Shown here in pieces: positions 1 through 64,000 of a stretch of DNA of 64,000 bases. Every line of letters starts with the position of its first letter. Positions within the stretch are counted from its first letter, which is position 1. A program made the position numbers and the translations under genes. The DNA is from Spirochaetaceae bacterium. GTDB taxonomy: Bacteria; Spirochaetota; Spirochaetia; Treponematales; Treponemataceae. The stretch is from the NCBI GenBank assembly GCA_017416145.1, contig JAFQDD010000010.1, positions 93,036 to 157,035 on the forward strand, in the 5' to 3' direction. Under the pieces are notes generated by a model that worked only from the letters and a program-made list of their open reading frames with translations, was not told where the DNA came from and made no database searches.

Positions 1-171
1 AGAGAAGAAGCATACGAGGATGGCTTAAACAAGGGATTGCAGCAAGGTGCGTATCAAGAAAAATTGGAAACGGCTAGGATGCTACTTTCATTCGGGGATG
101 CTATAGAAAAAATCGCTACGATTACTGGTTTATCACTAGAAACTCTCCAACGACTTGAAAAGGATTTGTAA
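1..171 (+). CDS. 3' end of an Rpn-family (YhgA-like, PD-(D/E)XK) recombination-promoting nuclease/putative transposase gene. The window begins inside it.
   Basis: Frame 1 reads REEAYEDGLNKGLQQGAYQEKLETARMLLSFGDAIEKIATITGLSLETLQRLEKDL*. This is colinear with the C-terminus of the intact 302-aa Rpn-family ORF at 31559..32467. Confidence 0.6.
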   Translation, partial: REEAYEDGLNKGLQQGAYQEKLETARMLLSFGDAIEKIATITGLSLETLQRLEKDL

Positions 172-185
172 CTGAGGTAGAAAAT

Positions 186-446
186 ATGCTAATGACAGAA
201 TACGATTACGACACAGATATAGCAGTTCAAAGAGAAGAAGCTTACGAAGATGGCTTAAGCAAGGGGTTCCAACAGGGCATATCTCAGGGAATAAGTCAGG
301 GCATAAAACAAGGTGCGTATGAAAAAGCTGTTGAAACGGCTAGGTTGCTACTTTCATTCGGGGATTCTATAGAAAAAATCACTACAATTACTGGTTTATC
401 AGGAGAAACACTCCAACAACTTTCAGAGGATTTGCAACTGAGGTAG
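186..446 (+). CDS. Stand-alone Rpn C-terminal module (RpnS-like small protein, 86 aa). It is the second tandem copy of the 3' segment.
   Basis: It starts MLMTEYDYDTDIAVQREEAYEDGL, identical to the internal Met-Leu-Met of the full-length paralog. GAGG lies 8 nt upstream of the ATG (ctGAGGtagaaaatATG). It carries a 12-aa QGIS/QGIK insertion. The original TAA stop is mutated to CAA, with readthrough to TAG. Confidence 0.55.
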   Translation: MLMTEYDYDTDIAVQREEAYEDGLSKGFQQGISQGISQGIKQGAYEKAVETARLLLSFGDSIEKITTITGLSGETLQQLSEDLQLR

Positions 447-490
447 AAAACATGCTAATGACAGAATATGATTAGGACACAGACATAGCA
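438..490 (+). pseudogene. Third, truncated and decayed copy of the Rpn C-terminal module
   Basis: The sequence ctgaggtagaaaacATGctaatgacagaatatgatTAGgacacagacatagca repeats the unit start but has an in-frame TAG after 7 codons. Confidence 0.6.
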
Positions 491-568
491 TTTTAGATAT
501 TCTTCACGTTTTGCCTCTAGTCTTTTTCAAAAGTAGTTTGTATAATTCCCTTTTAAGGCAAAACTACT

Positions 569-2089
569 ATGACATTTTTTAACATTTTTACTTTGGTTGC
601 AAATACTCTTAATCTCATTTTCATTATTTTTGTACTGTTTTTTGAACGTAAAGAATCAGGTCGTAGATTTGCTTGGCTTCTAGCCTTGGTTTTTCTTCCT
701 GTTGTGGGAATGATTTTGTACATTCTTTGTAGTGGTCACTTTTTCACCTCTACTCGTAAGATGGAAAAAATCCGGAAATACATTTTCAGTATCACAAATC
801 CATTTTTACATCAACAAAAAGAGTTTTATATTGCCAATAAAGAAAAATTAAAAAATCCTTGCATTAAAGATTATGATGATATCGTTCTTATGAATATGCT
901 AAATGCAAATTCAAATATTACTTTTACAGATTCCACAGAAATTTTCACTTGTGGTCACGATATGTTTGAGCAACTATGCAAAGATTTGCTTGAAGCAAAA
1001 GACTTTATCTATATGCAATTTTTTATCTTTCACAACGATGAAATCGGTAAAAAACTTATGGATATTTTGTGCAGAAAAGCAAGAGAAGGAGTTGATGTTA
1101 AACTTTTATATGATGATGTTGGTTCAATTTTGACTCCACTTTTATTTTTCTCAAAACTAGATTTAGCTGGAGGTCAAAGTCTACCATTTTTTCCAGTAAA
1201 AATTGGAGCTCCACTTACCCTAAACTTTAGAAACCACAGAAAAAACGTAATAATCGACGGAAAAGTTGGATATCTTGGAGGAATGAATGTTGGAGACGAA
1301 TACATAATTGGACTACGCAAAAAACTTGCACACCCATGGAGAGATACTCATCTTCGTTTAACAGGAAACTGTATTCTTTCTATGCTGGAAATCTTCTTAA
1401 TAGACTGGCAAAGTTCCGCCTTTGGGAAAAAAGCACTAAAAGCCACAGACAAAGTTCCTCAATATTATCCAATAGAAAGATTTGAAAAATTAAATAAACA
1501 AATATTAGAGGATCTAAAAAATGATATCCCAGGGGATAACAAAATTCCAACTCAGGTAATTGCTTCTGGACCAAACGATTTATACAAATCAGAAATCCGC
1601 GATATGATGATTCGTATGATTATGGATGCAAAAGACTCTATTTTCATACAAACCCCATATTTCACCCCAGACGAAGCCTTTTCCTCTGCCCTAAAAATCG
1701 CTGCCCTTTCTGGAAAAGATATTCGCATTATGGTGCCTGGGAAATGGGATAAAGCTTATGTCAAAGCTGCTGCTATGGAGTTTATCCGTCAAATGATTCC
1801 CTACGGCATAAAGTTTTACGCATATCCAGGTTTTATCCACTCAAAAACTTTAGTTATCGATAAAAAACTTGTTACAATTGGAACAACCAACATAGACACT
1901 AGAAGTTTTGAATTGCATTTTGAGATGAATATCATTTTTTATGATGAAACCTTTGCCAACAAAAATGCAGAAATCTTTTTAGAAGACCAAAAAAAATGTA
2001 CGCTTATTGAAAAAGAAACTTTGGACAAATCTTCCTTCATAAAGCGTACAATTTGGGGTTTTTGCAAACTCTTTTCACCTTTGATGTAA
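569..2089 (+). CDS. cls: Cardiolipin synthase (two PLD/HKD domains)
   Basis: N-terminal TM helices are present. There are two HKD motifs (NHRKNVIIDGKVGYLGGMNVGDEY and IHSKTLVIDKKLVTIGTTNID). Length is 506 aa. Confidence 0.85.
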   Translation: MTFFNIFTLVANTLNLIFIIFVLFFERKESGRRFAWLLALVFLPVVGMILYILCSGHFFTSTRKMEKIRKYIFSITNPFLHQQKEFYIANKEKLKNPCIKDYDDIVLMNMLNANSNITFTDSTEIFTCGHDMFEQLCKDLLEAKDFIYMQFFIFHNDEIGKKLMDILCRKAREGVDVKLLYDDVGSILTPLLFFSKLDLAGGQSLPFFPVKIGAPLTLNFRNHRKNVIIDGKVGYLGGMNVGDEYIIGLRKKLAHPWRDTHLRLTGNCILSMLEIFLIDWQSSAFGKKALKATDKVPQYYPIERFEKLNKQILEDLKNDIPGDNKIPTQVIASGPNDLYKSEIRDMMIRMIMDAKDSIFIQTPYFTPDEAFSSALKIAALSGKDIRIMVPGKWDKAYVKAAAMEFIRQMIPYGIKFYAYPGFIHSKTLVIDKKLVTIGTTNIDTRSFELHFEMNIIFYDETFANKNAEIFLEDQKKCTLIEKETLDKSSFIKRTIWGFCKLFSPLM

Positions 2090-2094
2090 AAAAA

Positions 2095-3105
2095 CTAGTT
2101 TGCTAAACTGTCAAAATATTTTTTATTTTCGTAATAAAAATCCCCATAAATCGAAATATTTTCTACTTGATATGTATAATCCTTTTGATTTTTGAAAATT
2201 AAAATATTAAAAGCATACATATCTTCTTCTTTGCTGTAGGACAAAAATTTCATAACAGGATTATCTCCAGTTTTTGTCAAAGTAATACTTGGAGCATAAA
2301 CCAATAAATCTCCAGAAGAAGTAATAGAAGTTTTTGCAAGAGATTCAAACCAAGAAGCCTTTATTCCAGACTCTTTCAAACTATCCACAGAAGAACCAAA
2401 ATCCAAATTCATAATGAAAGAAAAAGCATCCTCACCAAGAACTTTCATGTCGTCAGCCCCGTACATAGAAGCCCATTTTTTTGACAAATCCTCTTTTTTG
2501 TCCTTGGCACTAAAATTTGGAAGATTTTGAAATCCCTTAAAATCAACAAAAGCCGTATCACTACTACTTAACAAAGTTCCAAAAGTAACAGCTTCAAAAA
2601 GCGGAGAGCCATATTCATCTACAATTCTGTTTAAATTAAAAATTGGAATGTAATAATCGTAAATCATTGTAACATCCCCACCAAATTGCACATAATCTTG
2701 ACTTATCCGCAAAGTTGAAAAGAAATCCCGATTATTAAGTTTTTTTCGACGACCAGCAAATTCATAAAGCAAATCGTGAAGATAATTTAAAGTTTCTGTA
2801 TCCTCTGCGGTTACATTTCCAACGATTTTTTCTCCAGTCATATCAATAAAATCACTCTTTGGATTCAAAGAAATGTAAACCGTAATATCACCTAAACCAG
2901 ATTCTGGATTTTTGGCGTAATATCTGATTGCTAAGGTACTATCGTCATATTGCAAAAACCCAATATAAGTTTCCCCAGAAAAAGTATAATCCCGATAAAA
3001 AACATATTCTCCAGAAGAAATAGGAAAAACAGGTTCAATCCCAGGAACTGCAAAGCAAAATGACACCATAAAAACTAAACAAATTGATATTGACCACTTA
3101 CGCAT
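2095..3105 (-). CDS. Hypothetical secreted protein (N-terminal signal peptide)
   Basis: The 336-aa ORF has a hydrophobic N-terminus (MRKWSISICLVFMVSFCFAVPG). No family was recognised. Confidence 0.5.
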   Translation of the reverse strand: MRKWSISICLVFMVSFCFAVPGIEPVFPISSGEYVFYRDYTFSGETYIGFLQYDDSTLAIRYYAKNPESGLGDITVYISLNPKSDFIDMTGEKIVGNVTAEDTETLNYLHDLLYEFAGRRKKLNNRDFFSTLRISQDYVQFGGDVTMIYDYYIPIFNLNRIVDEYGSPLFEAVTFGTLLSSSDTAFVDFKGFQNLPNFSAKDKKEDLSKKWASMYGADDMKVLGEDAFSFIMNLDFGSSVDSLKESGIKASWFESLAKTSITSSGDLLVYAPSITLTKTGDNPVMKFLSYSKEEDMYAFNILIFKNQKDYTYQVENISIYGDFYYENKKYFDSLAN

Positions 3106-3130
3106 ATTTTTCTCCCAAAAAAACTATTAC

Positions 3131-3180
3131 AAAAAAAGCTGTTATAAAGTAAATACATAAAGTAAATCTTCATAACAGCC
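3131..3180 (-). terminator. Possible intrinsic terminator downstream of proS
   Basis: On the minus strand, GCTGTTAT...ATAACAGC forms an 8-bp stem with a large loop, followed by a T7 run. Confidence 0.3.
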
Positions 3181-3207
3181 TTTTGTTATAAATTGATATT
3201 AACCGAA

Positions 3208-5025
3208 TTACCCATTTAATTTTGCTAATTCAGCGTTTACAGTTTCTACAACCTTATTGATTGCGTCTTCTACAGAAAGAAGTTCTGCTTCAGTTGATGT
3301 TCGACCTTTTAATTCCACATTTGGAAGATTTTTTTCTCCCACAACAATTCTTAGTGGAATACCGATTAAGTCCATATCCTTAAACTTAACCCCAGGACGT
3401 TCGTTTCTGTCGTCTAGCAACACTTCTACGCCTTTTTTAGAAAGAGCTTCGTAGATTTCGTCAGCTTTTGCCTTCATTTCACCGTCGTATTTTACAGGAA
3501 CAATAGCCACGTGATATGGAGCTACACTCATTGGCCAAGTGATTCCGTTTTCATCGTGATGTTCTTCAATGATAGAAGCTAAAGCTCTGTCAACACCAAT
3601 TCCATAACATCCCATAGTTGGAACTTGTTGCTTTCCGTTTTCGTCTAAGAAAGTTACGTTCATTGATTTTGTATATTTGTAGCCAAGTTTGAAAATGTGA
3701 CCAAGCTCATTTCCTTTTTTGCTGTAATAAACGCTTTCTTTGCCATTTTCAGCACAACAAGCACATTTATCTCCAGCCACAACAGTTCTAACATCACTTA
3801 CTTGATATGGAGTAAAATCTCTACCAGGTTCTACATTTGCAAAGTGAACATCCTTTGCAAGACCACCAGTTACAGCATTGTGCATATGCATTACAGTTTC
3901 GTCTGCAATAACAGGCACAGTTTCTAGTTTTACAGGACCTGCAAAACCAACTGGAGCTCCAGTAATCCGCTCAACATCATAATCAGAAGCAAGTTCAACT
4001 TCAGAAGCCTTTAACAATCCTGCAAGTTTTGCTTCGTTTACATCTAAATCCCCACGAATACAAACTGCAAAGAAACTTTCTGGATAATATGGAATTCCAG
4101 AAGTTGCGTCTGTTACACGTTTTAAATCCTTGCATCCAGGAGCATTTCTTAAGTCAAGTTCGCTGTTAATAACTCTATAAATCAATGTTTTAATAAATGA
4201 TTTTGGAGTTGTATTTAAAAAAGAAGAAAGTTCTTCGATTGTTTTAACATTTGGTGTATCAATTGATTTTACAGCTTCTGTGGTAGCTTCTGTTTCTTCC
4301 CAGTCCGGAGCACAAGATGCTTTTTCTGTGTTTGCAGCGTATCCACAAGTTGGGCAGATAATTAGTGTATCGTCCCCAACTTCGCTTTCTACCATAAATT
4401 CTTCAGAACCAGTTCCACCCATTGCACCAGAGTCAGCTCGTACTGGAATAACAGTTAGCCCAAGCCGCTTAAAGATGTTGCGGTAAGCCTTTGCAAATTC
4501 GTCGTAAGTTGCGTCTAAACATTCTTGGTTAGCGTGGAAAGAATAAGCGTCTTTCATTGTGAACTCACGACCACGCATTACACCGTAGCGAGGACGGATT
4601 TCATCTCTATATTTTGTGTTAATTTGATATGCAACGATTGGAAGTTGTTTATAAGAAGAAAGTTCATCTCTTACAAGGGATGTAAAAACTTCTTCAGCAG
4701 TTGGGCTTACAACCAATTCTTGATTTACACGGTTTGTAATGCGTAACATTCCAGAACCCATAGTTTCCCAACGACCAGATTCACGCCAAAGTTCACCTGG
4801 AACAACTACAGAAGGTTTAAATTCCATTGCACCAATAGCATTCATTTCTTCTCTGATTATATTTTCTACTTTGCGGAAAGCTTTTAGTCCAAGAGGTAAA
4901 TAAGTAAAAAGACCGTTTCCTAATTTTCTTAAAAGCCCAGCTCTTAACATTAACTGATGACTTGCAATAACAGCTTCGGCAGGAACTTCCCGAAGTGTAG
5001 ACATAAAAGTTTTTGATGTTTTCAT
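3208..5025 (-). CDS. proS: Proline--tRNA ligase
   Basis: Class II aaRS motifs and overall ProRS similarity are present (MSTLREVPAEA..., FRDE-like IRPRYGVMRGREF, GCYGIGVDR). The start is set at MKTSK (ATG at 5025) rather than the upstream ORF extension to 5106. Confidence 0.9.
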   Translation of the reverse strand: MKTSKTFMSTLREVPAEAVIASHQLMLRAGLLRKLGNGLFTYLPLGLKAFRKVENIIREEMNAIGAMEFKPSVVVPGELWRESGRWETMGSGMLRITNRVNQELVVSPTAEEVFTSLVRDELSSYKQLPIVAYQINTKYRDEIRPRYGVMRGREFTMKDAYSFHANQECLDATYDEFAKAYRNIFKRLGLTVIPVRADSGAMGGTGSEEFMVESEVGDDTLIICPTCGYAANTEKASCAPDWEETEATTEAVKSIDTPNVKTIEELSSFLNTTPKSFIKTLIYRVINSELDLRNAPGCKDLKRVTDATSGIPYYPESFFAVCIRGDLDVNEAKLAGLLKASEVELASDYDVERITGAPVGFAGPVKLETVPVIADETVMHMHNAVTGGLAKDVHFANVEPGRDFTPYQVSDVRTVVAGDKCACCAENGKESVYYSKKGNELGHIFKLGYKYTKSMNVTFLDENGKQQVPTMGCYGIGVDRALASIIEEHHDENGITWPMSVAPYHVAIVPVKYDGEMKAKADEIYEALSKKGVEVLLDDRNERPGVKFKDMDLIGIPLRIVVGEKNLPNVELKGRTSTEAELLSVEDAINKVVETVNAELAKLNG

Positions 5026-5181
5026 AGAAAGTATTTTAGTAAAAACAAAGCACTTTTTCAATAGGAGAAAAAATCCAAAATTACAATGAAAAAAAATTAT
5101 AACCAAAATCTAAAATATTTTTGTACAAAAAAACAACATTTTGACCTTGACTTTTAACATAACTAAACGTAAACTAGAGGT

Positions 5182-5628
5182 ATGAATTTGAAGACTGTAT
5201 TAACACCAGAAACTGTAAACCTTCACTTAAAAGGCACAACAAAAGAAGAAATCATTGACGAAATGCTAGAAGTTCTTATTGCAGCAGGAAAAGTTAGCGA
5301 TAAAGCTGCAGCTCGTGAATGTGTGCTTGACCGTGAACGCAAAATGTCAACTGGTATGAAACACGGTATTGCTATTCCTCATGGGAAAACAGATACTGTA
5401 AGTGACTTAGTTGCTTGTATTGGTATTTCTGACAATCCTGTTGATTTTGACTCTTTAGATCAAGAGCCATGCCGTATATTTATCATGACTCTTTCTCCTG
5501 TAAACAAAACAGGTCCACACTTACAATTCCTTGCAGAAGTAAGTTTGCTATTCAAGAGTGCAGAAAAACGCCAGGAAATTCTAAAAACAACAGACAAAGC
5601 TGAAGTTATCAAAATTCTTACAGAATAG
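5182..5628 (+). CDS. PTS EIIA (fructose/nitrogen type, PtsN-like) domain protein
   Basis: The 148-aa ORF has the EIIA-2 signature around the phosphorylatable His (GIAIPHGKTD). Confidence 0.7.
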   Translation: MNLKTVLTPETVNLHLKGTTKEEIIDEMLEVLIAAGKVSDKAAARECVLDRERKMSTGMKHGIAIPHGKTDTVSDLVACIGISDNPVDFDSLDQEPCRIFIMTLSPVNKTGPHLQFLAEVSLLFKSAEKRQEILKTTDKAEVIKILTE

Positions 5629-5662
5629 TCTTTTGATTTTATGTCAGACTTATGGAACAAAA

Positions 5663-5699
5663 AGACCACTTAGTTTTATACTTTGTGGTCTATTTTTTT
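5663..5699 (+). terminator. Intrinsic terminator after the EIIA gene
   Basis: An AGACCAC...GTGGTCT stem is followed by a T7 run. Confidence 0.5.
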
Positions 5700-5764
5700 G
5701 TCTTTTTCCCTTTTCTATTGATTTCCCACTATGATTTTTTTCATATTTCCATTATTCTAATTTT

Positions 5765-7153
5765 ATGAAACAAGACGCACTTTATTACGTTAAAGACAAT
5801 ACACTTTTTGACAATCAAAATAGAATGACCTTTTTCAGAGGTTGCAATTATACAGAAACTGAGCTTTTCCCAATCGAAGAAGCAGACTCCCGATTTAATA
5901 AACTTTTACTAAAAGGATGCAATCTTATCCGCTGGGGAATTACTTGGGAAAAGGTAGAACCAGAACCAGAAGCTTACAATGAAGAATATCTTGCAAATTT
6001 ACGAAATCTTATAAAAAAAGCAGATGAATATGATATTAAAGTGATAATTGAGCCGCTTTTTTCTTGTTGGTGCAAAGATTTTGGAGGAATCGGGGCTCCA
6101 GCTTGGACTTATGAAAAAATTGGTATCAATTTCAAAGCAGAAAACAAAGAAACTGGAACTTGGAGCTGGAAAGGTGCAGAAAATTACGCCTCAAGAACTA
6201 TGAATACTCTGTTTTTTGCAGGACACACATTTGCAAAAGGCTTGAAAATTGATGGAGACCCAGTTCAAGATTATCTACAAGAACACTTTATCAACGCAAT
6301 GAACCACACAGCAAGACGGCTAAAAGATTGTGAAAATATTATCGGATTTGGAATTATGTCTGATATTAGTGCAGGATACATCGATACAAAAAATCTTTTA
6401 GAAAGTGATTTTGCAAAGGATACCGAAAATCAAAATTGGAAAGATTTTTGGGGACAATTTGGAGCAATTACAACTCCAGATTATTTTGCAATAAAGGAAG
6501 GAGATTTTAACACAAATTATCTTCTTCCATTTGCTGAAGAATACGTGGAAACATTACAAAAAAAACACAAACATTACATTTTCTTTACAAATATTAAAGG
6601 CATAGAAAATACAGAAAATGTACTTTTTTCAGAAGGATACAACAAATCCGCACCAAAGGGAAAAACTTTATTTGCAAAAGCAGACACAAACTTTGAAGAA
6701 ACAATTTCCGATTGGAAAAAAACTTCATTACTTACAGAATTTGCTTCGTTGAATGTGGGAAATACAGCAAAAGAAACAGAAGACACAAAAGCATTTTACG
6801 ATAAAATCGATGAAAAACTGATTTCAGCTTGTATATTAAACTATAATGAAAATCTTGATTCAAAATGTTACGTTAGACCTTATGTTTCTGTAATGGCTGG
6901 AACATTGGTAAAACAAGAAGTTATTTTTGATAAAGAAGTAACCTTCACCATCGAATGGGATAGCAATCTTTGCCCAACTTCCTCAGGAGATGCAGATACA
7001 GAAATATTTATCCCAAAAGTTTGGTTTCCAAATGGCTGGAAAACAGAAAAATTTGACGGAGTTGGGATTTTAAGAGAAGTTCCAGAACAGCAAAAACTCT
7101 ATGTAAAAACACTGGAAGCTCGTCGCTGTAAATTGATAATAAAATCTGTGTAA
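5765..7153 (+). CDS. Glycoside hydrolase family 5-like (cellulase/glucosylceramidase-like) protein
   Basis: The N-terminal FFRGCNY...IRWGITWEKVEP and LLTEFAS (nucleophile-like) motifs resemble GH5. I could not find the canonical NEP acid/base motif (the sequence reads IMSDIS). Confidence 0.5.
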   Translation: MKQDALYYVKDNTLFDNQNRMTFFRGCNYTETELFPIEEADSRFNKLLLKGCNLIRWGITWEKVEPEPEAYNEEYLANLRNLIKKADEYDIKVIIEPLFSCWCKDFGGIGAPAWTYEKIGINFKAENKETGTWSWKGAENYASRTMNTLFFAGHTFAKGLKIDGDPVQDYLQEHFINAMNHTARRLKDCENIIGFGIMSDISAGYIDTKNLLESDFAKDTENQNWKDFWGQFGAITTPDYFAIKEGDFNTNYLLPFAEEYVETLQKKHKHYIFFTNIKGIENTENVLFSEGYNKSAPKGKTLFAKADTNFEETISDWKKTSLLTEFASLNVGNTAKETEDTKAFYDKIDEKLISACILNYNENLDSKCYVRPYVSVMAGTLVKQEVIFDKEVTFTIEWDSNLCPTSSGDADTEIFIPKVWFPNGWKTEKFDGVGILREVPEQQKLYVKTLEARRCKLIIKSV

Positions 7154-7155
7154 AA

Positions 7156-7902
7156 TCACAAATTTTCAATGACTTCTTTTGCAGCAGCAATTTTTGTAGA
7201 ATCTGTTTTCCAGATTTCGTATTCGCTGATACCAGGTAAGCCCATAAACACAGATGGATTTTTGTAAATCATTTTGCTTTCTTCTGTGATTTTTCCAGAC
7301 ATATGAAAAGAGGTTAAACCTGTTATGGGCTGGATTTTTTGGATAACAGAGGCAGAAATACCGCCACCAGCTAAAATATCAACTTGGGAAGAAGCTTCTT
7401 TTACGTAGAGCGAAAGATTTTTTGCACCTTCTAAACAGTTTTCTCTTTGCCCAGAAGTTAAAATCGTGTTTATGCCAATTTCTTTGCATTGATTTATGGC
7501 TTTTATGGGATTTTTACACATATCAAAGGCTCGATGAAGAGTTACAGACATAGAACCTGAAGCCTCTTTTAAGATTTGAAGCCGCTTTACATCAAGTTCA
7601 CCGTCAGGTAAAAGACAACCAATTACAACACCATCGGCTCCAAGACTCTGAAAAAGTTTAACATCCTCAAGGATATTTGCAAATTCTCCATCAGAATAGC
7701 AAAAATCACCGAAGCGAGGCCGAATCAATACGTGAATTTTGATTTTACACTGATTTTTTATTGATAAAAAAAGACTTGGACTTGGAGTAAGACCGCCGAT
7801 AACAAGACCAGAACACAATTCTAAGCGATTTGCACCGCCCTTTTCCGCAGCCAAAGCCGATTCCAAAGAGTCAACACAAACTTCTAAAATGTAATTTTTC
7901 AT
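7156..7902 (-). CDS. cutC: Copper homeostasis protein CutC family
   Basis: The N-terminus is a typical CutC TIM-barrel pattern (LEVCVDSLESALAAEKGGANRLELCSGL..GGLTPS). Length is 248 aa. Confidence 0.8.
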   Translation of the reverse strand: MKNYILEVCVDSLESALAAEKGGANRLELCSGLVIGGLTPSPSLFLSIKNQCKIKIHVLIRPRFGDFCYSDGEFANILEDVKLFQSLGADGVVIGCLLPDGELDVKRLQILKEASGSMSVTLHRAFDMCKNPIKAINQCKEIGINTILTSGQRENCLEGAKNLSLYVKEASSQVDILAGGGISASVIQKIQPITGLTSFHMSGKITEESKMIYKNPSVFMGLPGISEYEIWKTDSTKIAAAKEVIENL

Positions 7903-8081
7903 AAAATTAACCTCGTAAAAATTCTTTATCTGTATTTTCCACTAATATTTGATTTTGACTATGTGGAATTTTATCTTTTTCACAAAAATTTTATCCTTAA
8001 ATTAGAGATTTTAGAGAATTTTTTACTTTTTGTCGAAAAGCTAATATATAATAAATCTTATATCTTTTTCGAGGTGATTTT

Positions 8082-10157
8082 GTGAATCAACTTAAACCTG
8101 TTATTTCTGTTATTAAAGAAAAATGCGTAAACTGTCATAAATGTATAGCCGTGTGTCCATCAAAATTTTGTAATGATGGTTCTGGTGATTTTGTTAATAT
8201 TGACCACAATTTGTGTATAGGTTGTGGTGCTTGTATAAAAGCTTGTCCCCACGATGCAAGAATTGGTATAGATGATTTTTCTGATTTTATGAGTGCCCTC
8301 TCTTCAAAAAAAGATGTAGTTGCCATAGTTGCACCAGCTGCAGCTCCAAACTTCCGAGGAAAAGAGTTAGAATTAAACGGATGGCTAAAATCAATTGGTG
8401 TAAAAGCTGTTTTTGATGTTAGCTTCGGTGCAGAATTAACTACAAAATCATATTTAAATTACATAAAAAAAGCAAACCCAAAATTGGTGATTGCACAACC
8501 ATGTCCTGCTTTAGTTAGTTATGTAGAATTGTATCAACCAGATTTGATTCCTTATTTGTCTCCTGCAGATAGCCCAATGGCTCACACAGTTGTGATGATT
8601 CGAGAATTTTTCCCAGAATATGCAAATGCAAAAATCGCTGTCATATCACCTTGTTATGCAAAACGCCGAGAATTTGATGAAAATGGTCGTGGTGATTTTA
8701 ACGTAACGATGGCTTCTATCAGCAAGTATTTTAAAGAGAAAAATATTAATCTTGCTTCATATCCTCCAACAGAATTTACAAATCCTCCAGCAGAAAGAGC
8801 TGTTTTGTATTCAACTCCAGGAGGACTTTTGAGAACCGCAGAGCGATTTAATCCAAAAGTGAAAAATATTACTAGAAAAATCGAAGGACAACCTTTGATG
8901 ACAGAATATTTCCACGAATTGTCCACATCATTAAAAGAAAATAGACACTTACCATACAAATTGATTGACTGTTTGAACTGTGAAAAAGGCTGTAACGGTG
9001 GAGCTGGAACTGTAAATCAAGAATTGCCTTTGGATACTCTTGAAAATTACGTTGAAGAGAGAATGTATAAACAGCGGGATATTTGGAAAAAGAAGTCTTT
9101 TTCACGAAAAAATTGTATGAAAAAGATTAACAAGGCTATTGATAAATATTGGAAAGACGACATTTTTACTCGAAAATACGAAAATCGTGATGTTGTGGCA
9201 AATGGCTTACTAAAAATCCCAACAGAAATGGAATTGCAACAAATTTACACAGATATGGGAAAACGTGAGAAAAAAGATTTCCTAGATTGTGGTGCTTGTG
9301 GATATTCAACTTGTAAAGATATGGCCATTGCAATTTTTAATAACAAAAATAAAAAAGAAAATTGTCATCACTTTTTACTTTCTCAAGTTAGTTCTCTCCA
9401 TGATTCTTTCCAAGCAGAAATGAAGAGTTCTATTAACAATGTAACAAATTCTACATTGCAAAATCTTGATGAAACAAGAGATGGCGTAAACGAATTGACC
9501 CGAATCACAAAAGATATGTCAAATATTGTATCATCATCTTCTTCTGCCATCGAGGAAATGATTGGAAACATTATGTCCATCGAAACTACAATTAAAAAAA
9601 GTGTAGAAGCTGTTGAACAATTGGATATTGCAACTGTTGCTGGAGAAAGTAATTTGTCTGAAGTTAGTACTTTGGTTGAAAAAATCGAAGAAAAATCTCA
9701 GGGTCTTGAAGAGATGAGTAATGTGATTCAGCAAATTTCAGAGCAAACCAACTTGTTGGCTATGAATGCTGCTATCGAAGCTGCTCACGCTGGAGAAAGT
9801 GGAAAAGGTTTCGCGGTTGTTGCTGATGAAATCCGAAAATTGGCAGAAAACTCTGGAACTGAAGCAAAGAAAATCGCTGATGTTTTGGCTGAAATCAAAA
9901 AAATGATTGATGAAGCCTATGATGGTACAGTTTCTACAAAAAAAGAGTTTGATAATATCGTAAAAGGTTCTTCTGAAGTAAAAACTATGGAACTTGAAAT
10001 AAAAGACGCCATTGCAGAACAAAACAATGGTGGAAAACTGATATTACAAGCTGTTTCCAAACTAAAAGATTCTGAACAAGCTGTTGTAGTTGCATCAAAA
10101 CAACTTGCAGAAACAGAAGAACGAGTACGGGAAGCAATTCGGTCTTTGGCTTTGTAA
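8082..10157 (+). CDS. Cytoplasmic methyl-accepting chemotaxis protein with an N-terminal 2x[4Fe-4S] ferredoxin plus [FeFe]-hydrogenase-like (H-cluster domain) sensor
   Basis: Two CxxCxxCxxxCP motifs are present ([24 protein letters not shown]). Hydrogenase large-subunit-like motifs are [14 protein letters not shown] and [14 protein letters not shown]. The C-terminus has the MCP signalling hairpin [32 protein letters not shown]. No TM segments are evident. It has a GTG start preceded by GAGGTGA. Confidence 0.8.
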
Positions 10158-10177
10158 AAGATTTTTACCTCCCTTTG

Positions 10178-10210
10178 TCCCTTGTTAGTTCTTAACAAGG
10201 GATTTTTTTT
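10178..10210 (+). terminator. Intrinsic terminator of the MCP gene
   Basis: TCCCTTGTTA-gttct-TAACAAGGGA is followed by a T8 run. Confidence 0.8.
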
Positions 10211-10230
10211 ATCATCAAGAAATTTCAGCA

Positions 10231-10392
10231 AAAAAATTCAAGAGATTTTTTAATAAATTCAAGAGTTTTTGGTTAAAAATTCAAGGGTTTCCAGTAAAAA
10301 ATTCAAGAGTTTTTTGTTGAAAATTCAAGAGATTTTGATGAAAAATTCAAGAGTTTTTTATGAAAAAACTTCTTGAAAAAAATTCTTGATAA
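10231..10392. repeat. Iteron-like array: six direct AAATTCAAGAG(N)TTTT units at 21-22 bp spacing, followed by two inverted TCTTGA(A) half-sites
   Basis: The ATTCAAGAG/ATTCAAGGG core starts at about 10236, 10257, 10279, 10301, 10323 and 10345. The inverted copies cttcttgaa and attcttgat lie at about 10369 and 10382. Confidence 0.75.
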
Positions 10393-10546
10393 ATTGAAAA
10401 AATCGTATTATATTTGGTATGTCGAGTAATGGGGAAAGTTTTTCCTTCGACACATAAACTTCGGTCTTAAAAAAGACCAGGGTTTGGCGATTTTTGACAT
10501 TTCTAGGGATGGACTTTTTTAAGATCTAAAACAAAGGAATTGCTTT

Positions 10547-10978
10547 ATGAATTTTAAAATTATTCATCGCAACAATCCACAAGACTTAAATTCTGCTGGA
10601 AAGTATTATCCAGCACCTGTATATCATTCAACGATTAATTTAAAAAATTTAGCAAATGAAATTGCTCACTCAACTTCATTGACGGCTTCGGATGTAAAGG
10701 CTGTGATTGAAGAGTTAATCGTATCATTTGAACGACATCTGATAAATGGTGAGAAACTTAAATTAGATGGACTTGGAACATTTAAAACGGCTTTCAGTGG
10801 AGAAGGTTCTGATTCTATTGAAGAAGTAAGTGCCAAAAATATTGATAATAAATCAATTCGTGTTACCTTCGTGGCTGACAATGAATTGAAAAAGAGTATT
10901 AGAAATAACATAATTCTTGAAAAAGAGAAAAGATCAAAACAAACTGTAAATGTAGTTAATTCAGAAAATGAATCCTAA
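10547..10978 (+). CDS. HU-family (HU_HIG-like, Bacteroidetes/spirochaete type) DNA-binding protein
   Basis: The 143-aa ORF shows the pattern ...IAHSTSLTASDVKAVIEELIVSFERHLINGEKLKLDGLGTFKTAF..., typical of long HU-like proteins. Confidence 0.65.
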   Translation: MNFKIIHRNNPQDLNSAGKYYPAPVYHSTINLKNLANEIAHSTSLTASDVKAVIEELIVSFERHLINGEKLKLDGLGTFKTAFSGEGSDSIEEVSAKNIDNKSIRVTFVADNELKKSIRNNIILEKEKRSKQTVNVVNSENES

Positions 10979-11225
10979 TAGTATTTGCCTTGTGCAAATT
11001 TGAATTGAAAAGTAGATCCATTTTCAAGTTTTTGAAATAAAAGGCTTGGAAATAACAATTATGATAATAGAATGAAAATCCAGAGTTTTTTGAAATATGA
11101 TTCAATAAACTTTAAATTATGACCTATATATTTATCAGCCTTGTGCTGGAAAAATTGAAGATGTTTTTATAAAAACTGTTTTAACCTTAGAAATGTCCAA
11201 AGCCAAACCGTGTAAAACAGTGAAA

Positions 11226-11265
11226 AGTGTACCTCCGAAAGTGTGAAGGGGGTACACTTTTTTTG
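11226..11265 (+). terminator. Intrinsic terminator-like hairpin downstream of the HU-like gene
   Basis: AAGTGTACC...GGTACACTT is followed by a T7 run. Confidence 0.55.
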
Positions 11266-11282
11266 TATGTGGGGGGGGGTGT

Positions 11283-12738
11283 TTTATTTGTAGTTCGGTT
11301 GTGAAGGTGCGACCGAGTTTGGAGGAACAAAAATGTCAGAAGCCGAGTTTCAATTCACGCACCCGTGAAGGTGCGACGGTCTACACGACAGTTAAGACAA
11401 TACCCACAAGGTTTCAATTCACGCACCCGTGAAGGTGCGACTCTAGGAATGAAGATCATTTATCAAAAGAGAGGTGTTTCAATTCACGCACCCGTGAAGG
11501 TGCGACACACTTTTATAAATCTTGTTGCTAAGCACAAAAGTTTCAATTCACGCACCCGTGAAGGTGCGACACAAAAGAAAACTAGAACTAAGAGATGTAA
11601 TTAGTTTCAATTCACGCACCCGTGAAGGTGCGACGAAAAAAAAGATGTTGATATTATCCACAAACCAGTTTCAATTCACGCACCCGTGAAGGTGCGACAC
11701 CATGCCATGCTCCTAGCTCAAAGTTGCCACGTTGTTTCAATTCACGCACCCGTGAAGGTGCGACAGTACTAGAAGCTGTTAAGCGTGATGGCATTTCAGT
11801 TTCAATTCACGCACCCGTGAAGGTGCGACTTATTGATGAATGTTTCTCTCAAAAAGAGTTAGATGTTTCAATTCACGCACCCGTGAAGGTGCGACTCTTC
11901 AATAGTGTCTTTAGCATCTTTACAAAGTGTTTCAATTCACGCACCCGTGAAGGTGCGACTGAAAATCTTAAACTCCGTAAGCTTTCAGATACAGTTTCAA
12001 TTCACGCACCCGTGAAGGTGCGACAAAACCCCTATTGACTTAAAACCAATGATAGAAGTTTCAATTCACGCACCCGTGAAGGTGCGACGTTAATGTTTGA
12101 TGTTCAGCTAATAGTTGTCTGTTTCAATTCACGCACCCGTGAAGGTGCGACGTTCTTTTGTTAAAATGTTTACGCTTTTACTTTTTGTTTCAATTCACGC
12201 ACCCGTGAAGGTGCGACATTGAAAGTACATCTTCACGCCCATATACACTATGTTTCAATTCACGCACCCGTGAAGGTGCGACAAATGCGTTTTAATTTTT
12301 CTGTTGAATCAGCTCTTGTTTCAATTCACGCACCCGTGAAGGTGCGACGTGCCATTGCTTGACATACATGATATGGAGTAAAGTTTCAATTCACGCACCC
12401 GTGAAGGTGCGACTTATTTGTTCGTTTACATATCCATTTAAATAAAATGTTTCAATTCACGCACCCGTGAAGGTGCGACATATATCAAGGTAGGAATAAA
12501 CAATAAAATATATGTTTCAATTCACGCACCCGTGAAGGTGCGACGTTTAAAGAGAGCAATAGATCTTGCTCAATACAGTTTCAATTCACGCACCCGTGAA
12601 GGTGCGACGGTGTTTTGTTATCATCTAACCAAGGCATACATTGTTTCAATTCACGCACCCGTGAAGGTGCGACTGGACAAACAGCCATATTAAAAAAAAC
12701 TAAAAGAGTTTCAATTCACGCACCCGTGAAGGTGCGAC
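11283..12738 (-). CRISPR. Type I-C CRISPR array: 22 identical 31-nt repeats, 32-35 nt spacers, plus one degenerate terminal repeat at the leader-distal end
   Basis: The plus-strand repeat is gtttcaattcacgcacccgtgaaggtgcgac. On the minus strand it reads GTCGCACCTTCACGGGTGCGTGAATTGAAAC, the I-C-type ...ATTGAAAC end. The first repeat is at 11347..11377 and the last at 12708..12738. The degenerate copy at 11283..11313 keeps only gtgaaggtgcgac. The cas2-proximal AT-rich leader sets the transcription direction to minus. Confidence 0.97.
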
Positions 12739-12874
12739 TATATTATAGTTATCATATTATATTAAAATGAATTAGCAATTATTTATCGCGAATATGCTTT
12801 CACTATAATATTTATGGTACATTATACTACTTTTTTGAGACAAAAAACAATGTTTGCTATATGTTCGCGATATT
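12739..12874 (-). promoter_or_regulatory. CRISPR leader (AT-rich, 136 bp) with a candidate -10 box and an inverted repeat
   Basis: It lies between the cas2 stop and the first repeat. On the minus strand, TATAAT sits at 12826..12821. The pair tatcgcgaatat (12784..12795) and atgttcgcgata (12861..12872) are 11/12 reverse complements. Confidence 0.6.
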
Positions 12875-13171
12875 TTATAAGATAAGAATCCCTTGTGGAT
12901 TTAATGTTTCTTTTTGACCAATATGTTCTACTTTTCTATCCCAATTTGCACCTAAGGAATAAAATCGTAAACTATCGTATTCAGGATTTATTGTTTTTAA
13001 TAATTTATTTTTTAATTCGACCCATTGAGACGGATCTACCAAACATTCAAAAACAGAATACTGAACTCTTTGTCCATAATTCTCTAATATTTTTGAAACT
13101 TTACGTAATCTTTTTTCGCCTTTTTCATCTCTAGCTACATCATAAGTAACAAGCATCATCATATAACTCAC
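12875..13171 (-). CDS. cas2: CRISPR-associated endoribonuclease Cas2
   Basis: The 98-aa ORF has the MLVTYDV...YSVFEC pattern. It is adjacent to cas1 and the array. Confidence 0.9.
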   Translation of the reverse strand: MSYMMMLVTYDVARDEKGEKRLRKVSKILENYGQRVQYSVFECLVDPSQWVELKNKLLKTINPEYDSLRFYSLGANWDRKVEHIGQKETLNPQGILIL

Positions 13172-14206
13172 CTATTTCCACAAATATACAGGATATCCAT
13201 CAATATCACCTCTTATAAATCTTGCCAATAATCTAGCTTGTGTATGAAATAAAATTGCCATATGCATTTTCTTTTCTACAAAGGGATGAGTAATAACAGA
13301 TTCTTTCTTTTTTTGATATGTCGAAATTAATTTTTTTCTAGTTTCTTCATTCATAATTACAGCACCACTTGCAGTGATTTCAAAATCATCTTTTGATACT
13401 TCATTTCTATTAATCAACGATAAAACTATTCTATCCGCAAAAAAAGCTCTAAATTCTTCCATCAAATCTAAAGCAAGACTAAGTCTGCCTGGTCTATCTC
13501 TATGCATAAAACCAACAGCAGGATCCAAACCAACACATTCTAAAGCACTTATCATATCGTGATATAACAAAGTATATGTATAAGAAAGCATTGCATTTAC
13601 ATTATCTAAAGGAGGACGCCTATTTCGCCCAGTAAATTTAAAATCATCTTTTTGAGATGTAATTAATTCGTCAAATACAGAAAAGTAATCTTCTGCAGAC
13701 TCCCCTTCAATACCTCTTAATTTATCTAAATCTTTTACAGTTTCTATTTTATCAATATTACGATTCAATTTGTATATTACTTTTTTTGCCTTTTCTGAAT
13801 CAATTTTATTACCGTGATCTCTAACTGCTCGCTGTAATACAGTTTTTTGATTCGCAATTTTTCCTATTATAAAAAATTTTGCAACTTCTAATGATTTTTC
13901 TTTGTCATCAGAAATTCTATATTGCTGTTTCCTTAATAAAACGTTTCCAGCTACAGGTCCTTGAACTCTTGCTAAATATTTCCCTGTTTCAGATAAAAAA
14001 CTTATTGTTATATTATACTCTGGACATGCACCTAACAAAAATGGGCTAACATATATATTCCCAAAACAAACAATACTATCAAGATTTATCATTGGAATAG
14101 AAGCAATTACTTTATCATCAATAATTACTTCTACAGCTTCACCTTTTTTATGCAAATATGTTTTTTGTGTTGTAACGTACAATGTATTTAAAAATCTTTG
14201 CATCAA
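13172..14206 (-). CDS. cas1: CRISPR-associated endonuclease Cas1 (I-C type)
   Basis: The 344-aa ORF has a Cas1 fold signature (…GIEGESAEDYF…LDNVNAMLSYTYTLL…GFMH…LALDLMEEFR). Confidence 0.92.
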   Translation of the reverse strand: MMQRFLNTLYVTTQKTYLHKKGEAVEVIIDDKVIASIPMINLDSIVCFGNIYVSPFLLGACPEYNITISFLSETGKYLARVQGPVAGNVLLRKQQYRISDDKEKSLEVAKFFIIGKIANQKTVLQRAVRDHGNKIDSEKAKKVIYKLNRNIDKIETVKDLDKLRGIEGESAEDYFSVFDELITSQKDDFKFTGRNRRPPLDNVNAMLSYTYTLLYHDMISALECVGLDPAVGFMHRDRPGRLSLALDLMEEFRAFFADRIVLSLINRNEVSKDDFEITASGAVIMNEETRKKLISTYQKKKESVITHPFVEKKMHMAILFHTQARLLARFIRGDIDGYPVYLWK

Positions 14207-14212
14207 ATGCTC

Positions 14213-14851
14213 CTATTCGTCATCCATCAATAAATCTAGACTTAATCGCCTTTTGATATATGAATTTACAGATTTTCTTCTTCCAGCAGTTTCTGGAAAA
14301 CATTCGTCAATAAATGAACAACTTTCACATTTCTTTGTATATTCAGCCTTTGGAGTTTTTTCTGATGCAATTAATTCATGAAACTTTTTTGATAAATTTA
14401 CAGTTTCTGTTCTTAGTTCATTAGTAATAGGAATGGATATTCTTTTTCTTATTTTAAAATAATATATTGCACCTTCGGAAATAGAACATTTTAGCATTTC
14501 TTCAAGACAAATCACTTGTGCACACAATTGAACTTCATCAGTTGAATCTTCTTTTGGTTCTCCATGCTTATACTCAATAGGTATGATTTTACCATCTGAG
14601 TAAAACTCTACGGCATCAGTCTTACCAACTAATCCAAGCAAACTAGAAGCAATTTTTAAATCTCGTTCTGTTCTAACAATCTTTCGAGATTCAGAAACTC
14701 CACTATGAACTTTTTCATGTTGTACTCGACCAGATGCTGTAAAATAATTTTCATTCCAGAGTTGTTCTAAATGTATAAATGCACATTGCCGCGGACAAAA
14801 GTGTAAATGCTGAAGTCCGCTAAGCAATAAATAATCAGATTCTGCGTACAT
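14213..14851 (-). CDS. cas4: CRISPR-associated exonuclease Cas4 (RecB-like, Fe-S)
   Basis: The 212-aa ORF has an N-terminal Cys (HFCPRQC), a C-terminal CxxC...C cluster (KKCESCSFIDEC) and an IEYKHG nuclease motif. Confidence 0.88.
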   Translation of the reverse strand: MYAESDYLLLSGLQHLHFCPRQCAFIHLEQLWNENYFTASGRVQHEKVHSGVSESRKIVRTERDLKIASSLLGLVGKTDAVEFYSDGKIIPIEYKHGEPKEDSTDEVQLCAQVICLEEMLKCSISEGAIYYFKIRKRISIPITNELRTETVNLSKKFHELIASEKTPKAEYTKKCESCSFIDECFPETAGRRKSVNSYIKRRLSLDLLMDDE

Positions 14852-14861
14852 TATAGGGTGA

Positions 14862-15710
14862 CTAGAATGTAAGAATTTCTGGTTTTAGCCCATCTAAATC
14901 ATTTGATTTTATAATGTAATCATTAGCGGACTTTACATCTACAACAGCATCTTTCTTTGTAATTTCCAATGTGCGATGAACTTTTGCAGCTGAATATTGT
15001 CCTGCTTTTGAATTATGCTTCCACCAATATAAAGCAACAACTTCCATACTGCCCTCTGGACGAGCAGAAGATGCATCATTATCAAAAATGTGTAGCAATG
15101 CATTTTTAATTTTCTCTGCATCTTCGTCACTAAATCCTGTTAATTCAGCAAGTTGAGGATTAATGCTTCCAAAAGTAGTATAAAGCCCAAAATCTACACT
15201 GTGTTTCATACCCATTGTATCAGACCCACGCTTTGAACCATCGCCTTCTCCACTCACACTTTTTGTGATCTGAAGACTAGTTACATTTATTAAATCAACA
15301 CTGAATGCTGGTTGAATTGTAACAGGTCCACGAATACCTACAGAAACTCCTTTCCCTTCTCCACCTTTAAATGCAAAAACTTGACCAAAACTTCGAACAT
15401 CAATCCAAGTTTCATTTGCAAGTTTACGAAGTTCTTCTTCATTCTTCATAGCTTTACCTAAGACAGCTTCAGCTCGGTTTCTTAAAGACCGATGTTCATC
15501 TTTTCTATAATCATCTGATTGAACAAAAATAGATTCTCCAGCATCTTGTAAACGATTTCTAATTTTTCGTTTTAGACATACATCAGAAAGCTCTCCATGC
15601 CCATCATAAGTCATTCTTGGAATATTTCCATTTAATGGGTCACCGTTTGGATTTGCATTTTTTACACTAAATACTAATGCGAAATCAATTTTATTCTGTA
15701 ATACAGCCAT
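14862..15710 (-). CDS. cas7: Type I-C Cascade backbone subunit Cas7c (Csd2)
   Basis: The 282-aa ORF shows the pattern ...NANPNGDP...R...D.. typical of Csd2. Its position is between cas8c and cas4. Confidence 0.88.
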   Translation of the reverse strand: MAVLQNKIDFALVFSVKNANPNGDPLNGNIPRMTYDGHGELSDVCLKRKIRNRLQDAGESIFVQSDDYRKDEHRSLRNRAEAVLGKAMKNEEELRKLANETWIDVRSFGQVFAFKGGEGKGVSVGIRGPVTIQPAFSVDLINVTSLQITKSVSGEGDGSKRGSDTMGMKHSVDFGLYTTFGSINPQLAELTGFSDEDAEKIKNALLHIFDNDASSARPEGSMEVVALYWWKHNSKAGQYSAAKVHRTLEITKKDAVVDVKSANDYIIKSNDLDGLKPEILTF

Positions 15711-15713
15711 AAT

Positions 15714-16103
15714 TTATTCCTCCATATTTTCTTCTGATTCTTCATCAGTTTTTTTTCTATAACTTTGTAATTGACAATGATATCCTAATAAAAACTCACC
15801 AGAAAGTGGTTTGTCATTTAGAAAATCATCTGTTTCAAATAAAACTGAAATATCTTGTATTTGTTTTTCAAACCAGTCTTGAAGACCTTTTTCCAACTGT
15901 CGTCGATATGCAGATAACTTATCTTTATACAACAACAACCAAGTTTTAGCAGGATGAATAGAGAATTGTTGCATATAACGAACGGCATTTGTCTCTCTAT
16001 TCTGTCCAGACTTTTTCAAAGCAGCATTTTCATATTGTTGCAACACTGCTAACAATCTTCCAAATAGGTAATCCCTACTTGTTCGAGTTTCTTCTAAAGC
16101 CAA
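15714..16103 (-). CDS. cas11: Probable internally translated small subunit Cas11c (C-terminal 129 aa of cas8c)
   Basis: An in-frame TTG at 16103 is preceded by AAGGAGG with an 8-nt spacer (aaAAGGAGGattataaaTTGgct). Independent translation of Cas11 from within cas8c has been reported for I-C systems. Confidence 0.5.
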   Translation of the reverse strand: MALEETRTSRDYLFGRLLAVLQQYENAALKKSGQNRETNAVRYMQQFSIHPAKTWLLLYKDKLSAYRRQLEKGLQDWFEKQIQDISVLFETDDFLNDKPLSGEFLLGYHCQLQSYRKKTDEESEENMEE

Positions 16104-17543
16104 TTTATAATCCTCCTTTTTGTGGTTATATTTATAAACAGCACATGCTATTCCCAAAAGACTATCTCGCTTAGTTTGGGAATCAATAATAAATAAATTT
16201 GATGCAGTTCTCACACACTGTCTTTCTAAATCCAAAGGTATTTTATTACCATCAAGAATACAAGGTAGTAATCTCTGAATTGTTTTTTCAACAAGATTAG
16301 ATTTTACTCTCTCCCCATAAGCACAGTATACAATTTCAGTGGGAGATGGCACCCCAACAGTTCTAATAAACATATTATTTTTCCAATAACAATGATGCCA
16401 TACTAGATTGTTATACCAGTTATTTAGAGCCTGAATTAACTCTGTTCTTTCAAGGATGCGATACATTGCAATAGAAGCACGACCTTGACCAGGTGTTGCT
16501 TCTTTTACAACCATTATCATAATATTTTTAGAATTTTCTAAATTTCCATAATATCCTAAAAGACGATTATTCATCGCTCGAGCAAATTCTTCAGAAGTTG
16601 AATATACAATTGATTCTTCCTCAAGCTCGTCTTCGATTCCGTAATCAAAATCAGCACTACCATCTGTAATAGCAGGTAACTTGTCCCCTGCACGATTCCA
16701 AGAAACAAGAGAAAGACCATCTCCTATTGATACTCCTTGTCTCTTTAAAAGCCATCTTAATGCACTATGAGCTTTTTGGGATGTTTCAGAACTTATCTGA
16801 CAAGCTTCTCTATCATTTGAAAAACGACCTCTAAAAGTATAATTTGAAGTATCATTCGAAGAAATAAGTTTTGCTTTATCACCGCCATTTCGAATTTTTG
16901 CAGGGTGGTAATTAGCAATCTTAACCTTTTCTCCATCAATATAATCAAAATCAATTTTACGAACTCGTTTTTCTATATCTTCTTTTTTATCAAACTTATT
17001 ATTACAGTATTCTTCAAAATAATCGGAATTATAAAAATCAATCCAACTTTTATACGTTTCTTCATCTTTCCACAGTTCGGGATTAGAATCTCCTTTTATA
17101 TACACTTCCCAGCGTATAAAATCTGATATATCGCTCTCTTTTATATTGGATATTTTCAAGTCTTGAAGTAAGCTTCCTTTTTCAATATATTTGCATACAG
17201 ATTTCACCTTAGAATTACCATAATCAGAATCACTCCAACTTTTTAATAAATTAAAATATTGAGAATGCTTTTCAGATGTTCCAGTAACATATTCTAATTT
17301 GTCACACAGAGGATAAGCATCAGCACCACTAGATCTAGATGAGCAAGATTCTGTACAAGGCATCAAAGTAACCTTATCTGATTTGTTATCGATTAGAGAA
17401 GCTTTTATGAACTCCCCATTCTCATCAATTGTTACTGTAACTGATGCATTATTTGAAATATGATAAATTGGTGTGGGTTTTTCATCAGAATTACGCTTAA
17501 TTGTATTATCATATACTTGAGAAAGTTCATATAACCAACTCAT
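15714..17543 (-). CDS. cas8c: Type I-C Cascade large subunit Cas8c (Csd1)
   Basis: The 609-aa ORF lies between cas5c and cas7c. It overlaps cas5c by 4 nt (ATGA). Size and position are diagnostic of Csd1. Confidence 0.85.
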   Translation of the reverse strand: MSWLYELSQVYDNTIKRNSDEKPTPIYHISNNASVTVTIDENGEFIKASLIDNKSDKVTLMPCTESCSSRSSGADAYPLCDKLEYVTGTSEKHSQYFNLLKSWSDSDYGNSKVKSVCKYIEKGSLLQDLKISNIKESDISDFIRWEVYIKGDSNPELWKDEETYKSWIDFYNSDYFEEYCNNKFDKKEDIEKRVRKIDFDYIDGEKVKIANYHPAKIRNGGDKAKLISSNDTSNYTFRGRFSNDREACQISSETSQKAHSALRWLLKRQGVSIGDGLSLVSWNRAGDKLPAITDGSADFDYGIEDELEEESIVYSTSEEFARAMNNRLLGYYGNLENSKNIMIMVVKEATPGQGRASIAMYRILERTELIQALNNWYNNLVWHHCYWKNNMFIRTVGVPSPTEIVYCAYGERVKSNLVEKTIQRLLPCILDGNKIPLDLERQCVRTASNLFIIDSQTKRDSLLGIACAVYKYNHKKEDYKLALEETRTSRDYLFGRLLAVLQQYENAALKKSGQNRETNAVRYMQQFSIHPAKTWLLLYKDKLSAYRRQLEKGLQDWFEKQIQDISVLFETDDFLNDKPLSGEFLLGYHCQLQSYRKKTDEESEENMEE

Positions 17544-18223
17544 ATTTTCTCCTCCATATTTACCTTTGGATTATTTACACAATAATTCTTAATTTCTCGT
17601 CTTATAGAACATTCTTCGGGACGAGGAAAAACTATTACTCCATTTTCCATTTTTGGATGCCAAAATCTTGCAGTCAGTTTTTCTGTTTCTACTTCAGAAG
17701 GATAATCAAATCCATGAAACATCAACCCAAATGAGAATGAATCTTCATCATCATAAAAACTTTCACCTTCACCAAACTTACAAGGTTCAACATAACCTTG
17801 ACATTCTCGAGCACCTAAAAAAATATCTCTTCGCCCACCTTTTTCTAAAGAACGTCGAGCCATATCAAAATGTTTGTTTTCATTTCGGTCGTTCTCTAAA
17901 TCAGAACGTTGCATATTCCATTCAAAATGAGCTTTTACCTGATATTCAACATCTCTAAGGCATGTGTAAACAGATAAATCATTACCACCATTGTAACAAA
18001 GAGGTTTTATATTTTTTGATTCTGTACTAATTTTGTTAATCAATCTAATTTTATCAATAATCCAAATAATCGTCGGTTTCCAATAAATACTTTGTGTAAT
18101 TCCTTTTAAAGCCTCATAGGTAGGAATTAAATATGTACTTTTTTCACCACCAATTTTAGTAACTGGATCTGTAAAAAGTGCATACTTACCTGTTAATTTG
18201 AATTCAATGCTATTTTCTTTCAA
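17540..18223 (-). CDS. cas5: Cas5c (Cas5d) pre-crRNA-processing endoribonuclease / Cascade subunit
   Basis: The sequence NSIEFKLTGKYALFTDPVTKIGGEKSTYLIPTYEALKGITQSIYWKPT is classic Cas5d. The ORF track extends to a TTG at 18274. The TTG at 18223 has a perfect AAGGAGG 5 nt upstream and lies downstream of the predicted promoter, so it is preferred. Confidence 0.85.
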   Translation of the reverse strand: MKENSIEFKLTGKYALFTDPVTKIGGEKSTYLIPTYEALKGITQSIYWKPTIIWIIDKIRLINKISTESKNIKPLCYNGGNDLSVYTCLRDVEYQVKAHFEWNMQRSDLENDRNENKHFDMARRSLEKGGRRDIFLGARECQGYVEPCKFGEGESFYDDEDSFSFGLMFHGFDYPSEVETEKLTARFWHPKMENGVIVFPRPEECSIRREIKNYCVNNPKVNMEEKI

Positions 18224-18245
18224 AACATCCTCCTTAGATATTTTT

Positions 18246-18298
18246 ATTGTAAAACAGATACATTTATATGTCAATATTTATTTTATAATAATCTAGAA
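18246..18298 (-). promoter_or_regulatory. Near-consensus sigma70-type promoter of the cas5c-cas2 operon with an adjacent PAM-flanked crRNA-mimic target site
   Basis: On the minus strand, TTC (18298..18296) is followed by TAGATTATTATAAAAT (18295..18280) and aaata. Then comes TTGACA (18274..18269), a 17-nt spacer, and TACAAT (18251..18246). Confidence 0.6.
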
Positions 18299-18308
18299 GT
18301 TATATTTA

Positions 18309-18373
18309 TTATAAAATTAGGTTATAAACCTAATTTTATAATAATCTAGTTTCAATTCACGCAAAAATGCGAC
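18309..18373 (-). ncRNA. Solitary degenerate CRISPR repeat (psi-repeat) with a crRNA-like tail. Candidate Cas-regulating crRNA mimic.
   Basis: On the minus strand, 18373..18349 reads GTCGCATTTTTGCGTGAATTGAAAC. Compared with the array repeat, the 5' 6 nt and 3' 14 nt are identical and the central hairpin is shortened. The tail starts TAGATTATTATAAAAT and contains a perfect 15-bp-arm palindrome (18309..18341). Confidence 0.55.
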
Positions 18374-18419
18374 ACATAAACATAATACATAAAATTTCAT
18401 ATTTTATCTATCTCCTAAT

Positions 18420-20894
18420 TTAAAATGATAATACAGATATATCTGCATCAAAATAATTTTGTATTTCAGAAACTAAACCTAAATTTTTGCTATAATATTC
18501 TTCATTCAAAACATATATTCCACTATCTGCGAAGAGTTCATAAATAATACCTTTTTCTTTTAATTTTTCTATTTGATTTGAATAAACATTAATTGAAACT
18601 TGTTGTGCCTCTTTTAGTAAAGTTTTTAATTCTGAATAATAATTATCAGCTCTTTTTTCCAAAGCAGAACATTTACCAATCAATTCTTTTCCGACACCAT
18701 ACGGAACCATAATCCCTGTTGAAGAATCTGATATTACTTCAAATTCTTCCCAAGCTGTTCTAAAAGATTGTACATATGGGTTTTTCCATTTATTATTTGA
18801 ATGTATTTGTTCATATTTATCAACACTCCTTTTGTTATCAGAAAGCATATTTAAAACACTTGATTCTTTATTTTCTATTGAATAATCAAGTTTGTTTTTA
18901 AAAGCTTTATAATAAAGCTTAAAATATGCATCAATCACTTCTGGATTTATTAAATCAATACTTTTTGAATTTTTATTGTTTCTAAAATCATAAAGAATTT
19001 TTTCCATACATTTTTGTGCAATTTTTAGTTCTTCAAGAGATCCTATTTTCTCATCTCTGTAAGAAAAAATTGCTACACAACCACAAACAGATTTTCCATC
19101 CGCATCTTTTAACTCATTATATCTGTTACACCTCCCTGCAGTTTGAATAATTGAATCTAATCCAGCCATAAATCTAATAGCACCTTGAAAACTTAAATCA
19201 ACTCCAGCTTCTATTAATTGCGTACTTATACATACTACATTTTTACCTGCTTCTAATTTTTCCTTAATTTCAGAAATTACAGCTTTTCTGTGAGCCGGGC
19301 ACATATTTGTACTTAAATGAAAAACATAATCAGAACATTTACTCATTTTCAAAAGTTCAAATAACTCTTTAGCTTGAGGTTTAGTATTAACCACTATTAA
19401 AAAACTATTTAGTGTTATCATTTGATTTTTTACATAATCACAAATCTCCCTTGCGGTATTTGATTTTCTTCCTTGATCTGTCATATCCAAAAAATCAACT
19501 CGTTTAAGAGATTCAAAATGACTTTTTACATTTTGAATTACTTCTTCATCTATTACTAAGTTGAACCTTCGTGCTGTATTACTATCTATTTTATCTAAAC
19601 CAGGTTGAGTCGCAGTACATAACATAGCTGAACATCCACATACTTTTACTAAGTATTCGATTCCCCAATTAAACAAATAGGTTGTTTTTATTGGCAAGGT
19701 CTGAATCTCATCAAACACAAAAACACTATTTGATAAATGATGCATACGGCGTATTTTCTGTGTTCCAGAGCCAAAAAGTGTTTCCAAAAATTGAACCATC
19801 GTTGTTATAATTATGGGAGCATCCCATAATTGTTCATACTTTGAATATAAATTCTCATCTCCTAATAATTCAGTTTTCTTTTCAACAGAAATATTCGAAT
19901 GACATTCTAAAACTATTTTACCTTTTGAATTTTCATCCTCTAAAACCCTTCGAATTTCATCCGCATTTTGGTCAATAATGGATGTATACGGTGCTATAAT
20001 AAAAATATGTTTCATATTATGTTTATGTGCTTGTTCCAACGCAAAACGAAGAGAAGCAAATGTTTTTCCCGCACCAGTAAAAGCAGAACAACTATATACT
20101 CCTTTTTCACCTTTTCCCAAAATAGAACATTTATTTGAAACCTCAGTCTTTATTTTACCTAAATCATCTAATTTTTCAATTTTTTGAAGATGATTTTCTA
20201 ATTTTGAAAGCAAGTCTGACCAATTTGGAATTTTATCATATTTTTCCAACAATATTGTTTCGTTTTCCTCAAAAGCAGCACTACATATCCTATCTGCATC
20301 AATAAGGCAACTTGACAAATTTCTTAACTGTAACCCCATATTAAATATCACTTGCTTTTTTCCGATTTTTTTTATTTTACATTTTTCAAGCAATGCTTTT
20401 TTCCCTTCTAATATAAGTTCTTGGGAAGATAATAATTCTTGGATTTTATTACCAAACAAAGTATTGATTTTGTCTTCAACTTCAGACAACTCATGTTCAC
20501 AACTATCTTTATTTAATCTTTTATAAAATTCTGATTCACCATTTGGAGAAATCATATCAGGCAATCCAGAACCATGGTGATACATAATAACTGATTCTAT
20601 CGCAGAACCTATCCATTGATTTTCAAGCAACCAATTTTTTCTGATCAACTGTGCTCCAACAGTTGAATGATCCCTTTTACGAACTTTGTCCCCTGTTATC
20701 GATTTTTTCAAATATTCTTGCCATAAAAATGTAGATTTCCCTGCATCATGTAACAAAGAAGCTATTTCACAAAGTTTTGGAAACCCAAAATCTTTTCCAA
20801 ATATTTTACTTAGTTCAGCAACTTCATTTAGATGAGTTTTTAATGTTTGAAAATTTGGTTTTTCTTCTCTAAATTTTGCATAAATTTCATTCAT
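18420..20894 (-). CDS. cas3: Cas3 helicase-nuclease (HD domain plus SF2 helicase), type I-C
   Basis: The 824-aa ORF has an N-terminal HD motif (…LLHDAGKS…MYHHG). Walker A-like (TGAGKT), DEAD-like (FDEIQ) and C-terminal helicase motifs (QTAGRCNR) are present. Confidence 0.92.
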   Translation of the reverse strand: MNEIYAKFREEKPNFQTLKTHLNEVAELSKIFGKDFGFPKLCEIASLLHDAGKSTFLWQEYLKKSITGDKVRKRDHSTVGAQLIRKNWLLENQWIGSAIESVIMYHHGSGLPDMISPNGESEFYKRLNKDSCEHELSEVEDKINTLFGNKIQELLSSQELILEGKKALLEKCKIKKIGKKQVIFNMGLQLRNLSSCLIDADRICSAAFEENETILLEKYDKIPNWSDLLSKLENHLQKIEKLDDLGKIKTEVSNKCSILGKGEKGVYSCSAFTGAGKTFASLRFALEQAHKHNMKHIFIIAPYTSIIDQNADEIRRVLEDENSKGKIVLECHSNISVEKKTELLGDENLYSKYEQLWDAPIIITTMVQFLETLFGSGTQKIRRMHHLSNSVFVFDEIQTLPIKTTYLFNWGIEYLVKVCGCSAMLCTATQPGLDKIDSNTARRFNLVIDEEVIQNVKSHFESLKRVDFLDMTDQGRKSNTAREICDYVKNQMITLNSFLIVVNTKPQAKELFELLKMSKCSDYVFHLSTNMCPAHRKAVISEIKEKLEAGKNVVCISTQLIEAGVDLSFQGAIRFMAGLDSIIQTAGRCNRYNELKDADGKSVCGCVAIFSYRDEKIGSLEELKIAQKCMEKILYDFRNNKNSKSIDLINPEVIDAYFKLYYKAFKNKLDYSIENKESSVLNMLSDNKRSVDKYEQIHSNNKWKNPYVQSFRTAWEEFEVISDSSTGIMVPYGVGKELIGKCSALEKRADNYYSELKTLLKEAQQVSINVYSNQIEKLKEKGIIYELFADSGIYVLNEEYYSKNLGLVSEIQNYFDADISVLSF

Positions 20895-20987
20895 AAATAA
20901 ACCCTTTTTCTTTCATAAGTAGAATTACAATACTTTCACCACTCTTCTATTCTACCACACAATTTCCATAATAGACATTTACTCCCT

Positions 20988-21251
20988 CTACTTTCCACCC
21001 AATGCCTCTTGCATTATCTCCTCCAGCGACAAACCTCTTTTCCTATCTTTTGCTTCTTCCTGCCGACGCTTCTCTTCTTCCTCAAATTCCTCTTTAGAGC
21101 CACAAGCTTCCTTGATTGTCAATCTTCCCGCCCGACTTTTGAAGCCTTGAGCCGCATTTTCAAAAAAACAAGACAATTTTTCGTCACCAACAGATTCTGC
21201 TTTTTCTTTGCACATTGCTGATTGTTCGTTTAAATATTCATAGTAGCTCAT
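20988..21251 (-). CDS. Hypothetical small acidic/charged protein (87 aa)
   Basis: The ORF has an upstream GAGGAGG-like sequence (ttagaggaggattttATG). No family was recognised. Confidence 0.4.
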   Translation of the reverse strand: MSYYEYLNEQSAMCKEKAESVGDEKLSCFFENAAQGFKSRAGRLTIKEACGSKEEFEEEEKRRQEEAKDRKRGLSLEEIMQEALGGK

Positions 21252-21683
21252 AAAATCCTCCTCTAAAAATCAATATGAACGACAAACACTTCAACGCCAT
21301 TTTATGAGAAGTATTTGTCCTTTTCTCCTTAGGAAAATCTTAAAAAATCCTTTTTTTATTCCAGATTATCACCCAAAAGGGTCGTATTTTGTCCCTGTAA
21401 AAAAATTTTTTAAATATTTTTTTGGACGACCCCAGTTCCTCCCGTGCATCCAGCTTTCCATGACTCGCCAGAGGCTCGGTCCTTCGGACTTTTTGACTCC
21501 GTCAAAAATCACTCCAATCTGGCGTAGGCTTTAAAAACAAAAAAACCACCAGCAAGTTTTCACTCACCAGTGGTTTTTCTCTATGGACGTTTACGCAAAT
21601 CAACTGATTCACAAAGAATCAGTTTCTACGCTGTGGACGTAAGTTCACTAGCTAAAGCCAGTTACCAGCCCCAACATTCCCCA

Positions 21684-22607
21684 TTAATTACTATAAAAAC
21701 TACCCATAGACCGAATCTTTTTTACTCGATATTTTACCAAAACAGCTGGGTTTCGTTTTGTTAGGTCGTCGAGGTCTGCAACGATTTGCTTTTTGATAGC
21801 AAGGGCGGCTGCTTGTGGGTCGTTGTGAGCACCACCTTCCACTTCTGGAATAATGCCATTTATCACTTTTAAATCCATAACGTCTTGGCTAGTGATTTTT
21901 AGCATTGCAGCTGCGTCTTTTGCTCGTGTAGAATCCCTAAGCAAGATAGAAGCACAACCTTCTGGGGAAATTACAGAATAAATTGTGTTTTCTAGCATAT
22001 AGATTTTATCTCCAACGCCAATTCCCAAAGCTCCACCAGAGCCACCTTCCCCAATAATGATACAAATTATTGGAGTTTTTAGGCGGGAAAACTCTCGCAA
22101 GTTCATAGCGATTGCTTCTCCAACACCTCTTTCTTCAGCTCCCTGACCAGAATATGCCCCGGAGGTATCAATAAAAGAAATAATTGGACGATGGAATTTT
22201 TCTGCCTGACGTGCAAGACGCAATGCTTTTCTATATCCTTCTGGGTTTGCCATTCCACCATTTCTTTCGATGGTTTCTTTTAGATTTCTTCCCTTCATAT
22301 TACCAATTACTGTAACTGGCATTCCGTTCAAAAATCCAATTCCACCAATCATTGCTGGGTCATCTCCGTAAAGACGATCACCGTGAAGTTCTGTGAAATC
22401 GTCAAATATCATTTCGATGTAATCTAGAGTTCTTGGGCGTTCTGGATTACGAGCGATAGAAACTTTTTCCCAAACTCGGTCTACAGCTCGAGCTGAAGTT
22501 TCCATTTTTTGTTCGATTTTTGCAATTTCAGCACTAATATCTAGATTGTTTTCTTTTGCAAGGGCTTTTAGATTTTTCAATAATACTTCTTGATCTTGTG
22601 AATTCAT
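21684..22607 (-). CDS. accA: Acetyl-CoA carboxylase carboxyltransferase subunit alpha
   Basis: The AccA pattern is strong (…RPRTLDYI…GRP…DTSGAY.G..AEERG..EAIA…). The start is set at MNSQDQ (22607), 2 nt after the accD stop. Confidence 0.9.
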   Translation of the reverse strand: MNSQDQEVLLKNLKALAKENNLDISAEIAKIEQKMETSARAVDRVWEKVSIARNPERPRTLDYIEMIFDDFTELHGDRLYGDDPAMIGGIGFLNGMPVTVIGNMKGRNLKETIERNGGMANPEGYRKALRLARQAEKFHRPIISFIDTSGAYSGQGAEERGVGEAIAMNLREFSRLKTPIICIIIGEGGSGGALGIGVGDKIYMLENTIYSVISPEGCASILLRDSTRAKDAAAMLKITSQDVMDLKVINGIIPEVEGGAHNDPQAAALAIKKQIVADLDDLTKRNPAVLVKYRVKKIRSMGSFYSN

Positions 22608-22609
22608 GA

Positions 22610-23434
22610 CTATAGCTCCTTGTCTTGATTTTTGCTTGATTCGTAGGATTTCCACATTTTTGCAAAGAAATTTTCTTCGTATTTGTGGGCTTTTATCATT
22701 TTGGCAAAAAATGATTTTTGTTCAAATCTTGGAACGATTGTATCTACAAATCCTTTTTCCAACTGAAACTCTGCTCTCTGGAAACCTTCTGGTAATTTTT
22801 GGCGGATTGTGCCTTCAATAACACGAGGACCTGCAAATCCGATTAGAGCGTTTGGCTCTGCACAGGTAATGTCTCCAAGCATAGCAAAACTTGCTGTAAC
22901 ACCGCCAGTTGTTGGGTCGCAAAGCATTACAAAAAATGGTACTCCAGCTTCGTCCAAAGTGGCTGCGGCACTAGAGGTTTTTGCCATTTGCATTAGACTG
23001 AACAAGCCTTCTTGCATACGAGCTCCACCAGAGGTTGCATAAATAATAACTGGAGTTTTTTCCTCTGCACCTTTTAACATTAGGCGACAAATTTTTTCTC
23101 CAACAACGGAACCCATTGAACCACCCATAAAAGAGAAAGACATTACACCAAGCAAAGCCTTTTCTCCTTCTATTGTGCAAGAACCTGTAATTATTGCTTC
23201 TTCCATATTGGTTTTCATCTGGGCTTGGCTGATTTTTTCTTCGTAGCCTTCCATTTCAATTGGATTACAACTTGTTAAACCTTTGTTGATTTCTTTGAAA
23301 GAGCCTTCATCTGCAAGATATGCAATTCTATCTCGAGGTTCCATTCTAAGATGATGTCCACATTCTGGACAAACCATTAGATTATCTTTGAAAATTGCTT
23401 CTTCGTGAAAAACTTTACAATGTGGACAATCCAT
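22610..23434 (-). CDS. accD: Acetyl-CoA carboxylase carboxyltransferase subunit beta
   Basis: An N-terminal zinc ribbon (CPHCKV...CPECGHH) and the carboxyltransferase core (GGSMGSVVGEK, SGGARMQEG) are present. Confidence 0.9.
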   Translation of the reverse strand: MDCPHCKVFHEEAIFKDNLMVCPECGHHLRMEPRDRIAYLADEGSFKEINKGLTSCNPIEMEGYEEKISQAQMKTNMEEAIITGSCTIEGEKALLGVMSFSFMGGSMGSVVGEKICRLMLKGAEEKTPVIIYATSGGARMQEGLFSLMQMAKTSSAAATLDEAGVPFFVMLCDPTTGGVTASFAMLGDITCAEPNALIGFAGPRVIEGTIRQKLPEGFQRAEFQLEKGFVDTIVPRFEQKSFFAKMIKAHKYEENFFAKMWKSYESSKNQDKEL

Positions 23435-23456
23435 ATATCAATTTTCCTTATCCTAC

Positions 23457-24770
23457 TTATTTTACTAATTTTGCGTATAAACTAGTACCAAAGTTGCCTT
23501 TTTGGAACTCTTTGCTTTTTAATAGCATTTTTTGTTCTTCAAGATTTGTTGGTACACCTTCTATTTCTAATTCATCAAGGGCACGAAGTAATCTTGCAAT
23601 AGCTCGAGGTCGGTCTAAATCGTAAACAATTACTTTTGCAAGCATTGCGTCATAGTGTGGAACAACTGAATATCCCTGATACAAAAAGCTATCAAAACGA
23701 ACACCAGGGCCTGATGGCACGTTGAGTTTTTCAACTTTTCCAGGTCGTGTTGCATTGATACGAGCCTCGATTGAACAGCCTACAGTTTTTAAAATCCCTG
23801 AATCACATTCCATTGGAGCACCACAGCAAACCAATATTTGATTTTTGATTAAGTCTGTGTTTGTAACAAGCTCACTTACTGGATGTTCAACTTGGATACG
23901 TGCATTTACTTCCATAAAATAGAAGTTGCCCTCTGTTACCAAAAACTCAATAGTTCCAGCTCCCCGATATTTTAAATCACTAAAAAGATTTAATGCACCT
24001 TTGCACATTTTTTTTCGCATATCTGGAGTTACTGCTGGAGATGGACTTTCTTCTATTAATTTTTGGTGATTTTTTTGCATTGAGCAATCTCTTTCACCAA
24101 GAATTGCAACATTTCCTTTGCCATCACCTAAAACTTGTAGTTCTACGTGACGTGGGTCTTCGATATATTTTTCAATGTAGATTGTTGCATCCCCAAAATT
24201 TGCTTTTGCTTCACTAGAGGCGATTTGTAGATTTTCTTCAAATTCTTCAAATCGACGAACAATACGCATTCCCTTTCCACCGCCACCACTTGCAGCTTTG
24301 ATAATCACTGGGAATCCGCAATCTTCTGCAACTTTACAAGCCATATCTTCGTTACGAATTGCACCTTCAGAACCTGGAGTAACAGGAAGTCCAGCTTTTT
24401 TTGCAGTTTCACGGGCTTTTACCTTGTCTCCAACTAGAGAAATGGTTTCTGGTTTTGGACCAATCCACACAAGACCAGCTTTTTCAACTTCCGCAGCAAA
24501 TTCTGCACTTTCTGATAAAAAGCCAACTCCTGGGTGAACAGCTTCTGAGCCAGTTTTTATTGCAGCTGTAATAAGGGCTGTCATATTTAAGTAGCTTTTA
24601 CTAGACGGTGCTGCTCCAATACAAACTGCAATATCAGCCATTTTTACGTGTAGATTTTCTTTGTCCGCTGTGGAATAAACTGCTACAGTTTCAATTCCAA
24701 GCTCTTTACAAGCTCTAATGATGCGAACAGCAATTTCTCCACGGTTAGCAATGAGAAGTCTTTTTATCAT
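23457..24770 (-). CDS. accC: Biotin carboxylase
   Basis: The N-terminus MIKRLLIANRGEIAVRIIRACKELGIETVAVYS and an ATP-grasp domain (GGGGKGMRIV) are present. Confidence 0.93.
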   Translation of the reverse strand: MIKRLLIANRGEIAVRIIRACKELGIETVAVYSTADKENLHVKMADIAVCIGAAPSSKSYLNMTALITAAIKTGSEAVHPGVGFLSESAEFAAEVEKAGLVWIGPKPETISLVGDKVKARETAKKAGLPVTPGSEGAIRNEDMACKVAEDCGFPVIIKAASGGGGKGMRIVRRFEEFEENLQIASSEAKANFGDATIYIEKYIEDPRHVELQVLGDGKGNVAILGERDCSMQKNHQKLIEESPSPAVTPDMRKKMCKGALNLFSDLKYRGAGTIEFLVTEGNFYFMEVNARIQVEHPVSELVTNTDLIKNQILVCCGAPMECDSGILKTVGCSIEARINATRPGKVEKLNVPSGPGVRFDSFLYQGYSVVPHYDAMLAKVIVYDLDRPRAIARLLRALDELEIEGVPTNLEEQKMLLKSKEFQKGNFGTSLYAKLVK

Positions 24771-25258
24771 TATGCGTTTTTCCGAATTTTGAAAATTGGT
24801 TGATCGAATTCTACTAAGTCGCCGTTTTGAACTAGGATTTCTTCGATAACACCGTCGTATTCTGCTTCTAGAGTGTTCATCAATTTCATTGCTTCAAGGA
24901 TACAAAGAGGTTGGCCTTTTTTTACATTAGAACCAACTTCTACGTAAGATGGAGCATCTGGAGATGGAGCACGATAGAAAGTTCCTACGATAGGACTTTT
25001 GATGTCTACAAGATTTTCATCAGCCTTTGTTGCAACAGGATTTGAAACAACTTCAGCAACAGGAACTGCATTTTCTGCAACAGGCACTACAGGCGTTGCA
25101 ACCACAGAAGGAGCTACAGCAGGTACAACATTAGAAACCACAACGCCCCCTTCCATACGTTTTAGAGAAATAGTATCTCCACCTTGATTAATGTCGATAG
25201 AAGCAAGAGTGCTTTTATCAAAACTGTTAATTAAATCCAAAATAAATTGTTCAGTCAT
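24770..25258 (-). CDS. accB: Biotin carboxyl carrier protein
   Basis: The C-terminal biotinyl domain has the EAMKLMN motif and an Ala/Pro/Val-rich linker. Confidence 0.9.
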   Translation of the reverse strand: MTEQFILDLINSFDKSTLASIDINQGGDTISLKRMEGGVVVSNVVPAVAPSVVATPVVPVAENAVPVAEVVSNPVATKADENLVDIKSPIVGTFYRAPSPDAPSYVEVGSNVKKGQPLCILEAMKLMNTLEAEYDGVIEEILVQNGDLVEFDQPIFKIRKNA

Positions 25259-25432
25259 ATATTCTCCTCTTTCACAAAAACAACAAAACGCCTATTTCCG
25301 CGTGTCCAAGAAGGGTTAGCGGTCAAGCAGGAGAAGAATTCCTAGAGCAGCCTTGCCCGATACCCTTCTGTCCCCGCTTACATAGGCATTTTGTTGCCTA
25401 GTAAAAAACTCAAGTCAAAAAAAATCGTCCAC

Positions 25433-25615
25433 TCACGTGAGCCAAACACGGCACACTGGAACAGCCATGTCCAACATCTAGCCCAGTCACGTGAGCCACC
25501 CACGGAACGCTCCCCAGAGCCGTTCCCAACATCAAGCCCAGTCACGTGAGCCAAACACGGCACGCTGACAAAGCCGTGCCTGACATCTAGCCCAATCACG
25601 TGAGCCAAAATCCCC
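25433..25615. repeat. Tandem repeat, period about 54 bp, 3.3 copies, each starting TCACGTGAGCC
   Basis: Units start at 25433, 25487, 25542 and 25596. Each contains CACGTG and an internal hairpin (GGCACG...CGTGCC, or GGAACG...CGTTCC). Confidence 0.85.
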
Positions 25616-25646
25616 CAATCACCAGAACCAACTCCCCTGCCAGAGT

Positions 25647-25776
25647 CCAGAGGGCGACAAGCCCTTTGGTCGTTCTTTTGGGAAAGGTGGGGGTTTGGGG
25701 GAGGAAAACCCGTTTTATCGAAAAAAATGGGTTTTCCTCCCCCAAGAAAAAGGGGGTTCTAGGGGCTCTCCCCTAG
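25647..25776 (+). repeat. GC-rich two-hairpin intergenic repeat element, copy L (abuts the fabV stop codon)
   Basis: Hairpin CCAGAGGGC-gaca-aGCCCTTTGG lies at 25647..25669. The linker is GGAAAGGTGGGGGTTT. Hairpin GGGGGAGGAAAACCC...GGGTTTTCCTCCCCC lies at 25697..25743. About 80% identity to the reverse complement of copy R. Confidence 0.8.
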
Positions 25777-27050
25777 ATTTCCGCAAACGACACAACCTCC
25801 GCCTCGTAATCAACGCCTTCAATATCGAAACCGCTGGTTGCTAGGAAGTCGTGTTTATATCCTTCTAAATCTGAAATTTCTTCCATATTTTCTACTGTGA
25901 TTTTTGGCATAATTTCATCAACTTTTTCTTGAACTGCTTTTGAAAGTTCTCGATCGTCAATGCGGATTCTGTTTTCTGAATCTACAGTAATATTTCTGCT
26001 ATCAACTTTGCATCCTAATTCTTGTGCCAAAGTTTCTGCTTTTCCACAAGGGATTCCGTAAAGGCGGCTATCAAATAAACGGTTAATTTGTTCGATACAA
26101 CCTTCATGGCTTCCGTCGGCTTTCATTACTTTGTACAAACTTGTTAGGTAAAATGGAATAATTGGGATAACAGCACTGGCTCTTGTTACAAGACCTTTAT
26201 TTACTGAAACATAAGCACTTCCATCAACTTTGCTCATTAAATCATTTAGTGATTTTGCTGTTGCTTCTAGATGTTCTTTTGCTTTTCCAATTGTTCCGCT
26301 TCTATAAATTGCTTTAGAAACTTCTGGTCCAATGTAAGAATATGCAACTGTAATTGCCCCTTTGGCTAACAATCCTTCTGATTCTAATTTTTCAATCCAA
26401 AGTTGCCAGTCTTCACCACCCATTACTTTTATGGTTGCTTCTTTTTCTTCTCCTGTTGCAGGATCAGCACTGATTTCTTTAATTTCTTTTGTAAATGGAT
26501 CGATTGTTTTTCCAACAAAAGGTTTTCCAAATGGTTTGATAACTGACTTGTGCATAATTCCTGTGGCAGGATCTGTTCTAACAGGACTTGCTAGACTGTA
26601 AACCACAAGGTCGAAAATCATATTGTTTTCTTTTGCAGCTTTTACAACTTCAGCTTTAATTTCGTTTGAAAATGCGTCTCCATCAATTGTAATTGATTTA
26701 ATGCCTTCTTTTGCAGCAGCTTCATCAAAAGCTAGATTGTTGTACCAGCCTGGTGTTCCCCATTTTTTTTCTGTTCCAGCTTTTTCAAATGATACACCGA
26801 TTGTACTTGCACCGTATCCAAAAGTTGCTGTGATGCGACTTGCAAGTCCATATCCGTTTGAACAGCCTAAAACTAGTACGTTTTTTGGAGCTGCAACTCC
26901 GTTGTTGTCTCTTTCATCTAATCCAGAAAGAGTTCCGTTTTTTCTTGATTCTGCTCTAGCTTTTGTGTAATCGATTTGATCTAACACAGCTTTTTTACAT
27001 CCTTGAGGATGAGCGTTTAAGCAGATATTATTTCTGACCATTGCTTTCAT
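25773..27050 (-). CDS. fabV: Trans-2-enoyl-ACP/CoA reductase FabV (TER family)
   Basis: The 425-aa ORF has N-terminal ...ICLNAHPQGCKKAVLDQIDY and a GCSNGYGLASRI Rossmann motif characteristic of FabV/TER. AGGAG lies 6 nt upstream of the ATG. Confidence 0.88.
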   Translation of the reverse strand: MKAMVRNNICLNAHPQGCKKAVLDQIDYTKARAESRKNGTLSGLDERDNNGVAAPKNVLVLGCSNGYGLASRITATFGYGASTIGVSFEKAGTEKKWGTPGWYNNLAFDEAAAKEGIKSITIDGDAFSNEIKAEVVKAAKENNMIFDLVVYSLASPVRTDPATGIMHKSVIKPFGKPFVGKTIDPFTKEIKEISADPATGEEKEATIKVMGGEDWQLWIEKLESEGLLAKGAITVAYSYIGPEVSKAIYRSGTIGKAKEHLEATAKSLNDLMSKVDGSAYVSVNKGLVTRASAVIPIIPFYLTSLYKVMKADGSHEGCIEQINRLFDSRLYGIPCGKAETLAQELGCKVDSRNITVDSENRIRIDDRELSKAVQEKVDEIMPKITVENMEEISDLEGYKHDFLATSGFDIEGVDYEAEVVSFAEI

Positions 27051-27059
27051 GTTTTTCTC

Positions 27060-27202
27060 CTATGGGACAAAAGGGGAGGATTCCCCTTTTGAAACCCCTC
27101 TTTTTTTGGGGGAAAGGAAACCCATTTTTTCGAGTCATTGGTTTCCTTTCCCCCAAACCCCCTAACCTTCCTCGAAAACGACCAAAGGGGATGCCCCTTT
27201 GG
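27060..27202 (-). repeat. GC-rich two-hairpin intergenic repeat element, copy R (inverted relative to copy L, about 10 bp upstream of the fabV start)
   Basis: Hairpin GGGGGAAAGGAAACC...GGTTTCCTTTCCCCC lies at 27108..27154. The linker is AAACCCCCTAACCTTCC. Hairpin CCAAAGGGG-atg-CCCCTTTGG lies at 27182..27202. Confidence 0.8.
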
Positions 27203-27414
27203 AAACCCCGACTGGAAGGATTTCGTTTTTACCTATTCCCTTCGTGTTTTGGGACGCGAGTCTTCGACCGCGGGATTTGATTTTTATGGGTTCTAGTTTT
27301 TTTTCTTACGTTTTATTACCATTGTAAAAACTAGCTTTACACTGCACCCACAAGGCACATACGTCGGACAAGCCGCCGTGTTGTGCAAGGAAATTATTTT
27401 ACTTCGTTGGCTCG

Positions 27415-27852
27415 TTACACTGCGCCAACTAGGCACATCCACTCGGCTTCGGCGGCGATGTTTTCGCCTACGTAGCAGATTCCGGATTGTTTTATCATTT
27501 TTTTGCTAACTCGCAAGTTTTTTATTTCCATGCGAACTGTATCTCCTGGGCGAACTTGGTTTCTAAATTTCACTTTATCAACTGTTGCCAAGAAGAATAA
27601 TGAGCCTTCGTCGAAGGTTTTTAGATAGCTTAGCCCGGCTCCACCAGCTTGTGCCATTGTTTCCACAAGGATAACCCCTGGAACTACTGGATATTCTGGG
27701 AAGTGGCCTTTGAAGAAAAACTCTTCATCTGTAAAAGTGTGGGTTGCAACTACACCTTCGCTATCTGCACTTACAATTTCATCCACAAACAAAAATGGTT
27801 TTCTGTGTGGTAGTAAACTTTCAATATCTTTTGTTAAACTCATAAAATCCAC
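27415..27852 (-). CDS. fabZ: 3-hydroxyacyl-ACP dehydratase FabZ
   Basis: The 145-aa hot-dog fold protein has LLPHRKPFLFVD and FFKGHFPEYPVVPGVILVE motifs. Confidence 0.93.
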   Translation of the reverse strand: MDFMSLTKDIESLLPHRKPFLFVDEIVSADSEGVVATHTFTDEEFFFKGHFPEYPVVPGVILVETMAQAGGAGLSYLKTFDEGSLFFLATVDKVKFRNQVRPGDTVRMEIKNLRVSKKMIKQSGICYVGENIAAEAEWMCLVGAV

Positions 27853-27861
27853 AAATCCTTT

Positions 27862-29106
27862 TTATTTTTTGAAAATTACAACACCGTTATGGCCACCAAA
27901 TCCTAGTGAACCACTTGCTGCACAGTTAATTCCGCCTTCTGCTACAACTGCTTTGTTTGGAACGTAATCTAAATCACAACCGTGTTCTAAATCCACATTT
28001 TCCAAATTGATAGTTGGAGGATAAACACCTTCTTCAATTGCTTTTACACAAATCATAGCTTCAATTGCTCCAGCGGCTCCAAGACAGTGACCTGTCATAC
28101 TTTTTGTTGAAGAAATCTTCATATTATATGCGTGGTCGCCGAATGCTTTTTTAATCATTGCTGTTTCTGCAGGGTCATTTACAGGAGTTGATGTTCCGTG
28201 AGCATTGTAATATTGCACTTCTTCTGGTTTGATTCCTGCATCTTTAATTGCATTAACCATAGCCTTTGCACCACCTTCACCAGATGGATCTGGACTTGTA
28301 ATATGGTAAGCATCACTTGAACCGCCGTAACCTGCAAATTCACAGTAGATTTTTGCACCACGAGCAACTGCGTGTTCATATTCTTCAAGCACAAGAATAG
28401 CAGCACCTTCACCCATAATAAAACCTTCACGAGCTGCATCAAAAGGACGACTTGCTTTTTCTGGGCAATCATTGTAACTAGTTGCCAAAGTTTTTAGCAC
28501 TTGGAATGACCCAATACCAAAACCTGTTACAGTAGCTTCAGTTCCCCCAGCAAGACACATATCAAGACGCCCGCTTCTAACTTGGTCTAGAGCCACACCC
28601 AAAGCGTCAGTTCCAGAAGCACAAGCTGTTGCCAAAGACAAAGCTGTTCCGTGTAAGCCAAAAAGCATACTTACATTTCCTGGAGCTTCGTTTGTAATCA
28701 ATTGTGGAATAGTTAGAGGTGGAATACGTGTGTTTCCAGCTTCAAAATATTTTTTATAACCAGCTTCCAAAACTTCAAAACCACCAATACCATTTCCTAA
28801 CAAAACACCAGTTCTGTCTCCGTCAATAGTTTCCTTTGATAGACCTGCATCTTCCAAAGCCATTTTTGCAGCAGCAACAGCATATTGAGAATAAAGCCCC
28901 ATTTTACGAGCATCTTTTTTATCCATATAATTAGTTGGGTCAAAATCTTTTACTTCACCAGCAATTTTACAAGCGTAATCAGTGGTATCAAATTTTGTAA
29001 TCAACCCAATTCCACTTTTTCCAGCCTTAATGCCTTCCCAAGTTTCATTTACGCTATTTCCAAGAGGAGTAACAGCTCCAAGCCCAGTAACAACAACTTT
29101 TCTCAT
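27862..29106 (-). CDS. fabF: 3-oxoacyl-ACP synthase II
   Basis: The 414-aa ORF has KAS II motifs (ATACASG active-site Cys, HGTSTP, GHCLGAAG). Confidence 0.93.
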   Translation of the reverse strand: MRKVVVTGLGAVTPLGNSVNETWEGIKAGKSGIGLITKFDTTDYACKIAGEVKDFDPTNYMDKKDARKMGLYSQYAVAAAKMALEDAGLSKETIDGDRTGVLLGNGIGGFEVLEAGYKKYFEAGNTRIPPLTIPQLITNEAPGNVSMLFGLHGTALSLATACASGTDALGVALDQVRSGRLDMCLAGGTEATVTGFGIGSFQVLKTLATSYNDCPEKASRPFDAAREGFIMGEGAAILVLEEYEHAVARGAKIYCEFAGYGGSSDAYHITSPDPSGEGGAKAMVNAIKDAGIKPEEVQYYNAHGTSTPVNDPAETAMIKKAFGDHAYNMKISSTKSMTGHCLGAAGAIEAMICVKAIEEGVYPPTINLENVDLEHGCDLDYVPNKAVVAEGGINCAASGSLGFGGHNGVVIFKK

Positions 29107-29195
29107 ATCTTATAAACCTCCGTTTAATAAACAATTTTTTTTTCAAGTCGAACAAAACGTCCAAACTCAGCCCAAGACGCAACATCTCTACCAAG

Positions 29196-29584
29196 TCGGG
29201 CACGGACGCCCGATTATAGCCAAGCTAGAATTTCGAAGAAATTCTAGCTGACAGATAAATTACAAGGAAGTAATTTATCTGTCTCTCGATTACAGCTGGG
29301 CAAGAATTTTCAAAAAAAAATTCTTGCAGGGATTTGATTTACAGGACGGAAATCAAATCCCTGGGGCCATTTTTCCTCTTTCGAGGAAAAACCAGGCTTT
29401 TCGGGGTTCCGCTTTCGCTCCAAACCTTCGGTTCGCTTCGCGCCCCTACAATCCTTTGTCCAAATCAGCCTATCCACCAAATCCAACCTATTTACCAGGT
29501 CGGACAAGGATGTCCGATTACAGCTAAGTTGAGAATTTCAAAGAAATTCTCAACGATTAGGAAATTACAGGATGTAATTTCCTA
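29196..29584. repeat. Array of at least 9 near-perfect short hairpins, organised as three related double-hairpin units plus extras. It fills the fabG-fabF intergenic region.
   Basis: Hairpins lie at 29196..29213, 29225..29247, 29252..29281, 29300..29327, 29329..29361, 29370..29391, 29500..29517, 29529..29553 and 29558..29584. The units share a CGATTA(T/C)AGC spacer, but stems differ by paired (compensatory) changes. Confidence 0.8.
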
Positions 29585-29585
29585 A

Positions 29586-30326
29586 TCAGCAACCCATCCC
29601 ACCGTCTACGCCTAGAACTTGTCCAGTTACGTAAGTTGACATATCACTAGCCAAGAAAAGACAAGCATTTGCTACATCTTTTGTTGAACCAGCTCTTTTT
29701 AGCGGAATATCATCAATCCAAGCAGCTTTTAGTTTTTCGTCTAAAACTGCTGTCATTTCAGTTTCAATAAAACCTGGACAAATAGCATTTACACGAACGC
29801 CACGGCCACCAACTTCCTTTGCTAAGCTTTTTGTCAAACCAATAAGACCAGCCTTACTTGCAGAATAATTTACCTGTCCAGCTTGACCGTGAAGCCCAAC
29901 AATACTAGACATATTGATAATTGAACCTGCACGTTTTTTTATCATATCTCCAGAAATAATTTGACCAATTAAAAATGCACTTGTTAAGTTGATTCTTAGA
30001 ACATCATTCCAATCATCAAGTTTCATGCGGAAAGAAAGTCCGTCTTTTGTAATTCCTGCATTATTCACAAGAACATCAAATCCACCACTTGCAGCAAGAG
30101 CTTCTTTTACAACAGCTGTAACTTGTTCAGCATTTCCAACATCAGCACAGATTTCTGTAAAAGTTGTGCCATTTTCTTTTGCAAAATTTTCTAGCTCCTC
30201 TTTAGAAGCAGAAGGTTTTGAGCAAAGCCCCCAAACAGTAGCTCCATTTCCTAAAAAAGTTTTTACTATTTCTTTACCAATTCCACGACTAGAACCAGTT
30301 ACTAATATTTTTTTTCCTTTTAACAT
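29586..30326 (-). CDS. fabG: 3-oxoacyl-ACP reductase
   Basis: The SDR has TGSSRGIG, NNAG and YSASK motifs. The start is set at MLKGKK (GGAAGGA 8 nt upstream). The ORF track extends to 30347. Confidence 0.9.
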   Translation of the reverse strand: MLKGKKILVTGSSRGIGKEIVKTFLGNGATVWGLCSKPSASKEELENFAKENGTTFTEICADVGNAEQVTAVVKEALAASGGFDVLVNNAGITKDGLSFRMKLDDWNDVLRINLTSAFLIGQIISGDMIKKRAGSIINMSSIVGLHGQAGQVNYSASKAGLIGLTKSLAKEVGGRGVRVNAICPGFIETEMTAVLDEKLKAAWIDDIPLKRAGSTKDVANACLFLASDMSTYVTGQVLGVDGGMGC

Positions 30327-30357
30327 TTTATTTCCTTCCATTTTCATCTAAGAATTA

Positions 30358-31326
30358 TTACAAAGTTTCAAGTTGTTCCAAAGTTCCTGCAGGTAGACAT
30401 GAAGCTTTTTCACCAAAGCCAGAATCACGCCACAAACCGCACAAAGTTTTTCCAGGACCAACTTCCAAAAGCTGCCATTCTTCTGCAAAACCTTCTGCAA
30501 ATTCTGCAATGGCACTTTCTTCTTCTGTCCAACGAACAGCTTTTACAATATGTTCAACAGCATTAGCCTTTGCTTCTTCTCCAGAAGCAACAGCCTTTCC
30601 TGTAACATTACTAAAACATTTGATTTTTGGATTACTGAAAGTGATTTTTTCAAGTTCCACAGCAAAAGCTGTTGCAGCCTTTTCCATCAATGGAGAGTGA
30701 AAAGGACCAGCTACTTTTAGCACAACCACCCGCTTTGCACCAGCTTCTTTACAAAGATTTTCGGCAAGAACTAGACCTTTTGCAGTGCCAGAAACTACAG
30801 TTTGTCTTGGGCTGTTTAAATTTGTTGGGAAAACAGCCTCTTCCTTTGAAACATCACCGTATGGAGCCAAAGTTTTTTGAACAACATCTGGAGTTAATCC
30901 CAAAACCGCTGCCATACCAGGTTTTTCACCTTCCAAAGCCTTTTCTGCAATTTCGTCACAAACTTTTTGCATTATTTCGCCACGAACTTTTACAATTTTT
31001 ACAGTATCTTCAAAACTTAAAATCCCACTAACACAAAGAGCAGAAAATTCGCCTAGACTAAAACCTGCAACAGCTTCTGGTTCAATTCCCTTTTCTTTTA
31101 GAGCTGCTACCATAGCTAAAGAAGCAGCTGTGATTGCAAGTTGACTTTTATCAGTTCTACTTAAAACAGAAATATCAGTATCACGAAGTAAAGCGACAAT
31201 GTTTTCTCCTGAAATCTCTGAAACCTTATCAATAGTTTTTTTTGCCATAGATGAACTTTCGTACAAGTCCATCATCATTCCTTGAAATTGGGCACCTTGG
31301 CCTGGAAACAAAAATATATTTTTCAT
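30358..31326 (-). CDS. fabD: Malonyl CoA-ACP transacylase
   Basis: FPGQGAQ, the GFSLGEF active-site Ser motif and the GPFHSPLM motif are present. Confidence 0.92.
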   Translation of the reverse strand: MKNIFLFPGQGAQFQGMMMDLYESSSMAKKTIDKVSEISGENIVALLRDTDISVLSRTDKSQLAITAASLAMVAALKEKGIEPEAVAGFSLGEFSALCVSGILSFEDTVKIVKVRGEIMQKVCDEIAEKALEGEKPGMAAVLGLTPDVVQKTLAPYGDVSKEEAVFPTNLNSPRQTVVSGTAKGLVLAENLCKEAGAKRVVVLKVAGPFHSPLMEKAATAFAVELEKITFSNPKIKCFSNVTGKAVASGEEAKANAVEHIVKAVRWTEEESAIAEFAEGFAEEWQLLEVGPGKTLCGLWRDSGFGEKASCLPAGTLEQLETL

Positions 31327-31558
31327 CTTGCCATCATTCTATCATTTTTTCAAACTATTGACAATATGACATTCAGTGCTTTTTTGTCAATTTGATATAT
31401 TTTTTCGGATTCTTATGGGTGATTTCGTGATAATAGTTGATTTAGTTAATGTTTCATATAAAAAAAACCGCCATTAGAAAAGAATAAATCTTTCCTTTGT
31501 GCGGTTTTCACTAAAATGATTCTATGCAAATTACTTAATTTTATGTTTTCTACCTCGG

Positions 31559-32467
31559 CTACAAATCCTTTTCAAGTTGTTGGAGTGTTTCTAGTGATAA
31601 ACCAGTAACAGTTGAGATTTGTTCAATAGAAAGTCCTAGGTGAAAAAGATTTTTAGCCGTTTCAACAGCTTTTTCATACGCACCTTGCTTTATGCCCTGT
31701 TGAAGGCCCTTGCTTAAGCCATCTTCGTAAGCTTCTTCTCTTTGTACTGCTATATCTGTGTCGTAATCGTATTCTGTCATTAGCATATTTTCTACCTCAG
31801 TTGATTTTCTTGCTAAGTAGTCGGACAAAAACCCTTCTTTTATCGCTTTCGATATCGCTGTTGTAAATGGGTCATCTGTGCCAGAGTCGATGGATTTTCT
31901 TACCAATTCTATAAACTCTGAATATTGGTCTAAAATCTTACAGCGTTTTAAGATAGGATTTCCTTTATCTACATTAATATTAACAACTTTTACTGTAATT
32001 TCAAGTGGAAAATTTGCTAAATCAGCTGAAAATGCCTTTTCTGGAAGCATAAAAGCGTCGGAGAGTTTTAGTGTTTTTTCTAGTGGAAAGTCCTCTTTTC
32101 CGTTGTAGAAAACGTAGAATTCTGGAAGGGGGATTTTCACAAGTTTCTTTCCGAACTTATTCTTTGTTTTCACAACTTTTTCGTAGATACGTGCGATGTA
32201 TTCCAAAATACGAAATGGCATATTTTCATTTATCGTGGATTGATGCTCAATTAAAACGACGATTTTATTATCGATAAGCATTGCGATGTCGTTGTAATAT
32301 TTCATATACAAAACTTGCTCAATCATAACAGGTTTTACTTCTGTGGTCTTGTAATCAAGGTTTGTTTCGTGCAATGCGTTATAAAGCGAAACAAAGTTTT
32401 CCTTCGCGGTAATGTCCTTTGCAAACAAATCCACAAAGACAGAATCTTTGTAATTACGATTTTTCAT
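31559..32467 (-). CDS. Rpn-family (YhgA-like, PD-(D/E)XK) recombination-promoting nuclease/putative transposase, intact, 302 aa
   Basis: YKDSVFVDLF... and VVLIEHQST motifs are present. The C-terminal module is nearly identical to the tandem copies at 1..490. An internal in-frame ATG at 31786 has GAGG 8 nt upstream. Confidence 0.8.
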   Translation of the reverse strand: MKNRNYKDSVFVDLFAKDITAKENFVSLYNALHETNLDYKTTEVKPVMIEQVLYMKYYNDIAMLIDNKIVVLIEHQSTINENMPFRILEYIARIYEKVVKTKNKFGKKLVKIPLPEFYVFYNGKEDFPLEKTLKLSDAFMLPEKAFSADLANFPLEITVKVVNINVDKGNPILKRCKILDQYSEFIELVRKSIDSGTDDPFTTAISKAIKEGFLSDYLARKSTEVENMLMTEYDYDTDIAVQREEAYEDGLSKGLQQGIKQGAYEKAVETAKNLFHLGLSIEQISTVTGLSLETLQQLEKDL

Positions 32468-32697
32468 ATTCCTTTCTCCAAAAGTTCTTTTTGTAGAGAA
32501 AAATCTAAACGCTGAATCCCAAGTTTTTCACTAAAAGCTAAATATCCTTGAGAAAAAATCTCCAGTTTTAAAACCGTTCTGAATTCTGAATTCCGAATCC
32601 TGAATTTCCCTACATATACTTATATGTTTTGAATTTCAAAAATTTTGAATAAATTCGGGGAAAAAGTGAAAAAAAGTAAAAAAAATTTCAGAAAATG

Positions 32698-32941
32698 TCA
32701 CGCGGAAAAATCGCTGACGCTATTCGGACTAACGTCCTCATTTTTTTGAACTTATGATGTTTATCATACTTTTGCTGTTAAGCAAAAGGCGTTAGCAATT
32801 AACCCGTGTGACGCAATTTTTTTTGCCAAGGAGATTTGTGGTTTGCTAACGCACTCCACTACTTTACGTGAAGGACGTTAGTCCTGAACAAATCTGCGTG
32901 GCACTTTTTGCAATTAAGCAAAATGCGTTAGCAAGAGAACC
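32698..32941. repeat. Cluster of short dispersed GC-richer repeats and hairpins (GGACTAACGTCC family and AAGCAAAAKGCGTTAGCA family)
   Basis: The segment at 32698..32740 and the reverse complement of 32822..32905 are related to each other and to 39153..39236. Direct repeats lie at 32772..32805 and 32908..32941. Confidence 0.65.
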
Positions 32942-33160
32942 TTGTTAGATTATTTAGTTTTTACAGAAATCTTTAAGTTATTCTTACTCAATTAAAGATT
33001 TTTTCTCTATTTTTTCAAAAATAATTGTAAAAAATACTTTACACAACTTTAATTATACTGTAAAACTTTATTATTATTAAATATTTAATAATACTTAACT
33101 CGCTTAAATATTATTAAATATTTGTAATTGGAGAGTTACATCAATTTTTAGGAGTTCTTT

Positions 33161-34834
33161 ATGAATGGTATTGTAATTATGGTTATTTCCATAGTTGTTC
33201 TCGTTGGAGCTTATCTACTTTATGGACGTTACCTTGCTAAAAAGTGGGGAATTGATCCAAAAGCAAAAACTCCTGCTTACGAAATGGAAGATGGTGTTGA
33301 TTATGTCCCAACTGACAAGGGGGTTGTCTTCGGACATCAATTTGCTTCAATTGCTGGAGCTGGTCCAATTAACGGGCCAATTCAAGCTGCGGTTTTTGGC
33401 TGGGTTCCTGTTCTTTTGTGGTTGTTAATTGGTGGCGTTTTCTTTGGTGCAGTTCAAGATTTTTCTGCTATGTACGCATCTGTAAAAAACAAAGGTCGTA
33501 CAATTGGTTATATTATCGAAAAATATATTGGTAAAGTTGGTAAAAAACTTTTCTTAGCTTTTACTTGGTTGTTTTCAATTTTAGTTGTAGCTGCCTTTGC
33601 TGATGTTGTTGCAAAAACTTTTAATGGTTTTGATGCAGCTGGTGCAGTTGTTCCTGCAAATGGTTCTGTAGCAATGACTAGTGTGCTTTTTATTGCTGCT
33701 GCTGTTCTTTTAGGATTTATCATCAAATATGCAAAACTTAACACTTGGGTAAACACAGTTATTGCTGTTGGCTTATTGGTTTTAACTATTGTTTTAGGAT
33801 TAAATTTTCCAATTTATGTTTCTTTGGGCTCTTGGCATATAATGATTTTCGTTTATATCGCTGTTGCATCAATTGTTCCAGTTTGGGCTTTGCTTCAACC
33901 TCGTGATTATTTGAACAGTTACTTGCTTGTTGCAATGATTGTGGCTGCTGTTGTTGGTATTTTTGCTTACAATCCTGCTATGAACTTAAACGCTTTTAAC
34001 GGCTGGAAAGTTGGGGGAAATACTTTGTTCCCTTACTTGTTTGTTACAATTGCTTGTGGTGCAGTTTCTGGTTTCCACGCTCTTGTTTCATCTGGAACAG
34101 CTTCAAAACAAATCAAAAACGAAAAAGATATGTTACCTGTTTCTTTCGGAGCAATGCTTATGGAAAGTTTGCTTGGTGTTGTTGCCCTTGTAACAGTTGG
34201 ATTCCTTGCAACAAAAGGAAATGTGCCAACAAATATGACACAACCTCAAGTTTTTGCAAATGCTATTGCAATTTTCTTAACAAAACTTTCTATTCCAGAA
34301 GATGTTTCTAGAACACTTATCACTCTTGCAGTTTCTGCCTTTGCTCTAACAAGTTTAGACAGTGTTGCTCGTGTTGGTCGTCTTGCTTTCCAAGAATTTT
34401 TTATTGATAGCGAAAAAGAAGAAAAAGACTACAATATGGTAGAAAAGGTTTGTACAAACAAATATTTTGCAACAGGTATCACTTTGGTTTTGGCATACGT
34501 TTTGGCAAAAGTTGGATACGCAAGTATTTGGCCATTATTCGGCTCTGCAAACCAATTATTAAGTGCTTTAGCTTTGATTGCTTGTGCCGTTTTCTTTAAA
34601 TCTACAAAACGACAAGGCTGGATGCTTTGGGTTCCAATGATAATTATGCTTGTTGTAACTTTAGTTGCTTTAACTTTGACCATTGTTTCTAAAACACAGC
34701 TTTTAGTTGCCGGAACATCAGCAAATATAGTTGGCGACGGCTTACAACTAACTTTTGCTGTGGCACTTTTCGCCCTTGGAGTAACTGTTGCTTTCCAAGG
34801 CTTAAAGAAAATGCTTCAAAAACAAAACGCTTAA
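33161..34834 (+). CDS. cstA: Carbon starvation protein A (peptide/pyruvate transporter family)
   Basis: This 557-aa polytopic membrane protein has N-terminal ...YGRYLAKKWGIDP...DYVPT...FGHQFASIAGAGPINGP, typical of CstA. Confidence 0.88.
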   Translation: MNGIVIMVISIVVLVGAYLLYGRYLAKKWGIDPKAKTPAYEMEDGVDYVPTDKGVVFGHQFASIAGAGPINGPIQAAVFGWVPVLLWLLIGGVFFGAVQDFSAMYASVKNKGRTIGYIIEKYIGKVGKKLFLAFTWLFSILVVAAFADVVAKTFNGFDAAGAVVPANGSVAMTSVLFIAAAVLLGFIIKYAKLNTWVNTVIAVGLLVLTIVLGLNFPIYVSLGSWHIMIFVYIAVASIVPVWALLQPRDYLNSYLLVAMIVAAVVGIFAYNPAMNLNAFNGWKVGGNTLFPYLFVTIACGAVSGFHALVSSGTASKQIKNEKDMLPVSFGAMLMESLLGVVALVTVGFLATKGNVPTNMTQPQVFANAIAIFLTKLSIPEDVSRTLITLAVSAFALTSLDSVARVGRLAFQEFFIDSEKEEKDYNMVEKVCTNKYFATGITLVLAYVLAKVGYASIWPLFGSANQLLSALALIACAVFFKSTKRQGWMLWVPMIIMLVVTLVALTLTIVSKTQLLVAGTSANIVGDGLQLTFAVALFALGVTVAFQGLKKMLQKQNA

Positions 34835-34854
34835 TTAAATCAGGGTTAGCCTTG

Positions 34855-34899
34855 AAAAAAAAGACTGGCTTCATTTATTTGAAGACCAGTCTTTTTTTT
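34855..34899. terminator. Bidirectional intrinsic terminator between convergent cstA and the esterase gene
   Basis: An A-run is followed by AAGACTGGCTTCA...TGAAGACCAGTCTT and a T8 run. Confidence 0.75.
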
Positions 34900-34913
34900 G
34901 TAAAATCTAATGA

Positions 34914-36791
34914 TTAAAAGTATTCTATTATAATAGCGTAAATCCAAATACCTTTATTTGCAGAACCAATGTAATATGTTCCAGCATTTGCTATATCAGC
35001 ACTATTTACTGCAGCTGGAGATGCTTTTGTACTTGCCGCAAATGTTGCAACTGTAGTTTTTGTATCTGCACTAGATACCAATCTCAATTCTCGTTCATCT
35101 TCACCTGATGATTGGGCAACAACAGTTACACGACAAGGACCTTCTGTATCAAAAACCACATAACGACTTGTTCCAAAACTTGCAGAACCACCAAGACTAA
35201 TTCCTGTTGTTACAGAATAATTTACACCATTGTAATCAAAAGAACTTGATTTTGATTTCACATCAACAGCCTTTCCACTAGCTCCAACAATTTTGAATTT
35301 TCCAAAATCCTTTTCTGATGTAATTGTTTCAACTGAAAATCCTTCTGTATTTAGAATAACAGTTTTTGATGCTTTTGGTCTTAGAGAATCAATCATTGCT
35401 TTTACAGCTTCTTCATATTCTTCAAGTTTTGCAAAGTTTGTTACTTGTGGTTTATCATCAACATTTACTTTCAAATATGCTCCACGAGCTTCTTCACATA
35501 GCCCTTGAATTTCCAAATAATTTTCAGCTGTTACTTCACCTTTTGCTACAATTCCTTTGATTAGTTTTACAACATCATCTGGATTTGCGTAAACAACATC
35601 TGTATTTACAATATCCAAAGTTTTCACAAGTCCATTAATTTTCTTTACGAAAGATTTAGAAATCAATGTTGATGGAGCAACTTTTACTGTTGGAACTTTT
35701 AGAATATGATTTGTAAAATTAAAACATTCGCCATTTTCGCAAACAGAATTATCACCCATAATTTTTTCAATTGCCATTGCTGCTGTTAAATAAGCCCCAT
35801 ACTTGTTGTAGTGCGTAGCCTCAACTTTTTCAAAGCCTTCTGCTGTATTACCGTATGTATTATCATAACCACTTGGCCACTGTCCATTTAAATCGTTTGG
35901 AACAATAGCCATAAGATAATTTGCATAAGCCTTAGTTGCAGTTTCTATCATTGATTTTGTACAATCAAATAAGTCTATTAATAAACAATTCTCTTCTTTT
36001 GCTAATTGGCGTACAGCTTCTACGTAAGCAAAATTTTCCCCATGTAATCCAGGACCACTTCTCAAAGTTCCATCAGAATTAAAAGAAACACGAGCAACAG
36101 GAGTTACTAAAACAGGAGTTGCCCCCTTGCTTCGTGCAAAATCAATATATTGTTTTAAGAACCACTTATATGTTCCACCACAATCATAGGAATAATACTC
36201 ACTACCATATTTAGCAATTTCAGTTTCAGCAGCAGCAACACTACTTGCAAAATCTTTTTTGAATTTTTCTGGAAGATGTGTTGTTGGAACTTTTTCTCCA
36301 GGTATTACAGGATAAATGCCATTGGCATCTGGTGTTCCAAGAGGAACCATTCTGTTATACATAGTATTTCCAGATTTTGTATCATCATCATTGTGCCCAA
36401 ATTGGATAAATAAAAAATCTCCAGCTTTTATATCATCTTCAATAGAGCGACCTGCATTTTCACTGAATTTATAAGTGTAAGATGGATTATCGATATTGAA
36501 AAGACGACCTTCGTTAATAAAAGAACGAGTACTTCGACCTCCTTGAGCACAGTTTACAACTTTTATCGTTGAATCAAAGAAATTTCCAAAATACTGCCCC
36601 CATCCAGCAATGTACTGAGCATCAGCATAAGTTTTTACAGTTGAATCTCCTGCTAAAAAAATAGTTGGAGTTGCATCCTTTGAAGAATCTGATAATTTAG
36701 AAACAGTTTCTTGAATTGGTGTGGATGAACATCCAAAAAAACATAGCATTGAAATTAATGCTAAAATACTAGAAAAACATTTCCGTTTCAT
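34914..36791 (-). CDS. Secreted lipoprotein with an SGNH/GDSL hydrolase domain (rhamnogalacturonan acetylesterase-like) and a C-terminal extension
   Basis: A lipobox is present (LCFFGCSS). SGNH blocks are FLAGDSTV, GGRSTRSF and QFGHNDD. Length is 625 aa. Confidence 0.7.
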   Translation of the reverse strand: MKRKCFSSILALISMLCFFGCSSTPIQETVSKLSDSSKDATPTIFLAGDSTVKTYADAQYIAGWGQYFGNFFDSTIKVVNCAQGGRSTRSFINEGRLFNIDNPSYTYKFSENAGRSIEDDIKAGDFLFIQFGHNDDDTKSGNTMYNRMVPLGTPDANGIYPVIPGEKVPTTHLPEKFKKDFASSVAAAETEIAKYGSEYYSYDCGGTYKWFLKQYIDFARSKGATPVLVTPVARVSFNSDGTLRSGPGLHGENFAYVEAVRQLAKEENCLLIDLFDCTKSMIETATKAYANYLMAIVPNDLNGQWPSGYDNTYGNTAEGFEKVEATHYNKYGAYLTAAMAIEKIMGDNSVCENGECFNFTNHILKVPTVKVAPSTLISKSFVKKINGLVKTLDIVNTDVVYANPDDVVKLIKGIVAKGEVTAENYLEIQGLCEEARGAYLKVNVDDKPQVTNFAKLEEYEEAVKAMIDSLRPKASKTVILNTEGFSVETITSEKDFGKFKIVGASGKAVDVKSKSSSFDYNGVNYSVTTGISLGGSASFGTSRYVVFDTEGPCRVTVVAQSSGEDERELRLVSSADTKTTVATFAASTKASPAAVNSADIANAGTYYIGSANKGIWIYAIIIEYF

Positions 36792-36885
36792 TTACTTTCT
36801 CCTCTAATAAATAATTATGAGTTATGATATTAATAATTATCTTACATAAATTTTGAAAATTCCGTTGAAAATTTAGTAAATTTTC

Positions 36886-36919
36886 AAAAAAAAGGCTGTC
36901 TAGCATCCTAGACAACCTT
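36886..36919 (-). terminator. Intrinsic terminator after the TrmH-family gene
   Basis: On the minus strand, AAGGTTGTCTAG-gatg-CTAGACAGCCTT is followed by a T8 run. Confidence 0.65.
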
Positions 36920-36978
36920 TCTCAAAAGACAATTTCTCCAAAACTCGATTTTTTCCGAATTCTGAAAATCCCTTAAAC

Positions 36979-37737
36979 CTATTTAGAAACTTCGTACAAA
37001 ATAATTGCCGCAGCTTGAGCCACGTTTAAGCTTTCCATATTTTGCATCTTTGTTGGAATTGTTACCAAATATTGGCAATTTTCCCGAACTTCATCAGAAA
37101 TTCCGTGTTCTTCGTTTCCCATCACAATGATGCAAGGCTTTTTCTCTTTTTTGCACAAGGGAGCAATTTCACTAATTGGCATTTTTCCCCTTACATCAGT
37201 GCCAAAACACAAGATTTTGTCCTTCACATCACTTAGCAAATGGCTTATTGAAGAAACAGAAAACATATTCACTTTTTCCATTCCCCCTTGTGCCACCCGA
37301 TAAGAACTTGTGGTAATACTAGATTGTGCTTCATCCACAGGAATAATGATATTTTTCATCCCAAAAAATGCAGCCGAACGAATAATAGCTCCAAGATTGT
37401 TAGCATTTCCAACCCTATCCATCAACAAAGCACTTTCGCCTCTTTCTATCCACCCATTTACAATTGTGTTAGTTAATGGTGTGATTTCAGGCTGAGGAAT
37501 CATTGCCACAACCCCTTGATGATGAACACTTCCGCAAAGTTTTTCTAGTTCTTTTCCATCCTGCACAAGATTGTAAGGAACTTTTTTCGCAGCCAACTTT
37601 TTGCAAAGCCCACCGAAAAGCGGTGCCCGATCCGCAGTAAAATAAAGCCTCTGAATCATTTCAAAATTATTTTTTTCTAAAGCCTTTACCGCTTCAAATC
37701 CACAAACCGCAAGTTCTTTGTTTTTCTTATTTTTCAT
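36979..37737 (-). CDS. TrmH/SpoU-family RNA 2'-O-methyltransferase (RlmB-like)
   Basis: The 252-aa ORF has SpoU motifs (NLGAIIRSA, GNEEHGIS, ESLNVAQAAAI). Confidence 0.75.
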   Translation of the reverse strand: MKNKKNKELAVCGFEAVKALEKNNFEMIQRLYFTADRAPLFGGLCKKLAAKKVPYNLVQDGKELEKLCGSVHHQGVVAMIPQPEITPLTNTIVNGWIERGESALLMDRVGNANNLGAIIRSAAFFGMKNIIIPVDEAQSSITTSSYRVAQGGMEKVNMFSVSSISHLLSDVKDKILCFGTDVRGKMPISEIAPLCKKEKKPCIIVMGNEEHGISDEVRENCQYLVTIPTKMQNMESLNVAQAAAIILYEVSK

Positions 37738-37767
37738 AGTTTCCTTTCACGCTTTTACGCAAACCTT

Positions 37768-38691
37768 TTACGCAAAAACTCCCGTCGAAATATAGCGTTC
37801 ACCATTGTCCGGAAGAAGTGTTACAATCAATTTTCCTTCGTTTTCTGGACGCTGTGCAAGTTTTTTCGCTGCCACCACCGCAGCTCCAGAAGAAATACCC
37901 ACCAAAATTCCTTCTTCAGAAAGTTCCTTGGTTTGAGCATAAGCTTCTTCATCACCCACAGTAATCACTTCATCAATAATATTTTTATCCAAAGTTTCAG
38001 GAATAAAGTTTGCTCCAATTCCCTGTAAACCGTGAGGAGCTGCTTGTCCCCCGCTTAGCAAAGGAGATTTTTCTGGTTCAACAGCCACTACTTTAATATT
38101 TGGATTCATCTTTTTCAAGTATTTTCCAGTGCCAGACAAAGTTCCACCGGTTCCAACACCAGCCACAAAAATATCAACCTTTTCCTCTGTGTCTTTCCAG
38201 ATTTCAGGTCCAGTTGTTTCAAAATGTGCCTTTGGATTCACAGGATTTGTAAATTGCCCAGGAATATAACTGTTTGGAATTGATGCCGCAAGTTCATTTG
38301 CCTTATCAATGGCGCCCTTCATTCCAAGTTTTCCATCAGTTAAAACAATTTCAGCTCCATAAGCCTTTAACAAATCTTGTCGTTCTTTGCTCATTGTGTC
38401 TGGCATTGTTAAAATCGTTCTCATTCCAAAAGTTCCGCAAACAAAAGCAAGACCAATACCAGTATTCCCACTAGTTGGCTCAATAATTACAGAATCTCGA
38501 TCAATTTTTCCCTTTTGGATGGCATCCAAAATCATAGCTTTTGCAATTCTATCTTTTGCACTTCCCGCTGGATTAAAATATTCAAGTTTTGCACAAAGAC
38601 GAGCCTTTAGCCCATACTTTTTTTCCAACCGAACCAATTCTACAGTAGGAGTATACCCTACCAAATCAATAATGGATTTAACAATTTTCAT
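37768..38691 (-). CDS. cysK: Cysteine synthase A (O-acetylserine sulfhydrylase)
   Basis: The PLP-lysine region (NPAGSAKDR), TSGNTGIGLA and GVGTGGT motifs are present. Confidence 0.9.
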   Translation of the reverse strand: MKIVKSIIDLVGYTPTVELVRLEKKYGLKARLCAKLEYFNPAGSAKDRIAKAMILDAIQKGKIDRDSVIIEPTSGNTGIGLAFVCGTFGMRTILTMPDTMSKERQDLLKAYGAEIVLTDGKLGMKGAIDKANELAASIPNSYIPGQFTNPVNPKAHFETTGPEIWKDTEEKVDIFVAGVGTGGTLSGTGKYLKKMNPNIKVVAVEPEKSPLLSGGQAAPHGLQGIGANFIPETLDKNIIDEVITVGDEEAYAQTKELSEEGILVGISSGAAVVAAKKLAQRPENEGKLIVTLLPDNGERYISTGVFA

Positions 38692-38743
38692 AACTAAAAT
38701 TTAACTAATAGATTTTAATCTGTCAACGTGATAATATAATCTT

Positions 38744-39148
38744 ATGGATAATAACTCAAAATTTTACGCTGATATTCAGCGAATTCTAAAATACGACAGA
38801 GCCAACAACAACGGCAACTTTAACCCAGAACGAGCTTGTAAAGAAATTGGAAACCGCTTTGCATCTTCATACAAAAATTTTGGGGCTTTGCCAGAAGGTA
38901 TTTCCCAATATTGGCTAGAAAACAAAGTTCTTTCATCAAGTGATATTAGCCAAGAACCAACAGAAGACACCATCAACTGGATTTTAGATGCCGACGATTT
39001 TCTTTCCGCCGAAAAAGACAAAACCTACTGCTTTTCAAAAACAGACTGGGAGGAAATCCGAGACCTTGTAAACGCCGAAGCCTGTGACTTAGACATAAAC
39101 CTACTTTCAGATTTAATGTCTATCATCGTAGAAAACGGCGCCTTGTAG
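38744..39148 (+). CDS. Hypothetical protein (134 aa, acidic)
   Basis: The call rests on the ORF only. No motif was recognised. Confidence 0.4.
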   Translation: MDNNSKFYADIQRILKYDRANNNGNFNPERACKEIGNRFASSYKNFGALPEGISQYWLENKVLSSSDISQEPTEDTINWILDADDFLSAEKDKTYCFSKTDWEEIRDLVNAEACDLDINLLSDLMSIIVENGAL

Positions 39149-39152
39149 AGGC

Positions 39153-39236
39153 AAATGCCACACGGATTTGTTCAGGACTAACGTCCTTCTCCTAGTGCCT
39201 CCACCCAGAGCAAGTGCAAATCCCCGTATGACAAAA
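39153..39236 (+). repeat. Dispersed repeat copy (GGACTAACGTCC family)
   Basis: The sequence tgccacacggatttgttcaggactaacgtccttc... matches the reverse complement of 32868..32905 nearly base for base. Weaker similarity continues for about 45 nt more. Confidence 0.65.
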
Positions 39237-39258
39237 ACTTCAAAAAAAAGGACACAGA

Positions 39259-40278
39259 ATGGACGCCTACAAATCCTGCACCCTTTGCCCAAGAAATTGC
39301 AAAATAGACAGAACTCAAGGCAAAACCGGCTTTTGCAAAGAAACAGACCAACTTCGCTTAGCTGTTGCCTGTCTCCACTTTGGCGAAGAGCCACCTATCA
39401 CCGTAAACAACGGCTCTGGCACTATCTTTGTAACAGGCTGCAACCTTCGCTGTGCCTTTTGCCAAAACTACCAAATATCCCAATGCGGCATGGGAAAAGC
39501 TCTTAATATAGAAGAAACTGTTCAAATTTTCTTCAAGCTAAAAGAACAGGGTGCCGAAAACATCAACATTGTAACAGGAAGCCACGCCATTCCATTTTTC
39601 GCAAAAGCCATAAAACAAGCAAAAGACGCCGGACTTGACCTACCAATTTGCTGGAACTGTTCCGCCTACGAATCAGTAGAAGCCTTAGAAATGCTAAAAG
39701 GCCTTGTAGACATTTGGCTTCCAGACCTAAAAACCCTAAACCCAATGATGTCCGAAGCCGTTTTCAAAGCCGCCGATTATCCAGCCGCCGCAAAAAAAGC
39801 CATACGCTGGATGATAAAAAACACAAAATCCCGCTTCATCACCGTAAAAGACAAAACAGATCCAACCCAAACAAACGAAAAAATGCTTTCCGGTGTAATA
39901 ATCCGACACTTAGTTATGCCAGGTCGTCTAGACGACACTACACTCACCCTAGACTGGCTTGAAAAAATGACCACCCTAAACCCAGAAAACACACCCTGCA
40001 TCAGCCTAATGATGCAATACACCCCCGTTTCTGTGGATAAATCCCTTTTCACAGCCCAAGAGCTTCAGCAACGAGAAACCGCCCTTGCCGCCTTTAGTAA
40101 CCGCCTAATCACAAAAGAGGAGTTTCAAAAAGCCCAAGAGCTAATCCAAGAGCACAACTTTGAATACCTTTTCTACCAAGAATTAGAAGAAGACACCGAA
40201 TGGCTCCCAGACTTTACTCGTCCCCAGCCATTTTCCAACGAACTGGCAAAAGTAGTTTGGCATTGGACGGCAAAATAA
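39259..40278 (+). CDS. Radical SAM protein (PflX/pyruvate formate-lyase activase-like family)
   Basis: An N-terminal CPRNCKIDR...GFC motif and the radical-SAM motif CNLRCAFCQN are present. Length is 339 aa. Confidence 0.7.
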   Translation: MDAYKSCTLCPRNCKIDRTQGKTGFCKETDQLRLAVACLHFGEEPPITVNNGSGTIFVTGCNLRCAFCQNYQISQCGMGKALNIEETVQIFFKLKEQGAENINIVTGSHAIPFFAKAIKQAKDAGLDLPICWNCSAYESVEALEMLKGLVDIWLPDLKTLNPMMSEAVFKAADYPAAAKKAIRWMIKNTKSRFITVKDKTDPTQTNEKMLSGVIIRHLVMPGRLDDTTLTLDWLEKMTTLNPENTPCISLMMQYTPVSVDKSLFTAQELQQRETALAAFSNRLITKEEFQKAQELIQEHNFEYLFYQELEEDTEWLPDFTRPQPFSNELAKVVWHWTAK

Positions 40279-40340
40279 TGGAAGAGCGTATAAAATGGTG
40301 CAAAACCCGACAAATCACGCAAATTGAACTATTCATTAAA

Positions 40341-41267
40341 CTAAAATTCAATTTTCGCAGACCATTTTTTTAGAATTTCAGTAGGATAATAGGACATTTT
40401 TGCTTTTCTCAAACCAGAAATTCCTAAATCCTCTTCTCTATTAAAGAACAAAGTATTTTGAGTTTTCGCGAATTCACGATTTATAAAACTATACGCCCCT
40501 TCAAAAGCATAAGGCATAATCGCTTTTTCGAAATGAATATCCATAATCTTTGAATTTAGAGAGGATGCCACAGTCATTGCAACTGGTTTTTCATCAACAA
40601 AAACAATTCCACCAAATAGATTCAAAACCTCAAAATTTTCTAAAGCTTCTTTTATTATAGAATATTCTTGATTCAAACTTTTAGAAGATTCACCCTGATT
40701 ATTTGCAGCCTCTAGCCAAAGTTGCTCCACTTCCCAAGCATAACCCACATTTTCCTTTGAAAGTACTTGAAAACACCCTTGAGGAAAACTTCGCAAAAAT
40801 CTAGAAATATGATTTCGTTTTTTTTGATATTTAGAACCTTCTAAAACAGCAAGATTTTCACGAAGATAAATGTAATCAAAACTATCTTCTTGAATTTTTT
40901 CTTTTACTTTGTGTTGATATTTTGATTTTAGCAATTTTAAATCATTTTCATAAACATAAGCAAAATCTATAGAACCTTTTTCCAAATTTTCAGATATTAA
41001 CAAATCAATTCCATCAAGGATTTTCTGATTTTTTGTGATTTCAGACGCAATTGATTCTAAAGCAAGAGGAATCCCATACCAAATTTGATTGTCAATGCTG
41101 TATCTTCGAAAAAGCATATTATCAAAGAATGCAATTTGAGTATTATATTTTTTTCTATACAAAAACAAATTAGCAGCACACATTTCATTGCCAAATTGAT
41201 TATTGATTTCTGCTGCGTTTTTTATTTTACTTAAATCAGATAACGAAGGGCTCTTCCAATCAAACAT
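40341..41267 (-). CDS. DUF2156-like protein (aminoacyl-phosphatidylglycerol synthase C-terminal-like fold)
   Basis: The 308-aa ORF has an N-terminal ...ANLFLYRKKYNTQIAFFDNMLFRRY pattern reminiscent of DUF2156. The assignment is tentative. Confidence 0.45.
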   Translation of the reverse strand: MFDWKSPSLSDLSKIKNAAEINNQFGNEMCAANLFLYRKKYNTQIAFFDNMLFRRYSIDNQIWYGIPLALESIASEITKNQKILDGIDLLISENLEKGSIDFAYVYENDLKLLKSKYQHKVKEKIQEDSFDYIYLRENLAVLEGSKYQKKRNHISRFLRSFPQGCFQVLSKENVGYAWEVEQLWLEAANNQGESSKSLNQEYSIIKEALENFEVLNLFGGIVFVDEKPVAMTVASSLNSKIMDIHFEKAIMPYAFEGAYSFINREFAKTQNTLFFNREEDLGISGLRKAKMSYYPTEILKKWSAKIEF

Positions 41268-41501
41268 TTTATTCCTAATATATAATTTAATACTAATAAT
41301 CTATATAATTTTTTTGCCTACTGTCTAGTATTTCAATTCATAGGAAAATTAAATTTCTAAAATCCATTTTTTAGACAATTCGTCGCCAATCCCCATCACA
41401 ATCCCCAGATTCCCCCAAAATCCTCAAAGTCTTTCCCAAAACCAACCACAAAAACTATAAAAGACTTGACATATTCCCTTTTTTTCTTGATATTTAAACC
41501 T

Positions 41502-42086
41502 ATGAAAACTGCTGACAAATATACTATGGTTCGAATCATTTTTGCACCAATTTTTTACTTTCTATATATGATTCCAGTTTGGACAGGACATGGAAACTTT
41601 TTAACAGCTTGTATTATGCTTCCACTTCTCGGATTTGCAGAATTTACAGATTTTTTAGATGGTTTTTATGCACGAAAAGAAAATGCCGTAAGTGATTTTG
41701 GAAAACTTTTCGATCCATTTGCAGATGTTATTCTTCATCTTACAGCAATGTTTTGCTACGTTCAAACAGGATATATGCCAATGGCATTTTTGCTTTTGAT
41801 TTTCATCCGAGAATACAGTATGCTTTTCATTCGCCTAATGGCTGTAAAACAGGGCGTTGCAATTGGTGCTAGAAAAGGTGGCAAATTCAAAACCGTATTA
41901 TATGTTGGAGCAAGTATTTTTACACTAGGAATCGAAAGCCTTATTCGCTTAGGAATTAACCTTGGAAACGCTCTTCCAGTTTTGAAAATTATCAGTCTAG
42001 TACTTTTCGCCATAGGTTTAGTTGCTTCATACACATCTTTTGCCGATTACCTAATAAACTACAAAAAGATTGTATCAAAAAATTAA
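41502..42086 (+). CDS. pgsA: CDP-alcohol phosphatidyltransferase (phosphatidylglycerophosphate synthase-like)
   Basis: The motif DFLDGFYARKENAVSDFGKLFDPFAD matches D(x)2DG(x)2AR...G(x)3D(x)3D. The ATG at 41502 is preferred over the TTG at 41466. Confidence 0.75.
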   Translation: MKTADKYTMVRIIFAPIFYFLYMIPVWTGHGNFLTACIMLPLLGFAEFTDFLDGFYARKENAVSDFGKLFDPFADVILHLTAMFCYVQTGYMPMAFLLLIFIREYSMLFIRLMAVKQGVAIGARKGGKFKTVLYVGASIFTLGIESLIRLGINLGNALPVLKIISLVLFAIGLVASYTSFADYLINYKKIVSKN

Positions 42087-42169
42087 ACCAATTTCACAAA
42101 ACAAGCCCAGCTTTTCCACAGCTTGTTTTCCCCCTTAGACATTATCAGTTTTTTACTATTTATACACAA

Positions 42170-42211
42170 GAAACCCCGAGTTGCTCACCGAGCCCCTCGG
42201 GGTTTCTTTTT
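42170..42211. terminator. Strong hairpin terminator between convergent pgsA and the small membrane protein gene
   Basis: GAAACCCCGAG...CTCGGGGTTTC (11-bp stem) is followed by a T5 run. Confidence 0.7.
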
Positions 42212-42228
42212 AATTAGTTCACAATCAA

Positions 42229-42447
42229 TTAGAACAATCTTAGAATTGAACCTTTGAAAATCATCATAATTAAGTCAAGAATATAAATAATATTCCAACC
42301 TAATAGAAGACGTAAAACACCAGCTAGAACTTTTCCTTCTTTGAATCGTGTAACAAATCCGAACAACCAAGATGTTACAGGGATAATAGCGAAAATAATG
42401 CTAATTAAACGACCCATTCCAAAATAATCTTTACCTTTCTTTGCCAT
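42229..42447 (-). CDS. Small membrane protein (about 72 aa, two TM helices)
   Basis: GAGGAG lies 8 nt upstream of the ATG (MAKKGKDY...). The core is hydrophobic. Confidence 0.5.
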   Translation of the reverse strand: MAKKGKDYFGMGRLISIIFAIIPVTSWLFGFVTRFKEGKVLAGVLRLLLGWNIIYILDLIMMIFKGSILRLF

Positions 42448-42510
42448 AATAATCTCCTCTTTCAGCAAAATAATTTATAAAAACTGCCCAATGTCAGCAA
42501 TTTTTTTATT

Positions 42511-43629
42511 TTATGAAGCCCGAGCTTCTAGTACATTTTCTACATTGTCTGGAAGTAGTTCAAAAAAGTCATAACCTGTGGCTGTTTCAATTTCATCAAT
42601 TGTAGTTTTGTAAGTTTCCCAAGTTGCATCTTTGTGAACATTATCCTGATTTGGAATCATTACCGCAATTACAGTTGCATCAGTACTGATTCTTTCCAAA
42701 TCATTTGAGCCCTCTGGGAAAGAAACAATTACCTTCCAAGTGTAAGCTGGAACTTCCATTTTTATTATTTCACCAGATTTTAATTTAATATCCACAGATT
42801 CAAAAGAACCTTTGTCACTAGAGCCTCCCACACCGTAAACTCCAGCAATAATATAAAGTTCATTTCCTTCCAAAGCTAAATCTCTTTCGTATTCCTCAAG
42901 CAAACGCCATACAACACGATTTGAATCTGGAGCTTGTGGAACCATATTTGTCATCAAGAAAGTCATACTATTATCTTCTTGAGTTGCTGTTCTATCAGCA
43001 GATGGACAAACGTGACCTCGGTCAAATCCATACTTGTTATATTGATAATCAGCTTTTTTGATACCATACCAGTCCTCTGGCAATTCATCATCAGGACGGA
43101 AATCATCAGCCCGATCAGCTTTTCCAATATCACTTGTTTGTAAGTGCCAAGCAACCCAGTTTGGAATGTACTTTTCATTATTGTATGAAATTGTAAACTG
43201 AGGTTTTTCCATCAAATAGTTTGTTCCGCTGGATTTTGAAGCGATTGCATCTGATGGATTTCCTAGATACAACCCAGTGTTTTCAGCATGATTTTGGTCG
43301 TGTTCTGTAATATTATTTGCAGAACTTCCAGTTGAAACACTTGTTTTTGGAGCAGAAGGCGACGGTTTCGCTTCTTTCCAAGACAAATCGACACCAGTTT
43401 CCTTTGCAATAACAGCCCCAGGATCATTTAAAAATTGTTTCCATAAAGGCTCTTCTGTTAAATAAATTGCAAAGTCAAAACTATCTTCCTGCATTGAGAT
43501 TGCAGGTTTCCCACATACATACCACGCAATAGCAGCTATTACTACTATGACAGTAAAAACAGAGGCGAGTTTCCCACCCTTTTTCTTCTTATTTGAAGAT
43601 TTCGCTTTTGTTGTTTTCTTTGTTGCCAT
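42511..43629 (-). CDS. Membrane-anchored DNA/RNA non-specific endonuclease (NucA/EndA beta-beta-alpha-Me family)
   Basis: An N-terminal Lys-rich segment plus a TM anchor is present. The active-site region is FDRGHVCPSADR, followed by ...NMVPQ. Confidence 0.75.
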   Translation of the reverse strand: MATKKTTKAKSSNKKKKGGKLASVFTVIVVIAAIAWYVCGKPAISMQEDSFDFAIYLTEEPLWKQFLNDPGAVIAKETGVDLSWKEAKPSPSAPKTSVSTGSSANNITEHDQNHAENTGLYLGNPSDAIASKSSGTNYLMEKPQFTISYNNEKYIPNWVAWHLQTSDIGKADRADDFRPDDELPEDWYGIKKADYQYNKYGFDRGHVCPSADRTATQEDNSMTFLMTNMVPQAPDSNRVVWRLLEEYERDLALEGNELYIIAGVYGVGGSSDKGSFESVDIKLKSGEIIKMEVPAYTWKVIVSFPEGSNDLERISTDATVIAVMIPNQDNVHKDATWETYKTTIDEIETATGYDFFELLPDNVENVLEARAS

Positions 43630-43702
43630 AATTTAGATAGTATCACAAGAAAGTTCTATTCTAAATTCTAATTCTTGTTTTTTTATTAAAAAATTAAGTT
43701 TA

Positions 43703-45094
43703 TTATAGTTTTTGGAGATTTTTTTGATTTTTATCCAACTCTTTATAAGTAAAAAACAAAAATATCCCAGATGTAATTGCCGAAATTGTTGAAGCAATTG
43801 GTTCTGCCCATAGAATTCCGTTCACGCCAATAAAATTTGGCAAAATCAGTGCCAAAGGAATAAGTAAAATCACCTTTCGGAGCAAAGCGATAAACAAAGA
43901 AGTTTTTGCCTTCCCAAGTCCCACAAAAGTTCTCTGGGCTGCCATCTGAATCCCAAAAATCCAAACCGCACCAAAATAAATTGGCAAAACCTGACAAGTA
44001 ACCAAAAGCAAATCTATATTAGAAGTAAAAATCCTAGCAATTTGCATCGGGAAAAGTGGTACTAAAACCCCCATAACGATAGAAGCGGAAAAAGAAATCA
44101 CGAGCATTTTTTTGATAGCATCCTTTACCCTATCAATTTTTTTCGCCCCGTAGTTATAACTCAAAATCGGTTGAACCCCATCTGTAAAACCAGACAAAGG
44201 CACAAAGCACATTTGCATAATACTTTGCATAATAGTCATTGCACCGACATACAAGTCACCACCATATTTTTGTAGTCCCGAGTTAAAAACCACAAAAATC
44301 GCACTTTCTGTTGATTGCATAATAAAAGGCGAAATCCCCAAAGATGAAATTTTTCCAATAATTTTTGGCCGAAACCTAACAATCTTCACAGAAAGAGGCA
44401 AAGCCGATTTTTTCGAAGCTAAAAACCGAATTATCCAAATTGCACTAATTCCTTGAGAAATTATCGTTGCAAAAGCAGCACCTCTTACCCCAAGATTCAA
44501 GCCAAAAATGAAAATCGGATCCAGAATAATATTTGCCACCGCCCCAATAATCACTGAGGCCATAGCAGTTTTTGCAAAACCCTGACAAGAAATAAAAGGA
44601 TTCAAACCAATTGATATTTGAACAAAAAGAGTTCCAATGAGGTAAATCTCTAGATAATCCTTTGCAAAAGGTAATGTATTTTCACTAGCACCAAAGGCCA
44701 ATAAAATCGGTTCTTTAAAAAGATAGAAAAAAACAGACAAAACTAGGGAAAATCCAATTATCATAATAATTACATTCCCAAGAATTTCATTAGCTTTTTC
44801 TTTTGCTTTTGCATCATATTCTGATTTTCCAAGCTCGATAGCAGCTAGAGGAGCACCACCTGCTCCAGCGAAAGCACTAAAAGCTGAAATCAGCGTAATT
44901 ATAGGAAAGCAAATTCCTAGTCCCGTTAAAGCAAGAGAACTCCCTTCTTCAATATGTCCAATATAAATCCTGTCCACAATATTGTACAGAATATTTATTA
45001 CCTGAGCCACAATAGAAGGCAAAGCTAATTTCGCCATCAATTTCCCAATAGGAGCACTTCCTAATAATGATTGTTTCTCTTGTTGCATACTCAT
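43703..45094 (-). CDS. MATE family efflux transporter
   Basis: This 463-aa, 12-TM-type protein has an N-terminal ...LALPSIVAQVINILYNIVDRIYIG pattern. Confidence 0.8.
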   Translation of the reverse strand: MSMQQEKQSLLGSAPIGKLMAKLALPSIVAQVINILYNIVDRIYIGHIEEGSSLALTGLGICFPIITLISAFSAFAGAGGAPLAAIELGKSEYDAKAKEKANEILGNVIIMIIGFSLVLSVFFYLFKEPILLAFGASENTLPFAKDYLEIYLIGTLFVQISIGLNPFISCQGFAKTAMASVIIGAVANIILDPIFIFGLNLGVRGAAFATIISQGISAIWIIRFLASKKSALPLSVKIVRFRPKIIGKISSLGISPFIMQSTESAIFVVFNSGLQKYGGDLYVGAMTIMQSIMQMCFVPLSGFTDGVQPILSYNYGAKKIDRVKDAIKKMLVISFSASIVMGVLVPLFPMQIARIFTSNIDLLLVTCQVLPIYFGAVWIFGIQMAAQRTFVGLGKAKTSLFIALLRKVILLIPLALILPNFIGVNGILWAEPIASTISAITSGIFLFFTYKELDKNQKNLQKL

Positions 45095-45097
45095 TTT

Positions 45098-46090
45098 TTA
45101 TAAACCTAAACTAGCAATATAATTTGCAAAAAAGAATTTTCCAAAAACATATTTATTACAAGCAGATTCAAACATTGTTATCACTTTTTCATGATTTTGA
45201 ATTGATATAATGTCTAAATCTTCACTCATCGCAGGAGCTTTTACAGTTTTACTTGGCTCTGTCAAAAAGTACAAATCTGCTCCATTGTATGATGTGCCAG
45301 TTTTTACAATTTTCTCTGGTTCATAAATATAAAACTTAGAAGAATTTACACTCCAACTTGTTGATAAAACAATTGTCCCATCAGATTTTACACAAAATCC
45401 CTGTACCAATTCTGGAATCGAATATACTGCCAAAGGTTTTGATAAATCAGAAATATCATACTTTTCTACAATCGCATAATGAGTTTGTCCATTATATGAA
45501 ATCTCGTTTGTACATGGATATTCTGGATTTTTGTGAAATTCGCCAACATATAAAAAATTTTCTTTTCCGTAAACAAAAGAAGTATTTGAGTTTAGTTTAA
45601 TTGGTAAACCAATTTCGATTTTCGTACCATTTTTTTGATAAACAGAAGCTGCTGTAAATTTATACAAACTATTTCCTTCATTTGCCAAATAAAAATACCC
45701 GTTAGAATATTGGATTCCTCCAGTATGTCCTACAAAGCTTCTTCCATCACTAATCAAAGGAAAGTGTTTTACTTCACCAGTTATGTAATCTACTGTGTAA
45801 ATCCGACTATTTGTGTCATCAGCCATATATCCAACTGTTACAAATAAATTATCACAATGAGTTATACCTTGTGGCACGAAATTTTCTGACAATCCTGGGT
45901 TTTTAGCTTCTTTTGAGAGAAGTGAAAAATATTCGTTATAATACCCAAATTTAAAAAGATTCAATCCAAGCAAAACTAACAAAACCAAAGCTAGGACAAA
46001 TCCAACCAAAACACAAAAAAACTTAAATAAAATAATAAGAGGTTTACTTATACTCATAATCGAAGTATAGCAAAGTTTTTTACATATCAT
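45098..46090 (-). CDS. Hypothetical membrane-anchored protein
   Basis: The 330-aa ORF has an N-terminal TM helix. The remainder is beta-rich. No family was recognised. Confidence 0.45.
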   Translation of the reverse strand: MICKKLCYTSIMSISKPLIILFKFFCVLVGFVLALVLLVLLGLNLFKFGYYNEYFSLLSKEAKNPGLSENFVPQGITHCDNLFVTVGYMADDTNSRIYTVDYITGEVKHFPLISDGRSFVGHTGGIQYSNGYFYLANEGNSLYKFTAASVYQKNGTKIEIGLPIKLNSNTSFVYGKENFLYVGEFHKNPEYPCTNEISYNGQTHYAIVEKYDISDLSKPLAVYSIPELVQGFCVKSDGTIVLSTSWSVNSSKFYIYEPEKIVKTGTSYNGADLYFLTEPSKTVKAPAMSEDLDIISIQNHEKVITMFESACNKYVFGKFFFANYIASLGL

Positions 46091-46186
46091 AAAGATAATT
46101 TTATTATTATTCTCGGATTTTAAAGTTCTACTTTTTTTCTTTCAATTTTATTTGCTATTCACTTTAAGTAGTGATATTCTTAATCT

Positions 46187-47242
46187 ATGAAAGTGTTATC
46201 CGAAAAAAAACCTCTAAAAGCCCTTGTTGCTGATGACAGTGCATCAATTAGAACTTTAGTTAAACATACTCTTACAAAAATGGGATATGAAGTTACAGAA
46301 TGTACAAATGGTACAGATGTTTGGAAACTTATTAGAAAGGGAACATATTTTAATATCTTCATTTTGGATTGGGTTATGCCAGGTCTTTCTGGAGTTGATA
46401 TTTGTAAAAAAATTAGAAGTTCAAACACTACTGACTATCAATATATTTTATTATTAACTGGAAATGGTGGCACAAATGATATGATTGAAGGTCTTGAAAG
46501 CGGAGCTGATGATTATCTTGTAAAACCAGTTTCAATTCCTGAATTAAGAGCTAGAATCAAAATCGGAGAAAGACTTTTTGACTATGAGAGTCGCTTAAAA
46601 AACGAAGAAGAAAATATTCGTATTTCTTGTTATAAAACTTTAACAGAACTTGCAGAAGCTAGAGACCACGAAACAGGTACTCATCTTTCAAGAATTGCGG
46701 GATTAGCTCGTTGTCTTGCAGAAGCAGCTGGATGTTCTCCAGACTTTTGTGCTGATATTGAAATGTTTTCTCCAATGCACGATATTGGAAAAGTTGGAAT
46801 CCCAGACGGAATTTTACATTTACCAAGACGTCTAACAGATGCAGAATTCGCCATTATGAAAACCCACGCAGAAATCGGTTACCAAATCTTAAAAGATAAA
46901 GAAACATTGGAAACCGCAGCAGAGATTGCTTATACACATCACGAGAGATGGGACGGACAAGGTTATCCACAGGGTTTGGAAAAAGAAAATATTCCTCTTT
47001 CTGGAAGAATCGTTGCTATTGCAGATACTTATGATGCTTTGCGGTCAATTAGACCTTATAAACTACCTTTCAACCACGAAGAATCTGCTGAATGGATAAA
47101 AAAATCTTCTGGAACAGTCTTTGATCCAGATTTAGTCAAAGCATTCACAAAAGTTGAACACAAAATGGAAGAAATCTTTAACTCTCAATATGATCCAAAA
47201 TTAGCAGAAGCTATATTAAAAAAGAGTTTAGACGCACTCTGA
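46187..47242 (+). CDS. Response regulator receiver plus HD-GYP domain protein (c-di-GMP phosphodiesterase, RpfG-like)
   Basis: The REC domain has ...ILDWVMPGLSG and KP motifs. The HD-GYP domain has HDIGK and HHERWDGQGYP. Confidence 0.85.
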   Translation: MKVLSEKKPLKALVADDSASIRTLVKHTLTKMGYEVTECTNGTDVWKLIRKGTYFNIFILDWVMPGLSGVDICKKIRSSNTTDYQYILLLTGNGGTNDMIEGLESGADDYLVKPVSIPELRARIKIGERLFDYESRLKNEEENIRISCYKTLTELAEARDHETGTHLSRIAGLARCLAEAAGCSPDFCADIEMFSPMHDIGKVGIPDGILHLPRRLTDAEFAIMKTHAEIGYQILKDKETLETAAEIAYTHHERWDGQGYPQGLEKENIPLSGRIVAIADTYDALRSIRPYKLPFNHEESAEWIKKSSGTVFDPDLVKAFTKVEHKMEEIFNSQYDPKLAEAILKKSLDAL

Positions 47243-47284
47243 TTTTTATATTTTCCAGCGTAAACTTAAACAAATTCTTTTTAC

Positions 47285-47322
47285 AAAAAAAACCGAGACA
47301 GATTTTTCTATCTCGGTTTTTT
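47285..47322. terminator. Bidirectional terminator between convergent HD-GYP and STAS genes
   Basis: An A8 run is followed by CCGAGACAGA-tttt-TCTATCTCGG and a T6 run. Confidence 0.75.
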
Positions 47323-47337
47323 GTTTCTCAAAAAAAC

Positions 47338-47907
47338 TTATCCTAAGAACACTTGACCTTGATTATCTATAGCCAAGATTGTCTTACATTCTGAACATCT
47401 AAAACGTCCAGATTTTGTAGCTTTTAAGCGCTTTGAACAAACTGGGCAAGAAAAGATTTTTGGAAAAATCTCATCTTCAACAACAGTTTCTTGCTTAAAG
47501 AACTGGACTGCTTCATCTGTTGAATCTTTGATATTAAAAAATTGTGAAAAACCTAAAAGTTGGAAAACTTCGTATACCTTTGGCTGTATTTCCAAAAGAA
47601 CAACATCGCCACCCTTTGGTTTAACTTGTTTTAGAAAAGCTGTAAAAGAACCTATACCTGTTGAAGATACGTAATTCAATGCAGCACAGTTAAAAATTAA
47701 ATTTACATATCCTGCATCAACAACTGTTGCGACTCTTTTTTGGAAAAAACTTGAATTGTATGTGTCAATATATCCATTTAGATACAAAACTACACAATTT
47801 TCTACAGCATCTACTTTTTCTAGATTGATTTTTAAACTATCGTCTCTTTCGTCGTTAAAACCTGGTACAAGATTGTTATTTATGCTCATACGCCTCCAAT
47901 GTCCCAA
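47338..47907 (-). CDS. STAS-domain (anti-sigma-factor-antagonist-like) protein with a C-terminal CxxC...CxxC zinc ribbon
   Basis: The STAS core is ...VLYLNGYIDTYNS...LNYVSSTGIG.... The C-terminus is CPVCSKRLKATKSGRFRCSECKTIL. Confidence 0.65.
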   Translation of the reverse strand: MGHWRRMSINNNLVPGFNDERDDSLKINLEKVDAVENCVVLYLNGYIDTYNSSFFQKRVATVVDAGYVNLIFNCAALNYVSSTGIGSFTAFLKQVKPKGGDVVLLEIQPKVYEVFQLLGFSQFFNIKDSTDEAVQFFKQETVVEDEIFPKIFSCPVCSKRLKATKSGRFRCSECKTILAIDNQGQVFLG

Positions 47908-48051
47908 AATCTTCGGTATTCTTAAATTTTATTTTACATTGTGATAAATACGTGATTTACCTCTTATATATTAAACCATTGATGAATGTTATGTCAAACT
48001 AAATTCTCTCAAAAAGTAAAATTTTCTCAAAAATCTCCATTTTTTCCAATA

Positions 48052-48810
48052 TTATGGCATCCATCCTTCATCTACATTTAGCAAAACACCGTTCAAACTA
48101 CCATTTTTTAGTAAGAAGGAAGCTGCTTCCCCAACATTTTTTTCAGCAATTAACTTTCCCTGAGGCATTTTTGCAGCTAGAATTTCTTTTGTAGATTCTG
48201 AAAGATATTCAGTTTCCATAAATCCTGGTAAAATGGCATTACAAGTTATCCCATATTTCCCATATTCAGCGGCAACAGATTTTACCAAGCTACACAAAGC
48301 AGTTTTTGCACCACCATAAGCAGCATTGGTTCTGTATCCATTTATGGAATATGTTCTTGTTCCGCCAAAAACCAATATTCGTCCGAATCCTTTTTCCATC
48401 ATTGATGGTAAAGCATTGCTTATCAATTGTCCTGGAAAAGTATAATTCCAATAAACAATGGATTCCCAGTCTTCAAAAGTTGTTTTATGCAACTCTTTTT
48501 GCAAAAAAGGACCATAACATACAATAAGAATATCGGCAGAATTTACATAAAAATTTAATGAGGTAATATTATTCTCGTTTTTAGTAAAATTTTGATGTAA
48601 AAGAGTAATTGTGTTTTTTCTTTGATTTAATTTTGTCTTTTGTATTTCTTCAAATTGATTTTCTAACTTTTTTAATTTTTCAAGATTTCTACCTTGCACA
48701 ATGAGATTTACATTTTCCTTTGCCAAAGTCAAGGCAATTTCTTTTCCAAGACCACCGCTTCCACCAATTATCAGGACGGTTTTGTTTTCAATTGATTTTT
48801 CCATATTCAT
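48052..48810 (-). CDS. SDR-family oxidoreductase
   Basis: GGSGGLGKEIA (TGxxxGxG-like) and YGGAK (YxxxK) motifs are present. The start is uncertain: ATG at 48810, or a TTG ORF extension to 48870. Confidence 0.7.
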   Translation of the reverse strand: MNMEKSIENKTVLIIGGSGGLGKEIALTLAKENVNLIVQGRNLEKLKKLENQFEEIQKTKLNQRKNTITLLHQNFTKNENNITSLNFYVNSADILIVCYGPFLQKELHKTTFEDWESIVYWNYTFPGQLISNALPSMMEKGFGRILVFGGTRTYSINGYRTNAAYGGAKTALCSLVKSVAAEYGKYGITCNAILPGFMETEYLSESTKEILAAKMPQGKLIAEKNVGEAASFLLKNGSLNGVLLNVDEGWMP

Positions 48811-48904
48811 ATTATAATTATTGAAATAAGTTTTGTACAGAAAATCACAAATATTGTGGAACCTAAACAAAAACTCTCAATAAACTTGTTTACTCTTTGA
48901 CTTC

Positions 48905-49861
48905 GTGCTATTCTATTATGTAATGAAGAAGTCCTTGTATCTTTTTTTAGTATATATTGTCATCTTTTTGTTTATGTCTGCTGTGGCTGCGTATTTATAT
49001 ATGCAAGAAATTCAGTTGACTTTGTTAGTTGCAGGAACAAAACTTCCTTTTATTAATTTTAAACTCTTTGCACGAGGATTATTATATTATTTTCCATTGT
49101 GCAGTGCCCTTTCTCTTTTACCATTTTGTTTTTATCTTATTCGTCATAAGTTTAAATTGGTTCAATATTTGATTCCTTATATCATAATTTGTATCATTGT
49201 GTTTTTTGGAATCTTCCCATTAGGTATAGAACTTCATGAAAATTTTTCGGAATTTCTAAGTCCTATTCAAAAACAGCTTACCCCCCTTTCTTCTGGATAT
49301 TTTAGGACTTCTGATTCTCACATTGATTATTATATTTCTACAAATCCAGATGGAAGTTCAGAAATTTTACACATTTCACGACCTACAAATACAAACTTAG
49401 CAACAGAAATTTCCACAAAAACTGTATATCAAACTTTGGCTGCAAACAATGGATTTTCTGATCCGTTAATTTATGATGTTTTTGGTTCTGACAATCATCT
49501 TTCTTTTCTAAAATCCTCTTTAAGATTCTTAGAATTGAAAATGAAAGGTGCTTATCACAAGGGATTTTGGGCTTTTTTCGGTTTTATGAGTATTGGATTT
49601 GCCCTTTCTTCTGTTATTGGATTACGTCGAGTGGCAAACTGGCGATTGCTTAATTTAATAAATATGCTTTTATCCTACTTTGGAATAATCGTTATAAATG
49701 TAATTTTATATTCCTATCAATTTTATGAAACATTTCCTTTTTTGGCTGGAGCTAAATATTGGTTACCAATCGTAGTAAATGCTTTGATATTTTTAATTTT
49801 TACAACTTTGGGAATTTTCTGTGCTGTTTCAAAAGTTGATCCAAACAGGGAGAGCGATTGA
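48905..49861 (+). CDS. Hypothetical polytopic membrane protein
   Basis: The 318-aa ORF has multiple TM helices. It appears translationally coupled to the next ORF (TGATG overlap). Confidence 0.5.
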   Translation: MLFYYVMKKSLYLFLVYIVIFLFMSAVAAYLYMQEIQLTLLVAGTKLPFINFKLFARGLLYYFPLCSALSLLPFCFYLIRHKFKLVQYLIPYIIICIIVFFGIFPLGIELHENFSEFLSPIQKQLTPLSSGYFRTSDSHIDYYISTNPDGSSEILHISRPTNTNLATEISTKTVYQTLAANNGFSDPLIYDVFGSDNHLSFLKSSLRFLELKMKGAYHKGFWAFFGFMSIGFALSSVIGLRRVANWRLLNLINMLLSYFGIIVINVILYSYQFYETFPFLAGAKYWLPIVVNALIFLIFTTLGIFCAVSKVDPNRESD

Positions 49862-51684
49862 TGAAACCAATATTCAAGACAATTATTATTATTTTTGCCT
49901 ATATGATTATCTGTTTTTTGGGATGTATGATTCTTGCTATATTCCAAGATAATCCTTATGCAGGAACAGTTTTACCCCACAACTCATTTTTCTACAAAAT
50001 CCTTCAAGGAATTCTTATTTTTGTAGATTTATTGCCTTCGATTTGTGGAACTTGGGCTTTGATTGGTTTGTCTTGGGGATTTTCACAAAAATCAGTAAAT
50101 ATGAAGCGATTTTCAAAGATTCAACTAGAAAACCTAAAATCAGTTTTGATAGTTAGTCTTATTTCTACTGTTTTATGCTTTGTTTTTTCCGAATTTGTAC
50201 GCCCAATTTGCAATAGTAAAAAAACAAAAATCGAAAACGAAGCTCAAAATTACATAGATTTTTTCTATTATGCAAATCAATACAAATCCCAAAAAAAATA
50301 TGACTTAGCTGAGTTTTATGTGGAAAATGCACTTAAAATTTATCCAAATTCAGAAAAGGCTTTGGCTCTTTCTAAAGAAATTGAATATTTAAGTGTAGAC
50401 ACAGTTTCTGAGGAATACGATTCCCTTGAAGAAATGGCAAAATATGTAGCTCATATTGATTCTTCGCCCAAAACACCAGACGAAGAAATTTTGTATTTAC
50501 TAGAAACTTCCCTTTCTCACTACGAAAACGGAGATTATTTTAATTCTCATTATTATGCAACTCAAGCTCAATATCTTTCTGCAGAAGGCTCCTTAAATCA
50601 TCAGGCTGCAAAAAATATCGCCGCTGATTCTTGGAACAAGATTTCTGCAACAGAAAATAAATATGACAAGGATTTAGCCGAATTATTTGCAGAAAAAAAG
50701 CGGGGTTATGTTGCTCTTTTGGAAGAAGATTACATAAAAGCCTATTACATTTTTGAAAATTTGATAGATCAAGGTTTTAATGACAAGGATATTTTCTTTT
50801 ACAAGGATATTTCCGAGCAAGGTTTACTTAATATTACATTTTTTACAGATGAAACTGATGCTTTAAGACGTTTTGAATCTTTCCGAGATGTTTATTTTAC
50901 AATTACAAGTGATGACGGAAAAAAAGACGTAATTTATATTCGTGGAATTACAATTTTGGAAGATGCCGGACAATTTGTGCAATATTTTAGAAATTTCTCT
51001 ATGTATTCCTACGACAAACAGGGAAAATTCTTAAAGTCTGTTTTTACTCCGTATGCGAAAATGATTGCATTACCTGTGAAATCTCTCGGAAATTCTTTAA
51101 GTAATAACGAAGAAATTAACAAAAATGGTTATGTTCCGTACGTTCTGCTAAAAAGTGTAGACAGATTTTCTTCAAATACACAAGTTTCACCAAAATACAA
51201 TTTCGCAGAAGATTATCCTTTTAAATCAGAAGAAAATTATTTGATTTTGGAAATGCCTTACGAAGATTTTAACTTAATCCGCCAAGCATCAATTGGTCAC
51301 AAAGAAATGCCAATTCCTTCTTTGTTTCAATTTGCAAAAAAAGCAGCAAACTACGGTTATTCTTCTGCAATTTTTTCTTACTCACTAACTTCAAGAATAT
51401 GTTATCCTTTATTCCTGATGATATGTTTTATCTGTGTAGGATTATTTGCTTGGAATTATCGTCTTATGCCTGGTAGACGGATTTCTTTCCGCTGGTATCT
51501 AACTTTTCCATTATTAAATATTTTAGTATTTTTGGTTTATCACGTTTTAGATTACTTTGGAAATATCTTTTTCTTTACATTGTTTGGTTCAATTGGCACT
51601 GTAGCAAATTTTGCGGCTCCGATTATTCTCGTTTTAGCACTTTTTATTTCTGGACTCGCTTTTCTAAGTTCCCACGGTGAATAA
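49861..51684 (+). CDS. Hypothetical membrane protein with a central TPR-like soluble region
   Basis: The roughly 607-aa ORF has N- and C-terminal TM clusters. Its ATG at 49861 overlaps the upstream stop. Confidence 0.5.
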   Translation: MKPIFKTIIIIFAYMIICFLGCMILAIFQDNPYAGTVLPHNSFFYKILQGILIFVDLLPSICGTWALIGLSWGFSQKSVNMKRFSKIQLENLKSVLIVSLISTVLCFVFSEFVRPICNSKKTKIENEAQNYIDFFYYANQYKSQKKYDLAEFYVENALKIYPNSEKALALSKEIEYLSVDTVSEEYDSLEEMAKYVAHIDSSPKTPDEEILYLLETSLSHYENGDYFNSHYYATQAQYLSAEGSLNHQAAKNIAADSWNKISATENKYDKDLAELFAEKKRGYVALLEEDYIKAYYIFENLIDQGFNDKDIFFYKDISEQGLLNITFFTDETDALRRFESFRDVYFTITSDDGKKDVIYIRGITILEDAGQFVQYFRNFSMYSYDKQGKFLKSVFTPYAKMIALPVKSLGNSLSNNEEINKNGYVPYVLLKSVDRFSSNTQVSPKYNFAEDYPFKSEENYLILEMPYEDFNLIRQASIGHKEMPIPSLFQFAKKAANYGYSSAIFSYSLTSRICYPLFLMICFICVGLFAWNYRLMPGRRISFRWYLTFPLLNILVFLVYHVLDYFGNIFFFTLFGSIGTVANFAAPIILVLALFISGLAFLSSHGE

Positions 51685-51732
51685 GCTCATTTTTTTCTTG
51701 TGGACTTTGTATTTTCCTTGTAAAATATAAAA

Positions 51733-53406
51733 ATGCTTACAGATATAGAAATTGCTCAAAACACAAAACTAACAAATATTGAAGAAATTGCAAAAAGTAT
51801 TGGTCTTTCAGAAGATGATTTAGACTTATACGGAAAATACAAGGCAAAAATCACACTTAAAAAACTTCGAGAACTACAATCAGCTCCCAAAAAAGGAAAA
51901 CTGATTCTAGTTACCGCCATTACCCCAACTCCAGCTGGAGAAGGGAAATCAACTATGTCTATTGCCTTAGCAGACGGAATCCGAAAAATTGGGAAAAAAT
52001 CTTGCCTTGCTCTACGAGAGCCTTCTCTTGGGCCTTGTTTTGGAATAAAAGGTGGCGCTTGTGGCGGCGGCTATGCACAAGTTGTTCCAATGGAAGACAT
52101 TAATCTTCACTTTACTGGGGATATTCACGCTATTTCCATTGCAAATAATCTTATTGCCGCCCTAATCGATAACCACATTCAACAGGGAAATCAACTTAAC
52201 ATTGACCCACGAACAATCACTTGGAAACGCTGTATCGACCTAAACGACCGAGCTTTGCGAAAAATCGTAATCGGCCTTGGAGGTAGAACAGAAGGAATTC
52301 CACGGGAAGACGGTTTTAACATTTCAGTTGCCAGTGAAATTATGGCTATAATTTGTTTATCCCGCACAATATCAGAATTAAAAACACGACTAGACAATAT
52401 TATCATTGCCAAAAATTACAACAAAGAACCTGTTTTGCTAAAAGATTTAAAGGTTTCTGGAGCAGTTGCCGCCTTGTTAAAAGACACAATCCGCCCAAAC
52501 CTTGTGCAAACTCTGGAAAAAACTCCTGCTTTTATCCACGGTGGACCTTTTGCAAATATTGCCCACGGATGTAACAGCATTAACGCCACAGAATGTGCCT
52601 TAGCTTTGGGAGATTACGTTGTTACAGAAGCAGGATTTGCAGCGGATTTAGGTGCTGAAAAGTTTTTAGACATTAAGGCTCGAATTGCAGGTTTACATCC
52701 AAGTGCAGTTATGGTGGTTGCTACAATTAGAGCTTTAAAAATGCACGGCGGCGTTTCAAAAGATGATATGAAAATCTCAAACGTGGAAGCCTTGAAAAAA
52801 GGATTTTTAAACTTAAAAACCCATGTTGAAAATCTTGGAAAGTTCAAGGTGCCAGTTGTAATTTGTATAAATCAATTTTCTACTGACACAGAAGAAGAAA
52901 TTCAAGCTTTGAACGCTGAATGTAAAAGCATAAACACTCCAGTTGTGCTTTGTACAGGCCACGGAAAAGGAGGCGAAGGCTCAATAGAACTTGCAAAAAA
53001 AGTTTGCGAAGTTTGCGATTCAGAAACTTCTCAATATCAACAACTTTATCCATTGGAAATGCCTTTAGAGGAAAAGATTCGCACAGTTGCAAAAGAAATC
53101 TACCGAGCAAAAGACGTTTCCTTTAGCGACACAGCCAAGAAAAAACTTGCAGAATACACTGCTATGGGCTACGGCAACCTTCCAATTTGTGTGGCAAAAA
53201 CCCAATATTCTTTTTCTCACGATAAAAAGTTAATCGGTGCTCCAAAAGATTTTATCTTTCCAATTCAGGATGTTCGCTTGTATTCTGGAGCAGGTTTTGT
53301 TGTTCCACTTGCTGGGGATATTATGACAATGCCAGGACTTCCAAAAGTTCCAGCAGCCTGTAACATAGACGTAGACGACGACGGTGTAATAACTGGGCTT
53401 TTCTAG
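51733..53406 (+). CDS. fhs: Formate--tetrahydrofolate ligase
   Basis: The motifs PTPAGEGKST and CLALREPSLGP.FGIKGGA.GGGY are diagnostic. Length is 557 aa. Confidence 0.93.
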   Translation: MLTDIEIAQNTKLTNIEEIAKSIGLSEDDLDLYGKYKAKITLKKLRELQSAPKKGKLILVTAITPTPAGEGKSTMSIALADGIRKIGKKSCLALREPSLGPCFGIKGGACGGGYAQVVPMEDINLHFTGDIHAISIANNLIAALIDNHIQQGNQLNIDPRTITWKRCIDLNDRALRKIVIGLGGRTEGIPREDGFNISVASEIMAIICLSRTISELKTRLDNIIIAKNYNKEPVLLKDLKVSGAVAALLKDTIRPNLVQTLEKTPAFIHGGPFANIAHGCNSINATECALALGDYVVTEAGFAADLGAEKFLDIKARIAGLHPSAVMVVATIRALKMHGGVSKDDMKISNVEALKKGFLNLKTHVENLGKFKVPVVICINQFSTDTEEEIQALNAECKSINTPVVLCTGHGKGGEGSIELAKKVCEVCDSETSQYQQLYPLEMPLEEKIRTVAKEIYRAKDVSFSDTAKKKLAEYTAMGYGNLPICVAKTQYSFSHDKKLIGAPKDFIFPIQDVRLYSGAGFVVPLAGDIMTMPGLPKVPAACNIDVDDDGVITGLF

Positions 53407-53424
53407 TTTCGCCAGAAAAACAAC

Positions 53425-53982
53425 ATGAAAAAAGCAGTTTACCTTTCCCTTTTTAGCGCCTTTATTTGCGTAGGAGCTTTTATCCAAATTCCACTTCCCC
53501 TTGGTGTGCCAGTTGTCATTCAAGATATGATGGCAATTTTGGCAGGATTTTTGCTTGGTCCAATTTACGGAAGCCTCTCTGTCCTTGTTTTTTTGATACT
53601 AGGCTCCATTGGGCTCCCAGTTTTTACAGGGAAAGCCGGAATACAAGTAATTTTCCAAGGATTAACCGGGGGTTTTTTGGTGGGATATTTAGTTGCTGCC
53701 ATCATTGCAGGATTTTTTGCCCTAATTTGCGAAAAGACCCAAAAATCCCAAAAGCAAAAGGAAGCTCTCTTGTGGATTTTCTATACTCTAGGTGCAATTT
53801 TTGCTTTTACAGCAATTTTTCTTTTGGGCCTATTCCAGTTTTCAAAAGTTGGTAATCTTCCTTTGGGAAAAGCCTTCGTTGCTTCCGTTTTACCCTATCT
53901 TCCAGCCACAGTGTTGAAAATCCTAGTTTTAGTTCCCCTAGCAAAACGCTTTTGCCCCATTATGAAAAATTATTTGTATTAA
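53425..53982 (+). CDS. bioY: Biotin transporter S-component BioY
   Basis: This 185-aa membrane protein shows the ...IQIPLPLGVPVVIQDMMAILAGFLLGP... BioY pattern. Confidence 0.8.
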   Translation: MKKAVYLSLFSAFICVGAFIQIPLPLGVPVVIQDMMAILAGFLLGPIYGSLSVLVFLILGSIGLPVFTGKAGIQVIFQGLTGGFLVGYLVAAIIAGFFALICEKTQKSQKQKEALLWIFYTLGAIFAFTAIFLLGLFQFSKVGNLPLGKAFVASVLPYLPATVLKILVLVPLAKRFCPIMKNYLY

Positions 53983-54090
53983 GAACTGTCAAACATTTTC
54001 AAAAATGTTGTAAAATAGTTAGAAAATGATATAACACATTTTCCCAATACTTTGGGATGAGTCAGCTTTGAAAAGCTGGTAAACTATTTA

Positions 54091-54184
54091 GGGGAGGAAA
54101 ACCCACTCAGAGTCCGAAGGCCGTTGGTTTTCCTCCCCTAAAAACCCACCTTTCCTTGGCCACGGCTTAGGGTTCCACCCTAAG
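54091..54184 (-). repeat. Third copy of the GC-rich two-hairpin repeat element (same orientation as copy R), inserted between bioY and the ECF ATPase gene
   Basis: GGGGAGGAAAACC...GGTTTTCCTCCCC lies at 54091..54138. The linker is AAAAACCCACCTTTCC. Hairpin CTTAGGG-ttcca-CCCTAAG lies at 54166..54184. Confidence 0.75.
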
Positions 54185-54383
54185 AACCCAAGTTGTTTTT
54201 AAGGTTTTTATTTTTTATTTTTGTTACTAGTGGTTATCTCTTTTGGCTATTTAGCTATCTATACAAATGAACATCTATTATTATTAAATAATGTTGACAT
54301 ATTTGTATTAAGAACTATAAAAAAAAATCTTTTTCTTGTAGTATTTATTCAAGAAAATATTGCCTACAAGGATTTTCCCCAAA

Positions 54384-55100
54384 ATGATATTAGACCTAAA
54401 TCAAATTTCTAAAACTTTTCCAGATGGCACAGAAGCTCTTAAAAATATTACTTTTTCCCTAGAATCTGGGGATTTTTGTGTAATTGGTGGTGCAAACGGT
54501 TCTGGGAAAAGTGTGCTTATGTCATTGATTGCAAAACTTGAAAATCCAACTTCGGGAAAAATCACCACAGAATACGCAGGTCTTGTTTTCCAAGAAGCAG
54601 ACTCCCAGATTTTGGGAGAAACTCCCATAGAAGATGTTTGCTACAGCCTCACCAACACAGGCTTAAAACCAGCTGCCGCCAAAGAAAAAGCCCTAAAATT
54701 ACTAGAAAAAGTTGGTTTAAGAGAAAAAGCAGACCACAACGCTAGAACCCTTTCTGGCGGCGAAAAGCGGCGTCTTGCAGTGGCAAATGTTTTGGCACTA
54801 GAACCAAACATCATCATTTTTGATGAACCCTTTGCAAACCTTGACTGGAAAAGCGTAAAACAACTTTGCAATCTTTTGCTAGAACTAAAAAGTCAAGGCA
54901 AAACCATTATCCTTTTGACCCACGAAATTGAAAAAATTCTTGCCCTTGCAAACCGATTTTTGATTTTACACAAAGGCGAAATAGTTTTTGACGGAAATCC
55001 AGAAACTGGAATAAAAGAAAATCTTGAAAATTACGGAATCAAAAATCCCCTTGTGGAATACAAAAACCTAAAAGACCTTTTTTGGGGAGATTCCCTTTGA
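54384..55100 (+). CDS. ECF transporter ATPase component (BioM/EcfA-like)
   Basis: Walker A (GANGSGKS), ABC signature (LSGGEKRR) and Walker B (IIIFDEP) are present. The ATG at 54384 is preferred over the TTG at 54360. Confidence 0.8.
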   Translation: MILDLNQISKTFPDGTEALKNITFSLESGDFCVIGGANGSGKSVLMSLIAKLENPTSGKITTEYAGLVFQEADSQILGETPIEDVCYSLTNTGLKPAAAKEKALKLLEKVGLREKADHNARTLSGGEKRRLAVANVLALEPNIIIFDEPFANLDWKSVKQLCNLLLELKSQGKTIILLTHEIEKILALANRFLILHKGEIVFDGNPETGIKENLENYGIKNPLVEYKNLKDLFWGDSL

Positions 55101-55780
55101 GCAACACACTTTTTTCCTACAGCAACAAAAAAACGCTTCTCCACAAAATTCCTGCTCTACTAAAATTAGTGTTTACCTGTGTTTTTTGCTTTTTCGTTTT
55201 TGGAAACCTCTTCCCAAAATCTAGCTTTCCCGCAGAAAAAGTCCAAAGCATAAAAATCCTAATATCAAGTTGTTTTGCTATATTTTTGTGGATAATCTCA
55301 AAATCAGGCTTTCAGGCTTTTATCAAACTAAAACTTGTGCTGATATTAGGCCTTGTTTTTACACTTTTTAAAGGATTTTCTCTAAAATCACCCTATTTTA
55401 TTGATATTCAATTGGCGAAAGAAGGTTTGCTTTATTCTTACAACTTTTTTATTACTACTTTTGTGGCACTTTTGCTTTTTGAAACCACCACTGTGCTTGA
55501 AATCCAAAATGATTTACAAAAAATTCCCTTGCTTAACAAAACCTATTTACCTATGGTTTTAGCAATTACAATCAGTTTTTTTCCAGAAATCTTTTCAACT
55601 TGGGAAGAAATTCGTCTTGCAGCAAAAGCTCGAAAAAAGCCAAACACCAAAATCTGCCTAAAACAAAAAGTGAAAAGTCTAATTACACAATTTTCAAGCC
55701 TTCTTTCCATTATGCTTCAAAAAGCGGAAATTAAACGAAAAGCCTTATTATCTCGCCAAAAATCTTTTAAAATTACTTGA
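55082..55780 (+). CDS. ECF transporter transmembrane (T) component (BioN/EcfT/CbiQ-like)
   Basis: This membrane protein lies immediately after the ATPase. A conserved-looking ...EEIRLAAKARK... motif is present. The TTG start is uncertain (55082 or 55097). Confidence 0.6.
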   Translation: MGRFPLSNTLFSYSNKKTLLHKIPALLKLVFTCVFCFFVFGNLFPKSSFPAEKVQSIKILISSCFAIFLWIISKSGFQAFIKLKLVLILGLVFTLFKGFSLKSPYFIDIQLAKEGLLYSYNFFITTFVALLLFETTTVLEIQNDLQKIPLLNKTYLPMVLAITISFFPEIFSTWEEIRLAAKARKKPNTKICLKQKVKSLITQFSSLLSIMLQKAEIKRKALLSRQKSFKIT

Positions 55781-56981
55781 TATAAGGAACAGCTCCCTTA
55801 TCAACAGCTTGATTATTACACTCAATAATCGGAATAATTGGCTCTGTTTTTTCCATATAAAGTGGATAAAAATCTGGTTCTAAAAGGTGAACTTCTCCGT
55901 CCATTTCCACAAGGATTTTTTGATTATATGTAATTTTTATCTTGTTAGCGAAAAAGTTTTTTGAAAATGAATAATTTATGTGAGTTCCGTCGCCGAAAGT
56001 GTGTTTTTTGAGCAATTTCATAAACAAATTGATTTTTCTAACAGTACACAAGTTTTTATCCGTTGGAAAAATCAAGTGATTACTACCATAAGTTCTATTC
56101 CCAGAAACTCCCAAAACCACAAATTCCACAGGAGAAGTTATAGTTTCCACAATATTATCATTATCATCAAAGATTTCTAGAGTAAGAGGTTTTGCTGGAA
56201 ATTTCCAACTATAAAAAACACAAGCTAAATCCACCCAAAGCTGGTAAGTATCCCCAGGCATATATTTTTTTGTGCGATTTGTCATATAAGTGATAAAAGC
56301 ATCAATTCCCACACTGGCAATATTAAAAGCGTACCAAGGTGGCAAAGAATCAAGACTTTCGTATTTTTCTGTAGAAATTGGATTTTTCCCAGTTGTGTCG
56401 TACCAAACCTTTATTGCCCGTTGCAAAGAAAAGTGGGCTGGTTCTGTCAATCTTGCAAAAGCTTCTTCTAAAGTGCGACCATCAGAACCATCATTTCCAG
56501 TTCCCAAAGGAAGACGCAAAATTGTAACGTATTTTTTTATAAGATTACAAAGTTCTGGATTTTCTAAAGATTTTTTCAAAATAGCAGTTTGAACTTCCAG
56601 ATGAGTACCATCGCCTCCGGCTGTTACAACAAGAATTTGCAACCCCTTTGGATGTTGAGATTCATCTCGATTATCAGAAAACTCTTCTATAATTCTCGGA
56701 AGTTTTTGGAGTAACTCAGACACCAAAATGCTTCCTTCTCCAGGATGTGAAGTTTCAAAAATCCTTGCTTCTTCAACAGAAGTGACCTTTGCCTTATTTC
56801 TAGCATTGTTAGCAATTTTTTCAAGTTGCTCAAAATTCTTTTTTGAAACCCTTTTTCGAGTGAACCCTCCTGCACAAGGATTTGCCACAATACAAAGGAT
56901 TACATTTTTATTTTCAAACAAAGAACTAGATTCCACCACAGGAATCATAAAATCTTTCAGGTTTTCTGGAGACAAAAGCAT
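55773..56981 (-). CDS. Diacylglycerol/lipid kinase catalytic-domain protein (DAGK_cat, YegS/LCB5-like)
   Basis: The VVTAGGDGT motif is present. Length is 402 aa. Confidence 0.65.
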   Translation of the reverse strand: MLLSPENLKDFMIPVVESSSLFENKNVILCIVANPCAGGFTRKRVSKKNFEQLEKIANNARNKAKVTSVEEARIFETSHPGEGSILVSELLQKLPRIIEEFSDNRDESQHPKGLQILVVTAGGDGTHLEVQTAILKKSLENPELCNLIKKYVTILRLPLGTGNDGSDGRTLEEAFARLTEPAHFSLQRAIKVWYDTTGKNPISTEKYESLDSLPPWYAFNIASVGIDAFITYMTNRTKKYMPGDTYQLWVDLACVFYSWKFPAKPLTLEIFDDNDNIVETITSPVEFVVLGVSGNRTYGSNHLIFPTDKNLCTVRKINLFMKLLKKHTFGDGTHINYSFSKNFFANKIKITYNQKILVEMDGEVHLLEPDFYPLYMEKTEPIIPIIECNNQAVDKGAVPYIK

Positions 56982-57040
56982 AGTAACAGTATATGTTTTT
57001 TTATGGAAAAATCAAGGTTTAGTTAACAAGTTTAAGATTC

Positions 57041-58177
57041 CTACAACTCTTGCAAAATCCCTTCTTTTTCTACTACAAAACTACTTCCGTCTTTATAATT
57101 GATTACAATAGTTGGATTTTTCACCACACCGTCCAAGTGAATAAAAGATTCACCATCATAATCATAATTTGAGCCAATAGCAAAGTGACAAGTTTTAAAA
57201 GCCTTTTCATCCTCAAGCATATTCCCAGAAATAGTTGCTGACGGATTTAAGCCAATTCCCAGTTCCCCAATACTACGAGCATTTTTTCTGTAACTTGCAG
57301 CCTTTTCCTCTGAAAAAAGCCCATCAGCCAACATTTTGTCAGCTTCTTTTTCAGCCCCAATAATAGACTGCAAAAGTTTATCCGCTTCAGAACCAGCCAC
57401 TGGAGGATTTGAAACCTTGTTAAAAACCTCAGCCACAAAACCATTTTTCACAGTACAAATTATTGGTTCCACAATCGGAATATCACCTTCAGTCACACTC
57501 ATAGACCCATCAAAGACGATTACACCTTCACAACCGCCCACAATAGGACTAATAAAAACCTCCCCAGCAGGAATATTTCCCCCAGTACCAGGAAGCATAA
57601 ATTTTCCATCATCAGAAAAAGGCTTACGATTTTCCACAGGTACCAAAATATCAGTTCCCCCAGGAGAAGTTACCTTCACAGAAACCGCATTTTCAAAACG
57701 CTTACAAAGTTTTTGGCAGCGTTCATCAAGCAAAGCATAATCAATAGAAGCCGTGCGAACAAACATATCCACAGTAATTCCCGGAGTCCAAAAAGAGCGT
57801 ATTTCCTTAGTGCCGTCCAAAAGCCAATCAAAAACATGGGGAAACTCTGCTCCCTCCACAATATAAGGCTTTTTCATAGCCTCTTGATCCTTTCCAAGCT
57901 TATTTGCCGAAATAGAAAGCACCACATCCGGTTTTGTTTTGATAGCTCCAATCACCGATTTTTCAGCATAAGTTAGCAAAGTTTTTTCTTCTTGCACCAT
58001 AATCGTAGCCTCCGCACCCAATTTCACAGAAGCCTCATAAAGTGCCATACTAATTTGCAAAACATTATTTTCAGGATTTGTTATAATTAAAACCCGTTCC
58101 CCAGATTTTACCCCACAAACATCTTTCATCACAGTGAAAGCAGGTTCATTCAATGATTCTAAATAAAATTCTTTCAT
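57041..58177 (-). CDS. Aminopeptidase (M29/AmpS-PepS-like family)
   Basis: The 378-aa ORF has ...GELGIGLNP... and C-terminal HLDG patterns reminiscent of M29 aminopeptidases. Confidence 0.55.
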   Translation of the reverse strand: MKEFYLESLNEPAFTVMKDVCGVKSGERVLIITNPENNVLQISMALYEASVKLGAEATIMVQEEKTLLTYAEKSVIGAIKTKPDVVLSISANKLGKDQEAMKKPYIVEGAEFPHVFDWLLDGTKEIRSFWTPGITVDMFVRTASIDYALLDERCQKLCKRFENAVSVKVTSPGGTDILVPVENRKPFSDDGKFMLPGTGGNIPAGEVFISPIVGGCEGVIVFDGSMSVTEGDIPIVEPIICTVKNGFVAEVFNKVSNPPVAGSEADKLLQSIIGAEKEADKMLADGLFSEEKAASYRKNARSIGELGIGLNPSATISGNMLEDEKAFKTCHFAIGSNYDYDGESFIHLDGVVKNPTIVINYKDGSSFVVEKEGILQEL

Positions 58178-58344
58178 AACCTAAATAATACACCAAAAAT
58201 CCACTTTTGAATATTCAAAAATTTCAGGGCGTTCCCTGCCAAAGGCAGGTCGGCTGTTCCACCCTTCGCTAACGCTCATTCCTTGGACTACGCCAAGGAA
58301 CTACGGGGTTCCATAGCCTAACGCAAAAGCCATTTCCCCAAATA

Positions 58345-59499
58345 TTACAAAATAAAATAAACCAAAATTCCTAAAATTACCAAAAGCAAAACATTCCAGA
58401 TTGTGAAAATCCTAAAATATCCACCTTCCTTAGAAACAAATTCTGGATTTTCAGACTGAAAGTTTTTATACAATTTAAAAGAAATTACACTAGCCAAAGA
58501 AGCAATCAAAGTACCAAGACCAGCCACATTTACTCCAGCCAACAAAGCATTTCCATTTTCAGTAAACTTTGAAAGAAGCAAAGCCGCAGGAACATTACTA
58601 ATAATTTGACTAGAAACAAGAGCCGAAAAATACGTTGCAAAAGGAGTTTCTAGCAATTTTGAAAAAAGCAAAGAGATTTTTTCCATTGAGGAAATTGAGC
58701 CTGTAAATAAAAAGAAACCCAAAAATGTGAAAAGCAAACTATAATCTACTTTCAAGAAAATTCTTGGAGCTGTTATCAAACCTAACAAAAGCACAATCCA
58801 AAGAACAGATTTATAATCAATGATTCTAAAAACAGACAAAAGACAACAAATAAGCAAAACCGAAAAAACAATAATTTTTAGAACAGGGGGCTTTTCTTTT
58901 GCTGGAAAATAAGTTGAAAGAATTGGAAAAGATTTTTTTGTGAAAAACCAAGCTAAAAGTCCACAGATAAAAAAAGAAGGAATCCCAATTTTCAAAGATG
59001 TAGCAAAAAAATCCCCGTTTGACATTTCATAAAAGTTAAATAAATAAAGATTCTGAGGATTTCCCATGGGCGTTACACAAGAACCAAGATTGGCAGCTAT
59101 AGTTTCCAAAACAATTAGTTTTGCAGCTAAACTCTTATCCTGATTTTGGAGATTAGCCTTTTTACAAATTAGCAAAGATATTGGCACAAAAGTCAAAAGA
59201 GCCACATCATTTGTAACCGCCATAGAAAGAAAAAACACTAAAAAAGTAAGCACAAAAAACATTTGCCTAGTATTTTTACACAAACCAAGCATTTTATTGG
59301 CAAGTTTATCCAGTAAGTTTATGGAAGCAAAACCTTGAATCACATACATCAAGCAAAATAAAAGGGACAAAACCCGCAAGTCTATAGATTTTGCAATGAT
59401 TTCTCCACTAGGTCTACAAATTAAAAGACTGACCAATCCTAAAAACAATGCAATACAAAGCACTATTTCTTTTTTTACAAACTGAATTATTTTCTGCAT
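58345..59499 (-). CDS. ArsB/NhaD-superfamily (citrate transporter-like) permease
   Basis: This polytopic membrane protein is set to start at MQKIIQF (59499). That avoids overlap with the ArsC-family gene. The ORF track extends to 59601. Confidence 0.6.
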   Translation of the reverse strand: MQKIIQFVKKEIVLCIALFLGLVSLLICRPSGEIIAKSIDLRVLSLLFCLMYVIQGFASINLLDKLANKMLGLCKNTRQMFFVLTFLVFFLSMAVTNDVALLTFVPISLLICKKANLQNQDKSLAAKLIVLETIAANLGSCVTPMGNPQNLYLFNFYEMSNGDFFATSLKIGIPSFFICGLLAWFFTKKSFPILSTYFPAKEKPPVLKIIVFSVLLICCLLSVFRIIDYKSVLWIVLLLGLITAPRIFLKVDYSLLFTFLGFFLFTGSISSMEKISLLFSKLLETPFATYFSALVSSQIISNVPAALLLSKFTENGNALLAGVNVAGLGTLIASLASVISFKLYKNFQSENPEFVSKEGGYFRIFTIWNVLLLVILGILVYFIL

Positions 59500-59554
59500 T
59501 TGCTTAGAATATGAGAAAAATCGGTTTTTGGTCAATATTTTGGTGAATTTTGAA

Positions 59555-59914
59555 TTATTGCCAAGTTTCCCAAACTTTTGGAACAAGCCCAACAGTCCCA
59601 AGGTTTTTTCCGTTTCTTACAATCGGCTGTTTTAGCAAATTTTGATTTTCAAAGAGTTTTTTCTCAATATCAGAATCATCAAGATAGGCAATAGAAGCAT
59701 AATCTTTTGAATTTTTGTCTATCATTGATTGGAGAGCTTCTTGTTTATCCCCTGTTTCCTTTGTAATTGCTTGAAGAACAGACTGAAATTCCCCTAAGCT
59801 CATAGACTTTTCTTTTAAGTCGATAAACTGAAAGGGAATCCGTCGTTCCTTGAACCACATTTGAGCCTTTTTGCAATCAAAGTTTTTCATCGTTCCAAAA
59901 ATTTGTATCGCCAT
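59555..59914 (-). CDS. ArsC/Spx/YffB-family protein
   Basis: The 119-aa ORF has the N-terminus IQIFGTMKNFDCKKAQMWFKERRIPFQFIDL, typical of the ArsC thioredoxin-like family. Confidence 0.65.
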   Translation of the reverse strand: MAIQIFGTMKNFDCKKAQMWFKERRIPFQFIDLKEKSMSLGEFQSVLQAITKETGDKQEALQSMIDKNSKDYASIAYLDDSDIEKKLFENQNLLKQPIVRNGKNLGTVGLVPKVWETWQ

Positions 59915-59923
59915 CTGTTTATC

Positions 59924-60745
59924 CTATGGATAAGTGTTAAAATCTTGAACAATGCTTATGCAGGATTCCACAGTTTTATCTGGCATAATTTCTCGTGCAA
60001 GAGAAGCAGCTTTTTCTGAAATTGCAACTGAATCTGCAACACCTTGCAAAATTAATTTTTCGCCATCGATTACAGCTCGTAAAAAATTCACATTTACTTT
60101 ATGTTCAAAAAGCAAAGCATTTACAACAAGTTGAGCTTGATATAGTTCTTGAACTTTTTTCTCTCCAGCAATTTCTTTTTCCTCTGTGATTAAAGCCTTA
60201 CAAAGATTTGCAATGGCATTGGCAGATTCATCCACAGTCAAAATTCCTGTATTCAATGTTAAGTGATAGTTTGCTGGATTGTCTGGCTCAATGTTGAAAA
60301 AGTTTTTATGAAATCCTTTTCGATTTTCATCACTTTCTGTGATTCTTCCTTGTGCTTGTTTTTTGTTCCAATCAAACTCTTTCATCAAGCGTTCTTCTCG
60401 GATTTCATCCTTTGCCACAAATCTAACTGCAATCAAATTTGGTACATTTTCCAACACCACAAATGCACCCCGTCCAATCAGAACACAGTTGCCATCTTTT
60501 GCAGTTTCCAAAATCGCAGTTTGCAAATAATCCAAATATTCATCTCTATCTTTTACAAGAGAAGCAAAAAAACCAGGTTTTCTCTCGTCATACTTTTTCA
60601 TTTTTTCTTCTGGAAAACCAAGTTCTACAATACGATTTTCTATGTATTTTCTGTCTATAAACTTGTAACCTAACTTTTTTGCCAAAGCAGCGGCTACTTC
60701 GTCTCCCAAAGCTGCAACTTGTCGTGAAATAGTTATTATAGCCAT
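59924..60745 (-). CDS. Cytidylate kinase-like family protein
   Basis: The N-terminus is ITISRQVAALGDEVAAALAKKLGYKFIDR. Length is 273 aa. Confidence 0.6.
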   Translation of the reverse strand: MAIITISRQVAALGDEVAAALAKKLGYKFIDRKYIENRIVELGFPEEKMKKYDERKPGFFASLVKDRDEYLDYLQTAILETAKDGNCVLIGRGAFVVLENVPNLIAVRFVAKDEIREERLMKEFDWNKKQAQGRITESDENRKGFHKNFFNIEPDNPANYHLTLNTGILTVDESANAIANLCKALITEEKEIAGEKKVQELYQAQLVVNALLFEHKVNVNFLRAVIDGEKLILQGVADSVAISEKAASLAREIMPDKTVESCISIVQDFNTYP

Positions 60746-60915
60746 AAGACACCTCTGATTTTAAAGTATAGTTTTATCTCCAAATATCCAATAAAAATTA
60801 TAAAGCATAATTTAAAAAAATAAAAATATTTTTTTTAGAATTTATAGCTTTCTTTTTTTTCTTAAATATTTTTCACAAATTGAAAAACTTTCTTTGATGT
60901 TATAAACTCGATTTT

Positions 60916-62628
60916 ATGAAAAATCTAAAAATCTTTTTGTCTTATTACAAAGCCCATTGGAAACTTTTTCTTGGAGATATGATTTGTGCCGTGATTGTGG
61001 CTCTTGTTGATACAGTTTTCCCAATGATGAGTAAATACACTTTGGATGCCATTATTCCTTCTTTTGAACTTAATTTGCTTTTCAAAATGATTTTGGTTAT
61101 GACTTTAATGTACGTTGTTCGTACAGTGGCTTTTTGGTTTATAAACTATTGGGGCCATGTGTTTGGTACAAAAGTTGAAGCTGATATGCGAAAAGATATT
61201 TTTTCCCATATTGAATATCAAGATTTTGCGTTTTTTGATAATCATCGAACTGGAAAAATTATGTCTCGGGTTACAACAGACTTGTTTGAAGTTACAGAAC
61301 TTGCTCACCACGGACCAGAAGATTTGTTTATTTCGATTTTAACTTTGCTTGGCTCTTTTGCAATGTTGCTTACAATCCGAATTGAACTTGCTGTTATTGT
61401 GTTTTGTTATATTCCCTTGCTTTTGTTTTTTACGATTCAATCACGAAAAGCTATGGGAAAGTCTTCTAAGGCAGTAAAGGAAAAAACAGCGGAAATTAAT
61501 ACAGTTATAGAATCAAGTGTTTCTGGAGCAAGAGTTACAAAGGCTTTTGCCAACGAAAAATATGAAATTCAACGATTTGATGAAGGCAACAATCAGTTTA
61601 AAAAAGCAAAAAAACTTTTTTATAATGCAATGTCCACTTTTCATGCGAAATTAGAGTTTCCAATCAATATGTTAAATGTAATTATTTTGGCTGTGGGCGG
61701 ATATTTTATTATGAAAGGTGAAATGTCTGTTTCTGATTTGGTAGCAGCAAATCTTTTTGTGGCAGCTTTTGTGCAACCTATAAAACGACTAACTAACTTT
61801 GTAGAGCAATATACTTCTGGAATGGCTGGTTTTAATCGATTTTTAGAAATTATGGAAACAAAACCAAGTATTCAAGAAATTGAAAATCCTTTGGAAATTC
61901 AAGAGGTTAAAGGAGATATTTCTTACAAAAACGTGTCTTTTTCTTATGGAAATAATATTGAAGTTTTGTCTAATATCAATTTGGAAATTGAAAAAGGAAA
62001 AACCTTTGCTTTTGTGGGAGCTTCGGGAGCGGGGAAAACAACTTTGTGTCATTTGCTGCCACGATTTTATGAAGTAACCTCTGGAGAAATCCTAATTGAT
62101 GGTGTGCCAATCAAAAATATGAGCTTAAAATCTCTCCGAAAAAAAATTGGCTTGGTTCAACAGGACGTTTTCTTGTTTGCAGGAACAATCAAAGAAAACA
62201 TTGCTTATGGTAAAATCGATGCCACAGACGAAGAGATTATAAAAGCTGCAAAAGCGGCTGAAATCCACGAAGATATTATGAAAATGCCAAATGGTTATGA
62301 CACTTTGGTTGGGGAGAGGGGAATAAAGCTTTCTGGTGGGCAAAAACAGCGGGTTTCTATTGCAAGAATATTTTTGAAAAATCCACCAATTTTGATTTTG
62401 GACGAAGCAACATCATCGCTGGATTCTGTAACTGAAGAAAAAATCCAAGAATCTTTTGATAAACTTTCGGTCGGAAGAACCACTTTGGTAATCGCTCACA
62501 GACTTTCCACAATAAAAAATGCGGATAAAATTGTGGTGGTTGGTCAAGATGGAATTTTAGAATCTGGAACTCATCAGGAACTTTTAACAAAAGATGGTGT
62601 TTACGCAAAATTGTACAATCGAAGTTGA
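60916..62628 (+). CDS. ABC transporter, fused permease/ATP-binding protein (MsbA/exporter type)
   Basis: A six-TM N-terminal domain is followed by Walker A (GASGAGKTT), signature (LSGGQKQR) and Walker B (ILILDEATS). Confidence 0.88.
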   Translation: MKNLKIFLSYYKAHWKLFLGDMICAVIVALVDTVFPMMSKYTLDAIIPSFELNLLFKMILVMTLMYVVRTVAFWFINYWGHVFGTKVEADMRKDIFSHIEYQDFAFFDNHRTGKIMSRVTTDLFEVTELAHHGPEDLFISILTLLGSFAMLLTIRIELAVIVFCYIPLLLFFTIQSRKAMGKSSKAVKEKTAEINTVIESSVSGARVTKAFANEKYEIQRFDEGNNQFKKAKKLFYNAMSTFHAKLEFPINMLNVIILAVGGYFIMKGEMSVSDLVAANLFVAAFVQPIKRLTNFVEQYTSGMAGFNRFLEIMETKPSIQEIENPLEIQEVKGDISYKNVSFSYGNNIEVLSNINLEIEKGKTFAFVGASGAGKTTLCHLLPRFYEVTSGEILIDGVPIKNMSLKSLRKKIGLVQQDVFLFAGTIKENIAYGKIDATDEEIIKAAKAAEIHEDIMKMPNGYDTLVGERGIKLSGGQKQRVSIARIFLKNPPILILDEATSSLDSVTEEKIQESFDKLSVGRTTLVIAHRLSTIKNADKIVVVGQDGILESGTHQELLTKDGVYAKLYNRS

Positions 62629-62633
62629 GCGTA

Positions 62634-62674
62634 AAGAAAAAAAACTCGGAAGCCTAAAGTTCCGAGTTTTTTTT
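62634..62674. terminator. Bidirectional terminator after the ABC exporter gene
   Basis: An A-run is followed by AACTCGGAA-gcctaaag-TTCCGAGTT and a T8 run. Confidence 0.75.
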
Positions 62675-62685
62675 GTTTTAGAGGT

Positions 62686-63036
62686 TTAGCAGTTTTCTCC
62701 AAGAAGTTCATTTGAAAGAGCTTGAATATCTTTGGCAACTTCTTTTCGTTTTTTACCAACTAATCTGTTTCTGGTAGGATAAGCTAGAGCCATAATCTGG
62801 ATTCCAACAATACCTAGGACAACGCCTAAAAAGTACATATTCCACAAAAGGCAACAGCACATTCCAGTTCCAAATATCAATATTCCAACGATTCCTAAGA
62901 TTAAACCTGTAATTGTACCGCTTGTATAAACACTAGCATCTAAATCTCTTAGTTTTTCGATTTTTTGTGTTGTTGTTTCTCTTTCTTCGTATTTGCTTTT
63001 TAGCTCTTTTACAAATTGGATTTCTTGTTCAGTCAT
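62686..63036 (-). CDS. Hypothetical small membrane protein (116 aa, two TM helices)
   Basis: The ORF has a hydrophobic central region. No family was recognised. Confidence 0.45.
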   Translation of the reverse strand: MTEQEIQFVKELKSKYEERETTTQKIEKLRDLDASVYTSGTITGLILGIVGILIFGTGMCCCLLWNMYFLGVVLGIVGIQIMALAYPTRNRLVGKKRKEVAKDIQALSNELLGENC

Positions 63037-63059
63037 TTTATCACCGCTTGTTTAGAAAT

Positions 63060-63638
63060 CTATAGAGAAAACTTGTATTCCACACCTAAAGAACCGAAAA
63101 ATCCGTTTCTAGAAAAGTCTGATTTTACAAACTTGTATGTTCTAGAGCCATTTTCTTCTTTTTTTGTTAAAGTAGGAAGACAATCAAGATTTCCAGTGAT
63201 TCCAGCAACGATTGCTACATTATCTGTAACAAAGATTTTAGTTTTTAGACCAGCTGCCAAGCCAATTTTTGTGTTAGATGCCTCTGCAGGGTGATTTTCA
63301 GACATTGTACAGCTAATTCCAGCACCCAATCCAAGTCCAAACCAAGAAAATCTTGCGTTATACCAAGCCATAACTGGAATATTTACAGTCATGTGATTTA
63401 CAAAAGTCATTCCATCATCAGTTGAAGTTAGTTTTGATGGAACAATATTACTTTGAACTTCCAAGCCAAAACCATTTTTCACATCAAGATTGATATCAAA
63501 TCCGCCACCGATTGTTGCACCTTTTACGCTAGAATTGTCATTTCCCACAATTCCTTTTAGCCCAACTGATAAATCCAAAGCGAATACAGAACCTGCTAGT
63601 AAAGCACCCATCATTAAAACTGCAATTAGTTTTTTCAT
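63060..63638 (-). CDS. Outer-membrane beta-barrel (OmpW/porin-like) protein
   Basis: A signal peptide is present (MKKLIAVLMMGALLAGSVFA). The sequence shows alternating beta-strand patterning and an aromatic-rich C-terminal strand. Confidence 0.55.
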   Translation of the reverse strand: MKKLIAVLMMGALLAGSVFALDLSVGLKGIVGNDNSSVKGATIGGGFDINLDVKNGFGLEVQSNIVPSKLTSTDDGMTFVNHMTVNIPVMAWYNARFSWFGLGLGAGISCTMSENHPAEASNTKIGLAAGLKTKIFVTDNVAIVAGITGNLDCLPTLTKKEENGSRTYKFVKSDFSRNGFFGSLGVEYKFSL

Positions 63639-63847
63639 AAAAATCTCCTATATAGTGCTGTTTTGCAACGAAGTGAAAAACAGCAATTTGATAGAAAAGT
63701 TTGCAACACAAACTTTTAGAAAAACACTTCGACGCTATTTCAGAAGAAGTGTTTTTCCTGTTTCCTTGTAAGATGTCTTTACTTTACAGATAAGATATTT
63801 AGAAAATGTTTTTAAAATATTAATGATTTGTTATTTTTTATACGCAT

Positions 63848-63892
63848 AAAAAAAAGGTGGAAAAACATTTCATAAAGATTGTCTTTCCACCT
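63848..63892 (-). terminator. Intrinsic terminator after the partial gene at the right edge
   Basis: On the minus strand, AGGTGGAAA...TTTCCACCT is followed by a T8 run. Confidence 0.6.
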
Positions 63893-63907
63893 GTATTTAT
63901 CTAGTTT

Positions 63908-64000
63908 TTACTTTAACAATTTATCAGATAATTCAATAATTCTGTTTCCGTATTTTTCTCGTAGTTTTTTTAGAATAATTTTGTTTACAAGAAGCCCTGC
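63908..64000 (-). CDS. 3' end of an unidentified gene running off the window
   Basis: The open frame reads ...AGLLVNKIILKKLREKYGNRIIELSDKLLK*, followed by a terminator. It is too short to identify. Confidence 0.3.
   Translation of the reverse strand, partial: AGLLVNKIILKKLREKYGNRIIELSDKLLK

Follow-up and report, generated by a model that had tools for sequence, protein, structure and literature searches.

The DNA analysed here, a 64,000-nucleotide stretch of contig JAFQDD010000010.1 from Spirochaetaceae bacterium (the window), begins with the 3′ end of an Rpn nuclease gene, followed on the same strand by a second copy of its C-terminal module and the start of a third. This raises the question of what a free-standing module does directly behind the gene whose end it resembles. 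Zhong et al. reported in 2023 that RpnS proteins are encoded either inside rpn genes or by genes of their own, and that the E. coli RpnS dimerises through its repeat-bearing helix, binds RpnL, and blocks it (PMC10400941); an earlier note on the window had correctly described RpnS as small proteins translated from internal starts that neutralise the toxic Rpn nucleases. We consider it probable that the locus consists of the 3′ end of an RpnL/RpnS defence gene of the toxin–antitoxin type, then a stand-alone RpnSs gene, then a dead stub. Since the internal start region and the module are repeated directly after the rpn stop codon, the second module forms a separate 86-aa open reading frame, here called ORF2, with the same start signals.

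Architecture of the Locus

Positions 1–171 (plus strand) cover the final 56 codons and the TAA stop (169–171) of rpnL, an intact Rpn nuclease gene in a spirochaete of the ruminant gut. The frame 1 translation of this segment is REEAYEDGLNKGLQQGAYQEKLETARMLLSFGDAIEKIATITGLSLETLQRLEKDL followed by the stop, running from REEAYEDGL to LEKDL. The junction between modules 1 and 2 (171–185, plus strand) repeats the internal start region as ACTGAGGTAGAAAAT and carries a Shine–Dalgarno GAGG at 174–177, 8 nt before an ATG. This ATG (186–188) opens ORF2 (186–446, plus strand), an intact stand-alone RpnS-like frame of the RpnSs type. Where the first copy has its TAA, ORF2 has CAA (435–437), and it closes at the TAG at 444–446, which lies inside the next GAGGTAG. 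Alignment of the copies places an insertion of 36 nt relative to module 1 at 271–306 (plus strand), corresponding to three extra 4-residue repeats with a 12-nt period; since the sequence is repetitive, the insertion cannot be placed exactly, and Tandem Repeats Finder (TRF) delimits 2.8 copies of period 12 at 273–306. The description of the second copy in the earlier note, as an intact 86-aa frame with a 12-residue insertion and a stop-to-CAA change, agrees with these observations, as does its placing of GAGG 8 nt before an ATG that is in frame with the parental protein.

The third module start (437–490, plus strand) has its Shine–Dalgarno sequence at 440–443 and its ATG at 452–454, runs into a premature TAG at 473–475, and loses homology at about 490. 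It is a decaying remnant, a dead stub. The TAG to which its loss had been ascribed is thus present, and the copy is truncated as well. This stop is a recent point change: a related strain has C at position 475, giving TAC.

Direct repeats relate 32–227 to 298–493 (196 nt, 85% identity) and 1–47 to 231–277 (85%). A unit of roughly 270 nt, present 2.2 times in tandem, had been proposed; the copies lie at or within a few bases of where they had been placed, whereas the unit has a length of 230 nt in rpnL and of 266 nt in the second copy. As 230 is not divisible by 3, the period is out of frame. We also considered a programmed frameshift or a read-through that would join modules 1 and 2, and rejected both: in frame, the junction runs TAA CTG AGG TAG, and ORF2 lies in the +2 frame. 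A scan of the window for the start motif GAGGTAGAAAAYATGCTAATGAC gave three matches (174–196, 440–462, and, within a second Rpn paralogue, 31776–31798 on the minus strand) against 0.01 expected by chance, and a fourth copy lies inside the parent gene, 45 nt upstream of the window.

Promoter and terminator scans of the locus returned matches at chance level only, and an Rfam search of it gave no match. A TTGAAA-16-TAATAT site about 190 nt before the internal start was noted among these; it carries no evidential weight.

The Upstream Gene and Its Internal Start

Sequence upstream of the window was reached through an exact-protein look-up of the adjoining cardiolipin-synthase-like gene (cls, window 569–2089), which gave three assemblies. 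All three contain the whole of rpnL. In one of them (L001), which shares 12,089 nt with the window at 100% identity and in which window position 1 corresponds to 9433, the gene encodes 298 aa at 8707–9603. It is accordingly not the bare pseudogene remnant that the earlier note had allowed for. The protein scores 65.0 bits against TIGR01784 (Rpn family recombination-promoting nuclease/putative transposase; curated cut-off 52.1 bits) over profile positions 3–273, and 35.2 bits against PF04754 (cut-off 21). An end-to-end alignment with E. coli RpnE brings the D...IEHQS motifs of the two proteins into register. By inspection, a candidate PD-(D/E)XK motif can be read as YYNDIAMLID...VVLIEHQS, opposite YYSDVLWSV...YCVIEHQS of RpnE, which is annotated as inactive. 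By its full-length profile match, the upstream gene belongs to the Rpn family (TIGR01784/PF04754), as had been supposed from its 3′ end.

A second full-length Rpn paralogue of 302 aa lies at 31559–32467 on the minus strand. It is 90.7% identical to rpnL (62.4 bits against TIGR01784) and has the same internal Shine–Dalgarno sequence and ATG (ATG at 31786–31784), together with a different helix-turn-helix (HTH) allele. Both paralogues share a 1.39-kb unit that extends from about 420 nt upstream of the start codon to 16 nt past the stop. The 3′ end of this unit, directly after the stop of paralogue 2, is a 16-nt vestige of a next module start, CCGAGGTAGAAAACAT (31543–31558, minus strand). The nuclease domain has a dN/dS of 0.06–0.08, and the C-terminal modules have values of 0.3–0.5.

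Inside rpnL, at L001 9373, lies ACTGAGGTAGAAAATATG, with GAGG 8 nt before an ATG that is codon 228 of the gene and in frame with it (L001 9388, gene start 8707). This internal start is located 45 nt before the window; the RpnS predicted from it has 71 aa, the last 56 of which are encoded within the window. We compared the region in 14 full-length genes of two phyla, taken from Treponema, Spirochaetaceae, Roseburia, Oliverpabstia, Lachnospiraceae, and Dysosmobacter loci. In all 14, the module ATG is preceded by GAG GTn nnn AAy, which places GAGGT 8 nt upstream. The Glu codon at the Shine–Dalgarno position is GAG in every one of them, although GAG makes up only 27% of all Glu codons in these genes (range 10–45%). 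Even when only about 8 independent lineages are counted, fixation of GAG at this position despite such usage points to strong synonymous constraint, as expected for a Shine–Dalgarno sequence. Judged by its codons, the module start inside rpnL has the features of a putative internal translation start that is conserved across phyla.

Predicted Product of ORF2

The ORF2 protein begins with 24 family-invariant residues, continues with four 4-residue units (GFQQ GISQ GISQ GIKQ), and ends in an HTH-like bundle. It matches the C-terminal end of TIGR01784 (profile positions 216–273, E = 8e-7). When the peptides of 56 and 86 aa were scanned against Pfam, the only matches were HTH models below threshold, and a dedicated family, PF27070 (HTH_Rpn_C), is seen in precomputed annotations. 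PADLOC has no Rpn model, and the sole ORF2 match there is to a candidate model of 90 aa labelled "putative invertase".

An AlphaFold model of ORF2, built from an alignment of 42 relatives, has helices at residues 10–57, 62–69, and 73–85, with a pLDDT of about 90 over the last 40 residues and 50–62 in the N-terminal half. A Foldseek search against the PDB related the model to 7TH0, E. coli RpnA-S, with a probability of 1.00 and a target-normalised TM score of 0.86. The two superpose with an rmsd of 0.8 Å over 42 columns, and a weak direct sequence match covers the same residues. ORF2 is predicted from this model to fold like RpnA-S, as a three-helix bundle with a long first helix. In both proteins the bundle is compact and C-terminal and the repeats are carried on the long first helix, into which the 4-residue repeats of ORF2 fall. 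Identity between them is about 31% over 42 residues, and ORF2 is a stand-alone protein of 86 aa compared with about 49 aa for RpnA-S. RpnA-S is translated from an internal start, whereas internal translation in the spirochaete gene is predicted. We propose that ORF2 would encode a helical dimerisation protein of the RpnS type, with a first helix 12 residues longer than the one encoded by the neighbouring gene.

As for expression, ORF2 may share a transcript with rpn, and its translation may begin either at its own Shine–Dalgarno sequence or, 15 nt beyond the rpn stop, by re-initiation. Metatranscriptome unitigs of bovine and other gut origin contain sequences of the module family, among them a CAA-type junction; these matches are at the level of the family rather than of the locus, and the samples may contain DNA.

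Stand-Alone Modules in Other Genomes

ORF2 is a separate small open reading frame on the same strand, downstream of rpn, which starts with a copy of the internal start, and is in this sense an RpnSs. At E ≤ 0.001 its homologues number 909, and the best 120 among them are nearly all open reading frames of 69–102 aa from gut metagenomes, with a few named "Spirochaetaceae bacterium". The stand-alone homologues all open with MLMTEYDYDTDIAVQREEAYEDGL. Repeats begin at residue 27 of the module, after the invariant leader of 24 residues, and the repeat region comprises 1 + 4n residues, with n from 0 to 8, in 150 of 150 sequences; length changes only in multiples of 12 nt. The repeats are followed by one of at least four HTH alleles and by several types of tail. 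Some of these tails end in DLQLR or DLQPR and have the same origin as that of ORF2, namely a stop changed to CAA and an end in the TAG of the next GAGGTAG.

At E ≤ 1e-20 there are 4,969 full-length relatives, which draw on the same pool of modules. A few of them (P0133, P0156, P0158, and P0160) have two or three modules fused in frame. At 7 distinct loci in spirochaetes, a full-length Rpn gene is immediately followed by small open reading frames of this kind. Another 2 loci (L006 and L053) contain the small frame, with the upstream gene cut off by the end of the contig. The array at L007 contains three complete modules. At least three different types of junction occur among the loci, which points to a recurrent origin of the arrangement. 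Pairs of a full-length gene and a downstream module are also found in Treponemataceae and Xenorhabdus genomes. Two pattern scans of metagenomes, which looked for further copies of the exact locus or for further arrays, yielded 0 and 2 short contigs. DNA unitigs are interrupted within the repeats.

Comparison with E. coli

Downstream copies of this kind have already been described in E. coli: ypaA (rpnESs) follows rpnE, and in some strains rpnCSs follows rpnC (PMC10400941). The same study inferred that such copies arose independently and recurrently, and reported that they are lost by deletion or fusion and that RpnS proteins vary in the number of their 4-residue repeats, which start 8–20 residues after the Met (PMC10400941). 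We checked the arrangement in E. coli K-12, where AAAAGGAGAGATTAATGACT occurs inside rpnE and again right after the rpnE stop as the start of ypaA. Compared with the rpnE module, ypaA is longer by 12 bases, or one 4-residue repeat. The anatomy is the same as in the spirochaete: an in-frame internal Shine–Dalgarno sequence and ATG, repeated with the module after the stop and on the same strand, and a copy that differs from its parent by whole 4-residue repeats, one more in ypaA and three more in ORF2. Given this agreement and the published description, the spirochaete locus is an example of a known system and not of a new kind (PMC10400941). The stand-alone copy, which the earlier note had put forward as a new idea, therefore has a precedent.

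Several differences are nevertheless apparent. The period is 183 nt in rpnE–ypaA, as opposed to an out-of-frame 230 nt in the spirochaete. Unlike a plain duplicate, ORF2 is a mosaic of two paralogue types (see below), and it is followed by a truncated third start. Spirochaete arrays reach three complete modules, and two or three modules may be fused in frame. The spirochaete repeats begin at residue 27, further from the Met than in the RpnS proteins of Zhong et al. Recurrent origin is suggested in both groups, in the spirochaetes by the three junction types. What is new here is the setting in an uncultured spirochaete lineage of the ruminant gut, the scale of the family, the arrays of up to three modules and the in-frame multi-module proteins, as well as the mosaic rather than in-situ origin of ORF2, the invariant 24-residue leader, and the cross-phylum codon evidence for the internal start. 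The RpnL/RpnS/RpnSs architecture is thereby extended from E. coli to uncultured gut spirochaetes, in which the family is highly expanded (30–57 times the single-copy depth for module-start words), and comparative support is added for the internal start as a conserved, selected feature across phyla.

Possible Roles of ORF2

The number of repeats bears on the choice of partner. There are four units in ORF2, compared with one in the upstream gene and two in paralogue 2. For E. coli RpnC, neutralisation was abolished when a single repeat was added to just one of the partners (PMC10400941). If repeat number sets specificity in the spirochaete as it does in this single RpnC experiment, the three additional repeats of ORF2 mean that it probably does not neutralise the upstream RpnL. 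A mismatch between neighbours is not peculiar to the window: of the 6 distinct spirochaete loci examined that retain a full-length gene together with its stand-alone partner, 4 show a difference in repeat number between the two, as does rpnE–ypaA. We propose that ORF2 would more likely pair with another Rpn of matching repeat number, or serve as an exchangeable module for the full-length gene.

An extra dose of antitoxin, by which ORF2 neutralises its own upstream RpnL in spite of the different repeat number, is unlikely in the light of this mismatch and of the RpnC result. Such a role would suit the position of ORF2, which follows rpn immediately and in the same orientation, no terminator-like site having been found between the rpn stop and the ORF2 start. 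It would also fit the HTH allele class (SFGD) that ORF2 shares with the upstream module, the equal repeat number of the full-length and stand-alone modules at the orthologous locus L046, and the synthesis of RpnESs in E. coli (PMC10400941). Weighing these points, we would rank ORF2 as an antitoxin of its neighbour below both a partner of another Rpn and an exchangeable module. Among the readings offered in the earlier note (an extra antitoxin, a decoy, or a record of rapid diversification), the extra antitoxin for the upstream gene appears to be the least likely.

The age of the arrangement can be judged from the orthologous locus of a diverged relative (L046, L048), in which an RRM gene, an Rpn gene, a small open reading frame, and cls follow one another, with flanks about 86% identical to those of the window. 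It contains the same three parts, and the third start is truncated at the same end point, with an independent stop of its own. The three-part layout therefore predates a cls divergence of dS 0.77. ORF2 and its orthologue are both intact, and the differences between them are the 36-nt repeat block and the tail. Over the same divergence, the 14-codon third stub has gained two independent stops. Such persistence argues against ORF2 being a non-functional by-product of unequal recombination, that is, a young pseudogene which is open by chance or through gene conversion. The same can be said of the hundreds of intact stand-alone homologues that keep the Shine–Dalgarno sequence and ATG, of the restriction of length changes to multiples of 12 nt, and of the first 24 codons, which show 9 synonymous variants and 1 amino-acid variant in stand-alone modules, compared with 10 and 0 in full-length ones.

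Other observations are what a pseudogene would be expected to show. The adjoining third copy is clearly decaying, NCBI annotates ypaA as a pseudogene, and the dN/dS of ORF2 relative to its orthologue (0.36–0.52, based on 17–23 changes) is not significantly below 1 (p = 0.05–0.09). Synonymous divergence is 0.18 for ORF2 and 0.18–0.34 for the Rpn parts, far below the 0.77 of the flank, which indicates that gene conversion among the modules is active. The intactness of ORF2 could thus reflect passive upkeep by conversion from selected full-length modules, and not selection on ORF2 itself. Taking both sets of observations together, we regard a pseudogene as quite improbable. An origin of the tandem structure in misassembly, by false joining of a repeat from a multi-copy family, can be set aside with near certainty: module-start words are 30–57 times deeper than the single-copy flank in gut metagenomes and Logan contigs break at 439–445, but the structure of window 1–490 is identical in three independent assemblies spanning both flanks (L001, L002, and L003), the same layout is present at the orthologous locus in four further assemblies of another lineage, and the tandem copies differ from each other by 15% and so are not collapsed or expanded duplicates.

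Proposed Recombination among Modules

The stand-alone RpnSs gene is not a plain copy of the module in front of it. Codons 1–52 of ORF2 are closer to paralogue 2 than to the upstream gene (5 versus 15 differences), whereas codons 53–86 are closer to the upstream gene (11 versus 25), a contrast that is significant in a Fisher test (p = 0.002). ORF2 is a mosaic, with a 5′ half of the paralogue 2 type and an HTH part of the upstream type. In a test of in-situ origin it did not cluster with the C-terminal module of its own upstream gene alone.

We propose that modules are gained, lost, and exchanged by homologous recombination, for which the near-invariant module starts (the Shine–Dalgarno sequence and the first 24 codons) and the conserved module ends would provide the homology arms. 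Every combination of linker and HTH allele is present in the population, and full-length and stand-alone modules differ in HTH allele at the majority of the other loci. How downstream copies are generated and how repeats expand was posed by Zhong et al. just as open questions (PMC10400941). The repeat mismatches, mosaic alleles, and strain-level conversion tracts of the spirochaetes constitute a natural data set on the generation and exchange of modules and on the role of the downstream copies.

A bolder possibility is that the tandem modules behind Rpn genes act as a store of cassettes for programmed diversification of a defence nuclease, an idea that we consider doubtful. Were it true, recombination between the arms would swap, add, or delete modules and thereby re-set the repeat number and HTH allele of the nuclease; repeat-mismatched proteins of the ORF2 type would then be a non-cognate stock or cross-regulators of other Rpn paralogues. 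Neisseria pilE/pilS and Borrelia vlsE are diversification systems that use silent cassettes. They have in common with the spirochaete arrays variable segments with conserved flanks, a tandem position beside an expressed gene, and mosaic alleles. Unlike those cassettes, the Rpn modules keep their own start signals and are probably expressed, and we take the resemblance as a lead only.

Exchange at the level of strains is illustrated by a comparison of L046 with L049, the flanks of which are otherwise near-identical. In L049, the 3′ tail of the full-length gene and the junction behind it have been replaced by the stand-alone type. The orthologous full-length gene also has a different HTH allele from the gene at the window, while the stand-alone modules of the two loci are alike.

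Comparison of the orthologous locus in L001, an assembly with the whole upstream Rpn gene, and L046, a diverged relative, gave synonymous divergences of 0.77 for the cardiolipin-synthase-like gene cls, 0.34 for the Rpn nuclease domain and 0.18 for the stand-alone ORF. Either the Rpn unit is of more recent origin than its flanks, or conversion with other copies homogenises it.

The Rpn genes travel together with some 420 nt of non-coding sequence lying 5′ of them, and copies of this element were found at five loci: window 32468-32933 (−), L001 8285-8706 and, at three further loci, L007 2602-2998, L051 1112-1504 and L054 1067-1444. The copies are about 85% identical overall, with some 200 nt almost without change, and the element is thus more conserved than the synonymous sites of the Rpn gene itself. 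It contains GCTAACG/CGTTAGC in both orientations as well as T-runs, and its predicted RNA folding has a z-score of −6.3 relative to shuffled sequences. No Rfam match and no conserved ORF were found for the element, and no covariation was detected among its copies, which are too alike. At the orthologous locus in L046, the element is partly deleted. A lone copy of about 45 nt of this element, GCCACACGGATTTGTTCAGGACTAACGTCCTTC, lies at window 39149-39190 (+), in an intergenic gap distant from every Rpn gene, which points to a small dispersed repeat.

The conserved words of the module start are over-represented in sheep and other gut metagenomes. When the depth of window 177-220 (module start) was compared with that of 485-1300 (single-copy flank) in runs X1, X4, X5 and X17, the former was 30-57 times higher, which puts the module family at tens of copies for every genome equivalent that the source organism contributes, possibly spread across several species. 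Among the full-length Rpn relatives are proteins that contain in-frame fusions of two or three C-terminal modules (P0133, 436 aa; P0156, 361 aa; P0158 and P0160, 356 aa). In these proteins the modules are separated by short linkers, and the later ones begin with TEYDYDTD, without a Met. In further genomes, the full-length Rpn gene is followed by a separate second ORF bearing the C-terminal module, as in Xenorhabdus mauleonii (L024, 2499-3171), X. szentirmaii (L029, 2432-3192) and two Treponemataceae loci (L012 and L020).

The Rpn tail and stand-alone ORF are followed, some 11 kb downstream, by genes for CRISPR Cas2 and Cas1 (window about 11514-12089 (−), corresponding to 11076-11651 of locus L004), which places the Rpn locus in the wider neighbourhood of another defence system. 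The stand-alone ORF itself (window 186-446) is matched by the PADLOC candidate model PDLC01084 (90 aa, 'C3a178 putative invertase'; E = 1.3e-6), which may represent an unrecognised stand-alone RpnS family within a candidate defence system.

Immediately 3′ of the dead third module, cls probably has its own promoter, because an extended −10-like sequence, TGTATAAT (window 538-568), is found about 22 nt 5′ of its start codon.

Follow-up and report, generated by a model that had tools for sequence, protein, structure and literature searches.

The locus

We analysed a 64-kb stretch of spirochaete DNA (the window). It carries a type I-C CRISPR-Cas locus on its minus strand, and between cas3 and cas5c it carries a short degenerate repeat element. 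The genes and the array of the locus are:

18420..20894, minus strand: cas3, upstream of the element and outside the unit driven by the target promoter
17540..18235, minus strand: cas5c with its ribosome-binding site (AAGGAGG 18235..18229, 5 nt, then TTG 18223 to 17540)
within 12875..17543, minus strand: cas8c (15714-17543), cas7 (14862-15710) and cas4 (14213-14851)
within 12875..17543, minus strand: cas1c (13172-14206) and cas2 (12875-13171)
11347..12738, minus strand: CRISPR array of 22 identical 31-nt repeats, GTCGCACCTTCACGGGTGCGTGAATTGAAAC

The ORF starting at 18223 encodes Cas5c (TIGR01876, E 1e-77). The cas8c, cas7, cas4, cas1c and cas2 ORFs overlap or abut, and these genes are therefore presumed to be co-transcribed with cas5c. 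Cas5c, the pre-crRNA endonuclease, is the product of the first gene of this putatively regulated operon. It aligns with its Bacillus halodurans counterpart (B. halodurans Cas5c, 4f3m; E 1e-88), and the Y and K-H residues match between the two. These are the catalytic residues of Cas5c (PMC8524198), and the window protein keeps them.

The array lies 5.6 kb from the degenerate element. It is the source of canonical crRNAs, which would compete with a crRNA mimic for Cas proteins. A motif search of the window found no second handle and no second target upstream of cas3, and an 87-aa ORF located there matches no NCBIfam or Pfam family.

For comparison we used 85 related I-C loci together with the window (WIN); some of these loci come from metagenomes.

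The pseudo-repeat

The upstream part of the element consists of a pseudo-repeat (psiR) and a candidate promoter:

18382..18410, minus strand: candidate psiR promoter, TAGATA-17-TATTAT (9/12 in a consensus scan)
18373..18349, minus strand: pseudo-repeat psiR, 25 nt, GTCGCATTTTTGCGTGAATTGAAAC, between cas3 and cas5c
within psiR, minus strand: GU, then the mini-hairpin 18371..18360, then the 11-nt 5' handle UGAAUUGAAAC 18359..18349

An earlier note on this DNA described a solitary repeat whose two ends match the array repeat and whose middle is replaced by a small hairpin. Read directly on the minus strand, the first 6 nt of psiR are those of the array repeat and the middle is swapped for a mini-hairpin, CGCA/UUUU/UGCG, both as described. 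The identity at the other end is real and extends over 15 nt rather than the 14 nt given. The whole 11-nt 5' handle of the array repeat is intact, as had been proposed, and the base of the repeat stem is kept too. Apart from the array copies, psiR is the only exact occurrence in the window of the 14-nt repeat end GCGTGAATTGAAAC. The 4-bp CGCA/UGCG stem ends at 18360, abutting the handle, and Cas5c is predicted to cut between 18360 and 18359.

The word 'solitary' holds for the sequence within the window, but a sister lineage, L005, keeps a second degenerate repeat further along. Where a mini-array would have its second and usually more degraded pseudo-repeat, after the guide, the window has no repeat-like sequence, only an unrelated 18-bp hairpin. 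Cases with a single repeat are allowed for in the literature (PMC10120712), so the missing repeat bears on the label 'mini-array' and not on the mechanism.

The candidate psiR promoter has a predicted transcription start about 2 nt before the pseudo-repeat. At 9/12 it is weak and not significant in such AT-rich (19% GC) DNA. Locus L129 likewise has TATTAT, 8 nt before GTCGCA; in the remaining relatives, reading by eye shows no more than looser -10-like hexamers, whose distance varies. Alternatively, the guide RNA could be processed out of the cas3 3' UTR. An Rfam scan of 18150-18500 at a permissive threshold returned only meaningless microRNA and lncRNA matches.

We also considered a 27-aa ORF that runs over psiR (ATG 18400, AGGAG 9 nt upstream) as a toxin or leader peptide and rejected it as a conserved gene. 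The peptides of the different lineages have in common only the repeat-encoded VA..RELKL, and their agreement in frame is forced because only repeat frame 1 is stop-free. The start codon is missing in L007 and L175, and there is no Pfam match.

Guide, target and promoter

The pseudo-repeat is followed by a pseudo-spacer (psiS), which recurs beside the cas5c promoter:

18348..18333, minus strand: pairing part of psiS, TAGATTATTATAAAAT, guide positions 1-16
18298..18296, minus strand: PAM TTC, 5' of the protospacer on the guide-identical strand
18295..18280, minus strand: target (protospacer) of psiS, 16/16 identical
18246..18274, minus strand: cas5c promoter, TTGACA 18274..18269, 17 nt, TACAAT 18251..18246 (11/12)

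As the earlier note had reported, the 16-mer TAGATTATTATAAAAT is present exactly at both 18348..18333 and 18295..18280, and direct reading places TTC immediately before the second copy. No third exact copy exists in the 64 kb. Identity ends after 16 nt, again as reported, or after 17 nt if the preceding C is counted. The type I-C PAM is TTC, with TTT functional (PMC5602111), or TTY (bioRxiv 10.1101/2023.08.05.552134); the PAM call rests on these published motifs.

The promoter assignment holds as well: a consensus scan (11/12) places the target 5 nt before TTGACA-17-TACAAT, and the AAGGAGG-N5-TTG that follows (18235..18229, TTG 18223) is the cas5c start. Between the targeted promoter and cas5c there is no gene; the ribosome-binding site comes directly and then cas5c. 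Relative to the inferred cas5c transcription start, the target spans about -56..-41. The guide is thus only partially complementary to its target, at the seed-proximal end, and the target lies beside a cas promoter.

An exact 16-mer match is expected by chance at about 1e-5. When the downstream intergenic sequence was shuffled 200,000 times, 28 shuffles gave a full match at the 14 read positions. The window contains no other site with TTY and a seed match to the guide. A match with two mismatches at 14451 lies inside cas4 and has no seed; we discarded it.

Comparison with related loci

Across the window and the 85 related loci, the same arrangement of pseudo-repeat, guide and matching site is found at 18 repeat-like sites. 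A motif scan of the window and 80 I-C genomes gave 260 solitary ATTGAAA[CGT] motifs. The 16 nt that follow the motif match a nearby site at 14/14 read positions in 12 cases and at 13/14 in 2, against a maximum of 12/14 for shuffled guides. Further cases from metagenomes are L094, L129, L175 and L138. Of the 14 top-scoring loci, 13 have TTC or TTT as the PAM and one, L044, has TTA; five further loci outside these 14 also carry TTC or TTT.

The guides are wholly different between lineages, and each matches its own target:

WIN: TAGATTATTATAAAAT
L005: TAGTAATGAATAAAATA
L094: TAGTTTGGTTAAAAAT
L006: TGTCAAAGGTCGAAAT
L129: TAATCTTAAGTGAAATA
L007: TAGTTTTTGTTTATAGT

Paired changes are also seen between closer sequences. 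L005 and L094 differ in both guide and target at positions 5, 7, 9, 10 and 11. The window and its 99% relative L001, 97% identical in this region, differ by a T-to-C change at position 9 in guide and target alike. In a phase test that required perfect matching except at positions k, k+6 and k+12, 12 loci passed at k=6, versus 0, 1, 2, 0 and 0 loci for k=1-5. Guide-target mismatches are confined to positions 6 and 12, bases that Cascade does not read.

The processing site is kept in a similar way. Of the target-bearing sites, 16/19 have a stem of 4 bp or more whose end coincides with the cut site, versus 35/258 of the other solitary motifs. The sequence of this stem varies (CGCA/TGCG, CGTG/CACG, CGAA/TTCG, CGTAG/CTACG, CATTCA/TGAATG), so that it stays compatible with processing through compensatory changes between lineages. 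The handle variant (GAAUUGAAAC or GGAUUGAAAC/U) agrees with the locus's own array wherever that array was captured. In WIN, L001, L005, L006, L094 and L129, target position 16 is followed after 4-6 nt by a perfect TTGACA. L007 carries the entire unit in inverted orientation, with its target between the -10 box and the ribosome-binding site. The close relatives L003, L004 and L008 do not have the element, which is therefore dispensable.

The earlier note had named a duplication of the 16-mer without the repeat remnant as the mark of a simple local duplication. We looked for this in the relatives and did not find it: in every lineage with a duplicated 16-17-mer, the copy starts right after the repeat handle. 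This bears on the view that the element is a functionless decaying remnant, either a piece of array or a local tandem duplication, with 16-mers that are alike by common descent only. Such an origin would fit the similar start-to-start spacing of the two copies (53-58 nt in all co-directional lineages). It would also fit L005, where the second degenerate repeat between the copies could come from an old two-unit duplication, and the commonness of standalone repeat-like sequences in cas loci (34% of I-C loci; PMC10120712, Table 1). Yet neutral decay predicts divergence within a genome, whereas the copies stay identical at the read positions and differ between genomes. Mismatches fall only at positions 6 and 12, the PAM is kept, and the cleavage-site stem is kept through compensatory changes. 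Inverted and cas3-divergent arrangements with the same logic cannot stem from one tandem duplication. We regard a mere remnant as very unlikely.

The 3' hairpin

The psiR-psiS unit runs into a perfect hairpin:

18306..18344, minus strand: perfect hairpin, arms 18306-18323 and 18327-18344, 3-nt loop

A palindrome had been noted here with 15-nt arms (18309..18341); it is present, and its arms are 18 nt long. The hairpin overlaps psiS positions 5-16 and has an RNA fold z of -5.8. A hairpin lies 3' of psiS in 7/7 Treponema-clade lineages, at variable distance, and in most I-C cases of the comparison a terminator-like hairpin takes the place of a second repeat. The window hairpin probably forms the 3' end of the guide and of cas3 or acts as their terminator, and is probably a vestige of a second repeat. 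L005 retains GTATTGAAAC after its hairpin, a second degenerate repeat, so the window hairpin is probably the leftover of such a repeat, or a terminator. A terminator scan found none; the hairpin fails the terminator rule because it has too few G-C pairs, and its role as a terminator is one that we infer.

Folded in the RNA, the 18-bp hairpin of the window would tie up guide positions 5-16 and could thereby impede loading. In the 99% relative L001 the hairpin is only 11 bp long and begins at position 13.

The palindrome and the repeated AT-rich 12-16-mers might instead be protein operators, a cas3 terminator or both, with an incidental resemblance to the repeat. TTATTATAAAAT does occur three times, twice direct and once inverted, as is often seen in operators, and the palindrome comes directly after cas3. 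The triple occurrence is strain-specific, however: L001 does not have the extended arm, and the sequences are wholly different between close lineages. No candidate regulator gene adjoins (no family matches the 87-aa ORF upstream of cas3). A protein operator would not be expected to show tolerated mismatches with a 6-nt periodicity and a TTY flank, nor would its duplicated segment always begin exactly at the end of the repeat handle. This explanation is extremely improbable.

Proposed function

The earlier note had proposed a crRNA-mimic autoregulator. Its proposal is favoured by every computational test of this analysis: the recurrence of the arrangement, guide-target co-variation, the mismatches at positions 6 and 12 and the stem at the cut site. 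On this comparative sequence evidence, the element is very probably a type I-C CreR-like gene that represses cas5c-cas8c-cas7-cas4-cas1-cas2 via Cascade, through a partial R-loop without Cas3 recruitment.

The proposed mechanism has six steps. A short RNA would begin at or just before psiR, or would be cut from the cas3 3' UTR. To judge from the features kept, Cas5c would then cut at the 3' base of the 4-bp mini-hairpin, so that the RNA would consist of the usual 11-nt 5' handle, the guide TAGAUUAUUAUAAAAU and a hairpin that terminates or shields its 3' side. Cas5c, Cas8c and Cas7 would assemble on this mimic RNA. The complex would recognise the TTC at 18298..18296, and guide positions 1-16 would pair just upstream of the cas5c -35 box, as the sequence allows. 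Pairing stops at 16-17 nt, so that only a partial R-loop should form, Cas3 should not be recruited and the chromosome should stay uncut. This step draws on published I-C structures, in which Cas3 binds the full R-loop state only and a partial R-loop of 12 bp is stable (bioRxiv 10.1101/2023.08.05.552134). Finally, by analogy with the tested CreR and I-F1 mini-arrays, the bound complex would block RNA polymerase and lower expression of the operon. The expected outcome is negative feedback that is relieved when array crRNAs or anti-CRISPRs draw off Cas proteins. In this architecture cas3 lies upstream, outside the putatively repressed unit.

The crRNA-like RNA could also be real and load Cascade while doing something other than repress the cas5c operon. 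One such role would be activation from -41..-56; another would be mostly to titrate Cas proteins as a decoy, in the manner of the phage Racr RNAs; a third would be to act chiefly on a target at another place in the genome. The target does lie upstream of the -35 box and not on it, a place from which bound proteins can also activate, and a type I-C system is reported to enhance transcription under some conditions (PMC10520945). Solitary repeat units of I-C type that share the mini-hairpin design are abundant in phages, without a target nearby, and RacrIC1 inhibits I-C (PMC10651486). A decoy, though, needs no conserved, co-varying, PAM-flanked target, yet every lineage has one. The L007 target, downstream of the -10 box, is at a position that can only block transcription. 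All tested analogues repress, and the 64-kb window has no other PAM with a seed match. We consider a non-repressive role unlikely.

Repression as proposed would extend RNA-guided CRISPR self-regulation to a spirochaete type I-C locus, on comparative evidence that is unusually clean: guide and target change in pairs, with mismatches only at unread bases. The locus is an experimentally tractable case of I-C, a subtype that now serves in genome editing and CRISPR interference, and it suggests that natural guide pairing over only 16-17 nt suffices for binding while Cas3 does not cut. I-C loci also employ putative regulators with a single repeat and a minimal hairpin, which pipelines that need 16-bp matches or two repeats might miss. 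The element leaves the current picture of CRISPR regulation unchanged.

More speculatively, and with low confidence, I-C regulatory guides may form an architectural class of their own, made up of a single minimised repeat, a guide read in three 5-nt segments and a non-repeat 3' hairpin. The minimised repeat may be a 4-5-bp stem with a stable tetraloop (GNRA, UUCG or U-rich) followed by the handle, and the guide may be read at positions 1-5, 7-11 and 13-16/17. A non-repeat hairpin could serve as the 3' end, since I-C lacks a Cas6 cap for which a second repeat would be required. Treponema-clade hairpins begin only 12-18 nt past the handle, so a shortened Cascade could form on the mature RNA, with a structure that does not let it license Cas3. 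In the window strain, masking of guide positions 5-16 by the hairpin could be a built-in attenuator of repression. With cas3 unregulated, only Cascade and the adaptation genes may be throttled. The minimised design appears to have been taken up by temperate gut phages, or to have evolved independently in them, as an anti-I-C RNA.

Comparison with known systems

The element belongs to a known class, that of CreR and the regulatory mini-arrays, and I-C cases have already been noted bioinformatically. CreR has been tested experimentally in I-B (Haloarcula/Halobacterium), I-E (Salmonella) and V-A (Moraxella), where it represses cas promoters (Liu et al., bioRxiv 10.1101/2023.03.10.532045); I-C creA-like elements were found by hand (Figure S7 of bioRxiv 10.1101/2023.03.10.532045). 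Like CreR, the window element is a degenerate CRISPR repeat inside a cas locus, with a seed-proximal-only guide to a PAM-flanked site beside an effector-gene promoter. It has no toxin partner, and its predicted autorepression would sense crRNA load and anti-CRISPRs. Unlike CreR, where two pseudo-repeats flank the guide, the window has one that is recognisable. The upstream repeat is reduced to a 4-bp stem and tetraloop, the downstream one is replaced by an unrelated hairpin, and cas3 is outside the putatively regulated unit.

The I-F1 mini-array of Pseudomonas aeruginosa YL84 represses without cleavage, and mismatches at the sixth position were noted (Shmakov et al., PMC10120712). Mini-array targets were reported for I-E, I-F1, I-D and I-B, and for I-C only counts are given, a repeat-like sequence in 34% of loci and a mini-array in 7% (PMC10120712). 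The 16-bp BLASTN threshold used there might miss the window psiR because its longest uninterrupted match to the repeat is 15 nt. The window element is similar to these mini-arrays in its promoter-region target with a canonical PAM, in its uneven distribution over close relatives and in its predicted repression without interference, and sixth-position guide mismatches also occur among the related loci. It differs in being co-directional with cas3.

As in CreTA and CrePA, a crRNA-like RNA is predicted to guide Cascade to a promoter by partial complementarity. Here, in contrast, the promoter drives cas5c directly, with no toxin gene under it, and the small ORF over psiR, which precedes the target, lacks both conservation and a family match. 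The tracr-L (II-A, represses cas9) and scaRNA (II-B) are alike in that pairing of about 11-15 nt turns a CRISPR nuclease into a transcriptional repressor; they are class 2, with another RNA architecture and no Cascade.

The Racr (RacrIC1; PMC10651486) and Cracr (bioRxiv 10.1101/2024.10.29.618823) RNAs also have a single I-C-type repeat right after a promoter, minimised to a short stem with a stable tetraloop and an intact handle. They are phage-borne, with neither cas genes nor a nearby target, whereas the window element is chromosomal and inside the cas operon, with a co-varying cis target. A search of IMG/VR for a phage-borne (Cracr) copy of the window guide gave one match to ATTGAAACTAGATNATYATNAAAT, inside a 216-aa ORF without a repeat hairpin, which we attribute to chance. 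Separately, we observed a phage family with a minimised repeat in 173 contigs, of the form GTCGCAC-UUCG-GUGCGUGGAUUGAAAC (GTCGCACTTCGGTGCGTGGATTGAAAC + GACATTAAAAATGTCAT).

Locus and element

The window (GC 35%) carries a complete type I-C locus on its minus strand; among public sequences it is closest to a Treponema MAG from the colon of a water deer (Cas5c identity 99%). The cas3-cas5c spacer, 196 nt long with a GC of 19%, holds a pseudo-repeat followed by a 16-nt guide, and a second copy of the guide beside the cas5c promoter.

Features of the locus
18420-20894, minus: cas3
18410..18382, minus: weak promoter match TAGATA-17-TATTAT, upstream of the pseudo-repeat
18373..18349, minus: pseudo-repeat, GTCGCATTTTTGCGTGAATTGAAAC
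18348..18333, minus: guide 16-mer, TAGATTATTATAAAAT
18344..18306, minus: perfect hairpin with 18-nt arms, RNA fold z = -5.8
18298..18296, minus: PAM, TTC
18295..18280, minus: target, the second copy of the guide 16-mer
18274..18246, minus: cas5c promoter TTGACA-17-TACAAT (11/12), 5 nt past the target
3' of TACAAT, minus: AAGGAGG, 5 nt, TTG of cas5c
17540-18223, minus: cas5c, TTG start
minus: cas8c, cas7, cas4, cas1c and cas2, the rest of the type I-C gene set
11347-12738, minus: CRISPR array, 22 identical 31-nt repeats, GTCGCACCTTCACGGGTGCGTGAATTGAAAC

Read directly on the minus strand, the coordinates in the earlier note are all correct; its description needs a single correction, at the palindrome, where it claimed arms of 15 and we find 18 nt. 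Within the window, the last 14 nt of the array repeat have no exact copy outside the array except the pseudo-repeat, and the guide has no third exact copy in the 64 kb.

The stem of a repeat is cleaved by Cas5c at its 3' base, giving an 11-nt 5' handle; recognition involves the stem base and 3' overhang but neither the loop nor the 5' overhang (PMC8524198). The parts that Cas5c recognises are exactly those retained in the pseudo-repeat, and in an alignment to B. halodurans Cas5c (4f3m, E 1e-88) the window's Cas5c retains the catalytic Tyr and Lys-His. Across lineages, the stem at the cut site varies in sequence (CGCA/TGCG, CGTG/CACG, CGAA/TTCG, CGTAG/CTACG, CATTCA/TGAATG and others), often around a stable tetraloop (GCAA or GUGA, and UUCG in a phage family). 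A stem ends at the predicted cut site in 16/19 target-bearing sites versus 35/258 other solitary motifs.

Two small ORFs lie nearby. An 87-aa ORF directly upstream of cas3 (20988-21251, minus strand) has no NCBIfam or Pfam match. A 27-codon ORF (MKFYVLCLCVAFLRELKLDYYKIRFIT; 18317-18400, minus strand; ATG at 18400, AGGAG 9 nt upstream) runs through the pseudo-repeat. Among related loci (L-numbers), L001, L005, L094, L006 and L129 have similar ORFs that share only the repeat-encoded residues, and in L007 and L175 the counterpart is without a start codon. The 27-codon ORF is probably incidental; its translation could in principle hinder processing of the pseudo-repeat RNA.

Guide and target in related loci

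Using the window's Cas5c, we gathered 80 I-C loci from species-representative genomes, together with 228 contigs from metagenomes and IMG/VR that carry the mini-hairpin repeat GTCGCA-N4-7-TGCGTGRATTGAAAC. In seven Treponema-clade lineages (Cas5c 75-99% identical), a pseudo-repeat lies between cas3 and cas5c and the next 16-17 nt are repeated beside the cas5c promoter.

Guides and targets in the seven Treponema-clade lineages (lineage; guide; PAM + target; mismatched positions)
Window; TAGATTATTATAAAAT; TTC + identical; none
L001; TAGATTATCATAAAAT; TTC + TAGATAATCATTAAAT; 6, 12
L005; TAGTAATGAATAAAATA; TTT + identical; none
L094; TAGTTTGGTTAAAAAT; TTT + TAGTTAGGTTATAAAT; 6, 12
L006 (= L123); TGTCAAAGGTCGAAAT; TTT + TGTCAAAGGTCAAAAT; 12
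L129 (= L176); TAATCTTAAGTGAAATA; TTT + TAATCTTAAGTAAAATA; 12
L007; TAGTTTTTGTTTATAGT; TTC + TAGTTATTGTTTATAGT; 6

The earlier note had raised the question of whether pseudo-repeat and promoter-side match co-vary among I-C relatives. They do: lineage-specific guides fit their own targets. L005 and L094 have the pseudo-repeat in common, and their guides and targets differ in step at positions 5, 7, 9, 10 and 11. Between the window and L001, in which the spacer is 97% identical, position 9 changes from T to C in guide and target alike, and the L001 target also carries unpaired changes at positions 6 and 12. A perfect TTGACA stands 4-6 nt past target position 16 in all six co-directional lineages; the L007 unit is inverted as a whole, its target falling after the -10 box and before the ribosome-binding site. 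The mix of TTC and TTT agrees with the published I-C PAM, TTY (bioRxiv 10.1101/2023.08.05.552134; PMC5602111).

The sequence 5' of the PAM is alike between L005 (7895-7925) and L006 (7850-7875), AAGAAAAAC|TTT, with GAAAACAAAC|TTT in L094 (minus, about 7375-7400) and ATATAAC|TTC in the window. This stretch looks like a repeat's ...GAAAC end and may be a trace of the target's origin by duplication of the repeat-guide unit.

An exact 16-mer match has a chance expectation of ~1e-5, and when the downstream intergenic sequence was shuffled 200,000 times, 28 of the shuffles matched at all 14 positions read by Cascade (all except 6 and 12). We regard the comparison between lineages as the stronger argument against chance. 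We also ran a blind survey of every solitary ATTGAAA[CGT] in the window and the 80 genomes (n=260 sites), scoring the next 16 nt against all sequence within 400 nt. Twelve sites matched at 14/14 read positions and two at 13/14, with a maximum of 12/14 for shuffled guides; counts over the whole survey (the window and 85 related loci) ignore kinship, and several lineages are related, though their guides differ. The PAM is TTC or TTT in 13/14 of the top-scoring sites and TTA in L044.

Type I complexes flip out each sixth base of the guide and leave it unpaired. When we counted sites with a nearby copy free of mismatches outside positions k, k+6 and k+12, k=6 gave 12 loci and k=1 to 5 gave 0, 1, 2, 0 and 0. 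The sixth-base effect was noted earlier in I-F1 mini-arrays (Shmakov et al., PMC10120712). Tolerance at positions 6 and 12 is predicted neither by a protein operator nor by a decaying duplication. Guide-target matching across lineages and the stems kept at the cut site further contradict a protein operator, as they do a remnant or duplication that has no function.

Other architectures

Many of the top-scoring sites have a second architecture (L002, about 5007-5040; L044, L053, L056, L060, L063, L065 and L068), with the pseudo-repeat upstream of cas3 and divergent from it. The target, flanked by TTC or TTT (TTA in L044), is found in the promoter region of cas3 at a distance of ~100-145 nt. Regulation in these loci would extend to the entire operon, from cas3 to cas2. 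Two further loci, L175 and L138, conform to this layout, and L134 does so more weakly (12/14). Treponema socranskii (L002) has the element upstream of cas3, not between cas3 and cas5c. In a third arrangement (L026 and L007) it lies between cas3 and cas5c on the opposite strand. The available sequence of relatives L003, L004 and L008 has no element, in agreement with the reported patchy distribution of mini-arrays (PMC10120712).

Every Treponema-clade lineage has a hairpin 3' of the guide. That of L005 appears to be a degenerate second repeat, since GTATTGAAAC comes next. In L007 and most cas3-divergent loci it is G+C-rich and terminator-like, with a T run after it in L007 and L063. The window hairpin does not resemble the repeat and lacks a clear U-tract. 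In our view it forms the structure that ends the guide RNA on its 3' side; it probably also marks the end of the cas3 transcript, and likely descends from a second repeat. The hairpin reaches 18 bp (18306-18344) in the window strain only, with guide positions 5-16 drawn into the pairing; in the 99%-related L001 (2171-2215) the arms are 11 bp, from position 13. Because of this extension, TTATTATAAAAT is present three times in the window, two direct and one inverted.

Proposed mechanism

The geometry of handle, guide, PAM, target and promoter, the guide/target co-variation and the tolerance at positions 6 and 12 are directly visible in the sequence. The RNA would originate at the weak promoter immediately 5' of the pseudo-repeat or within the cas3 3' UTR, and Cas5c would cleave it between 18360 and 18359. 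Cascade would assemble on the processed RNA and form a partial R-loop of 16-17 nt at about -56..-41, occluding the promoter. Cas3 would not be recruited, given published I-C cryo-EM work (bioRxiv 10.1101/2023.08.05.552134). In the window, cas3 is upstream of the targeted promoter, and the 64 kb searched hold no separate target for cas3.

We infer repression rather than activation from tested I-B, I-E, V-A and I-F1 cases and from L007, where the target falls inside the transcribed leader. The conserved cis target and the L007 arrangement make a real guide with another output (an activator, a decoy or a distant target) less likely. Following Liu et al. (bioRxiv 10.1101/2023.03.10.532045), repression would be expected to act as negative feedback, relieved by crRNA competition or anti-CRISPRs.

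Relation to known systems

Assignment to the CreR/regulatory mini-array mechanism is well supported at the sequence level. Unlike those systems, the window element has a single minimised repeat and a non-repeat 3' hairpin, and is co-directional with cas3 exempt. These differences make it at most a variant, and it would therefore belong to an already known mechanism. Liu et al. found creA-like elements by hand for I-C too, and the Cracr preprint (bioRxiv 10.1101/2024.10.29.618823) refers to I-C CreA/R in Neisseria. Of 1,206 I-C loci, Shmakov et al. (PMC10120712) reported 34% to contain a repeat-like sequence and 7% a mini-array, and they list no I-C targets. We found no experimental I-C case in the literature examined; the supplementary lists of earlier surveys may already catalogue this exact locus.

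Two families of solitary repeats occur on other contigs. The first, of 173 contigs from L200-L308 (IMG/VR) and many of L081-L199 (metagenomes), has one I-C-type repeat with a UUCG tetraloop mini-hairpin (GTCGCACTTCGGTGCGTGGATTGAAAC), then GACATTAAAAATGTCATTGTGG..., with its own promoter-like sequence, a G+C-rich terminator at the end, and no nearby cas genes or cis target (example L205:2100-2460, minus). In L205 the repeat lies among an integrase, an HTH protein and a large terminase. The family looks like a candidate temperate-phage RNA anti-CRISPR or crRNA-like regulator against gut-bacterial I-C. The second family, without cas genes in the available contig sequence, reads ...TCAGATCATCAGATGATTCT + GTCGCATTTCG[GA]TGCGTGGATTGAAAC + GAAAATGCTATTTCAAGTCTGTGC... 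and occurs on viral and gut contigs (L098, L099, L103, L153, L203, L223, L259, L262, L271 and others).
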